This document shows positions 1 through 32,628 of a stretch of 32,628 nucleotides of DNA, in pieces. Position 1 is the first letter of the stretch. Every line of letters starts with the position of its first letter. Position numbers and translations under genes: made by a program. The notes beneath the pieces were generated by a model that was not told the origin of the DNA, ran no database searches, and worked only from the letters and a program-made list of their open reading frames with translations. This stretch comes from Alphaproteobacteria bacterium (GTDB lineage Bacteria; Pseudomonadota; Alphaproteobacteria; DATDPM01). Location: positions 1 to 32,628 of the forward strand of contig JBAVNO010000027.1 of assembly GCA_049691095.1 (NCBI GenBank). The letters run 5' to 3'.

Positions 1-1
1 G

Positions 2-847
2 CTCGACCTCGCGCCCGCCCAGCGTCTCCGCCCGTCGCCCTTCGGGCGCGCCGGGGTCTTTCCCGCCGACGGCCCGCGCCGGTTGCGGGTCGCCCTGCTC
101 GCGGGATGCGTTCAGACGGTGCTGGCGCCGCGCATCAACGCCGCGACCGTCCGTCTTCTCACCCGCCACGGCGTCGAGGTGATCGTGGCGCCGAAGTCCG
201 AATGCTGCGGCGCGATCGTGCATCATCTGGGCGAGCGCGAGGCGGCGCTTCGTTCGGTCCGTGCGAACGTCGCGGCCTGGTCGCGATTGATCGAAGAGGG
301 CGGGCTCGACGCCGTGGTGTGCAACGCGTCGGGCTGCGGGACGATGGTGAAGGATTACGGCTTCCTCCTTCGCGGCGAGCCCGCGCTCGCGGACAAGGCG
401 GCGCGGATATCCGAGCTGGCCTGCGACATCAGCGAGATCGTCCGCGAACTGCCGCTCAAGGCGCCGAAGGCGCCGCGGCCGCTCTCGCTCGCGTACCTGT
501 CCGCCTGCTCGCTCCAGCACGGGCAGCGCATCGACGCGCTGCCGATCGGCCTTCTCGCGGGCGCCGGGTTCGAGGTCCGCAGCCTTCCCGAGGCGCATCT
601 GTGCTGCGGATCCGCCGGCACCTACAACGTGCTGCAGCCGGCCAATGCGGCGGAGATGGGGCGGCGCAAGGCCGACGCCATCGCCAGGAGCGGCACCGAC
701 GCGGTCGCGAGCGGCAACATCGGCTGCATGATGCAGATGGCGCGCCATACCGCACACCCCATCGTTCACACGGTCGAGCTCCTGGATTGGGCCACCGGCG
801 GACCCGAGCCCGAGGCGCTCGCGGGACGAATCGCCGGCGCGACCTAG
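2..847 (+). CDS. glcF: Glycolate oxidase iron-sulfur subunit GlcF, C-terminal part (5' end lies outside the window)
   Basis: The frame is open from the window edge to TAG at 845-847. The product has paired CCG-type Cys motifs (KSECCGA/NASGCG and HLCCGSAG/GNIGCMMQ) as in GlcF/HdrD-like subunits. The N-terminal ferredoxin-type motifs are absent, so the gene is truncated by the window. Confidence 0.75.
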   Translation, partial: LDLAPAQRLRPSPFGRAGVFPADGPRRLRVALLAGCVQTVLAPRINAATVRLLTRHGVEVIVAPKSECCGAIVHHLGEREAALRSVRANVAAWSRLIEEGGLDAVVCNASGCGTMVKDYGFLLRGEPALADKAARISELACDISEIVRELPLKAPKAPRPLSLAYLSACSLQHGQRIDALPIGLLAGAGFEVRSLPEAHLCCGSAGTYNVLQPANAAEMGRRKADAIARSGTDAVASGNIGCMMQMARHTAHPIVHTVELLDWATGGPEPEALAGRIAGAT

Positions 848-2289
848 TCGACCGAGACGTCGGTCTCGTCGCTTTCCTTGACCGTGGCGATGCGCAGGAT
901 GTTCGTCGTTCCCGCCTTCCCGAACGGCACGCCGGCGGTGATCACGATGCGGTCGTCGACCTTCGCAATTCCCTCGCCCAGCACGGTGCGGCAGGCCTTG
1001 TTCACCATCTCGGTGAAGTTCTGGATGTCGGTCGTGTGCACGCAGTGCACGCCCCACACAAGCGAAAGCTGGCGCGCCGTGATGCGCTCGGCCGACAGGC
1101 CGACGATGGGCACGTCGGGCCGTTCGCGGGCGGAGCGCCTGGCGGTGGCGCCGGAGCGCGAATAGGTGACGATGGCGGCCGCCGAGATGGTGTGCGCGAC
1201 CTGGGCCGCCGCGGCGCTGATGGCGTCCGCGATGGTGGCCTCGGGCTCGGGGTGGTTGGCATCCATGATCTTGCGGTACGAGGGGTCCTTTTCCACCCGC
1301 TCGATGATGCGGGCCATCATCTTCACCGACTCCACCGGAAACTCGCCGATGGCGGTTTCGGCCGACAGCATCACGGCATCCGCACCGTCATAGACCGCGG
1401 TCGCCACGTCCGAGGCCTCGGCGCGGGTGGGGCTCGGCGCATGGACCATGGAATCCAGCATCTGGGTGGCGACCACGACCGGCTTTCCCGCCCGCCGGCC
1501 CGCCCGGATGATTCGTTTCTGGATGATGGGAACCTGCTCGGGGGGCATTTCGACGCCAAGATCCCCGCGCGCCACCATCACGGCATCCGAAAGGTCCACG
1601 ATCTCGTCCAGGCACTCCACCGCGTGGGGCTTCTCGATCTTGGTCAGGATCGCCGAGTCGCCCTGGACCATCTGCCTGACCTCGATGATGTCCTGGGGCC
1701 GCTGCACGAACGAAAGCGCGAGCCAGTCCACGCCCATGTCGAGGCCGAATTCGATATCGCGGCGGTCCTTGTCGGTGATCGCGGACAGCTCCAGCACGGC
1801 GTCGGGCACGTTGACGCCCTTGTGGTCGGAAAGCTGCCCGCCCACGACGACCTCGGTCTCGGCGAAGCCCTTGCCGCATCTCCGCACCCGAAGCCGGATC
1901 CGGCCGTCATCGAGCAGGATGCTGGTGCCCGGCGACAGGGACCGGAAAATCTCGGGGTGGGGCAGGGGGGCGCGGCGCTGCGTTCCGAGCCGGGTCGAAA
2001 GGTCGAAACGGAAGAAATCGCCCGCCGACAGCGTGACCGATCCGTTCTCGAACTCGCCGACGCGAAGCTTCGGGCCCTGCAGGTCCATGAGCACGCCGAT
2101 GGGGCGCCCGGTAACGCGCTCCAGCTCGCGGATGTAATAGAGCCGGCGGCGGTGCTCCTCGTGGACGTCGTGGCTGAAGTTGAGGCGGAAGACGTCCGCG
2201 CCGGCCTCGAACAAGGTGCGAATCCGGTCCGGGCTCGAGCTTGCCGGTCCCAGGGTGGCGACGATCTTGGGGTTACGTTCGCGGCGCAT
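844..2289 (-). CDS. pyk: Pyruvate kinase
   Basis: 481-aa ORF with KIVATLGPAS, FRLNFSH, MDLQGPKLRVG and VARGDLGVE motifs typical of pyruvate kinase. Confidence 0.95.
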   Translation of the reverse strand: MRRERNPKIVATLGPASSSPDRIRTLFEAGADVFRLNFSHDVHEEHRRRLYYIRELERVTGRPIGVLMDLQGPKLRVGEFENGSVTLSAGDFFRFDLSTRLGTQRRAPLPHPEIFRSLSPGTSILLDDGRIRLRVRRCGKGFAETEVVVGGQLSDHKGVNVPDAVLELSAITDKDRRDIEFGLDMGVDWLALSFVQRPQDIIEVRQMVQGDSAILTKIEKPHAVECLDEIVDLSDAVMVARGDLGVEMPPEQVPIIQKRIIRAGRRAGKPVVVATQMLDSMVHAPSPTRAEASDVATAVYDGADAVMLSAETAIGEFPVESVKMMARIIERVEKDPSYRKIMDANHPEPEATIADAISAAAAQVAHTISAAAIVTYSRSGATARRSARERPDVPIVGLSAERITARQLSLVWGVHCVHTTDIQNFTEMVNKACRTVLGEGIAKVDDRIVITAGVPFGKAGTTNILRIATVKESDETDVSVD

Positions 2290-2301
2290 TGGGCGGCAAC
2301 A

Positions 2302-3165
2302 TTAGTCGGCGTTCTTCTTCGCGGCCAGCGATTTCGCGGCGCCGGCTCGGCTCTTTCGCCGGCGCGATGCACGGCCGGGCGGCGGAGCGTGGACCGCCGC
2401 GCGGGCGAAGGCCGAGTCGGAGCGGGCAGCCCGGCCGTGGGCGGCGCGCTCATCGCTGTCGTATTGGGCAAGCACCCATTCGAGATGGGCGCGCATGGCG
2501 CCGCCGGCCGCCTCCTGGTCGCGGTCGCGGATGGCCTCGAAGATGCGGCGGTGCTGGGCCAGGATGCGCCGGTCGTCGGCCGGCGTATCGGCGAGCTTCG
2601 AGCGGTGGAAGACCAGCATCTCGGACAGGATGTCCCGGATCGCGCCCAGCAGATGCATGTACACGGTGCTGCCCGTCGCCTTGGCGATGGCGAAATGGAA
2701 GCGGATGTCGTCCTCGGCCTTGCTGGTCTCCTTGCGGCGCGGATCGGCCATCATGGCGAGCACCGATTCGATCTCGCGGATCTGCGCCGGCGTCGCGTGC
2801 TGGGCGGCGCGGCGCGCGGCCCAGATCTCGAGGCTGGCGCGAATCTCGGCCAGGTCGCGCAGGTTCTCGCGGCTGAGCCGCACCAGCTCCACCAAGGGCG
2901 CATCGGGCGCGGCGCCCGAGGCGAGCACCCTGGTGCCGCCGCCCTGGACCGCGGACACGAATCCTTGCGCCTTCAGCCGCTGCAGCGCCGCGCGCACCGA
3001 GACGCGGCTGACGTTCATCAGGAACGCGAGCTGCCGCTCGCCGGGCAGGCGCTCTCCGGGGCGGATCTCGCCGCCGGCGATCAGGCTCAGGAGTTCGGCG
3101 GCGACGCGCTCCGAGATCCGCTCCCGCGGAATGCGCTGGAACCGGTGGTCGGGGGAGAGGGACAA
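2302..3165 (-). CDS. GntR-family (FadR/FCD subfamily) transcriptional regulator, PdhR/LldR/GlcC-like
   Basis: TTG start. N-terminal winged-helix signature (ERLPGERQLAFLMNVSRVSVRAALQRL) is followed by an FCD-type helical domain. A C-terminal tail of about 50 aa is rich in Arg, Lys and Ala. The stop lies only 12 nt upstream of the pyk start. Confidence 0.85.
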   Translation of the reverse strand: MSLSPDHRFQRIPRERISERVAAELLSLIAGGEIRPGERLPGERQLAFLMNVSRVSVRAALQRLKAQGFVSAVQGGGTRVLASGAAPDAPLVELVRLSRENLRDLAEIRASLEIWAARRAAQHATPAQIREIESVLAMMADPRRKETSKAEDDIRFHFAIAKATGSTVYMHLLGAIRDILSEMLVFHRSKLADTPADDRRILAQHRRIFEAIRDRDQEAAGGAMRAHLEWVLAQYDSDERAAHGRAARSDSAFARAAVHAPPPGRASRRRKSRAGAAKSLAAKKNAD

Positions 3166-3175
3166 GAATTGGCCT

Positions 3176-3190
3176 ATTGGTAATACCAGT
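3176..3190. promoter_or_regulatory. Candidate GntR-type operator (ATTGGTAATACCAGT)
   Basis: Inverted repeat TGGTA-A-TACCA resembles the ATTGGT-N3-ACCAAT operators of PdhR/LldR-type regulators. It lies 11 nt upstream of the regulator start, in the divergent intergenic region. Confidence 0.45.
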
Positions 3191-3324
3191 CGATCCTACG
3201 CCCCCGCACCCGGCCGGACAAGGGGCGGCCCGGCCACGGGGACGGTCCGGACTCTTCTCGGGGCGCGGCGCTCACCCGCCCTGGGCCGCATTTTCGGCCG
3301 CGCCAAAGCGGTTATACTCGGCCC

Positions 3325-4149
3325 ATGCCGGAGCCGATGAAACGGGCGGGGCAACGGGGAGAGGGCCTGATCGCCGCCGACGAGCCGCCGCCCTACGAGA
3401 TCGTCAACGCGCAGGCGCGCACGAGCGTCGTGTTCGTGTGCGACCACGCGAGCCGGGCCATTCCGCGCGCGCTGGGCAATCTCGGCCTTTCGCAGGAAGC
3501 GTTGTCCGCGCACATCGCCTGGGACATCGGCGCGGCGGAGGTCACGAGACGATTGAGCCGGCGCTTCGATGCCGTTGCGGCGCTGGCCGGCTATTCGCGT
3601 CTGGTCATCGATCTCAATCGGGCGCTCGATGACCCGACCTCGATCGCCGTCATCAGCGATGGCACCCTCGTTCCCGGGAACCGCGCGCTCGATCACGATG
3701 CGGCGCGGCTTCGCGCCGACGCGATCTTCCATCCCTATCACCGCGCGGTCGGCGGCGCGCTCGAGGCGCTGCGGCGCCAAGGCCATGTGCCCGCCCTGGT
3801 CTCGATCCACACCTTCACGCCCGTCTTCAGGGACGCGCACCGGCCCTGGGACGTGGGCGTGCTGTGGGACAAGGACGGCCGCATGGCGGTTCCGTTCATG
3901 GACAAGCTTCGGACCGAACATGGGCTCGATGTGGGCGACAACCTCCCCTATTCGGGGCGCGACCATTACGCGTTCACGGTGGATCATCACGCCGCCGCGT
4001 CGGGACTCCCCCATCTTTCGATGGAGATCCGCAACGATCTGGTCGCAAGCGAGGCGGGAGCCGAGAAATTCGCGCGCCTCATCGGCGACGTCATCGAGGA
4101 AATCGTGAGCGATCCCACCCTGTTCCGCGAGGAGATCTTCCCGGAATGA
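3325..4149 (+). CDS. N-formylglutamate amidohydrolase (FGase) family hydrolase
   Basis: 274-aa ORF. The segments VVFVCDHASRAIP, WDIGA and YSRLVIDLNR resemble the FGase/HutG-like family. The stop overlaps the next start (ATGA). Confidence 0.8.
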   Translation: MPEPMKRAGQRGEGLIAADEPPPYEIVNAQARTSVVFVCDHASRAIPRALGNLGLSQEALSAHIAWDIGAAEVTRRLSRRFDAVAALAGYSRLVIDLNRALDDPTSIAVISDGTLVPGNRALDHDAARLRADAIFHPYHRAVGGALEALRRQGHVPALVSIHTFTPVFRDAHRPWDVGVLWDKDGRMAVPFMDKLRTEHGLDVGDNLPYSGRDHYAFTVDHHAAASGLPHLSMEIRNDLVASEAGAEKFARLIGDVIEEIVSDPTLFREEIFPE

Positions 4150-5279
4150 TCAAGGACCCCGAGTTCACGCTGGGCATCGAAGAGGAATACCTGCTCGTCG
4201 ACCGGGAGACGCGCGATCTGGTGGCGGAGCCGCCGGCCTCGATGCTGCCCGAATGCGAGGCGCTGATAGAGGAGCAGGTGAAGCCGGAGTTCCTGCGCTC
4301 GCAGATCGAGGTCGGGACCCGCGTCTGCCGAAGCCTGCCCGCGGCGCGGGCCGACCTGGCGCATCTGCGCGCCACCGTGGCCGAGGTGGCGGGGCGCTAC
4401 GGCATGGCGCCCATCGCGTGCTCGATCCACCCCTTCGCCGAATGGGAAACGCAGCGGCACACCGACAAGGAGCGCTACAACCGTCTGGCGCGGGACTTCC
4501 AGGTCGTGGGCCGGCGGCTGATGATCTGCGGGATGCACGTGCACGTCGGCGTCTCCGACGACGAGCTCAGGATCGACCTGATGAATCAGGTGGCCTATTT
4601 CCTGCCCCATCTCCTGGCGCTCAGCACGTCGTCGCCGTTCTGGCAGGGCGAACGCACCGGGCTCCTGTCCTACCGCATCAGCGTGTGGGACGAGCTTCCC
4701 CGCACCGGGCTGCCCGAGCGCTTCGAAAGCTGGGGGGAATACCGCCGCCACGCCGCGATCCTGGTCGACGCGGGGATCATCGAGGACGCGACCAAGATCT
4801 GGTGGGACATCCGGCCCAGCGCGCGGTTTCCCACGCTGGAAATGCGCATCACGGATGTCTGCACCCGGCTCGACGATGCGATCACCATTGCGGCGCTTTA
4901 CCTGTGCGTCTTGCGGATGCTGTACCGGCTCCGGCGCAACAACCAGCGCTGGCGCATCTATTCGCGCATGCTGGTGACGGAAAACCGCTGGCGGGCGCAG
5001 CGCTACGGCATGGACGAGGGCCTGATCGATTTCGGCCGCGGCGAGATCGTTCCGTTCACCGATCTGTTGGAGGAGCTGCTGGGGCTCGTTGCCGACGACG
5101 CGGAGTTCTTCGGGTGCGTGGACGAGGTCGGCCGCGCCCGCGACATCGCGCGGCGCGGAACCAGCGCCCACCGCCAGCTTCGCGTCTACGACGAAGCGGT
5201 GGCCAAGGGGGCCTCGGCCCGCGAGGCGCTGCGGGCGGTGGTCGACTGGCTGGCGGCGGAGACGATTGCAGGGCTGTGA
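4146..5279 (+). CDS. Carboxylate-amine ligase, glutamate-cysteine ligase family 2 (YbdK-like)
   Basis: Start taken at ATG 4146 (MIKDPEFTLGIEEEYLLVD...), the typical GCS2 N-terminus. The upstream part of the 471-aa track ORF overlaps the FGase gene out of frame. Confidence 0.85.
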   Translation: MIKDPEFTLGIEEEYLLVDRETRDLVAEPPASMLPECEALIEEQVKPEFLRSQIEVGTRVCRSLPAARADLAHLRATVAEVAGRYGMAPIACSIHPFAEWETQRHTDKERYNRLARDFQVVGRRLMICGMHVHVGVSDDELRIDLMNQVAYFLPHLLALSTSSPFWQGERTGLLSYRISVWDELPRTGLPERFESWGEYRRHAAILVDAGIIEDATKIWWDIRPSARFPTLEMRITDVCTRLDDAITIAALYLCVLRMLYRLRRNNQRWRIYSRMLVTENRWRAQRYGMDEGLIDFGRGEIVPFTDLLEELLGLVADDAEFFGCVDEVGRARDIARRGTSAHRQLRVYDEAVAKGASAREALRAVVDWLAAETIAGL

Positions 5280-5414
5280 CGGCGCGCCACCGACGGCTTC
5301 AGGCGCGGGCCTGGAACCGGAGCCCGGGCGACCCCAGATAGCAAGCAGGATCAGGATGGGTAATCGAAGCCCCGGCGCCGCCGGAGGCCGGGAATTAGGA
5401 AGGGGAGGCCCGTG

Positions 5415-5723
5415 ATGGACGAATCCACCCGCACCGCGCTCGAGGCGGCCGCGTTCCGCCGCCTGGTGCAGCACCTGCGCGATCATCCCGAGGTCCAGAA
5501 CATCGATCTGATGAATCTGGCCAGCTTCTGCCGCAACTGCCTGTCCAAATGGTATCGCGCCGCGGCCGAGGAAAAGGGGCTCGCCATGACTTACGACGAG
5601 GCCCGCGAGATCGTCTACGGCATGCCCTACAAGGAATGGCAGGCCAAGTTCCAGAAAGAGGCTACCAAGGAACAGCTCGAGGCCGTCGCGGAGACCCAGG
5701 CCCAGGCCGAGCAGGGCCGCTAA
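5415..5723 (+). CDS. DUF1244 family protein
   Basis: Small ORF with NLASFCRNCLSKWY and YGMPYKEWQ motifs typical of DUF1244. GGAGG lies 6 nt upstream of ATG 5415; an in-frame GTG at 5412 is less well spaced. Confidence 0.8.
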   Translation: MDESTRTALEAAAFRRLVQHLRDHPEVQNIDLMNLASFCRNCLSKWYRAAAEEKGLAMTYDEAREIVYGMPYKEWQAKFQKEATKEQLEAVAETQAQAEQGR

Positions 5724-5847
5724 AGACGTCGGCGGAGTCTGCGCGCGTGTCTTGCCCGCGGGGCGGCGCGCCGGTATGGTCCTGCGTCCGCGCGAGCGCA
5801 TTCCGCGGCGGACGGTCCCAAGCTTCATTCCTGGTCGGAGTTGCACC

Positions 5848-6108
5848 ATGGCCAAAACCGGCGGCATCGCCGCGAACCATCTGCGTTCGTTCATCGAGCG
5901 CATCGAGCGCCTGGAAACGGACAAGGCGGCGCTCGCCGCCGACATCCGCGAAGTCTATGCGGAGGCCAAGGCCGGCGGCTTCGAGCCCAAGGTGATGCGC
6001 AAGGTGATCGCGATGCGCAAGAAGGACGCGGACGATCTCGCCGCCGAACAGGCGACGCTCGATCTCTACACGCGGGCGCTCGGCATGGCCCGCGAAGCGG
6101 CGGAATAG
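5848..6108 (+). CDS. gapR: DUF2312/UPF0335 nucleoid-associated protein, GapR-like
   Basis: 86 aa from ATG 5848. LRSFIERIERLETDKAALAADIREVYAEAKAGGFEPKVMRKVIAMRKKD closely parallels Caulobacter GapR. Confidence 0.8.
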   Translation: MAKTGGIAANHLRSFIERIERLETDKAALAADIREVYAEAKAGGFEPKVMRKVIAMRKKDADDLAAEQATLDLYTRALGMAREAAE

Positions 6109-6127
6109 GCACCCACGGCGCGCGGGC

Positions 6128-6712
6128 CTAGGGGCGCCCGCCGACGTCCTTGGCGGCGGCGAAGGCCGGCTCTTTCCCGCCGCTCACCTCGAAATGAATC
6201 CACATGCCGGAGCGGGCGTGGCCGGGCGCGCCGCAGATCATGAGATATTTGCCCGCGGTTGCGGCCTTGAAGCGGAAATCATCCTTTTCGCCGCCGGCGA
6301 TTCCGGCCTCGGGGTCGCGCGAATAGGCGCGGGGGATCGCCACCTCGGCACGGCCCGCCGTCTCGGGCATTTCCTCCTTGGTGTAGGTCTTTGTGAGGAC
6401 GATGCTGTGGGGCAGGTTGCTGTCGTTGTTGGTGAACTTGATCTCGACCGTCCAGCCCGCGGGCACGGTGACGGTGGCGTCGCCGTCGTGATAGCCGTTG
6501 TAATTGAGGGCGCTGTTGTTGCCGTTCCATCCCGAAACGATGTCGAGCACGACCGTCTTGGCCGCGGCATCGGCCGTCATCCACGACACGGCCCCGGCCG
6601 AAGCGCTCTCGCCGGCCGGCGCGGCCGATGCAAAGGCGAGCGACAGGACGGCAGCAAGGGCGGGGAGGAGCCGGCGGGCGGGGCGAGGAAGCGAGTCGGT
6701 CCGTGTCGGCAT
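6128..6712 (-). CDS. Secreted type-1 copper protein, sulfocyanin-like cupredoxin
   Basis: Start at ATG 6712 with AAAGGA upstream. Signal peptide with an RR motif (RPARRLLPALAAVLSLAFASA). VPAGWTVEIKFTNNDSNLPHS and ICGAPGHARSGMW supply the His/Cys/His/Met copper ligand pattern seen in SoxE-type sulfocyanins. Confidence 0.75.
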   Translation of the reverse strand: MPTRTDSLPRPARRLLPALAAVLSLAFASAAPAGESASAGAVSWMTADAAAKTVVLDIVSGWNGNNSALNYNGYHDGDATVTVPAGWTVEIKFTNNDSNLPHSIVLTKTYTKEEMPETAGRAEVAIPRAYSRDPEAGIAGGEKDDFRFKAATAGKYLMICGAPGHARSGMWIHFEVSGGKEPAFAAAKDVGGRP

Positions 6713-6768
6713 GATGGTCCTTTCGTTGGATTCGTCCACTAGGGCCGCGGCCGAATGATTTTACCCAA

Positions 6769-6797
6769 GAAAAAAGGACGGGGCCAACGCCCCGTCC
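6769..6797 (-). terminator. Rho-independent terminator between the PQQ dehydrogenase and cupredoxin genes
   Basis: On the minus strand: GGACGGGGC-GTTG-GCCCCGTCC (9-bp GC stem) followed by TTTTTTC. Confidence 0.75.
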
Positions 6798-6820
6798 AAG
6801 ATCTCGCCTGATGGAGAGCC

Positions 6821-6858
6821 GCGACGCGCGGGCCGGCTCGAACCGGGCCGCGCGACGC
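6821..6858. repeat. Long imperfect inverted repeat directly after the dehydrogenase stop codon
   Basis: GCGACGCGCGGGCCGG-CTCGAA-CCGGGCCGCGCGACGC: 16-nt arms with 2 symmetric mismatches. Confidence 0.6.
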
Positions 6859-6865
6859 CGCTTGC

Positions 6866-8560
6866 TCAGTCGGCCCCGAAGACGATGATCGAATCGCCGC
6901 CGTGGAAGTTGAGCTGGAAGTTTCCGCCCGCTGCGACCGCGATGCGCTGCTTCCCGTCCACCTTGAACGACATCGGCGCGGAGTTGACGCCGGCGCCCGC
7001 CTGGAACGACCACAGCGACTTGCCGGACTTCGCGTCATAGGCCTTGAACAGCCCGTTGCCTTCGCCGGCGAACACGAGTCCGCCCTTGGTGGTGAGCGTG
7101 CCGCCGATCATCGGCTGCTCGGTCTTCTGCTGCCAGACGATCTCGCCGGTGTCGATGTTCACCGCCGACACGTTGCCCCATTGGGCCTCGCCCGGGATGG
7201 CCTTGAACGCGCCGCCGAGCCACAGCTTGCCCTTCTCCCAAGGCACGCTCTTCACCTCGTAGTGCATCGGCTGGTGCAGGTTGACGTAATAGACCATGTG
7301 CGTGTTCGGATTGAACGCGCCCGGCGACCATTCCACGCCGCCGTTGGCCCCGGGAAGCATGCGCGTGCCCTCTCCCTCGGTGGGCAGCGCGAACAGGTTC
7401 TCGTGGGGCACCATCGGCTTCGAACGGCGGATGAGCTTGCCGGTCTTCCGGTCGTGGACATAGACCCATCCCGTCTTGCCGCCGTGGATGACGACCGGAA
7501 CCATCTTGCCGCTTTCGTCCTTGGCGGTGGCGAGAATCGGCGGTGACACCGAATCGAGATCCCACACGTCGTGGGGGACGTATTGATACGCCCATACGAT
7601 CTCGCCGGTATCGGCCTTCAACGCCAGGAGCGAGTCGGACCACCGGTTGTCGCCGGGACGCAGGGTTCCGTCGAGATCGGGAGACGGGTTGCCCGCAGTG
7701 GCGAAGATCATGCCGGATTCGGGATCGACGGCATTGGTCATCCAGTTGCCGGCGCCGCCGAATTTCCAGGCGTCCTTGTGCCCGCCGGATGCGACTGCGG
7801 CCTTCTCGGCCGCGATATCGCGATGCAGGTCGTTCTGGCCGTCGGCCTTGGCGACGTACACGCCTTCCCAGCCCTTGGCGCCATCGGGAGCGGCGTCGTC
7901 GGGGGCGGGGATGGTATGGGTGCGCCACACCAGTTCGCCGGTCTTGGCGTTATAGGCGCTGATGAATCCGCGAATGCCGTACTCGCCGCCCGAGATGCCG
8001 AGGATCACCGTGTCCTTGTAGATGGTGGGCGCGTGGGTCTCGGAATATCCGTATTCGGGATCGGCGACCTGGGTCTCCCACTTCACTTCGCCGGTCTTCT
8101 TGTCCAGCGCAATGAGCATGGCATCGAGCGTGCCCATGTAGACGTTGTCTCCCAACACCGCCACGCCGCGGTTGTTGGGGCCGCAGCAGAAGATGGTGGT
8201 GCCCAGCTTATGTTCGTGATGCCAAAGCAGCTTGCCGGTCTTGGCGTCGAGCGCGAAGACGTGGTTGTAGGGCGTGGTGACGTACATCACGTCGTCGTCG
8301 ACGATCGGCGTGTTCTCGAACGAACCCAGCACGCCGGTCTGGAACATCCATTTGACCTTGAGGTTCTTGACCGTCTTGACGTTGATCTGGTCGTTCGGTG
8401 AATACCGCATTTGGCCGAGATCGCCGCCGTAGACCAGCCACTCGTCGCCCTGGTTCTTGCCGGACGTCAGCTCCTGCCACGGCTCGGCCGCGGCGAAATG
8501 GTTCGCCCCCATCGCTACGGCAGCCGCCAAAAGTGCCTTAGGTAGAATCCTTGCCTTCAT
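6866..8560 (-). CDS. PQQ-dependent alcohol dehydrogenase, methanol/ethanol family, with a lanthanide-type D-x-D motif
   Basis: 564 aa with a signal peptide. Vicinal Cys pair (FCCGPNNRG). Metal and PQQ ligands GGEYG (Glu), GNW (Asn) and PHDVWDLD (catalytic Asp plus a second Asp two residues on). Propeller-type repeats run throughout. Confidence 0.9.
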   Translation of the reverse strand: MKARILPKALLAAAVAMGANHFAAAEPWQELTSGKNQGDEWLVYGGDLGQMRYSPNDQINVKTVKNLKVKWMFQTGVLGSFENTPIVDDDVMYVTTPYNHVFALDAKTGKLLWHHEHKLGTTIFCCGPNNRGVAVLGDNVYMGTLDAMLIALDKKTGEVKWETQVADPEYGYSETHAPTIYKDTVILGISGGEYGIRGFISAYNAKTGELVWRTHTIPAPDDAAPDGAKGWEGVYVAKADGQNDLHRDIAAEKAAVASGGHKDAWKFGGAGNWMTNAVDPESGMIFATAGNPSPDLDGTLRPGDNRWSDSLLALKADTGEIVWAYQYVPHDVWDLDSVSPPILATAKDESGKMVPVVIHGGKTGWVYVHDRKTGKLIRRSKPMVPHENLFALPTEGEGTRMLPGANGGVEWSPGAFNPNTHMVYYVNLHQPMHYEVKSVPWEKGKLWLGGAFKAIPGEAQWGNVSAVNIDTGEIVWQQKTEQPMIGGTLTTKGGLVFAGEGNGLFKAYDAKSGKSLWSFQAGAGVNSAPMSFKVDGKQRIAVAAGGNFQLNFHGGDSIIVFGAD

Positions 8561-8792
8561 CGTGCCATCCTCCCGGTTGTGATGACGCGGATGAAAAAGC
8601 GGCGTCCGCCTTTCCCCGGCACCCGCGTGGTGAGCCGGTCTTCTGGAGTACGGTCACGCACGAAAAAACGCCTCGGCCTCTGTCTTGCGACAGGTCGTGA
8701 CCATATCCGCCGGCCAATTTTGCATTCGAACGCGGCAAAGCTAACACGTCCCTCGAAAGGCCGTCCATTAAGCTTTGGTCAGATTCTAATTC

Positions 8793-9425
8793 TCAGCCGC
8801 CGACTTCATGCTGCACCTGCTCAGTGAGCGAGCGCAGCTTCTTCTCCACATAGTTCAGGCGGTAGCACAGGAAATCCGCTTCCTCTTCCGAGTCGTCCTT
8901 GTTGCGGAAATTGAATTTGCGAGCCGCCTTGATGTCTTGGCGCTTCGATTCCGCGTCGGGCGAGTTGGGCAGATCGGCCAGCATCCGGTCGTCGTCCTTG
9001 ACCGCGTCGTCCAGGATGATGGCGCGGATCTTCATGTTGCGGATTCCCGACAGGATCGCGCCTCTCAGCGCGTTGGTTTCGTCCACCATGCCGCGGAAGG
9101 CGAGAAGCAGGGTGTGCTGCTTCTCCGCCCCGGTGCCGGCCTGTTTGGCCAGATCGGAGATCGCCTTGCGGCCGCTGGCGGGCGGATTTTCCGGATTGGT
9201 GGCGAACGTCACCAGCTTGCTTACGGCCTGGTCCTGGTGCCAGTCGCCGTCGGCCGCGGGCGCCGGGCCGCCCCAAATCTCATCGGCGGTCAGCGCTTCC
9301 TTGTACGGGTTCTTGCAAGGCCAGTTCTCGATCTCGGTCGAGCCTGCCGCAGCCGCAAGCGGCGCCGCGGCCAAGCCCAGCACCGCGAACGAGACCAGTG
9401 CCGCGGCGATACGGACGGTGTTCAT
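8793..9425 (-). CDS. Secreted hypothetical protein; no family recognised
   Basis: Start at ATG 9425 with AGGGAGGG upstream. Signal peptide MNTVRIAAALVSFAVLGLAAAPLAAAAG. The mature part is charged and helical with two Cys. Coding call rests on ORF length, the RBS and the signal peptide only. Confidence 0.6.
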   Translation of the reverse strand: MNTVRIAAALVSFAVLGLAAAPLAAAAGSTEIENWPCKNPYKEALTADEIWGGPAPAADGDWHQDQAVSKLVTFATNPENPPASGRKAISDLAKQAGTGAEKQHTLLLAFRGMVDETNALRGAILSGIRNMKIRAIILDDAVKDDDRMLADLPNSPDAESKRQDIKAARKFNFRNKDDSEEEADFLCYRLNYVEKKLRSLTEQVQHEVGG

Positions 9426-9498
9426 TCTGCCCTCCCTGGCGTGGCTGCGGAGCGTCGACGCCCGCGCATTTCCGGCATGATCCGCCACGGCCGCGGCG

Positions 9499-9516
9499 CA
9501 AGTCAAACAAGTCAAA
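9499..9516. repeat. 9-bp direct repeat x2 (CAAGTCAAA) in a divergent promoter region
   Basis: Perfect tandem copies at 9499-9507 and 9508-9516. Confidence 0.9.
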
Positions 9517-9619
9517 TCGGTCCCGGCGGCCCGGTCGCCCGGCGGCCGGCCGGGGCAAGAGCGGGCGTGGGCCGCACCGGCGTTCGCCGTTGGTGATTCC
9601 CGTCCGCTGGGCTATATGA

Positions 9620-9642
9620 GGGGGCCGGCGGGGCCGGCCCCC
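9620..9642. repeat. GC hairpin (10-bp stem) in the epimerase upstream region
   Basis: GGGGGCCGGC-GGG-GCCGGCCCCC, directly after a CTATAT -10-like hexamer. Confidence 0.7.
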
Positions 9643-9663
9643 AAGACGATCCCCCAAGACGGT
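9638..9663. repeat. 13-bp tandem repeat x2 (CCCCCAAGACGAT / CCCCCAAGACGGT)
   Basis: Two adjacent copies with one mismatch. They overlap the 3' arm of the hairpin. Confidence 0.9.
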
Positions 9664-9694
9664 TCCAACGCGGCGGACAGAGAGACCAGCGACG

Positions 9695-10675
9695 ATGAGC
9701 ATCCTGCTAACCGGGGCCGCGGGCTTCATCGGTTTCCATACCGCCAGCGCCTTGTTGGCGCGGGGCGAGCGGGTCGTCGGCGTCGACGACATGAACGCCT
9801 ATTACGACGTGCGCCTCAAGGAGGCGCGGCTCGCGCGGCTGGTGGACCGAGCGGGCTTCGCGTTCCACAAGCTCGACGTCGCCGACCGCGGCGCGATCGA
9901 TCGTCTGATGGCGGGCGAGCCGGACATCGACCGGGTCATTCATCTCGCGGCCCAGGCGGGCGTGCGCTACTCGCTCGAGAACCCCTTCGCCTACACGCAC
10001 GCCAATGTCGAAGGCCAGCTCGTTCTTCTGGAGGCGGCGCGCAGGCTCAAGGGCCTTCGTCACTTCGTCTATGCGAGTTCGTCGTCGGTCTACGGGGGCA
10101 ACATCAAATTGCCGTTCTCGGTCGACGACCGGGTCGACAATCCGGTGTCGATCTACGCGGCCACCAAGAAATCCGCCGAGCTGATCGCGCATTGCTACAG
10201 CCATCTCTTTCGCCTGCCGTGCTCGGGCCTGCGGTTCTTCACCGTCTATGGGCCGTGGGGCCGTCCGGACATGTCGGCCTACATTTTCACCCGGGCGATT
10301 CTGGCCGGTGAACCGCTGCCGGTGTTCAATCACGGCGACATGAAGCGCGACTTCACCTACGTCGACGACATCGTCGCCGGCGTCATCGCGTGCCTCGACC
10401 ATGCGCCCCGTGACGGGGGCGCCGCGCCGCCCCACCGCATCTACAACCTGGGCAGTCACCGCCCCGAGCCGCTGCTGCGGTTCATCGCGATCATCGAGCG
10501 CGAGCTGGGGGTGAAGGCGAAGCTGAAGATGGAGCCGATGCAGCCCGGCGACGTGAAGGAAACCTACGCCGACATCGACTCGAGCCGCCGCGACTTCGGG
10601 TTCGATCCCGCCACCACCATCGACGAGGGTTTGCCGCGCTTCGTCGCCTGGTACCGCGAGTACCACAAGGCGTAG
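9695..10675 (+). CDS. NAD-dependent epimerase, UDP-glucuronate 4-epimerase-like (extended SDR)
   Basis: GAAGFIGFH Rossmann motif, YASSSSVYG, YAATKKSAE (YxxxK) and FTVYGPWGRPDM are typical of UDP-glucuronate/UDP-sugar 4-epimerases. Confidence 0.88.
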   Translation: MSILLTGAAGFIGFHTASALLARGERVVGVDDMNAYYDVRLKEARLARLVDRAGFAFHKLDVADRGAIDRLMAGEPDIDRVIHLAAQAGVRYSLENPFAYTHANVEGQLVLLEAARRLKGLRHFVYASSSSVYGGNIKLPFSVDDRVDNPVSIYAATKKSAELIAHCYSHLFRLPCSGLRFFTVYGPWGRPDMSAYIFTRAILAGEPLPVFNHGDMKRDFTYVDDIVAGVIACLDHAPRDGGAAPPHRIYNLGSHRPEPLLRFIAIIERELGVKAKLKMEPMQPGDVKETYADIDSSRRDFGFDPATTIDEGLPRFVAWYREYHKA

Positions 10676-10697
10676 CGCGGCCCGCGTATCTCGATCC

Positions 10698-10725
10698 GCG
10701 ATTGCGTTTGCGCGATTGCGTTTGC
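10698..10725. repeat. 14-bp perfect tandem repeat x2 (GCGATTGCGTTTGC)
   Basis: Copies at 10698-10711 and 10712-10725, in the convergent gap between the epimerase and acyl-CoA synthetase genes. Confidence 0.9.
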
Positions 10726-10748
10726 GTTTTTCCGTCGGCCGCTCGCGC

Positions 10749-12593
10749 CTATGTGCCCGCGTACATGCTCTCGATCAGGGACGCATAGGCCTCGAGGATC
10801 TTGTGCCGGCGCACCTTGAGGGTGGGAGTGAGCTGCGCGTTGTCGATCGCGAAGGGCTGCGGCGCGAGACGGAAGCGGCGCACCCGTTCGATGGCCGAAA
10901 GGTCCCGGTTGACGCGCTCGACGACGGCGCCGACCGCGGCCACGAACTGGGGGTCGTCGGCAAGCCGCGCGAGGTCGCCCGGTTTGTCGCGCGCCGCGGC
11001 CCAGGCGCGGGCGAATTCGGCGTCCGGGACGATGATGGCGGCCAGATAAGGGCGGCGGTCTCCGACCACCATGGCCTGGGCGATCTCGGGCTCGAGCGTC
11101 AGCCTGCCCTCGACGCGGGCGGGAGAGACGTTGTCGCCCCCGGAATTGACGATGATGTCCTTCTTGCGGTCGGTGATCCTGATGTAGCCGTCCGCGTTCA
11201 TGACCCCGACGTCGCCGGTGTGCAGCCAGCCGCCCTCGAGCGCGGCCTGGGTGGCCTCGGGATTCCGCCAATAGCCCTGCATGACCAGCTCGCCCCGGAC
11301 CAGGATCTCGCCGTCTGCGGCGATCCTGACCTCGGCGCCCTTGATCGGCGGGCCGACGGTGCCGATCCGGTTGTCGGCCGGAGGATTGCAGCTCACCACC
11401 GGCGCCGCCTCGGTCTGGCCGTAGCCCTGGAGCAGCCGAACGCCGAGCGCCGTGAAGAACATCGCGATGTCGTAGGAGAGCGGGGCGCCGCCGGAAACGA
11501 AGGCCTCGAGACGCCCGCCGAACCGGGCCCTCACCTTGCGGCGCACGAGCACGCCCAAGGCCCGATTGACGAGGCGTTCGGCGGGCGAAAGGCCCGCCGG
11601 GTTCTCGTAGGCGCGCCGGCCCAGCTCGAGCGTCTTCTGGAACAGGCGTTTCTTGAACGGGCGCTCCCGCTCGATGCCGGCGGTGATCCGCCGGTGCAGG
11701 ATCTCGTAGAGCCTGGGTACCGCCGTAACCAGGGTCGGGCGCGCCGCCACCATGTCTTGGCCCAGCGTCTCGACGCCCTCCGCGTAATAGATCCGGGCGC
11801 CGATCGACAGTGGCAGGAACTGGCCGGCGGTGTGCTCGTAGGAATGGGACAGCGGCAGGAACGAGAGGAACAGGCTCCCGTCGGACATGAGGCTCTTCAG
11901 CAGCTCGTAGGCCCCGAAGCAGTTGGCGAGAATCGCGCCGTGGCTGAGCATCACGCCCTTGGGCGCGCCCCCGGTTCCCGAGGTGTAGATGATGCAGGCG
12001 GTATCCTGGCGGCCGAGCGCCGCGACCCATTTGCGCACCTGGTCGGGTTCGGCCGCGTCGGGTTCGGCCGCGTCGGGTTCGGCCGCGCCCGTGGCCAAGA
12101 CGTCCGACCACGCCATGATCTTGAGTCCCGATTCCTGTGCGCGCCGCATCGGCTCGATCACGATCACCGTTTCGCACGTGCCCGCGTGCTGCGCCGCGGG
12201 TATCACCTTCGCGGCCAGCGGCGGGCTGGAAACGATGGCCGCGCGCGCGCCGCTGTTCTCGATCACGTGCTGGTGGTCGCGGACGGTATTGGTGGTATAG
12301 GCGGGCACGGTGATGGCGCCCGCGGCCATGATCGCGAGATCCGCCACCAGGAACTCCGGCCGGTTCTCCGATACCAAGACCACGCGGTCGCCGCGGACGA
12401 CGCCGGCCTTGCGCAGCCCGCGGGCAAGGGAGGCGACCTCGGACGCGATCTCGCCCCAGCTCCGCTCGCGGTAACGGCCGCCTTCCTTGACGCCCACGAG
12501 CGGACGGCGCGAAAGCCGATCCGCCTGGTCGAAGAACATCGCGGGAAGGCTGCTCCAGCGCTGATAACAGGCGGCTTGCGCGTCTTCGACCAT
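10749..12593 (-). CDS. Long-chain acyl-CoA synthetase (AMP-dependent synthetase/ligase)
   Basis: 614 aa. IIYTSGTGGAPKGVMLSH AMP-binding motif, GYGQTE, TGDVG and ITDRKKDIIV motifs. Confidence 0.9.
   Translation of the reverse strand: MVEDAQAACYQRWSSLPAMFFDQADRLSRRPLVGVKEGGRYRERSWGEIASEVASLARGLRKAGVVRGDRVVLVSENRPEFLVADLAIMAAGAITVPAYTTNTVRDHQHVIENSGARAAIVSSPPLAAKVIPAAQHAGTCETVIVIEPMRRAQESGLKIMAWSDVLATGAAEPDAAEPDAAEPDQVRKWVAALGRQDTACIIYTSGTGGAPKGVMLSHGAILANCFGAYELLKSLMSDGSLFLSFLPLSHSYEHTAGQFLPLSIGARIYYAEGVETLGQDMVAARPTLVTAVPRLYEILHRRITAGIERERPFKKRLFQKTLELGRRAYENPAGLSPAERLVNRALGVLVRRKVRARFGGRLEAFVSGGAPLSYDIAMFFTALGVRLLQGYGQTEAAPVVSCNPPADNRIGTVGPPIKGAEVRIAADGEILVRGELVMQGYWRNPEATQAALEGGWLHTGDVGVMNADGYIRITDRKKDIIVNSGGDNVSPARVEGRLTLEPEIAQAMVVGDRRPYLAAIIVPDAEFARAWAAARDKPGDLARLADDPQFVAAVGAVVERVNRDLSAIERVRRFRLAPQPFAIDNAQLTPTLKVRRHKILEAYASLIESMYAGT
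12042..12086. repeat. 15-bp perfect tandem repeat x3 inside the acyl-CoA synthetase CDS
   Basis: GTCGGGTTCGGCCGC x3, encoding (AAEPD)3 on the minus strand, in frame. Confidence 0.95.
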
Positions 12594-12738
12594 GCGTCCC
12601 CACGGGTCCCGTTCGCGAGCCTCGGGCCTCGTTAAAACCTGTGATAGAAATGTCCGTGCCCGCGAAATGCTTGGCCTCGGCCTCGAGAAGTCTTATATGG
12701 CTTTAACTCCCCTCACGGAAGGTACAGGGAAAACGACG

Positions 12739-14538
12739 ATGCATGGAACCGCCGTCACCGGCGACCACGGCAGCGACTCCGGCCGTCTCCCGGAATGGAA
12801 CCTGGATGACCTTTATCCCGGCCGGGACTCGCAGGCCCTGAAGGACGATCTGAAACGCGCCGCGGCGGACGCGGCGGCGTTCGAGGGGCGCTACAAGGGC
12901 CGCCTCGGCGCCCTGGCGGCGGAGGAATTCGCGGCCGCGATCCGCGGCTACGAAACGATCGACGAGCGGCTGGCCCGTCTCATGAGCTATGCCCAGCTCG
13001 CGTTCTCCATCGACATGGACGATCCCGAGGTCGCGCGCTTCTACCAGATGGTCCAGGAGCGCACGACCGACATCTCCACCCACCTTCTCTTCTTCGTGCT
13101 CGAATTGAACCGTCTCGACGACGCGGCCGTCGCCCGGCTGCTGGAAAACGCGGAGGCGCGCCGCTATGCGCCCTGGGTGCGGAACGTGCGCCAGTTCCGC
13201 GCCCATCAGCTTTCGGACGAGGCCGAACGGCTGCTGCACGAGAAGCACATCTCGGGGCGCGCGAGCTGGATCCGCCTCTTCGACGAGACACTGACGGCGC
13301 TGCGCTTTCCCCTCGACGGGCGGGAGCTGATCGAGACCGAAATCCTGCACCTGCTGTCCGACAAGGACCGCGAGACCCGGCGCAAGGCGGCCCATTCCCT
13401 GGGCCACGTGCTGGGCGAGAACATCCGCACCTTCTCCCTCATCACCAACACGCTCGCCAAGGACAAGGAGATCGAGGACCGCTGGCGCCATTATGAAAGC
13501 CCGGTCTCGCACCGCAATCTCAGCAACCAGGTCGAGAACGAGGTGGTCGAGGCGCTGGTGAAGGCGGTCACGGCCGCCTACCCCGGGCTTTCCCACCGCT
13601 ATTACGCCATCAAGGCGCGGTGGCTGGGACTGGAGCGCCTCGAATTCTGGGACCGGAACGCGCCCCTGCCCGAGGACGAGGACCGCGTCATCCCGTGGCC
13701 GGAGGCCAAGGAGACGGTCCTTTCCGCCTATGGCGCGTTTTCCGGCGAACTGGCCGAGATCGGGGGCGGATTCTTCACCCGGCCGTGGATCGACGCCGGC
13801 CCGCGGGCCGGCAAGGCCTCGGGCGCGTTCTCGCACCCCACGGTTCCCTCGGTGCACCCCTATATCCTGATGAACTACCAGGGCAAGACGCGCGACGTCA
13901 TGACCCTGGCCCATGAGCTGGGCCACGGCGTCCATCAGGTGCTGGCGGGGCCGCAGGGGCACTTCCTGTCGGACACGCCGCTCACGCTGGCCGAGACCGC
14001 GAGCGTGTTCGGCGAGATGCTGACCTTCCGCGCCCTGCTCGAGCGCGAGCGCGCGGGCAAGCGCCGCCGTGTGATGCTGGCCACCAAGGTCGAGGACATG
14101 CTGAACACGGTGGTGCGCCAGGTCGCCATGTTCGAGTTCGAGCGGCGCGTGCACGCCGAGCGGCGCGAGGGGGAGGTGACGGCGGGACGGCTGGGCGAAA
14201 TCTGGCTCGAGACCCAGCGCGAGTCGCTGGGTCCGGCGGTCAACGCGGCCGGCGATTACCGGCATTTCTGGGCCTACATCCCCCATTTCATCCATTCACC
14301 GTTCTACGTCTATGCCTACGCATTCGGCGACTGCCTGGTGAACTCGCTGTATTCCGTCTATCAGGGCGCGCCCGCGGGGTTCGTCGAAAAATATCTGGCC
14401 ATGCTGCGGGCGGGCGGGACGCTGCGCCACAAGGAGCTGCTGGCACCCTTCGGTCTCGACGCCTCCGATCCGGCGTTCTGGGGCCGCGGGCTCAGCGTCA
14501 TCGCCGGCCTGATCGACGAGTTGGAAGGCCTCGAATAG
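12739..14538 (+). CDS. pepF: M3-family oligoendopeptidase (PepF-like)
   Basis: HELGHGVH zinc motif and LPEWNLDDLYPG near the N-terminus. Start chosen at ATG 12739, with AGGGA 9 nt upstream; ATG 12697 and 12667 are in-frame alternatives. Confidence 0.85.
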   Translation: MHGTAVTGDHGSDSGRLPEWNLDDLYPGRDSQALKDDLKRAAADAAAFEGRYKGRLGALAAEEFAAAIRGYETIDERLARLMSYAQLAFSIDMDDPEVARFYQMVQERTTDISTHLLFFVLELNRLDDAAVARLLENAEARRYAPWVRNVRQFRAHQLSDEAERLLHEKHISGRASWIRLFDETLTALRFPLDGRELIETEILHLLSDKDRETRRKAAHSLGHVLGENIRTFSLITNTLAKDKEIEDRWRHYESPVSHRNLSNQVENEVVEALVKAVTAAYPGLSHRYYAIKARWLGLERLEFWDRNAPLPEDEDRVIPWPEAKETVLSAYGAFSGELAEIGGGFFTRPWIDAGPRAGKASGAFSHPTVPSVHPYILMNYQGKTRDVMTLAHELGHGVHQVLAGPQGHFLSDTPLTLAETASVFGEMLTFRALLERERAGKRRRVMLATKVEDMLNTVVRQVAMFEFERRVHAERREGEVTAGRLGEIWLETQRESLGPAVNAAGDYRHFWAYIPHFIHSPFYVYAYAFGDCLVNSLYSVYQGAPAGFVEKYLAMLRAGGTLRHKELLAPFGLDASDPAFWGRGLSVIAGLIDELEGLE

Positions 14539-14558
14539 GCGCCCTCCGGGCGGTCCGG

Positions 14559-14580
14559 CCCCCGGCCGGGGGAAATTTTC
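14559..14580 (+). terminator. Weak candidate terminator after pepF
   Basis: CCCCC-GGCC-GGGGG hairpin followed by AAATTTT. Short stem and interrupted U-tract. Confidence 0.3.
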
Positions 14581-14701
14581 GCCCGCGACATGTTAGCTTC
14601 TTGGCAAACGGCCTCGATCACGGCATTGTTTGCCCGGCAATACCGCCAGGGACCCAGATCGGGGGTCGGGTCCCGGCGTCGGTTAGGGGAAACTGCCTGA
14701 C

Positions 14702-15850
14702 ATGAAGATCGCGATTCCGAAGGAGCGCAGGCCCGAGGAAGCCCGGGTTGCGGCCACGCCCGAAACCGTGAAAAAACTGACCGCTCTCGGCGCGCAGGTG
14801 ACCGTCGAAGCCGGCGCCGGGGCGGGATCGTCGATACCCGACGACGCCTACAAGGCCGCCGGCGCAACCGTCGCCGCCGACGAGGCCGGGGCGCTTCGGG
14901 ACGCCGACATCGTGCTCAAGGTGCAAAGGCCGATGGGCCCGGGCGAGGGCGGAGCCGACGAGATCGGAATGATGAAATCCGGCGCGCTGCTGATCGGCAT
15001 GCTGGCGCCGTTCGCGAGCCGCGACCTGGTCGCGGCCTACGCCAAGCAGGGGCTGCTGGCGTTCTCGATGGAGCTGCTGCCCCGCATCACCCGGGCGCAG
15101 ACGATGGACGTTCTCTCCTCCCAGAGCAATCTGACCGGCTATAAGGCGGTGATCGACGGCGCGGCGGAGTTCGGCCGCATCTTCCCGATGATGATGACGG
15201 CGGCCGGAACGGTGCCGCCGGCGCGCGTGGTGGTGATGGGTGCCGGCGTGGCCGGCCTGCAGGCCATCGCGACCGCGAAAAGGCTCGGGGCCATCGTCTC
15301 GGCCTTCGACGTCCGCCCCGCCGCGAAGGAACAGGTGGAAAGCCTGGGGGCCACGTTCATCTCCGTGGAATCGCCCGAGGTTGCCACCGCCGAGACGGCG
15401 GGCGGCTACGCCCGCGAGATGAGCGAAGAGTACAAGCGCAAGCAGGCCGAAAAGGTCCACGAGACCCTGAAGAAGCAGGACATCGTCATCTGCACCGCGC
15501 TCATTCCCGGCAAGCGCGCGCCGATCCTGGTCACGGCCGACATGGTCAAGGACATGAAGCCCGGCGCGGTGATCGTCGACCTCGCGGTCGAGGCGGGCGG
15601 CAACTGCGAGCTATCGGAAGCGGGCAAGGTGGTGGTGAAGCACGGGGTGAAGATCGTCGGCCACAACAACGTGCCGAGCCGCGTGGCGGTGGACGCGAGC
15701 GCGCTCTATGCACGCAATCTGCTGCAATTCGTCGGTCTGCTCGTCGACAAGGAGAGCAAGCAGCTCAAAGTCAATTGGGACGACGAAATCATCCGCGCCA
15801 CGTGCCTTACGCGCGACGGCGCAATCGTGAATGAAGCCCTGAAGTCCTGA
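14702..15850 (+). CDS. pntAA: NAD(P) transhydrogenase subunit alpha part 1 (dI)
   Basis: [13 protein letters not shown]... N-terminus and the [14 protein letters not shown] Rossmann motif; alanine-dehydrogenase-like fold typical of PntAA. Confidence 0.93.
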
Positions 15851-15863
15851 GGAGAGACTCGTA

Positions 15864-16208
15864 ATGCAGGCTCCTGATCTCGCAACCACCGGAACCCTGG
15901 CCGCGCAAGCGGGCCACGCGGTCGGCCTCGATCCGCTGGTCGTGGGCCTGACCGTCTTCGTGCTGGCCGTGGTCGTCGGCTTCTACGTCATCTGGGGAGT
16001 CACACCGGCGCTGCACTCGCCGCTGATGTCGGTCACCAACGCCATTTCCTCGGTGATCGTGGTCGGCGCCCTGATCGCGGCGGGACCGGCGGACTTCAAC
16101 TTCTCGAAGATCATGGGCTTCCTGGCGGTGGCCCTGGCTTCGGTCAACATCTTCGGCGGGTTCATCGTCACGCAGCGCATGCTGCAAATGTTCCGCAAGA
16201 ACAAGTAG
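15864..16208 (+). CDS. pntAB: NAD(P) transhydrogenase subunit alpha part 2 (membrane)
   Basis: 114-aa hydrophobic protein with [13 protein letters not shown] and [11 protein letters not shown] motifs. GAGGAG RBS. Confidence 0.9.
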
Positions 16209-16223
16209 GCGGGGAGGAACGCA

Positions 16224-17615
16224 GTGTCTGCGAACGCATCGGCTCTCGCCTACCTAATCGCCTCGATCTGCTTCATCCTGGCGCTTCGGGGCCTCTCCAG
16301 CCCGGAATCGGCGCGCAAGGGCAACCTGTTCGGCATCAGCGGCATGATCATCGCCGTCGTGACCACGCTGCTCCTGCCCGACGTGGTCAGCTACGGCACG
16401 ATCCTGGCGGGTGTGGTCATCGGCGGCGCGGTCGGCACCGTGATCGCGCTTCGGATCCAGATGACCGCGTTGCCCCAACTGGTCGCGGCCTTCCACAGCC
16501 TGGTGGGTTTGGCGGCCGTGTTCGTGGCGGCGGCGGCGTTCTACGCGCCCGAGTCGTACGGCATCGGGGTGACTGGCGCCATCAAGACCCAGAGCCTGAT
16601 CGAGATGAGCCTGGGCACCGCCATCGGCGCCGTCACCTTCACCGGCTCGATCATCGCCTTCTCCAAGCTGCAGGGGATCATGACCGGCGCGCCGCTCGTA
16701 TTCCCCGGGCAGCACTGGCTCAACCTTACGCTGGGCCTTCTGCTGGTCGCGATCGTCGCCTATTTCGTCGCCACCGAAGCGCCGGGCGCGTTCTGGGCCA
16801 TCGCGTTCCTGTCCTTCGTGCTGGGCGTGCTCATCATCGTCCCCATCGGCGGCGCCGACATGCCGGTGGTGGTGTCCATGCTCAACTCCTATTCGGGATG
16901 GGCGGCCGCGGGCATCGGGTTCACGCTCGAGAACAATCTCCTCATCATCACCGGCTCGCTGGTCGGGTCCTCGGGCGCGATCCTCAGCTACATCATGTGC
17001 AAGGGCATGAACCGGTCGTTCTTCAACGTCATCTTGGGCGGGTTCGGCGTGGCGGCCGGCACGGCTGCGGCGGGCGCCCGGCCGGAACGGCCGGTCAAGT
17101 CGGGCAGCGCCGAGGATGCGGCGTTCATCATGAAGAACGCCGGCTCGGTCATCATCGTGCCCGGCTACGGCATGGCGGTGGCCCAGGCCCAGCACGCGGT
17201 GCGCGAAATGGCCGACACGCTCAAGAAGGAAGGCGTGAAGGTGCGCTACGCCATCCATCCGGTGGCGGGCCGCATGCCGGGCCACATGAACGTATTGCTG
17301 GCCGAGGCCAACGTGCCCTACGACGAGGTGTTCGAGCTCGACGACATCAACAACGACTTCGCCACCACCGACGTGGCCTACGTCATCGGCGCCAATGACA
17401 TCACGAACCCGGCCGCCAAGACCGACCCCACGAGCCCGATCTACGGCATGCCGATCCTGGACGTGGAGAGGGCGCGCACCGTGCTGTTCGTCAAACGCTC
17501 GATGGCCTCGGGCTACGCGGGCGTCGACAACGAGCTGTTCTACCGCGACAACACCATGATGCTGTTCGGCGACGCCAAGAAGATGACCGAAGGAATCATC
17601 AAGGCGCTGGCCTGA
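16224..17615 (+). CDS. pntB: NAD(P) transhydrogenase subunit beta
   Basis: GTG start with GGGGAGGA RBS. N-terminal multi-TM domain plus C-terminal dIII (VPGYGMAVAQAQH, GRMPGHMNVLLAEA). Confidence 0.93.
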   Translation: MSANASALAYLIASICFILALRGLSSPESARKGNLFGISGMIIAVVTTLLLPDVVSYGTILAGVVIGGAVGTVIALRIQMTALPQLVAAFHSLVGLAAVFVAAAAFYAPESYGIGVTGAIKTQSLIEMSLGTAIGAVTFTGSIIAFSKLQGIMTGAPLVFPGQHWLNLTLGLLLVAIVAYFVATEAPGAFWAIAFLSFVLGVLIIVPIGGADMPVVVSMLNSYSGWAAAGIGFTLENNLLIITGSLVGSSGAILSYIMCKGMNRSFFNVILGGFGVAAGTAAAGARPERPVKSGSAEDAAFIMKNAGSVIIVPGYGMAVAQAQHAVREMADTLKKEGVKVRYAIHPVAGRMPGHMNVLLAEANVPYDEVFELDDINNDFATTDVAYVIGANDITNPAAKTDPTSPIYGMPILDVERARTVLFVKRSMASGYAGVDNELFYRDNTMMLFGDAKKMTEGIIKALA

Positions 17616-17641
17616 GACTGCGACGATCTAGGGGGAAGGGG

Positions 17642-17671
17642 GGCGGTCGCCGGAAGGTGCCGCCTTTCTTT
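17642..17671 (+). terminator. Weak candidate terminator after pntB
   Basis: GGCGG...CCGCC stem with a 13-nt loop, followed by TTTCTTT. Confidence 0.3.
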
Positions 17672-17729
17672 CATTTGCGCCGCGGCGTTCCGTATCCGCG
17701 CTTGTCGGCGGCGCAATCCCAGACCCTCT

Positions 17730-17767
17730 GAAAAGCGAAAAGCCGCGCCGGGGTGACCCTGCGCGGC
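17730..17767 (-). terminator. Rho-independent terminator of rpsU
   Basis: On the minus strand: GCCGCGCAGGG-TCAC-CCCGGCGCGGC (10 bp with one mismatch) followed by TTTTCGCTTTTC. Confidence 0.7.
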
Positions 17768-17807
17768 CTGCCTTGCCCCTTGGGGGCGACGCGATGCGGA
17801 GACCGGG

Positions 17808-18014
17808 CTAGAAGCCCTCGCGCTCCATGCGCTTGCGCATCATTTTGCGGAACCGCCGCACCGCTTCCGCGCGCTCGCGCGCCTTGCGCTCCGAGGGCTT
17901 CTCGTAGGCGCGGCGCAGCTTCATTTCCCGGAAGACGCCCTCGCGCTGCATCTTCTTCTTCAGCGCGCGCAGGGCTTGATCGACGTTGTTGTCGCGAACG
18001 ATGACCTGAACGAT
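17808..18014 (-). CDS. rpsU: 30S ribosomal protein S21 (absent from the ORF track; apparent ATC start)
   Basis: Manual translation gives (M)[72 protein letters not shown] lies 8 nt upstream of ATC 18014. No in-frame ATG, GTG or TTG is available. Confidence 0.85.
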
Positions 18015-18219
18015 GGTACCTACTCCTGGCTCAACATTCAGTAACGCCCCCGGCGCGGCGGGTTCGCCGCAGCGCCCAGGGACCGGCCGAGGCCGCGGTT
18101 CATAACACAGACCGAAACGCCTGTGAAGGGTCCGAAGGCGGCTTTTTGCCGCCCGCGTGGCCCCATCCGGCGTTACCGCCCTTCTTTACCGGCAGGCGGA
18201 AGGTGCGCATATTAAGATC

Positions 18220-18789
18220 ATGGCAATCCTTAAAATTGCGCGAATGGGACACCCCGCTCTGCGGCGCCGGGCCGAAGAGGTCGCAAACCCCACCTCGGCC
18301 GCGATCCGCCGGCTGGTGAAGGACATGAAGGAAACCCTGGCCGACGTGGGCGGCGCGGGACTGGCGGCGCCCCAGGTCCATGTCCCGAAACGGGTCGTGA
18401 TCTTCAGCGTGCCGCCGGAACGGATCACGGAAGAGCCCGGCGCCGCGCCCATGGATCTCGCCGTCCTCGTCAATCCGGTGGTCGAGCCCCTGACCGACGA
18501 GACCGAGCTCGGCTGGGAAGGGTGCCTCAGCGTGCCGGGCCTGCGCGGCGTGGTCCCGCGCTATACGCGGGTGCGGTATTCCGGCATCACGCCCGAGGGC
18601 CAACGGATCAAGCGCGAGGCCAGCGGATTCCACGCCCGGGTGGTCCAGCACGAATGCGACCATCTCGACGGCATCCTGTATCCCATGCGGATGACCGACC
18701 TTTCGCTGCTATGCTTCACCGACGAGCTGCGTCACGGACTGCCGGAGATCGTGCCCGCGCGGCGCGATACCGCCGGAAGCATTCCGTGA
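18220..18789 (+). CDS. def: Peptide deformylase
   Basis: Start at ATG 18220 (MAILKIARMGHP...). All three PDF motifs are present: GAGLAAPQV, EGCLSVPG and QHECDHLDG. Confidence 0.9.
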   Translation: MAILKIARMGHPALRRRAEEVANPTSAAIRRLVKDMKETLADVGGAGLAAPQVHVPKRVVIFSVPPERITEEPGAAPMDLAVLVNPVVEPLTDETELGWEGCLSVPGLRGVVPRYTRVRYSGITPEGQRIKREASGFHARVVQHECDHLDGILYPMRMTDLSLLCFTDELRHGLPEIVPARRDTAGSIP

Positions 18790-18802
18790 AGGAGGAATGA
18801 CC

Positions 18803-19483
18803 ATGACAAACGAACACCCCCACGGCGACAGCCTCGAACATTTGAAGGAACGGCTCTTGCTGGCGAGCCTGCCGCACGTGCCGTTCAAGGGCTGGTCGAA
18901 GGACACGCTTGCGGCCGCCGCGGCCGAGCTCGGGCTCGAGCGCGGGAGCGACGAGCTGGCCTTCCCCGGAGGCCCGGCGGACCTGGTGGAATATTTCAGC
19001 ACCTATACGGACCACAAGATGGTCACCGTCCTCGAGCAGCAGAACCTGCCGGAACTCAAGGTGCGGGACCGCATCGCCGCCGGCGTGCGCGTGCGCCTCG
19101 ACCTGCTGGCGCGGCATCGCGAGGCGGTGCGCCGCGTTCTGGCGTTCCTCGCCATGCCGCAAAACACCGCGCTCGGCGTCTCATGCCTCTTGCGCACCGT
19201 TGACGCCATCTGGCGGGCCGCCGGCGACAATTCCACAGACTTCAACTACTACACCAAGCGCACGTTGCTCGCCGGAGTCTACGCGGCGACGCTGCTCTAC
19301 TGGCTCGACGACGAGTCGGAGGGTTGTCAGGACACGTTCGGGTTCCTGGACCGGCGCATCGCCAACGTGCTGGAGCTGGGGCGGGCCGGCAGCCGCCTCG
19401 ACCAGGCCCTGGCCAAGCTTCCCAATCCCTTCCGGTTGTTCGCGGACCTGCGCGGCCGCAAGAGCGTATGGCCGCGCGCCTGA
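18803..19483 (+). CDS. COQ9-family protein (the alphaproteobacterial 'rpsU-divergently transcribed protein' family)
   Basis: AAGGAGG lies 7 nt upstream of ATG 18803; ATG 18797 is only 1 nt from the SD. The helical protein with KVRDRIAAGVRVRLD and NYYTKRTLLAGVY segments resembles COQ9-like proteins. Confidence 0.75.
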   Translation: MTNEHPHGDSLEHLKERLLLASLPHVPFKGWSKDTLAAAAAELGLERGSDELAFPGGPADLVEYFSTYTDHKMVTVLEQQNLPELKVRDRIAAGVRVRLDLLARHREAVRRVLAFLAMPQNTALGVSCLLRTVDAIWRAAGDNSTDFNYYTKRTLLAGVYAATLLYWLDDESEGCQDTFGFLDRRIANVLELGRAGSRLDQALAKLPNPFRLFADLRGRKSVWPRA

Positions 19484-19523
19484 GGCCCGTTACGACAGGG
19501 GCCTGAGGCCCGTTACGACAGGG
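19478..19523. repeat. 23-bp perfect tandem duplication spanning two convergent stop codons
   Basis: GCCTGAGGCCCGTTACGACAGGG x2. Copy 1 carries the COQ9-like TGA (19481-19483). Copy 2 carries the purK TAA (complement of 19513-19515). Confidence 0.95.
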
Positions 19524-20619
19524 GAAAGAGCCGGGTGACGTGGCCCATCTTGCGTCCCGGCTTGGTCTCGGTCTTCCCGTAAAGATGCACCTTCACGTCG
19601 GGCTCGGCCACCAAGTCGCGCCAGCGGTCCACCTCCGCGCCGATGAGATTCTTCATCTCGGCGTTGGCCAGCCGCCGGGTGGAGCCGAGCGGAAGCCCGG
19701 TGACCGCGCGCACGTGCTGCTCGAACTGACTGGTGACGCAGGCATCCAAGGTCCAGTGCCCGGAATTATGGGGGCGCGGCGCGAGCTCGTTGACGAGAAG
19801 CTGGTCGTCGCGGGTGAGGAACATCTCGACGGCAAGGAGCCCCACGAGATCGAGGGCGTTCGCGAGCACGAGCGCCATGCGCTGGGCCTCGCCCGCAAGA
19901 GCGCCCGAAACCCGCGCCGGCGCGATCGTGCGATCGAGGATGCCGTGTACGTGCTCGTTCTCGACCACGTCATAGACGGCGGTCTCGCCGGTGACGCCCC
20001 GCGCCACGATCACCGAAAGCTCGCAGGAGAAATCGACGAAGGCCTCGAGAATCGACGGCGCCGCGGCGGCGATTCCGGCCGCCTCGTCGACCGCGCGCCA
20101 AAACGCCTCATCGTCGCCGGCGGGAATCCGCACCTGGCCCTTGCCGTCATAGCCGTGGCGGCGCGTCTTGAACACCGCCGGCCGCCCCAGCGTCTCGAAT
20201 GCGGCCTCGAGCGAGGTCCGGTCCGTGACCGGGGCGAAGGGCGCGGTGGCGACCTCGTTGTCCCACGCGAAGGTCTTCTCCAGCAAGCGGTCCTGGCAGA
20301 TGCGCAGCACGTCGGGCTTGGGCCGCACCGGCACCAGGTCCTCGATGGCCGTGACGGCCTCGAAGGGGACGTTCTCGAACTCGAAGGTGACGACATCGAC
20401 GGACCGCGCGAAGGCGCGTAGCGCGGCCTCGTCCGTATAAGGCGCGACCGTGGCCTTGCCTGACACCTGGGCCGCGGGCGAATCCGCTTCGGGCGTGAAG
20501 ACATGGGTTCTGAAGCCCAGACGCGCGGCGGCCATCGCGCTCATCCGCCCGAGCTGGCCGCCGCCCAGGATGCCGATCGCGGCGCCGGGCGCGAAAATCT
20601 GTCCCCGCTCTGCGGTCAC
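19513..20619 (-). CDS. purK: N5-carboxyaminoimidazole ribonucleotide synthase
   Basis: GTG start. IGILGGGQLGRM N-terminus, ATP-grasp architecture, and location directly downstream of purE. Confidence 0.92.
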   Translation of the reverse strand: MTAERGQIFAPGAAIGILGGGQLGRMSAMAAARLGFRTHVFTPEADSPAAQVSGKATVAPYTDEAALRAFARSVDVVTFEFENVPFEAVTAIEDLVPVRPKPDVLRICQDRLLEKTFAWDNEVATAPFAPVTDRTSLEAAFETLGRPAVFKTRRHGYDGKGQVRIPAGDDEAFWRAVDEAAGIAAAAPSILEAFVDFSCELSVIVARGVTGETAVYDVVENEHVHGILDRTIAPARVSGALAGEAQRMALVLANALDLVGLLAVEMFLTRDDQLLVNELAPRPHNSGHWTLDACVTSQFEQHVRAVTGLPLGSTRRLANAEMKNLIGAEVDRWRDLVAEPDVKVHLYGKTETKPGRKMGHVTRLFPLS

Positions 20620-20626
20620 GGGCGAG

Positions 20627-21124
20627 CTACTCGTTGTCTCCGGGTACGAGCCCGACGGATTCGGTCAGCGTCTTGCGCCACGACTCGAGCCGGTCGGCGA
20701 TCGCGGAGTCCGAAAGTGCGAGGATGGACGCCGCCAGCACCGCGGCGTTGACGGCGCCGGCCTTGCCGATCGCCAAGGTGCCGACGGGCACGCCACCCGG
20801 CATCTGGACGATGGACAGCAGACTGTCCATGCCGCTCAGCGATTGCGTCTCGATGGGCACGCCGAGAACGGGAAGCGTGGTCAGCGACGCCACCATGCCC
20901 GGCAGATGGGCGGCGCCGCCGGCGCCGGCGACGATGACCTTGAGGCCCCGGCCCTTGGCTGTTTCGGCATATTCGTAGAGGCGCCTGGGTGTGCGGTGGG
21001 CGGAAACGATCTTGCTTTCGTGCGCGATGCCGAGCGCGCTCAGGGTCTCGTCCACATGGCGCATGATCGACCAGTCGGACTTGCTTCCCATGATGATTCC
21101 GACCAGCGGTGAGGGTCCGCCCAT
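20627..21124 (-). CDS. purE: N5-carboxyaminoimidazole ribonucleotide mutase
   Basis: Start at ATG 21124 ([18 protein letters not shown]...). SAHRTP and [10 protein letters not shown] motifs. The N-terminal extension of the track ORF is Pro/Gly/Arg-rich and implausible. Confidence 0.92.
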
Positions 21125-21166
21125 GGCCTTGCCGATCCTTGTTCCCGGCTCCAAAGGAAGCCGGCA

Positions 21167-21194
21167 ATTATAGGGGGGGCGATTCCCAACGCAA
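21167..21194 (-). promoter_or_regulatory. Candidate sigma-70-type promoter for purEK
   Basis: Minus strand reads TTGCGT-N16-TATAAT, about 45 nt upstream of the purE start. Confidence 0.35.
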
Positions 21195-21396
21195 GGGGCG
21201 GTAGGCCAAAACTGCCCGATATTTCCGTCGCTTTCCGGCCATTGGCCGCCGCCGGGGGTTCCGCTAGGATAGGCCCGGCACGGGGGGCGGATCATGGCCC
21301 GCCAAGGCGGCGCCGCCAAGATGGCCCGGGTCGGATTTCGGGGGGAGCCGGTCATTTGTTAACCATTTTGCTGGGGCTCAGCGTTACCATCCGGCC

Positions 21397-22122
21397 ATGA
21401 AAATCGACGACTCCAACCGCGTGAAGGGCCCGGGCGGGGTTCTGCGCCGCGGCGACAAGAACGTGCAGGCGGCGGGCAAGGTCCAGCCCCGGGTCGTCAC
21501 CGACGCCAGCACGATCCTTTCCATCCCCGAGCACGAACTGACGCCGAAGGTCAGGACCGCCATCCTCCGCCTGATGGAGGAAGTGGACCATCTGCGCCGC
21601 GAGCTGGAGCAGAGCCGGGCGCGGATCGCCTATCTCGAGAACCTCGCCGACCAGGACACGCTGCTTCCGGTCGCGAACCGCCGCGCCTTCGTGCGCGAGC
21701 TGACGCGCATGATGGCCTTCGCCGAACGCTACCGGGCGCCGGCGAGCCTGCTCTATTTCGACATCAATGCGATGAAGGACGTCAACGACACCCACGGGCA
21801 CGGCGGCGGCGATGCGGCGCTCAAGCACGTGGCCGACGTCTTGCTCAAGAACACGCGCAGTTCCGACGTCGTGGGACGGCTGGGCGGCGACGAGTTCGCC
21901 GTGATTCTCGCCAACGCCGATCAGGCGACGGCCAACGAGAAGGCCACGCTGCTCGCGGCGGCGATCGAGAACGCGCCGTTCGAATGGCACGGCAAACAGA
22001 TCGGGCTGACGGTTTCGGTGGGCGCCTATACCTTCCGGGGCGGCGAGAATGCGGGCGAGGCGCTGGACGCGGCCGACCGCGCCATGTACGAGCGCAAACA
22101 GTTGAAGGGCGAAACCCGCTAG
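21397..22122 (+). CDS. Diguanylate cyclase (GGDEF domain) with an N-terminal coiled coil
   Basis: GGDEF active-site motif (RLGGDEFAVIL) with an RxxD I-site five residues upstream (RSSD). No recognisable sensor domain. Confidence 0.85.
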   Translation: MKIDDSNRVKGPGGVLRRGDKNVQAAGKVQPRVVTDASTILSIPEHELTPKVRTAILRLMEEVDHLRRELEQSRARIAYLENLADQDTLLPVANRRAFVRELTRMMAFAERYRAPASLLYFDINAMKDVNDTHGHGGGDAALKHVADVLLKNTRSSDVVGRLGGDEFAVILANADQATANEKATLLAAAIENAPFEWHGKQIGLTVSVGAYTFRGGENAGEALDAADRAMYERKQLKGETR

Positions 22123-22123
22123 C

Positions 22124-22324
22124 TCAGGCGATGATGTCCGGCAGCAGCCGGCTCTCCAGTTTCGCGATCAGATCCTTCAAATACAGTTTTCGTTTCTTCA
22201 GTCTTTGGATCTGCAGGGGATCGTAAGGACCGCGCTCGATCAGCTGCTGGATGACGTCGTCCAAATCGCGATGTTCGCTCTTCAACTGTGAGAGCTGTTG
22301 CCGCAATTTCTCGATGTCGTTCAT
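22124..22324 (-). CDS. DUF465 (YdcH-like) small protein
   Basis: 66 aa. EHRDLDDVI...LQIQRLKKRKLYLKDLI matches the DUF465 pattern. Visibly lower GC than its surroundings. Confidence 0.75.
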   Translation of the reverse strand: MNDIEKLRQQLSQLKSEHRDLDDVIQQLIERGPYDPLQIQRLKKRKLYLKDLIAKLESRLLPDIIA

Positions 22325-22388
22325 TCGTTCGAATATACCAATTCGGTTGCCCCGAATCGCGGCTTTTGTGGGGGCCGCGGATACCGTC

Positions 22389-23009
22389 CTAGTCCTCGGC
22401 GCCGCCGCGGATGACTCGTATCGTGCCCCGCGCCGTCTCCTTCTCGCCTTCCCGCCAGCGCCGCGCCAGGCCGGCGTCGAGGTCGAACAGGTCGAGCACC
22501 CGTCCCACCGTGTGGTCCACCATGTCGTCGAGCGAGGCGGGCGCCGCGTAGAAGGCCGGCACGGGCGGCGCGATGATCCCGCCCAGTTCCGAGACCGTCA
22601 CCATGTTGCGCAGGTGCACGGTGTGCAGCGGCGTTTCGCGGACCATGAGGACGAGCCGCCGGCGCTCCTTCAAGATGACGTCGGCGGCCCTGGTGAGCAG
22701 CGTGGACGTGGCCGCGGTGGCGATTTCCGCCAAACTCTTCATCGAGCACGGCGCCACCACCATGCCGCGGGTGCGGAACGAGCCGCTCGCGATCGGGGCC
22801 GCCAAGTCGTCCGGGCCGTACCAATGGCTGGCCAGCGCGCGCACGGAGGCGATCTTGAAATCGGTCTCCCAGGCGAGCGTGATTTCCGCCGCCTTGCTCA
22901 TCACCAAATGGGTTTCGACGCCGAGCCGGCGCAGGGTCTCCAGCAGGCGCACGCCGTATACGATGCCCGAGGCGCCGCTGATGCCGACGATCATGGGTAA
23001 GTTATTCAT
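22389..23009 (-). CDS. ubiX: Flavin prenyltransferase UbiX
   Basis: Start at ATG 23009 (MNNLPMIVGISGASG...). APCSMKSLAEIA and LKERRRLVLMVRETPLH motifs. Confidence 0.9.
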   Translation of the reverse strand: MNNLPMIVGISGASGIVYGVRLLETLRRLGVETHLVMSKAAEITLAWETDFKIASVRALASHWYGPDDLAAPIASGSFRTRGMVVAPCSMKSLAEIATAATSTLLTRAADVILKERRRLVLMVRETPLHTVHLRNMVTVSELGGIIAPPVPAFYAAPASLDDMVDHTVGRVLDLFDLDAGLARRWREGEKETARGTIRVIRGGAED

Positions 23010-23147
23010 ATTGCGCCTTTTTCTGCGGCTGTCGCCGGCCGCCGATGGGCCCGGGAAAGGGCCCGGCAACGGGCTTGGCAACGGTCGGCGGACGCGCTTA
23101 AGATAATCACAGTAAGACCATCCGGGTCATTGAACAGGAGTGGGCTC

Positions 23148-23315
23148 ATGGCAGGCCAGAAGAATATCGAATCCCTCCAGACTAAACATGCCGAACTCGA
23201 ACAAGCCATTGAAGTCGAAAACAATCGACCCCTCCCGGACGAACTCCACATCCAAGAACTCAAACGCCAGAAACTCCGCATCAAGGACGAAATCGCACGC
23301 ATGGGCGCGGGATAG
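23148..23315 (+). CDS. DUF465 (YdcH-like) small protein, second copy
   Basis: AGGAG lies 7 nt upstream of ATG 23148. KHAELEQAI...LHIQELKRQKLRIKDEI matches the DUF465 pattern. Lower GC than its surroundings. Confidence 0.75.
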   Translation: MAGQKNIESLQTKHAELEQAIEVENNRPLPDELHIQELKRQKLRIKDEIARMGAG

Positions 23316-23487
23316 CGGAGCCGACGCGGCATCCCCCCGTAATCCACGAGCCGACCGGGGCGCAAGTCCGCCCGGACGGCCGCTAGTCCCTCGCCGCGAG
23401 CAGGCGGCGAAGCCAACGGATCATTCTTTTTCGGCTTTTTCGGAACAGCGGGTGCGGCCCGCCGGCGCGAAGCGTTGCGCCGGGCGC

Positions 23488-23535
23488 CGCCGCTAACCTG
23501 CGCCGCTAACCTGCGCCGCTAACCTGCGCCGTTAC
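23488..23535. repeat. 13-bp tandem repeat (CGCCGCTAACCTG) x3 plus a degenerate fourth copy
   Basis: Perfect copies at 23488-23500, 23501-23513 and 23514-23526. The degenerate copy contains the stop codon of the TrcR-like gene (23532-23534). Confidence 0.9.
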
Positions 23536-24086
23536 CCGGCCTGGGCGGCCGGTTCGGCCGGCTTGACGCGGCGCTTGGCGCGCGTGACCGCGGCCTCGAG
23601 CTCGGCGTAGGTGCACATCCCCAGTTCGATGGGGTGGCGCGGACGGATGTTGGTGGCGTTCCAATGGGTGCGGTCGCGCACGGCGGTGATGGTGGATTTG
23701 GTGGTGCCGATCAGCTTGGCGATCTGCCCGTCGGAAAGCTCCGGATGGTGCTTCAGGAGCCAGGCGATCGCATCCGGCCGGTCGCTGCGCTTGGCGATCG
23801 GCGTGTAGCGCGGGCCCTTGGCGCGGGTCTGCGGCAACGGGATCGAGGGCTCGCTCAGCTTCAGCCGGTCCTTGGGATCGGCGAGGCAGCGCGCGATCTC
23901 CTCCTGCGTCACCTGGCCGTTGGCCACCGGGTCCAGGCCCACCATGCCGGCCGCCACCTCGCCATCGGCGATGGCCTGGACCTCGAGCGGGTGCAAGCCG
24001 CAGAAGTCGGCGATCTGCTCGAAGGTGAGCGCGGTATTCTCGACCAGCCACACGGCCGTCGCTTTGGGCATCAGGGGTAGAGCCAA
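23532..24086 (-). CDS. DUF1013 / TrcR-family protein (alphaproteobacterial cell-cycle transcriptional regulator family)
   Basis: LPLMPKATAVWLVENTALTFEQIADFCGLHPLEVQAIADGEVA is the conserved DUF1013 N-terminus. TTG 24086 lies 5 nt downstream of AAGGAGG; ATG 24071 is the alternative. The rest of the 590-aa track ORF overlaps qor out of frame. Confidence 0.8.
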   Translation of the reverse strand: MALPLMPKATAVWLVENTALTFEQIADFCGLHPLEVQAIADGEVAAGMVGLDPVANGQVTQEEIARCLADPKDRLKLSEPSIPLPQTRAKGPRYTPIAKRSDRPDAIAWLLKHHPELSDGQIAKLIGTTKSTITAVRDRTHWNATNIRPRHPIELGMCTYAELEAAVTRAKRRVKPAEPAAQAG

Positions 24087-24178
24087 CGAAACCTCCTTCG
24101 AATGAAAAAAGCCATACCTTCGCCGCGCCGCCGTTCCGCGGCCGGACCAGGGGGGCCCAATTGCCGTTTGATCCTTAG

Positions 24179-24206
24179 CATATAAGGCCCAAGCTTCCCG
24201 GGTCAA
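24179..24206 (-). promoter_or_regulatory. Candidate sigma-70-type promoter for the TrcR-like gene
   Basis: Minus strand reads TTGACC-N16-TATATG, about 90 nt upstream of the start. Confidence 0.35.
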
Positions 24207-24244
24207 AGCCTCTTGCCCCGGAAAAGACTGGAAAAACCGGGCCC

Positions 24245-25222
24245 TCACGTCACCAGCACGATCTTGCCCGTGTGGGCGCCGGACTCCATCAGCCGGTGCG
24301 CCTCGGCCGCCTTGTCGAGGGGGAAGGTGGCGTGGACCACGGGGCTGATGCGCCCGGTCTCGAGTTGCGGCCATATGTGCCGGTGCAGGGCCTCGGCGAT
24401 CGCGGCCTTTTCCGCGACCGGGCGGGGCCGCAAGGTGGACCCCGTGACGACCAGGCGCTTCAGCATGATGGGGAGGAAATTGACCTCGGCCTTCACCCCC
24501 TTGAGGAAGGCGATGAAGACCAGCCTTCCGTCGGGCGCCAAGAGGTCGATGTTGCGCTGGATGTAATCGCCGCCGACCATGTCCAGGATCACGTCGGCGC
24601 CCTTGCCGCCGGTCTGCTCCTTGACCGCGGCCACGAAGTCCTGCTCCCGGTAGTTGATCGCCTGTTCCGCGCCCAGCACCCGGCAGGCGCGGCATTTCTC
24701 GGCGCTGCCGGCGGTCACGAACACCCGCGCGCCCATCACCCGGCCGATCTGGATGGCCGCGGTGCCGATGCCGCCGCCGCCGCCGTGCACGAGCAGCACC
24801 TCGCCCGGCCCAAGCGCCGCCCGGATCATCACGTTCGACCACACCGTGAAGAACGTTTCCGGCAGGGATGCCGCTTCCACCATGTCGAGCCCGGCCGGTA
24901 CGGGCAGGCACTGGCCCGCCGGCGCCAGACAGAAGGTGGCGTATCCGCCCCCGGCCACCAGCGCGCACACGCCGTCGCCCACGCGCGGCTTGGCCACTCC
25001 CGGACCCACGGCCACGACGGTGCCCGCCACTTCCAGCCCCGGAATATCGGTGACGCCCTTGGGCGGCGGATAGACCCCCTGGCGCTGCAGCACATCGGGG
25101 CGGTTGACGCCCGCGGCCGCGACCTGGATCAGAACCTCGCCTTCGCCCGGCTGAACCACGCGGCGCTTGGCGGGGACCAGCACCTCGGGTCCACCGGGCG
25201 CGGTGATTTCGATCACCGTCAT
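24245..25222 (-). CDS. NAD(P)H:quinone oxidoreductase (zinc-independent MDR, PIG3/Qor-like)
   Basis: MTVIEITAPGGPEVL..., GVNRPD and LVHGGGGGIGTAAIQ motifs. An in-frame ATG at 25246 is an alternative start. Confidence 0.85.
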   Translation of the reverse strand: MTVIEITAPGGPEVLVPAKRRVVQPGEGEVLIQVAAAGVNRPDVLQRQGVYPPPKGVTDIPGLEVAGTVVAVGPGVAKPRVGDGVCALVAGGGYATFCLAPAGQCLPVPAGLDMVEAASLPETFFTVWSNVMIRAALGPGEVLLVHGGGGGIGTAAIQIGRVMGARVFVTAGSAEKCRACRVLGAEQAINYREQDFVAAVKEQTGGKGADVILDMVGGDYIQRNIDLLAPDGRLVFIAFLKGVKAEVNFLPIMLKRLVVTGSTLRPRPVAEKAAIAEALHRHIWPQLETGRISPVVHATFPLDKAAEAHRLMESGAHTGKIVLVT

Positions 25223-25350
25223 GGTCTCGGGCAGGAACACGGTCATGACTTGAATTCGTAACCGGAAACGGGGAAAAAGGCGGCACCACGTCTAACGGCT
25301 GCAAGGCCGGCTTACAAGGCCGGAAGTCGCCTCAAACACGAGCACGGGCC

Positions 25351-25533
25351 ATGGACGAAGAAGATTTGCTGCCCCAGCGCAAGAAGCCGCCGCCCAAGCC
25401 CTTGGATGGCCTCTCGGTCGATGAACTCGAGGCCTATATCGAGGAACTCAAGGGCGAGATCGCCCGGGCGGAGGGCGCCATCAAGGCCAAGCGCACGCAC
25501 CGCAGCGGCATCGAATCCCTTTTCAAAAGATAG
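25351..25533 (+). CDS. DUF1192 family small protein
   Basis: 60 aa. LSVDELEAYIEELKGEIARAEGAIKAK...ESLFK matches the DUF1192 pattern. Confidence 0.75.
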   Translation: MDEEDLLPQRKKPPPKPLDGLSVDELEAYIEELKGEIARAEGAIKAKRTHRSGIESLFKR

Positions 25534-25599
25534 GGTTAGCGATTTTGGCCCGGATGCGAGCGGCGTTTTCGCGGCGCCGTGCCGAGATCGCTAAAATTT

Positions 25600-25737
25600 T
25601 AACTAATTGGTAAGCAATGGCCGTTACGGTTAACGACAACGGTTTAGCTAGTCTAACCGCCAGAGGACTTCATCCGGTCCTCGTTCACGCCTCCCTGTGG
25701 AACTGAGGCCGCCGGAAAAACCGGCGGCCTTTTTTTT
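25600..25737 (+). ncRNA. Candidate small RNA, or a 29-codon small ORF, ending at a strong terminator
   Basis: Consecutive stem-loops at 25641-25658, 25663-25682 (GAGGAC/GTCCTC) and 25683-25703. The last presents GCCUCCCU in its loop. They precede the terminator at 25707-25737. An ATG at 25617 opens a 29-codon frame ending at TGA 25704-25706. No family recognised. Confidence 0.3.
25707..25737 (+). terminator. Strong rho-independent terminator
   Basis: GGCCGCCGG-AAAAA-CCGGCGGCC followed by eight T residues. Confidence 0.85.
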
Positions 25738-25822
25738 ATCCCATGCAGGGGATCGGGCAATAAGGTCACCGCACCGGACGGGGGCCGGCGCCTCGCGCGC
25801 CGGGCCCCCGCGGTTGGGCCGG

Positions 25823-26290
25823 TCAGGCGGCCTTTCCTTCGACCGTGCGCGCGCCGGACTTCGGTCCACCGGTCTTGATCTCGATGCGCTGCGGTTTCGC
25901 GGCCTCGGGAACCTCGCGCACGAGATCGATGTGCAGCAGACCGTCGGCCAGGGCGGCGCCCGATACCCGGACGAAATCGGCCAGCACGAAGCGCCGCTCG
26001 AACGAGCGGCCGGCGATGCCGCGGTGGATGAGCTCCCGTCCCTCGTCGTTGCGCGGCGCCGTGCCGGCGACCACCAGCATGTTGTCCTGCACGGTCGCCT
26101 CGACGTCCTTGCCGGTGAATCCGGCCACCGCCATGGTGATCCGGAACGTATCGTCGCCGAGCTTCTCGATGTTGTAGGGCGGGAACGCAGCGCTGCTGTC
26201 GCGACCCGACATGGCCGCATCCAACAGCTTGGCAAGGCGGTCGAAACCGACCGTGGCATGGAACAGAGGGCTGAGATCGAGATTGGTCAT
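25823..26290 (-). CDS. Hsp20/alpha-crystallin family small heat-shock protein (IbpA-like)
   Basis: Start at ATG 26290 with AAGGAAG upstream. PPYNIEKLGDDTFRITMAVAGF...GLLHIDLVREVPE is the typical alpha-crystallin domain. Confidence 0.9.
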   Translation of the reverse strand: MTNLDLSPLFHATVGFDRLAKLLDAAMSGRDSSAAFPPYNIEKLGDDTFRITMAVAGFTGKDVEATVQDNMLVVAGTAPRNDEGRELIHRGIAGRSFERRFVLADFVRVSGAALADGLLHIDLVREVPEAAKPQRIEIKTGGPKSGARTVEGKAA

Positions 26291-26389
26291 GGCCACATTC
26301 TTCCTTGAGCAATATGGACGTTCGGGGCCGACGGAACCGTCTCGCCCCACCTCTCGGGGCACCCGGAATGGCATGCCCCGCAATTGCGG

Positions 26390-26419
26390 AAAATGGGGGC
26401 GAAAGGGATCCTGTCAAGA
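26390..26419 (-). promoter_or_regulatory. Candidate sigma-32 (RpoH) heat-shock promoter of hsp20
   Basis: Minus strand reads TCTTGACA-N12-CCCCCATTTT, close to the CTTGAA-N13-14-CCCCATnT consensus. It lies about 100 nt upstream of the start. Confidence 0.55.
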
Positions 26420-26591
26420 CCCGCGCCCCCGGCTGCGCATGCGCTCAATAATGCATTGAAATTAAATAAAAACTTCGTGTTTTTTGCCGGCCGGGACACG
26501 GAATGTTAAGCTCATTTGCGCGACACTGTTTGACCCGGCAAACCCTGCGGCCGCGGGCGCGATCGCCATCCACGAGGAGGCGCGAAGCAAA

Positions 26592-27041
26592 GTGACGGCC
26601 GGCATGGTTCCCACGGCTTTTTTCAGCAAGACGTTCGACGAAACCGTCGACCTTCTGGTCGAGGCGCGCAATTACATCGCCTACGAGGAGACGGCGGACC
26701 GGTCATCCATGGACCCGTTGACCCGGCTGATGCTGAGCTGCGAGGCCACGCGCATGACCGCGCGGCTGGCCCATGTCATGTCGTGGCTGTTGTTCCGCAA
26801 GGCCGTGACGGCGGGCGAGATCGGAGCCGAGGAAGGGGCCGCGCCGGCCTTCAGGCTGGGCGGCCACGAAGCGTGTCTCTCGGCGGGGTTCGCCCACGGC
26901 GCCGATTTTCCGCCCCGATTCGCCGAACTGCTGGAGCGCAGCCGGAGTCTCTATGTGCGGATCTCGCGGCTCGATGCGCTGATAGACGGCGGCGCCACGA
27001 CGCGCGGCGCCGGTGACGGCGGAGAGGAGCGGCCTATTTGA
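26592..27041 (+). CDS. DUF1465 family protein (RcdA-like, regulator of CtrA degradation family)
   Basis: [20 protein letters not shown]...[28 protein letters not shown] matches the DUF1465 pattern. The start is uncertain: GTG 26592 (GAGGAGG 11 nt upstream), ATG 26604 or TTG 26484. Confidence 0.7.
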
Positions 27042-27258
27042 CGCCGAAATCCTTGAAGCGTTTTTTGAACTTCGCCACCTGACCGCCCGCATCGATGAGA
27101 TGCTGCGTGCCGCCCGTCCAGGCCGGATGGGTGCTGGGGTCGATGTCGAGCTTCAACTGGTCGCCGGGCTTACCAAAGGTCGAGCGGGTCTTGTACGAGG
27201 TCCCGTTGGTCATCACCACCGTGATCTCGTGATAGTCCGGATGAATGCCTTTCTTCAT
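27034..27258 (-). CDS. rpmE: 50S ribosomal protein L31
   Basis: [27 protein letters not shown]...HPAWTGG...KFKKRF, 74 aa. The remainder of the 247-aa track ORF is spurious. The 3' end overlaps the RcdA-like gene by 8 nt. Confidence 0.92.
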
Positions 27259-27319
27259 CGCGCCGTCCCCGCTGTGCAATTCTTCCGGGACCGTGGCCCC
27301 GGGACCGATCAGGGGGCGG

Positions 27320-27348
27320 GTTATAGCCGAGCGGGCGTCTCCGCGCAA
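27320..27348 (-). promoter_or_regulatory. Candidate sigma-70-type promoter for rpmE
   Basis: Minus strand reads TTGCGC-N17-TATAAC, about 60 nt upstream of the start. Confidence 0.35.
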
Positions 27349-27399
27349 GGCAAGGCTTCGGCTGTTGCCCCGCCCGGCGCTTTGGGTTAGGGATAACCG

Positions 27400-27414
27400 C
27401 CCTTGCGGCAAGGG
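27400..27414. repeat. Perfect 15-bp palindrome CCCTTGCGGCAAGGG
   Basis: Lies in the divergent rpmE/cyaY intergenic region, immediately before the 13-bp tandem repeats. Confidence 0.8.
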
Positions 27415-27422
27415 CCCGGGGT

Positions 27423-27461
27423 CGCACCCAAGGTCCGCACCCAAGGTCCGCACCCAAGGTC
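27423..27461. repeat. 13-bp perfect tandem repeat x3 (CGCACCCAAGGTC) with a degenerate flanking copy
   Basis: Copies at 27423-27435, 27436-27448 and 27449-27461. A related degenerate copy follows to about 27476. Confidence 0.95.
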
Positions 27462-27526
27462 CGCTCCCCAGGGGTCCGCGCCCTGCGGCAAACGCGTTCC
27501 ATCCCGACACGAGGCGAGGTCCACGA

Positions 27527-27871
27527 ATGGCGCTCGATGACAGCCGTTTCGCCACGCTGGCCGACGCCGTGCTGCTCGCGATTTTGGAGGCGGTGGACGA
27601 ATCGGGCGGCGAACTCGAGGCCGAGCTCCAGAGCGGCATCCTGACCATCACGCACGAGTCCGGGCGCCAATATGTCGTCAACAAGCATGGGCCCAAGCGG
27701 GAGATATGGCTATCCTCTCCCGTCTCCGGCGCCTGGCATTTCGCATTCGACGAGGGCAGCGGGCAATGGCGCGACACACGGGCCGCCGATCGCGCGACCG
27801 CGGCCGTCCTCGCGGACCTGCTGTCGCGGGAGCTGAGCGAGATGGGAGGCGCCCCCGTGCGACTATCGTGA
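27527..27871 (+). CDS. cyaY: Frataxin-like iron donor protein CyaY
   Basis: Start at ATG 27527 with GAGG upstream. [18 protein letters not shown]...[36 protein letters not shown] matches the frataxin/CyaY fold pattern. Confidence 0.85.
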
Positions 27872-27874
27872 GCG

Positions 27875-29725
27875 ATGCCTGACGATCAAACATCCTCTTC
27901 GCCCGGCCCGGGCCAGACCGCAGCGGCGACGCCAGGCGGCCGGCCTTCGCCGCGCGAGATCGTGCGCCTCTCGCACGTCCTCAAATTCCTTGCCCCGTAC
28001 AAGCTGCGCCTGGCGCTGGCGGGCATCGCCGTGGCGGTGGCGGCCGGCACGGTGCTCGCCATGGGCTACGGCCTTCGCCGCCTGGTGGACGACGGTTTCC
28101 GCAGCGGCGACGCCGCGCTGCTCGACAAGGCGCTCATCGTGCTGCTCGCGGTCATCGTGGTGCTGTCGGCGGCGACGGCGGCCCGGTTCTATTTCGTGTC
28201 GTGGATCGGGGAACGGGTGATCGCGGACATCCGGCGGGCGGTCTACGACCATGTGGTGTCGCTTAGTCCCGCCTTCTTCGAGACCACGCGCACCGGCGAA
28301 ATCCTCTCCCGGCTCACCACCGACACCACGTTGATCGAGACCGTGGTGGGGTCCACCGGCTCGATGGCGGCGCGGAACCTGCTGATGCTGGTCGGCGGCG
28401 TGGCGCTCCTGGTGGTGACGAGCCCGAAGCTCACCGGGCTCGTGGTGCTGGTGGTTCCGGTGGTCGTGCTGTCGATCATCTTCTTCGGGAGGCGGGTGCG
28501 GCGTCTCTCGAGGGCCACCCAGGACCGCGTGGCCGATGTCGGCAATTACGTGGAGGAAAGCCTGAACTCCATCCGCACGGTCCAGGCCTTCAATCACGAG
28601 GACGCCGACCGCCGGTCCTTCGGGGAGCGCGTGGAGGGGGCATTCGGAACGGCGGTGCACCGCATCAAGGCGCGCGCGTTCCTGACCGCGCTCGTCGTGC
28701 TGCTGGTGTTCGGCGCCATCGGGATCATTCTTTGGATCGGCGGGCACGACGTGTTCGCCGGACGCATCACTCCCGGCGAGCTTTCGGCGTTCATCTTCTA
28801 TGCGGTCCTGGTCGCAGGCGCCGTGGGCAGCCTGAGCGAATTCGTGGGCGACCTTCAGCGCGCCGCCGGCGCGTCGGAGCGGCTCGCCGATCTGCTGGCC
28901 ACCCGCAGCGCCGTGACCTCGCCCGCGAATCCCGTGCCCATGCCCAGTCCGCCCCGCGGCGCGGTGTCGTTCAAGGACGTGGTCTTCAGCTATCCCACCC
29001 GTCCCGGCCAGCCCGCGCTGGAAGGCTTCAGCCTCGAAGCCGCATCGGGTCAGACCGTGGCGCTGGTGGGGCCGTCGGGCGCCGGCAAGACCACCGTGTT
29101 CCAGCTGCTGCTGCGCTTCTACGACCCGCAGGCGGGCGCGATCACGCTCGACGGGGTCGATCTCCGCCGGGCCAGCCTTCGGGACATCCGCGCGCGAATC
29201 GGGCTCGTCGCCCAGGACCCGGTCATCTTCGCCGCCAGCGCGTGGGAGAACATCCGCTACGGCCGGCCGGATGCCTCCGACGACGAAGTCCGCGCCGCGG
29301 CCGAGGCGGCGGCGGCGACCGAGTTCCTCGACCGCCTGCCGGAACGATTCGACACCCATCTCGGCGCGCGGGGCGTGCGGCTGTCGGGCGGGCAGCGCCA
29401 GCGCATCGCGATCGCCCGCGCGATCCTGCGCAATCCCGCGGTCCTGCTCCTCGACGAGGCGACCAGCGCGCTCGATGCCGAAAGCGAACGCATGGTGCAG
29501 GTGGCGCTCGAGACGCTGATGGAGGGGCGCACGACATTCGTCATCGCCCACCGCCTGGCGACGGTGCTGAAGGCGAACCGCATCGCGGTGATGAACGAGG
29601 GCCGCGTCATCGACAGCGGCACGCATGAAGAGCTGATCCGCCGCTGCACGCTCTATGCCAGGCTGGCGGAGCTTCAGTTCGACGCCGGGGCGGCGGCGGG
29701 CCTGTTGGCGGCGGGGAACGCCTGA
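27875..29725 (+). CDS. ABCB-family ABC exporter, fused permease and ATPase half-transporter (MsbA/Mdl1/ABCB10-like)
   Basis: Six-TM domain, then GPSGAGKT (Walker A), [14 protein letters not shown] (signature) and [11 protein letters not shown] (Walker B). Starts 3 nt after the cyaY stop. Confidence 0.9.
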
Positions 29726-29732
29726 CGGCCGG

Positions 29733-31010
29733 TCAGCGCTCGGAGAGCTTGAGCTCGATGCGGCGGTTGCGGCGGTAGGCGATCTCGTCGTCGCCGGGTT
29801 CCAAGGGCTGGAACTCGCCGAAGCCGGTGGCGGCAAGTCGCTCCGGGGCCACACCCTGGGAAACCAGGAACCGCACGACGGAAATGGCGCGCGCCGTCGA
29901 AAGCTCCCAGTTGGACGGGAATTCCGGGTTGTTGATCGGTCGCTTGTCGGTGTGCCCGTCCACGCGCAGCACCCAGTTCAGCTCCTTGGGGATGGATTTC
30001 GCGATTTCGAGCAGCGTTTGCGCGAGCTTCGCCAGTTCCTGCTTGCCGTCGGGACCGATCTCCGCCGAGCCGGTGTCGAACAACACCTCGGACTGGAACA
30101 CGAACCGGTCGCCGACCACGCGGATGTCGGGGCGGTCGCCCAGAATCTCGCGCAGTTTCCCGAAGAATTCGGAGCGGTAGCGGGCCAGCTCCTGGACCTT
30201 TCCGGCCAGCGCGACGTTCAAGCGCTTGCCGAGGTCGGCGATCTGGACGTTCTGCTCCTTGACCTGGGTTTCCGAGACCTCGAGCGCCTTCTCGATTGCG
30301 GCCAACTGCTGGCGCAGCGCCGCGATCTGCTGGTTCAGGATCTCGATCTGGGCGTGCTGCTCCGTGGTCAGCTTCTGTTCCTGGGACAGCGACGCCTCGC
30401 TGCTCTTCAGCAGCACGTCCTTCTGTTGGATATCCTTCTGCGCCAGATTCGTGCGCTCGGTCTCCTCGGCGAGCTTCGCCTCCAGCTCCTTGCTGCGGTC
30501 GCGGACCTGGCCGAGCTCGGCCTCCATCCCGCTCGCCTTGGCCTCGCTCTCCTTGAGCGCCGTATTGAGCCGCCCCACTTCGGCCTCGAGCTGCGCGCGC
30601 ACGGTCTTCAGCGCTTCGATGTCGCGGAGCACGCTTTCCAGCTCCGTGCGGGCCTTCACGAGGTCGGATTGCGAGGCTTCGGCCTTGGCGGCGGTCTCGC
30701 GCAATTGCTGTTCGGCCGTGTCGCGGGCCGCGAGCGAACTTTGAAGCTGCGACGACAATTCCGAGATGTTGAGCCGCAGGTTTGCGTTGGCCTGGCGCTC
30801 GAGCGCCAGCAGATCGGCGAGCTCGCTCACCTGCCGGCTCAGGCGCGTCAGGGCTTCGTCGCGGCCCGAAAGCGTCTCGCGCAGGTAGAACTGCGACAGC
30901 ACGAACACGACCAGCATGAACGTGATGACCAGGAGCAGCGACGTCAGCGCGTCGACGAAGCCGGGCCAGATATCGACGGTGCGGCGGGAGCGGCGGGCGG
31001 GAGAGGCCAT
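29733..31010 (-). CDS. MotB-type subunit: N-terminal TM with conserved Asp, coiled coil of about 230 aa, C-terminal OmpA-like peptidoglycan-binding domain
   Basis: IWPGFVDALTSLLLVITFML parallels the MotB TM segment and its protonatable Asp. Residues ~45-275 are a heptad-rich Leu/Glu/Gln/Ala/Lys sequence. The C-terminus has DGHTD, NWELSTARA and NRRIELK OmpA_C motifs. Confidence 0.85.
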   Translation of the reverse strand: MASPARRSRRTVDIWPGFVDALTSLLLVITFMLVVFVLSQFYLRETLSGRDEALTRLSRQVSELADLLALERQANANLRLNISELSSQLQSSLAARDTAEQQLRETAAKAEASQSDLVKARTELESVLRDIEALKTVRAQLEAEVGRLNTALKESEAKASGMEAELGQVRDRSKELEAKLAEETERTNLAQKDIQQKDVLLKSSEASLSQEQKLTTEQHAQIEILNQQIAALRQQLAAIEKALEVSETQVKEQNVQIADLGKRLNVALAGKVQELARYRSEFFGKLREILGDRPDIRVVGDRFVFQSEVLFDTGSAEIGPDGKQELAKLAQTLLEIAKSIPKELNWVLRVDGHTDKRPINNPEFPSNWELSTARAISVVRFLVSQGVAPERLAATGFGEFQPLEPGDDEIAYRRNRRIELKLSER

Positions 31011-31028
31011 CGGGCTGGCGGCGCCGGT

Positions 31029-32174
31029 CTAGCGCCCGTCCTCCTCGGCGACGGCGGCGATGGTGCGGGCAAGCAGCTTGATCTCGCTTCTCAGCTCCTG
31101 GATGAGCTGGCTTCGTCCCGTCGCCGCGTCCTCCAGCATCCGCGCCAGATAGACCTCGATGTTGCGGATGTGGGTCCGGGTGGTCGAATCCATGCCCATC
31201 CCGCCGTCGCCGCCGGCGGCGGTGGCGAGCTTGTTCAGGACCGGCTTGAGCTCGAGCTGGCTCTCGGCCAGCTTGATCATCAGCGACTGTTCCGCCCGCA
31301 TCTGATCGGTCAGCGTGCTGAGCCGCTCCGAGAGCGACACCAGGGCCGTGTTGGCCGCGACCTGGTTGTCTTGGCCGCGGGCCAGGGTGCGCTGCAGGTT
31401 TTCCAGGCTGTCGGCGGTCTGCTCCAAAAGCGCCTGGATGTAAGCGGGAACCGCCTGGTCGCCCTCGACCACGGCCCCGCCGCTGGAGAGCCGCGTGACG
31501 CTGGAAAGCCATTCCTCGAGCTCGTTGTAGAACCGGTTCTGCGCTTGGCCCGCCTGAAGCTCGAGGAAGCCCAGCACCAGCGAGCCGCTGAGACCGAACA
31601 AGGACGAGCTGAACGCGGTCCCCATTCCCGCGAGCGGCGCCTCGAGGCCTTTCTTCAGGTTGTCGAACACGGTGGTGAGATCGTTCGACGACACGTCGAG
31701 CGTGCCGATGACGCCGCCCACCGATCCCACGGTCTGCAGCAGGCCCCAAAACGTGCCCAGGAGTCCGAGGAAGATGAGAAGGTTGATGAGATAGCGGGAA
31801 ATCTCGCACGATTCGTCGAGCCGCGAGCTGATGGAATCGAGGAGCGAACGCTGCGAGGTCGCCGACAGCCGCAACCGGTCGGAGCGATCCCCCAACATGG
31901 TGGCCATCGGTCCCAACAGCCGCGGCCCCGGCTTGCCGGATAGCGCGACGCGGTCGCGCCGGAAGCTTTCGATCCAGTCGACCTCGGGATAGAGCATCAC
32001 CACCTGGCGGAAGATGAAGGCGATGCCGAAGGCGATCACGGCGAAGATCAGCGCGTTGAGCGCCGGGTTCGCGGCGAAGATGGTGCGAATGCCGGCGAAC
32101 AGCGCGCCGATCACGATCAGCACCATCGCCAGGAACACGATCATGCGGGTGAGAAAGCGTCGGGGCCTGGTCAT
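31029..32174 (-). CDS. MotA/TolQ/ExbB-family ion channel subunit (4-TM MotA-like topology) with a helical C-terminal tail of about 165 aa
   Basis: FLGLLGTFWGLLQTV and GMGTAFSSSLFGLSGSLVLGFL are channel-family motifs. About 165 residues follow the last TM, rich in Leu, Glu, Gln and Ala. Confidence 0.85.
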   Translation of the reverse strand: MTRPRRFLTRMIVFLAMVLIVIGALFAGIRTIFAANPALNALIFAVIAFGIAFIFRQVVMLYPEVDWIESFRRDRVALSGKPGPRLLGPMATMLGDRSDRLRLSATSQRSLLDSISSRLDESCEISRYLINLLIFLGLLGTFWGLLQTVGSVGGVIGTLDVSSNDLTTVFDNLKKGLEAPLAGMGTAFSSSLFGLSGSLVLGFLELQAGQAQNRFYNELEEWLSSVTRLSSGGAVVEGDQAVPAYIQALLEQTADSLENLQRTLARGQDNQVAANTALVSLSERLSTLTDQMRAEQSLMIKLAESQLELKPVLNKLATAAGGDGGMGMDSTTRTHIRNIEVYLARMLEDAATGRSQLIQELRSEIKLLARTIAAVAEEDGR

Positions 32175-32210
32175 GACTCACCCCGCTTGATGGCGACGGG
32201 CGGCACGGTG

Positions 32211-32628
32211 TCAGGGTTTGACAAGGACGAGATCCACCCGGTCTCCGGGCCCGTTTTCGAATTTGTTTCCGAGCGCACGAACGTCCATGCGCGTGCTGCG
32301 CACACCGCGGTCGATCAGGAAGGCGCGCACCGCCAGGGCGCGCGACAGCGACAGCCGCCGCGCCTGACTCGCGTTGTCGTCCCCGCCCGAGGCGTAGGCG
32401 ACGATCTGCAGCCGCAGGTCCGGATCCGCCGCCAGGGCGCCGGACACGTCCGATAGGGTCTGCTGGGCGCCTTCGGCCAGCGCGGCCGAGCCCACGGCAA
32501 ACGAAATCGGCGAGGCCTTCTCCGGCTGCATCGGAAACGGTGTCGCGGGAAGCATCGCGACCTCGCCCGCCGGTTTGGGGGCCTGGGCGCTCGCTTCCGC
32601 CGCAGGCTCGGGCGGCGGCGGTGACGGG
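32211..32628 (-). CDS. OmpA-like peptidoglycan-binding protein, C-terminal part (5' end probably outside the window)
   Basis: The frame stays open to the window edge through a Pro/Ala-rich linker. ISFAVGSAAL...LQIVAYASG...ARRLSLSRALAVRAFL is an OmpA_C-like domain. Same strand as the MotA-like gene and 36 nt upstream of it. Confidence 0.7.
   Translation of the reverse strand, partial: PSPPPPEPAAEASAQAPKPAGEVAMLPATPFPMQPEKASPISFAVGSAALAEGAQQTLSDVSGALAADPDLRLQIVAYASGGDDNASQARRLSLSRALAVRAFLIDRGVRSTRMDVRALGNKFENGPGDRVDLVLVKP

Follow-up and report, generated by a model that had tools for sequence, protein, structure and literature searches.

A soluble propeller quinoprotein that has neither a haem nor a membrane domain depends on a soluble acceptor that takes up electrons one at a time. 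For the soluble PQQ dehydrogenases of alcohols and methanol that have been characterised (MxaFI, XoxF, ExaA/ExaF and PedE/PedH), this acceptor is, to our knowledge, always a dedicated c-type cytochrome. The locus described here raises the question of which protein takes over this role when the neighbouring gene encodes a copper protein. In the window (the whole 32.6-kb stretch of DNA analysed), a PQQ dehydrogenase gene adjoins a cupredoxin gene instead of a cytochrome c gene, as an earlier note on this DNA had claimed and as both open reading frames and their Pfam assignments confirm. The conservation of this blue-copper neighbour suggests that copper carries the dehydrogenase's electrons. We consider it probable, with some reserve, that the pair and a third gene upstream constitute a periplasmic module in which the PQQ dehydrogenase is re-oxidised by the adjacent copper protein.

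The dehydrogenase gene is located at 6866..8560 on the minus strand and encodes, from an ATG start, a 564-aa protein with a signal-peptide-like N-terminus, predicted to be an eight-bladed periplasmic PQQ enzyme. Its rather short length and the CCGPNNRG form of its vicinal-disulfide loop, both pointed out in the earlier note, are read directly in the sequence. The protein scored 300 bits with PF01011 (cut-off 26.7, E 5e-89) and marginally passed the methanol/ethanol family profile TIGR03075, with 486.2 bits against a cut-off of 480.05. Its best solved-structure match was PedH (6zcv, E 3e-92), and residues were assigned by alignment to PedH (6zcv/6zcw) and XoxF (6dam). Specifically, the vicinal Cys125-Cys126 pair lies within CCGPNNRG, Glu193 and Asn291 are the predicted metal ligands, and a second motif, PHDVWDLD, supplies the predicted catalytic Asp334 and the lanthanide-type Asp336 (WDLD). 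C125-C126, E193, N291 and D334 coincide with their PedH and XoxF counterparts and, like D336, do not vary in the clade alignment; CCGPN was found in 77/77 clade members and WD[LF]D in 74/77. The D-x-D arrangement by which lanthanide enzymes are recognised, that is, an Asp two residues past the catalytic Asp, is thus present in the dehydrogenase as it is in PedH (WDFD) and XoxF (WDYD), and a lanthanide ion most probably accompanies PQQ in the enzyme. We infer that its substrate is an alcohol or an aldehyde.

The window dehydrogenase was 39% identical to PedH and 33-35% identical to XoxF5 and the XoxF paralogues. Identities within its clade were at least 47%, whereas those to PedH, XoxF5 and the XoxF paralogues were at most 40%, and the clade was monophyletic in a neighbour-joining tree with only six outgroup sequences, namely PedH, XoxF5 and four XoxF paralogues from related loci. 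The phylogenetic placement that the earlier note had proposed as a check therefore puts the enzyme outside the ExaF/PedH and XoxF clades, by identities and by a tree limited to these outgroups, and on these alignments it belongs to a separate, little-studied clade of the methanol/ethanol quinoprotein family. One homologue with 66% identity (SAJ59294.1) bears the depositor's label 'pqq-dependent alcohol dehydrogenase type 9', a Keltjens type, in a single nr entry. Clade members are about 547-580 aa long and common in soil and aquatic metagenomes (at least 8,000 homologue candidates); they were found in Alphaproteobacteria, in Gammaproteobacteria including methanotrophs, and in Gemmatimonadota, as well as in cultured Azospirillum species, among them A. 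canadense DS2 and A. soli CC-LY788.

Downstream on the same strand, a gene at 6128..6712 encodes a single-domain, secreted, SoxE-domain type-1 copper protein of 194 aa. The open reading frame spans 6128..6739(-), and a start at the probable ATG at 6712 gives a protein identical to NCBI's call (P0121), which is named 'sulfocyanin-like copper-binding protein'. The earlier note had likewise called the protein sulfocyanin-like. The SoxE domain is indeed present (PF06525, 84.9 bits where the cut-off is 21, spanning positions 7-140 of the 149-position profile), but 'sulfocyanin' itself overstates its identity because the protein fails the sulfocyanin equivalog profile TIGR03094 (79.9 bits against 168.4); it also fails the rusticyanin equivalog TIGR03095 (39.5 against 146.7). 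The pattern of LPHS and CGAPGHARSGMW, from which a secreted type-1 copper protein had been proposed, aligns with the rusticyanin copper ligands His85/Cys138/His143/Met148. The corresponding predicted ligands, His102, Cys160, His165 and Met170, are invariant in 19 homologues, so that the copper site agrees with known cupredoxin families and is constant within its own subfamily. An AlphaFold2 (AF2) model (pLDDT 86) was closest, by Foldseek, to rusticyanin and auracyanin. The N-terminal signal sequence is probably cleaved off, as a signal peptide, and not kept as a membrane anchor, and the complete type-1 ligand set favours electron transfer over copper trafficking.

Conservation of the gene pair was examined in 80 species genomes carrying the dehydrogenase clade, with a cupredoxin search covering ~1.1 Mb of their flanks. 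Of 75 cupredoxin matches, 47 shared the strand of the dehydrogenase gene and lay in the 0.8 kb immediately following it, indicating a pairing beyond chance, although part of the signal in these counts comes from related genomes that share synteny. In 26 of the 28 Alphaproteobacterial genomes that could be assessed, a canonical C-x4-H-x4-M cupredoxin was encoded directly downstream and on the same strand; in the remaining two it lay 3.6-6.3 kb away on the downstream side. The directly downstream position was also occupied in 13 Gemmatimonadota, in 3/3 'other' genomes, and in Methyloprofundus and Methylomarinum, where the stop and start of the two genes overlap. Genes flanking the pair differ between lineages, and the linkage, which the earlier note had suggested examining in relatives, is thus kept across Alphaproteobacteria, gamma methanotrophs, Gemmatimonadota and others in differing surroundings. 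Conversely, all three cupredoxin homologues examined for reverse linkage (50-57% identity) were encoded directly after a clade dehydrogenase in a different neighbourhood, with translational coupling at two of these loci. Pairwise identities of the two proteins were correlated (r = 0.83, Mantel p <= 0.001, 41 pairs), which partly reflects shared species phylogeny. A nearby cupredoxin was missing in Geminicoccaceae (0/3 have it), at two gamma loci and in 7 Gemmatimonadota, indicating that the copper protein is either not obligatory or encoded elsewhere in those genomes.

The reported lack of a CxxCH cytochrome c gene and of a xoxJ-like gene at the locus was borne out. In the six-frame translation of the window, CxxCH occurred twice, both times in short, implausible reading frames, and Pfam scans of its about 33 plausible genes detected neither a cytochrome c nor a MoxJ/XoxJ-type binding protein, nor any pqq gene. 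A cognate cytochrome c, considered in the earlier note as the partner that would speak against a copper acceptor, is accordingly not encoded in the window, and among 79 related loci a CxxCH gene was within 6 kb of the dehydrogenase in only 6, the other 73 being without one. Note that one apparent CxxCH neighbour in Gemmatimonadales was ruled out as a cytochrome, as it is a thioredoxin/redoxin-fold protein with CPTCH.

The physiological acceptor could nevertheless be an XoxG- or c550-like c-type cytochrome whose gene lies elsewhere, with the cupredoxin acting further down the chain or on a parallel branch. Electrons would then pass from the dehydrogenase through cytochrome c and cupredoxin to an oxidase, as with azurin after the haem domain of ADH IIB. 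The window covers only 32.6 kb of the genome, and a xoxG-like gene may lie beyond it. In gamma methanotrophs, a small Cytochrome_CBB3-type protein opens the six-gene run that holds the dehydrogenase and the cupredoxin, so that this cytochrome could be the direct acceptor there. Some Gemmatimonadaceae loci also hold a canonical xoxF-moxJ-cytochrome c cluster, in which genes for a MoxJ-type protein and a c-type cytochrome follow that of a second XoxF (TIGR03075, 701 bits); at several cupredoxin-less loci this cluster is 2.5 kb away, and its cytochrome could be shared. However, canonical systems keep the cytochrome gene beside the dehydrogenase, whereas here the great majority of loci are free of CxxCH genes over 6 kb, most have the cupredoxin gene as the direct neighbour, and the dehydrogenase and cupredoxin genes overlap in several lineages. 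The contrast inside the Gemmatimonadaceae loci, where the canonical XoxF has a MoxJ-type protein and a cytochrome of its own, likewise counts in favour of copper. We judge a cytochrome as first acceptor to be unlikely and favour direct transfer to the copper protein.

The spacer between the two genes bears on whether they act together. It contains an intrinsic-terminator-like hairpin and T-run (6767..6797, minus strand; folding energy -21.6 kcal/mol), in which GGACGGGGC-GTTG-GCCCCGTCC is followed by TTTTTTCTT at 6797-6767(-); the stem is 9 bp with 8 G-C pairs and the loop 4 nt. The caution that a strong terminator leaves co-transcription unassured therefore holds, though similar hairpins and T-runs recur in the equivalent intergenic spot of many relatives (e.g., loci L006-L010, L014, L015, L025, L033 and L041); in other relatives the two genes overlap instead. 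A sigma-70-like match, TTGGCC-18-TAAAAT (6758..6787, minus strand; 9/12 positions), overlaps the terminator, and the scanned region held 2 such sites where shuffles predict 0.4, which is weak evidence for a possible separate cupredoxin promoter. With a terminator and a promoter-like site between them, the dehydrogenase and cupredoxin may be expressed independently. An Rfam scan of 5700-9800 gave nothing near threshold, indicating no riboswitch or leader in that interval.

The adjacency might reflect co-regulation, or the shared ancestry of a periplasmic gene island, with no direct redox partnership; the copper protein could be, for example, a general respiratory carrier or serve copper handling, and the dehydrogenase could reduce, for example, a membrane quinone-linked partner. 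The terminator and the possible promoter would fit such an arrangement, as would the clade members without a cupredoxin neighbour. More distant SoxE-like proteins encoded on rhizobial plasmids in a plasmid collection (37-41% identity to the cupredoxin) point the same way, in that no PQQ enzyme was found beside their genes at the two loci examined, but they are uninformative for the subfamily at issue. On the other hand, phyla whose flanking genes are unrelated share the gene order and strand, the linkage also holds in reverse, a full set of type-1 ligands suits electron transfer better than copper trafficking, and a propeller quinoprotein of this kind would require a soluble acceptor in any case. 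Adjacency without such a partnership appears distinctly improbable to us. Least credible, and hardly to be expected, is a propeller protein that is cofactor-less or differently functioning, like the 'empty quinoprotein' groups: the TIGR03075 score is barely above its cut-off (486 vs 480), the acido_non_PQQ profile gives a sub-threshold match, and Lys362 stands at the position of the PQQ-contacting Arg of MDH, XoxF and PedH, but the clade shows no variation in the Cys-Cys pair, the Glu/Asn/Asp metal ligands or the catalytic Asp, and the acido_non_PQQ score is far under its cut-off (340 vs 650 bits).

Upstream of the dehydrogenase, a conserved gene at 8793..9425 on the minus strand encodes a secreted, all-helical protein of 210 aa, a putative accessory factor; its listed open reading frame begins at TTG 9515, and the probable start is Met31 at 9425. 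This conserved third gene was absent from the earlier note. It adjoins the dehydrogenase gene in nearly all Alphaproteobacterial and Geminicoccaceae loci (26-74% identity, tblastn), and its family comprises 302 representatives among 50%-identity clusters. Two features are fixed throughout the family alignment, a W-P-C close to the start of the mature protein and a further Cys, and the AF2 model (pLDDT 84) is a long helical hairpin. Neither Pfam nor NCBIfam gave a match, and neither a profile search of PDB sequences nor Foldseek on the AF2 model gave a meaningful PDB match. Only generic coiled-coil or BAR-like matches were obtained (best E 0.2), which point to no particular function. By these searches and its gene neighbourhood, the protein represents a previously undescribed family tightly linked to the dehydrogenase.

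Taking the copper protein as the acceptor, we propose that the dehydrogenase, probably with a lanthanide and PQQ, would oxidise an alcohol or aldehyde in the periplasm, and that the type-1 copper protein encoded downstream would re-oxidise the reduced PQQ by taking up its two electrons one at a time. The copper protein would fill the role that cytochrome cL, XoxG or c550 has for MxaF, XoxF, ExaA and PedH, and would feed the respiratory chain, handing electrons straight to a terminal oxidase or to a c-type cytochrome encoded elsewhere. The 210-aa helical periplasmic protein would be an accessory factor of the module. The step from PQQ to copper is inferred from gene order and residues. More tentatively, and with the balance somewhat against it, a widespread lanthanide-type clade may have swapped cytochrome c for a dedicated copper protein plus a helical accessory, opening a haem-free periplasmic route from the oxidation of alcohols or aldehydes to the terminal oxidase. 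If so, this haem-free module would be the first PQQ-to-copper electron-transfer pair. A search of full-text literature, whose coverage did not extend to Keltjens et al. 2014 and Huang et al. 2019, found no description of a PQQ dehydrogenase-cupredoxin pairing, and an earlier mention is possible; the papers that it brought up on Methanosarcina DIET, M. extorquens PA1 and Hyphomicrobium dealt with other subjects. Should the clade use copper, PQQ and lanthanide enzymology would gain a new class of redox partner, and rare-earth-dependent carbon oxidation would be tied to copper availability in soils and methanotroph habitats. It would also account for the clade's genes having escaped surveys of xoxF-xoxG-xoxJ clusters, and would offer bioelectrochemistry a simple haem-free two-protein module. 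Because the clade is present in cultured Azospirillum species, the idea is directly testable.

Among known systems, XoxF, ExaF and PedH share with the window enzyme the periplasmic eight-bladed PQQ propeller, the vicinal Cys-Cys, the Glu/Asn/Asp ligands and the additional Asp, whereas the present clade is separate, shorter and marked by the CCGPN loop. In place of the XoxG, c550 (ExaB/PedF) and XoxJ neighbours of those enzymes, it has no XoxJ/MoxJ, mostly no cytochrome c, and a cupredoxin instead. Electron transfer from a quinoprotein to a cupredoxin exists for TTQ enzymes, and methylamine dehydrogenase-amicyanin and aromatic amine dehydrogenase-azurin, each with a periplasmic quinoprotein and its dedicated type-1 copper acceptor in one cluster, provide the proposed working analogy. 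The cofactor of these enzymes is, however, protein-derived TTQ and not PQQ, their fold and subunit structure differ, and amicyanin belongs to the plastocyanin-like PF00127 group while the window cupredoxin is of the SoxE-domain group. In Pseudomonas putida HK5, likewise, a cupredoxin receives the electrons of a PQQ alcohol dehydrogenase: azurin accepts them from the quinohaemoprotein ADH IIB. That enzyme passes them through a covalent haem c domain, whereas the window enzyme has no haem domain or CxxCH. Archaeal sulfocyanin (SoxE) and rusticyanin, which carry single electrons in respiration and supply terminal oxidases, have the SoxE Pfam domain and the His...Cys-x4-His-x4-Met pattern in common with the window cupredoxin, which in contrast is bacterial, is linked to neither a SoxM oxidase nor an iron-oxidation operon, and falls below both equivalog cut-offs. 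Finally, PQQ dehydrogenases of heterotrophic marine Thaumarchaeota, in which cytochrome c is absent, have been proposed to pass electrons to blue copper proteins (PMC7300363). That proposal rests on the genome-wide absence of cytochrome c, without gene linkage, and concerns enzymes without the Cys-Cys motif, whereas the carriers here are bacteria that possess cytochromes and the evidence is conserved adjacency.

Three minus-strand genes were examined in the window, a 32.6-kb alphaproteobacterial MAG fragment of ~67% G+C. They encode a secreted 210-aa protein with no family match (8793-9425), a 564-aa PQQ propeller protein (6866-8560) and a 194-aa SoxE-domain cupredoxin (6128-6712). Ordinary housekeeping genes surround them, and the neighbours include GapR, DUF1244, GCS2 ligase, FGase, epimerase, acyl-CoA ligase, M3 peptidase, PntAB and purEK. 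Between the dehydrogenase and cupredoxin genes lies a G+C-rich hairpin with a 9-bp stem and then TTTTTTCTT (6797-6767, -21.6 kcal/mol); a weak sigma-70-like match overlaps it. CxxCH occurred only twice in the six-frame translation of the window, both times in short, implausible frames, and no cytochrome c, MoxJ/XoxJ or pqq genes were found among the ~33 plausible ORFs. The earlier note had described a PQQ dehydrogenase and a cupredoxin adjacent on the same strand, a terminator between them, and no cytochrome c or xoxJ-like gene in the locus; since the gene, hairpin, CxxCH and ORF checks all agree, this observation is correct in every detail.

The dehydrogenase matched PF01011 strongly and passed the methanol/ethanol family profile TIGR03075 marginally (486.2 bits; cut-off, 480.05), on which a canonical XoxF paralogue from a related locus scored 701 bits. 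Its closest solved structures were PedH (6zcv/6zcw), XoxF5 (6dam), ADH IIB, ExaA and MxaF, with similar scores. Alignments to solved relatives showed that vicinal Cys125-Cys126, the metal ligands Glu193 and Asn291, the catalytic Asp334 and the additional Asp336 were retained, and none of them varied when 11 diverse homologues were aligned. The additional Asp separates lanthanide from calcium enzymes, as established for XoxF, ExaF and PedH. In species genomes, WDLD or WDFD was present in 74 of 77 members of the clade formed by the window dehydrogenase and its homologues, and the CCGPN loop in 77/77. Identity was at least 47% within the clade (median 58%) and at most 40% to PedH, XoxF5 and four Gemmatimonadaceae XoxF paralogues, while PedH and XoxF share 42-43%; the clade was monophyletic in a neighbour-joining tree with few outgroups. 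Thus, the placement against XoxF and PedH proposed in the earlier note yielded a separate clade. One homologue with 66% identity, SAJ59294.1, bears the depositor's name 'pqq-dependent alcohol dehydrogenase type 9', which presumably points to the typing of Keltjens 2014. Note that the NCBI call for the window enzyme (MGB8273833.1, 548 aa) starts 16 codons after the ATG at 8560 (8513-8560, minus) and cuts off the signal peptide. The 564-aa start is more plausible because an N-terminal signal sequence is present in every homologue.

The cupredoxin matched PF06525 (SoxE) at 84.9 bits. In alignment, the rusticyanin ligands His85, Cys138, His143 and Met148 have their counterparts in its LPHS and CGAPGHARSGM segments; the four copper ligands were invariant in 19 homologues. 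Its AlphaFold model is a beta sandwich (pLDDT 86) with rusticyanin and auracyanin as best PDB matches. In the profile search, it fell far under the equivalog cut-offs of sulfocyanin and rusticyanin. The most fitting description is a bacterial type-1 copper protein with a SoxE domain rather than sulfocyanin proper. The subfamily also has a conserved C-terminal ...G-x-x-G-R-P/R tail after the copper domain (window 6128-6160, minus; columns 296-311 of alignment A4).

The nearest relatives, at 86% and 80% identity, have the entire gene neighbourhood in common and are uninformative alone; therefore, 80 species genomes with the clade were fetched, and cupredoxin homologues were located by tblastn. 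Linkage was defined as a canonical C-x4-H-x4-M cupredoxin on the same strand, no more than 0.8 kb directly downstream of the dehydrogenase. The gene pair was conserved in 26 of 28 assessable Alphaproteobacteria, among them the cultured species Azospirillum canadense and A. soli (the cupredoxin lay 3.6 and 6.3 kb downstream in the remaining two), in 3/3 'other' genomes, and in 13 of 39 assessable Gemmatimonadota, as compared with 0/3 Geminicoccaceae. In the gamma methanotrophs Methyloprofundus and Methylomarinum, the cupredoxin gene follows directly, with overlapping stop and start codons. Nineteen more Gemmatimonadales had a SoxE paralogue only upstream, mostly ~2.1-2.5 kb off and mostly on the opposite strand, and tblastn of the locus flanks found no cupredoxin or SoxE paralogue in two gamma loci and seven Gemmatimonadota. 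Flanking genes were entirely different between these lineages. Conversely, three of three cupredoxin homologues (50-57% identity) sit directly after a clade dehydrogenase in yet another neighbourhood, the dehydrogenase stop coinciding with the cupredoxin start in two. Pairwise identities of the two proteins were correlated (r = 0.83, Mantel p <= 0.001, 41 pairs), as would be expected of co-inherited partners, and shared species phylogeny contributes to this value. In addition, a 2.8-kb contig binned as Vicinamibacterales (L014, DATIEW010000670.1) has the alphaproteobacterial three-gene order with a dehydrogenase of 70% identity; this short contig may be mis-binned.

Strong hairpins of -15 to -37 kcal/mol, most with a T-run, separate the two genes in many lineages (loci L006-L010, L014, L015, L025, L033, L041, L054, L070 and L072 from other genomes), suggesting a conserved intercistronic terminator or stabiliser and not an accident of the window contig. 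Many alphaproteobacterial relatives carry a comparable hairpin and T-run at the equivalent position. Because hairpins recur in relatives while other lineages overlap the genes, the hairpin does not argue strongly against a partnership; separate transcription explains the pattern no better than partial termination or differential stability inside a single unit would.

The gene for the 210-aa protein directly precedes the dehydrogenase gene in nearly all alphaproteobacterial loci, in the reverse-search loci (~200-212 aa) and also in the Geminicoccaceae loci that lack the cupredoxin. Its secreted family (~200-215 aa; e.g., L010:7295-7945 and L023:3207-3854) has ~300 representatives among 50%-identity clusters. 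Its alignment shows two invariant features, a W-P-C motif close to the N-terminus of the mature protein and a further Cys. Profile and sequence searches found no Pfam, NCBIfam or PDB relatives, and the confident all-helical model (pLDDT 84), with a ~50-residue helical hairpin, had no informative structural neighbours. The family is undescribed.

The SoxE paralogues upstream in Gemmatimonadales (L057:5182-5775(-), L076 ~5476-5868(-), L061:7230-7790(-) and ~20 further loci) read CGVPGHALAGE in the inspected sequences, with Glu in place of the axial Met, and may have an unusual copper site; the L050 copy has lost both the Cys and His ligands. A distant SoxE-like ORF (37% identity) on Sinorhizobium meliloti 1021 pSymA (1068516-1069151; L087:6863-7498 (+)) reads C-ARQT-H-LMDG-H, with His at the axial Met position. 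By our reading, it adjoins a regulator, an RND-type pump and an ORF that resembles a reverse transcriptase and may mark a group II intron; no PQQ enzyme lies beside it, and the PLSDB gene table has no entry for it.

The best-supported reading of these loci is a periplasmic module in which the PQQ dehydrogenase, probably lanthanide-dependent, would be re-oxidised by the adjoining copper protein, which would then pass electrons to the respiratory chain. The PQQ/PQQH2 potential lies below typical cupredoxin potentials, so that PQQ-to-copper transfer is thermodynamically reasonable. In the main rival reading, electrons go directly to a cytochrome c whose gene lies elsewhere, and the copper protein acts after it or in parallel. 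In contrast to the cupredoxin linkage, a CxxCH ORF lay within 6 kb of the dehydrogenase in only 6 of 79 loci: three of these have a separate canonical cluster in which XoxF (701 bits) is accompanied by a MoxJ-type protein (288 bits on TIGR03871) and a c-type cytochrome, one has a cytochrome P460-like protein, and two have a small cytochrome heading the gamma-methanotroph run. This tightly packed, same-strand run (Methyloprofundus/Methylomarinum; L004:2868-10161 (+), L035:2915-10191 (+)) comprises the small c-type cytochrome, a PAS histidine kinase, a response regulator, a response-regulator-PAS-GGDEF-EAL protein, the dehydrogenase and the cupredoxin, an arrangement that suggests regulation linked to c-di-GMP, with the cytochrome as a possible partner. 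Both this cytochrome and the cupredoxin-less clade members keep the rival alive. In Gemmatimonadaceae loci without cupredoxin, the clade member is followed, ~2.5 kb downstream, by a canonical xoxF-moxJ(-cytochrome c) cluster (L065:12081-15959, L069:12182-15722, L080:12641-16344, L082:6542-9394), and one acceptor may serve both systems there. One alphaproteobacterial MAG encodes a cytochrome P460-domain protein directly downstream of the dehydrogenase (L017:9848-10795 (+)), whose N-terminal half consists of repeated 'NPCNPCAA' units.

The dehydrogenase-cupredoxin pairing is real, conserved and testable, as judged so far from genomes. Transfer from quinoproteins to cupredoxins is known for TTQ enzymes, and azurin accepts electrons downstream of the ADH IIB haem domain. 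We found no description of the pairing in the searchable literature, although an earlier remark in reviews outside its reach is possible; the nearest earlier idea is a hypothesis for Thaumarchaeota in which blue copper proteins may take electrons from PQQ dehydrogenases (PMC7300363). In fold, the window cupredoxin is closest to rusticyanin and auracyanin, which are single-domain respiratory carriers. In the proposed module, known here from genomic inference only, the copper protein would take the place of cytochrome cL, XoxG or c550, and its functional analogue would be the methylamine dehydrogenase-amicyanin system.

What the first reader, a model, noticed from the sequence alone, without database searches (positions are those of the whole stretch)
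29733..32628. Orphan three-gene stator-like module: OmpA-like protein, tailed MotA-type channel and coiled-coil MotB-type anchor, with no known client machinery
Three co-directional genes with 18- and 36-nt gaps look like an operon. The A subunit has MotA/ExbB channel motifs and 4 TMs, plus a helical cytoplasmic tail of about 165 aa. The B subunit keeps the MotB-type TM with its conserved Asp (FVDALTSLL) and a canonical OmpA_C domain, but about 230 aa of coiled coil sit between them. The upstream gene adds a second OmpA-like anchor on a Pro/Ala linker. None of the usual partners is adjacent: no flagellar genes, no tolRAB-pal, no tonB/exbD, no gliding genes, and no Zorya zorC/D/E-type effector. 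The flanks are housekeeping, with a convergent ABC exporter downstream. A tailed A subunit is the hallmark of the ZorA anti-phage motor, yet here the largest extension is on the periplasmic B subunit. That suggests a different and, as far as I know, uncharacterised ion-driven envelope machine.
Basis: partly seen in the sequence, partly recalled or inferred. Interest (0 to 1): 0.75.

Follow-up and report, generated by a model that had tools for sequence, protein, structure and literature searches.

The report
Housekeeping Zorya-like membrane motor, unknown client
This is a real, widely conserved pair of alphaproteobacterial core genes (plus an optional third) that most likely builds an ion-driven inner-membrane motor anchored to the cell wall; its closest known relative is the ZorAB anti-phage motor, but it sits among housekeeping genes and nobody knows what it drives.

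Summary
Three co-directional minus-strand genes lie at 29733-32628 with 18- and 36-nt gaps. C is an OmpA-like protein cut by the window end. A (381 aa) is a MotA/ExbB/TolQ-superfamily channel subunit with a helical cytoplasmic tail of about 174 aa. B (425 aa) has a MotB-type TM with an invariant Asp20, about 250 aa of coiled coil and a MotB-type OmpA domain.

A is a divergent family with no curated model. By HMMs its nearest known family is ZorA; its predicted fold matches TolQ, ExbB and ZorA and only marginally flagellar MotA.

A and B are adjacent in 83 of 83 related loci. They sit in a core syntenic block (efp-suhB upstream, ABC exporter/rpmE downstream) from Rhodospirillales to Sinorhizobium. 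This points to a vertically inherited housekeeping pair, not a defence island or a flagellar stator. C is accessory (42 of 65 loci).

The pair is catalogued: B passes the NCBIfam PRK09039 "peptidoglycan-binding protein" cut-offs. Its likely orthologues were studied as "motA/motB" in non-flagellated Komagataeibacter hansenii (polar localisation, cell-length effects). No mechanism or client is known.

Verdict: an uncharacterised variant of the 5:2 motor kind, of moderate to high interest.

The parts
32211..32628 (-). C: 3' part of an accessory periplasmic gene (Pro/Ala-rich linker plus divergent OmpA-like domain). The 5' part lies beyond the window end.
   Evidence: Translation is open to base 32627. 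Pfam OmpA E 7.7e-12 at residues 43-121 of the fragment. The full-length relative in L086 is 407 aa. Orthologues carry a Sec signal peptide, a V-x-V-D-L-S-V-L motif, a Pro-rich linker and an OmpA domain.
31029..32174 (-). A: 381-aa MotA/ExbB/TolQ-superfamily (ZorA-like) channel/rotor subunit.
   Evidence: ORF. PF01618 E 1.6e-3, below cut-off. PADLOC ZorA1 E 3.3e-14. All 37 diverse members hit ZorA models. AF2 model and Foldseek: the top 48 matches are all TolQ, ExbB or ZorA.
31992..32144 (-). A residues 11-61: two N-terminal transmembrane helices (TM1 about 11-33, TM2 about 39-61).
   Evidence: Hydropathy peaks at 11-29 and 42-60. AF2 helices 4-33 and 37-74.
31725..31793 (-). A residues 128-150: pore-lining helix with the motif LGLLGTFWGLL (T141 and T148 invariant).
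   Evidence: Invariant columns L136 G137 G140 T141 W143 G144 L145 T148 in 37 diverse sequences. Aligned to PF01618 positions 35-107.
31554..31628 (-). A residues 183-207: second pore-lining helix (P180-x-x-GMGTAFSSSLFGL).
   Evidence: Invariant P180 M184 F188 G194 L195. Lies inside AF2 helix 166-226, pLDDT 81-87.
31032..31553 (-). A residues 208-381: cytoplasmic helical tail. Helices 245-321 and 330-380 carry the conserved motifs DxxTRxHIRNI(D/E) and ELRxEIxLLxRT.
   Evidence: AF2 secondary structure. Conservation. Heptad periodicity of 245-321: 2 of 2000 shuffles reach it. The PADLOC ZorA1 alignment runs to residue 307. The tail module is repeated in P0121 and P0152.
29733..31010 (-). B: 425-aa MotB-type anchor subunit, a member of NCBIfam PRK09039 'peptidoglycan-binding protein'.
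   Evidence: NF006543 scores 479 bits against a cut-off of 305. Directly downstream of A in 83 of 83 loci.
30894..30968 (-). B residues 15-39: single TM helix with the conserved Asp20 (codon 30951-30953) in WPGFVDALTSLL.
   Evidence: W15 and D20 invariant in 48 orthologues. Motif present in 119 of 120. Hydropathy peak 21-39.
30141..30893 (-). B residues 40-290: periplasmic coiled coil that continues the TM helix without a break.
   Evidence: AF2 helices 15-180 and 201-290. No Pro in 45-290; 3.5-residue periodicity of 45-180 is reached by 0 of 2000 shuffles. Orthologue lengths vary in heptad steps.
29736..30122 (-). B residues 297-425: MotB-type OmpA-like peptidoglycan-binding domain (GHTD...SNWELSTARA...NRRIE).
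   Evidence: Pfam OmpA E 1.9e-16. The best solved relatives are MotB, MotS and PomB periplasmic domains, E 5e-18 to 1e-13.

Best explanation
A and B form a housekeeping, ion-driven (probably proton-driven) inner-membrane complex of the 5:2 motor kind that includes MotAB, ExbBD, TolQR and ZorAB.

Shown:
- A has the ExbB/TolQ/ZorA fold and the conserved GLLGTFWG / P-x-x-GMGTAF pore helices.
- B has a single TM helix with an invariant Asp and a MotB-type peptidoglycan-binding domain.
- The two genes are inseparable in 83 loci and sit in a vertically inherited core-genome block.

Inferred:
- A B dimer is the wall-anchored axle. Its TM helices run straight into a long parallel coiled coil that ends in two OmpA domains bound to peptidoglycan.
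- Protonation and deprotonation of Asp20 drives an A pentamer to rotate, or switch conformation, around B.
- The conserved helical tail of A (about 174 aa, a short version of the ZorA tail) is the output. It passes torque or a signal to a partner that is not encoded in the operon.

The biological role is most likely envelope or cell-pole physiology (cell length or division, surface behaviour), judging from the Komagataeibacter 'motA/motB' data. C, where present, is a secreted RmpM-style peptidoglycan tether and an accessory part.
For: Superfamily and fold:
- PF01618 is matched by 29 of 37 diverse members, best E 1e-8.
- All 37 members match PADLOC ZorA1 and ZorA3, best E 1e-15.
- In NCBIfam only ZorA subfamilies recur.
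- The top 48 Foldseek PDB matches of the AF2 model are all TolQ, ExbB or ZorA, probability at least 0.96. The best TM-score is 0.55, to Shewanella ZorA 8vvn.

Pore motifs and the Asp:
- Invariant T141, T148, P180 and M184 in A.
- Invariant W15 and D20 in B.

Anchor:
- B's OmpA domain is closest to solved MotB, MotS and PomB domains.
- B passes NF006543, NF006545 and NF006544.

Axle:
- The TM helix continues into helix 15-180.
- Heptad periodicity and heptad-quantised lengths.

Housekeeping status:
- A-B adjacent in 83 of 83 loci; suhB upstream in 51 of 65; efp in 49 of 65.
- The same block occurs in S. meliloti.
- More than 8000 homologues and 596 clusters at 50% identity with E < 1e-30.

Physiology:
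- K. hansenii motA/motB primers translate to VTRPTTY, MARRSR and EFRLTDR. These fit the family's termini.
- That species has no flagellum. The GFP fusions are polar. Overexpression elongates cells. Disruption mutants were obtained, with denser cellulose.
Against: - No stoichiometry, ion flux or rotation has been measured or modelled here; only monomers could be predicted.
- The A model is of medium confidence (pLDDT 69.8) and the Foldseek E-values are only 1e-3 to 1e-2.
- The window protein itself is below the Pfam gathering score.
- The coiled coil (about 22-70 nm across orthologues) is longer and more variable than any IM-to-wall distance, which a simple axle does not explain.
- Three of four sampled distant A homologues (35-38% identity) have no adjacent B.
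- The Komagataeibacter link rests on short primer-derived peptides and on annotation, and its phenotypes are indirect.
Confidence: 0.6

Rival explanations
1. Tol-Pal-like periplasmic force transducer. The motor's useful output is in the periplasm, not the cytoplasm. PMF-driven movement of A is passed through B's long coiled coil, and through C where present, to the peptidoglycan and outer membrane. This would keep the envelope layers connected at poles or septa.
For: - The largest and most variable extension is periplasmic.
- The 60 residues after the B TM helix are the best conserved part of the coil.
- C is a secreted protein with a conserved N-terminal peptide, a Pro-rich hinge and an OmpA domain.
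- The fold is as close to TolQ and ExbB as to ZorA.
- Polar localisation and cell-length phenotypes in K. hansenii resemble Tol-Pal biology.
Against: - B ends in a canonical wall-binding domain, so it should be the fixed part.
- There is no TolA/TonB-type TM-anchored transducer; C has a cleavable signal peptide and is missing in a third of loci.
- The cytoplasmic tail of A is strongly conserved over its whole length, which a purely periplasmic output does not need.
Confidence: 0.2
2. Static scaffold or sensor. A-B is not a rotary motor. It is an inner-membrane-to-wall tether or envelope-stress sensor whose channel-like core is used for gating or signalling only.
For: - No MotB plug is detected.
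- The coil is very long and variable, with weak hits to filament and crescentin rod models in 26 of 48 orthologues.
- Some distant A homologues lack an adjacent B.
Against: The residues that carry ion translocation in known 5:2 motors are invariant over a deep family: the B Asp and the Thr, Pro and Gly of the A pore helices. Such conservation would be unexpected for a purely structural role.
Confidence: 0.1
3. Anti-phage Zorya-type defence motor with missing or unrecognised effectors.
For: ZorA models are the best HMM matches in PADLOC and NCBIfam. A has a cytoplasmic tail, and the ZorA1 alignment extends into it.
Against: - Scores are far below family cut-offs (21.6 vs 500 bits).
- The tail is about 174 aa against 507 in E. 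coli ZorA (PMC11946911).
- ZorB has its wall-binding domain fused directly to the TM helix, whereas B has a 250-aa coil.
- No ZorC, D, E, F or G gene is adjacent.
- The core-genome synteny is conserved across orders, unlike the patchy distribution of defence systems.
Confidence: 0.05
4. A spare or degenerate flagellar stator, as the public annotations say ('flagellar motor protein MotA', 'chemotaxis protein MotB').
For: - The annotation names.
- 4-TM topology with N and C termini inside.
- A MotB-type OmpA domain.
Against: - None of 37 members matches any NCBIfam MotA model.
- Flagellar MotA appears only at Foldseek rank 49 with probability 0.54.
- The TM2-TM3 cytoplasmic loop is only about 65 aa.
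- There is no MotB plug.
- It is never next to flagellar genes in the gene tables.
- It is present in non-flagellated K. hansenii.
Confidence: 0.03

Closest known systems
ZorAB of the Zorya anti-phage system (structures 8QYD, 8VVN; PMC11946911)
   Same: - It is the nearest family by HMM in three libraries.
- It gives the best TM-score among solved structures.
- The A subunit has a membrane-proximal cytoplasmic domain and a helical C-terminal tail.
- The B subunit has a TM Asp and a wall-binding domain.
- The ZorA layout (cytoplasmic domain 48-127, tail from 223) maps almost residue for residue onto A (loop 62-127, tail from about 208).
   Different: - A has an extra N-terminal TM helix (4 against 3).
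- The tail is about 174 aa against about 507 aa.
- B carries a 250-aa coiled coil where ZorB has none.
- There are no effector genes.
- It has a core-genome, vertically inherited context instead of a defence-island context.
TolQR and ExbBD (Tol-Pal and Ton motors)
   Same: - They give the top Foldseek matches.
- The pore-helix motif GL(L/F)GT(F/V)WG with its Thr is the same as recalled for TolQ and ExbB.
- They also have housekeeping status.
   Different: - The B subunit is MotB-type (OmpA domain), not ExbD/TolR-type.
- There is no TolA/TonB-like anchored transducer and no tolB/pal or tonB nearby.
- Only 1 of 37 members gives even a weak hit to the TolQ model.
Flagellar stator MotAB / PomAB
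   Same: - 4-TM A topology.
- The B TM motif W-x-x-(F/Y)-x-D-x-x-T.
- The B OmpA domain is closest to solved MotB, MotS and PomB domains.
   Different: - No torque-generating cytoplasmic domain.
- No plug.
- No flagellar gene context.
- Present in a non-flagellated genus.
- MotA is only a marginal structural match.
Komagataeibacter hansenii 'MotA/MotB' (Jacek et al. 2019, PMC6570709; review PMC7347698)
   Same: - Probably orthologous: primer-encoded termini VTRPTTY, MARRSR and EFRLTDR fit the family.
- Adjacent genes, 4 TM plus an OmpA architecture, in Acetobacteraceae, which carry the family.
   Different: - Shorter proteins (348 and 321 aa).
- Studied only for cellulose pellicle engineering, and interpreted as motility genes without a mechanism.
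Neisseria RmpM (for gene C only; recalled from memory, not tested)
   Same: A secreted protein with a short N-terminal interaction segment, a Pro-rich hinge and a C-terminal OmpA-like wall-binding domain.
   Different: No detectable sequence relationship beyond the OmpA-like domain. The partner of the N-terminal V-x-V-D-L-S-V-L motif is unknown.

Membership tests
MotA/ExbB/TolQ superfamily (A subunit of 5:2 motors, PF01618) | Match to PF01618 at or above the gathering score | tested here: inconclusive
   The window protein scores 18.6 bits against a cut-off of 22.9. 29 of 37 diverse family members match at E <= 0.01, best 1.1e-8.
MotA/ExbB/TolQ superfamily (A subunit of 5:2 motors, PF01618) | Fold of a solved A subunit | tested here: met
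   AF2 model (pLDDT 69.8; TM core 80-90). The top 48 Foldseek PDB hits are all TolQ, ExbB or ZorA, probability at least 0.96, target-normalised TM-score up to 0.55.
MotA/ExbB/TolQ superfamily (A subunit of 5:2 motors, PF01618) | Two conserved pore-lining helices with a polar Thr facing the B Asp | tested here: met
   LGLLGTFWGL with T141 and T148 invariant; P180-x-x-GMGTAF.
MotA/ExbB/TolQ superfamily (A subunit of 5:2 motors, PF01618) | Adjacent B subunit with a single TM helix carrying a conserved Asp | tested here: met
   B is directly downstream in 83 of 83 loci. D20 is invariant in 48 orthologues and the motif occurs in 119 of 120.
MotA/ExbB/TolQ superfamily (A subunit of 5:2 motors, PF01618) | A5B2 stoichiometry and PMF-driven rotation | not testable with these tools
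   Only monomer prediction was available; no experiment was possible.
Flagellar stator MotAB/PomAB | Match to curated MotA models | tested here: not met
   None of 37 members hits any NCBIfam MotA model at E <= 0.01. MotA 6ysl is at Foldseek rank 49, probability 0.54.
Flagellar stator MotAB/PomAB | MotB plug (PF13677) after the TM helix | tested here: not met
   No PF13677 hit at E <= 0.1 in the window protein, and it is not among the 25 most frequent families in 48 orthologues. The TM helix runs straight into the coil.
Flagellar stator MotAB/PomAB | MotB-type OmpA-like wall-binding domain | tested here: met
   The best PDB relatives are MotB, MotS and PomB domains, E 5e-18 to 1e-13. MotD and MotS NCBIfam models match but below their cut-offs.
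Flagellar stator MotAB/PomAB | Association with flagellar genes or flagellated hosts | tested here: not met
   No flagellar genes in the window or in the gene tables of L002, L003, L086 and L088. Present in non-flagellated K. hansenii.
Zorya (ZorAB plus effectors) | ZorA family membership by curated model | tested here: not met
   NF033917 scores 21.6 bits against a cut-off of 500. PADLOC ZorA1 gives E 3.3e-14 as a partial match of 127-307 only.
Zorya (ZorAB plus effectors) | Long cytoplasmic tail (about 500 aa, about 70 nm) | tested here: not met
   The tail is about 174 aa, against ZorA 223-729 (PMC11946911).
Zorya (ZorAB plus effectors) | Adjacent effector genes (zorC/D, zorE, zorF/G) | tested here: not met
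   The neighbours are suhB, efp, an ABC exporter, cyaY, rpmE and DUF1465. C gives no PADLOC hit.
Zorya (ZorAB plus effectors) | Patchy, defence-island distribution | tested here: not met
   Synteny is conserved across Rhodospirillales, Acetobacteraceae, Kiloniellales and Rhizobiaceae.
Tol-Pal / Ton systems | ExbD/TolR-type B subunit and a TolA/TonB-type TM-anchored transducer | tested here: not met
   B carries an OmpA domain. C has a cleavable Sec signal peptide, not a TM anchor. TolQ model hit in 1 of 37 members, ExbB in none.
NCBIfam PRK09039 'peptidoglycan-binding protein' (B subunit) | Score above the curated equivalog cut-off | tested here: met
   NF006543 479.4 against 305; NF006545 426.4 against 372; NF006544 418.3 against 362.

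The most novel reading that the evidence does not exclude
The A-B pair is an alphaproteobacteria-wide, vertically inherited housekeeping 5:2 motor and the closest cellular relative of the Zorya ZorAB defence motor. Its wall-anchored, heptad-quantised coiled-coil axle and short rotating cytoplasmic tail would serve a core process not yet linked to any ion-driven motor, such as control of polar envelope organisation or cell length. It would then be a sixth functional class of 5:2 motors, and a model for how the Zorya tail signal arose.
Probability: 0.3. Interest if true: 0.8.

Novelty: new variant of a known kind. Interest (0 to 1): 0.55.

Why it matters
5:2 ion-driven motors are known to power flagella, Ton uptake, Tol-Pal envelope maintenance, gliding/T9SS and Zorya defence. 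Here is a further family with three notable properties.
- It is a core gene pair kept in the same chromosomal block from Rhodospirillales to Rhizobiaceae, with relatives in at least 599 stretches of the species-representative genome collection.
- It has no curated model for its A subunit and is mis-named as a flagellar protein in public annotation.
- Its nearest relative is the phage-defence motor ZorA.

If the inferred mechanism is right, the family offers a tractable housekeeping relative for asking what a ZorA-type tail does. It also points to an unrecognised PMF-dependent process in a class that includes rhizobia, Brucella relatives, acetic acid bacteria and the lineage of mitochondria. 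On the practical side, the 'flagellar motor protein MotA' and 'chemotaxis protein MotB' labels should not be used to infer motility.

Tried and rejected
- Single-sequence and profile searches of A against PDB sequences gave only coiled-coil noise from the tail. The relationship to solved motors appeared only through the predicted fold.
- Literature searches found no named system apart from the Komagataeibacter work. Terms tried were PRK09039, stator-like/MotAB-like/MotA-like with Alphaproteobacteria, ZorA with Alphaproteobacteria, and MotA TolQ ExbB phrases.
- The S. meliloti Rgs/Tol-Pal paper, the R. rubrum curvature paper and the alphaproteobacterial signature-protein paper do not mention the pair.
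- The MotAB evolution paper (FIT/GIT classes), in the sections read, does not single out this clade.
- Long A homologues were checked for informative domain fusions. None was found, only repeated tail modules or Pro-rich extensions.
- I considered C as a TolA/TonB analogue and rejected this, because orthologues have cleavable AxA|Q signal peptides rather than a TM anchor.
- I considered an antiparallel hairpin for the B coil and judged it unlikely, because length changes sit mostly in one arm.
- I considered a SiiAB-like link to the convergent ABC exporter and rejected it. The exporter is adjacent in only 18 of 63 loci, and no adaptor or TolC gene is present.
- I could not map S. meliloti or other model-organism locus tags, so Tn-seq and fitness data were not consulted.

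Full report
**1. What is in the sequence**

On the minus strand lie three co-directional genes.
- B: 29733-31010, 425 aa.
- A: 31029-32174, 381 aa.
- C: an upstream reading frame from 32211 that stays open to the last base of the window, so it is truncated.

The gaps are 18 and 36 nt. No promoter-like site lies in the region, and the single terminator-like hit is within chance expectation. This is compatible with an operon. The two very long ORFs that overlap these genes (29655-31943 plus strand, 29674-32181 minus strand) are shadows typical of DNA with 66-70% G+C.

The rest of the window is housekeeping:
- PQQ dehydrogenase, an epimerase and an M3 peptidase;
- pntA/pntB, def, COQ9, purK/purE;
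- a GGDEF protein, TrcR, DUF1465, rpmE and cyaY;
- a convergent ABC exporter that ends 7 nt from the B stop.

No flagellar, Tol, Ton, gliding or Zorya effector gene turned up among the window ORFs scanned.

**2. The B subunit**

B passes the curated cut-offs of three NCBIfam equivalog models of PRK09039, 'peptidoglycan-binding protein' (479 bits against 305 for NF006543).
- Its OmpA domain (Pfam E 1.9e-16, residues 310-416) is closest to solved periplasmic domains of MotB, MotS and PomB.
- The N-terminus reads MASPARRSRRTVDIWPGFVDALTSLL.
- W15 and D20 are invariant in 48 aligned orthologues.
- The motif W-x-x-[FY]-x-D is present in 119 of 120 homologues; the exception is N-terminally truncated.
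- From memory, this lines up with the E. coli MotB segment around Asp32.
- No MotB plug (PF13677) is detected.

AlphaFold2 (pLDDT 75) continues the TM helix without a break into a helix spanning 15-180. A low-confidence stretch follows, then a second helix 201-290 and the OmpA fold. Residues 45-290 contain no proline. Residues 45-180 show a 3.5-residue hydrophobic periodicity that none of 2000 shuffles reaches.

**3. The A subunit**

A is a divergent member of the MotA/ExbB/TolQ superfamily.
- Pfam PF01618 is matched only below its gathering score in the window protein (18.6 against 22.9 bits). It is matched by 29 of 37 diverse family members.
- No NCBIfam model covers the family. The only recurring weak matches are ZorA subfamilies (22 and 21 of 37), with TolQ in 1 of 37 and no MotA or ExbB model.
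- All 37 members match PADLOC ZorA1 and ZorA3 models, best E 1e-15. In the window protein the ZorA1 alignment runs from the first pore helix into the tail (127-307).

The AlphaFold2 model (pLDDT 69.8, TM core 80-90) retrieves only 5:2-motor A subunits from the PDB. The top 48 hits are TolQ, ExbB or ZorA, with the best TM-score (0.55) to Shewanella ZorA. Flagellar MotA appears only at rank 49 with probability 0.54.

The invariant residues cluster in two helices: L136-G-L-L-G-T141-F-W-G-L ... T148, and P180-x-x-G-M184-G-T-A-F188.

Hydropathy and the positive-inside distribution give a 4-TM topology with both termini inside and a cytoplasmic loop of about 65 aa (sequence). After the last TM helix comes a tail of about 174 aa made of two long helices (245-321 and 330-380). 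The tail is conserved over its whole length in relatives down to 35% identity, with the motifs D-x-x-T-R-x-H-I-R-N-I-(D/E) and E-L-R-x-E-I-x-L-L-x-R-T.

**4. Distribution and context**

- The family is large: more than 8000 homologues in the 90% clusters (the scoring cap), and 596 clusters at 50% identity with E < 1e-30.
The best 80 are from Rhodospirillales, Azospirillum, Acetobacteraceae, Kiloniellales, Thalassospira and related MAGs.
- In 83 non-redundant loci B is directly downstream of A in all 83.
- C is present in 42 of the 65 loci with enough upstream DNA. suhB lies upstream in 51 of 65 and efp in 49 of 65.
- A convergent ABC exporter (18 of 63) and rpmE (30 of 63) lie downstream.
[quoted passage not shown] It has no C.
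- Gene tables of four relatives show no flagellar, Tol/Ton or defence genes nearby.

This is the signature of an old, vertically inherited core gene pair. It is not the signature of a defence island or a flagellar locus.

Among four sampled distant homologues (35-38% identity), one keeps the C-A-B trio and three have A without an adjacent B. The linkage is therefore not absolute in the deep family.

**5. The accessory gene C**

The full-length relative (L086, 407 aa) and 40-odd orthologues share one plan:
- a Sec signal peptide ending A-x-A|Q;
- a short conserved motif V-x-V-D-L-S-V-L-x-x-x-G;
- a Pro/Ala-rich linker of very variable length;
- a divergent OmpA-like domain.

C is therefore a soluble periplasmic protein, not a TolA/TonB-type anchored transducer. 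Its layout recalls Neisseria RmpM (from memory, not tested).

**6. What is already known**

[quoted passage not shown] It calls B 'chemotaxis protein MotB' or 'peptidoglycan-binding protein'.

The only experimental work I found is on Komagataeibacter hansenii 'motA/motB'.
- The published primers translate to VTRPTTY (family N-terminus M-T-R-P...), MARRSR and EFRLTDR-stop (window B ends IELKLSER-stop).
- The genes are adjacent, encode a 4-TM protein and a 1-TM/OmpA protein, and the genus has no flagellum.
- Orthology is thus likely, but it rests on short peptides.
- GFP fusions were polar. Overexpression gave elongated cells and more colony spreading. Disruption mutants were obtained and made denser cellulose.
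- No mechanism or partner was proposed beyond 'a proton pump'.
- In the sections I read, the 2025 survey of MotAB relatives does not single out this clade.

**7. Most likely mechanism**

Shown:
- the fold and pore motifs of a 5:2-motor A subunit;
- a B subunit with the invariant TM Asp and a MotB-type wall-binding domain;
- obligatory A-B linkage;
- a core-genome context.

Inferred by analogy with MotAB, ExbBD, TolQR and ZorAB (PMC9389320, PMC11946911):
- An A5B2 complex forms in which the B dimer is fixed to peptidoglycan.
- Proton flow through Asp20 makes A rotate, or switch conformation, around B.
- The conserved cytoplasmic tail of A is the output, as proposed for ZorA. It is a third as long, and its partner is encoded elsewhere.

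The role is probably in envelope or pole physiology. That part is weakly supported.

**8. What does not fit**

- B lengths range from 321 aa (K. hansenii) and 342 aa (S. meliloti) to 660 aa. This corresponds to roughly 22-70 nm of coil, far more than any inner-membrane-to-wall distance.
- Lengths change in whole heptads: 13 of 31 distinct lengths are congruent to 5 mod 7 (binomial P = 1.7e-4 if distinct lengths are treated as independent), as are 72 of 120 sequences.
- Insertions sit mainly in the first arm, which argues against a matched hairpin.
- Some A homologues expand the tail by repeating the H-x-R-N-x-D module up to about eight times.

Neither feature is explained by a known stator model.

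**9. Verdict**

However, the unit is a pair with an optional third gene, it is a catalogued and very widespread core family, and it has a small experimental literature under a misleading name.

It fails the membership tests for flagellar stator, Zorya and Tol/Ton. It meets those for the 5:2-motor superfamily as far as these can be tested in silico. I rate it a new variant of a known kind, with interest 0.55.

Noticed in passing
L008, L059, L076, L086 and about 40 other loci, upstream of the A gene (window 32211-32628 holds only the 3' end): Orthologues of the accessory gene C share a short motif right after the signal-peptide cleavage site (V-x-V-D-L-S-V-L-x-x-x-G). A Pro/Ala linker of very variable length follows. 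This may be a docking peptide for an unknown partner.
   Followed up: partly
window 30141-30893 (B coiled coil) and proteins P0271-P0390: Orthologue lengths of B are quantised in heptads. 13 of 31 distinct lengths and 72 of 120 sequences are congruent to 5 mod 7 (binomial P = 1.7e-4 if distinct lengths are treated as independent). Total length ranges from about 320 to 660 aa, too long for a simple membrane-to-wall spacer.
   Followed up: partly
P0121, P0152, P0206 (homologues of window A, tail region 31032-31553): Some A homologues have tails lengthened by tandem repetition of the module that carries the conserved D-E-x-T-R-x-H-L-R-N-L-D motif (about 8 copies in P0152). P0122 instead carries a Pro-rich C-terminal extension.
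   Followed up: partly
L089, L092, L093 (distant A homologues P0237, P0205, P0227); L090/L091 (P0262): In three of four sampled AT-rich, distant lineages the A gene has no adjacent OmpA/B gene. Its neighbours there are BolA, an ABC ATPase, RuvC, a POR oxidoreductase and a BMT5-like protein. L090/L091 keep the C-A-B trio.
   Followed up: partly
window 29655-31943 (+) and 29674-32181 (-): Two very long ORFs (762 and 835 aa) overlap the real A and B genes in other frames. They are Arg/Ala/Gly/Pro-rich shadows of high-G+C DNA, not genes.
   Followed up: no
window 23532-25304 (-): The mechanical ORF is 590 aa, but the TrcR (transcriptional cell cycle regulator) domain covers only residues 440-577. 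The relative in L086 has a 250-aa TrcR gene, so the true start is probably far downstream of the first start codon.
   Followed up: no
L088 (CP090106.1, 3.72 Mb, labelled 'plasmid pSymB' of S. meliloti Ak57): The record carries core chromosomal genes (rpmE, purE/purK, ykgO, suhB) and is chromosome-sized. It is probably the chromosome mislabelled as pSymB in the plasmid collection.
   Followed up: no
L010, L018, L057: Contigs with the alphaproteobacterial efp-suhB-C-A-B synteny are deposited in MAGs labelled Gammaproteobacteria, Patescibacteria and Mycobacteriaceae. These are probably binning or labelling errors.
   Followed up: no
window 29725-29733: The stop codons of the convergent ABC exporter and of B are only 7 nt apart. 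No terminator-like hairpin lies between them.
   Followed up: no
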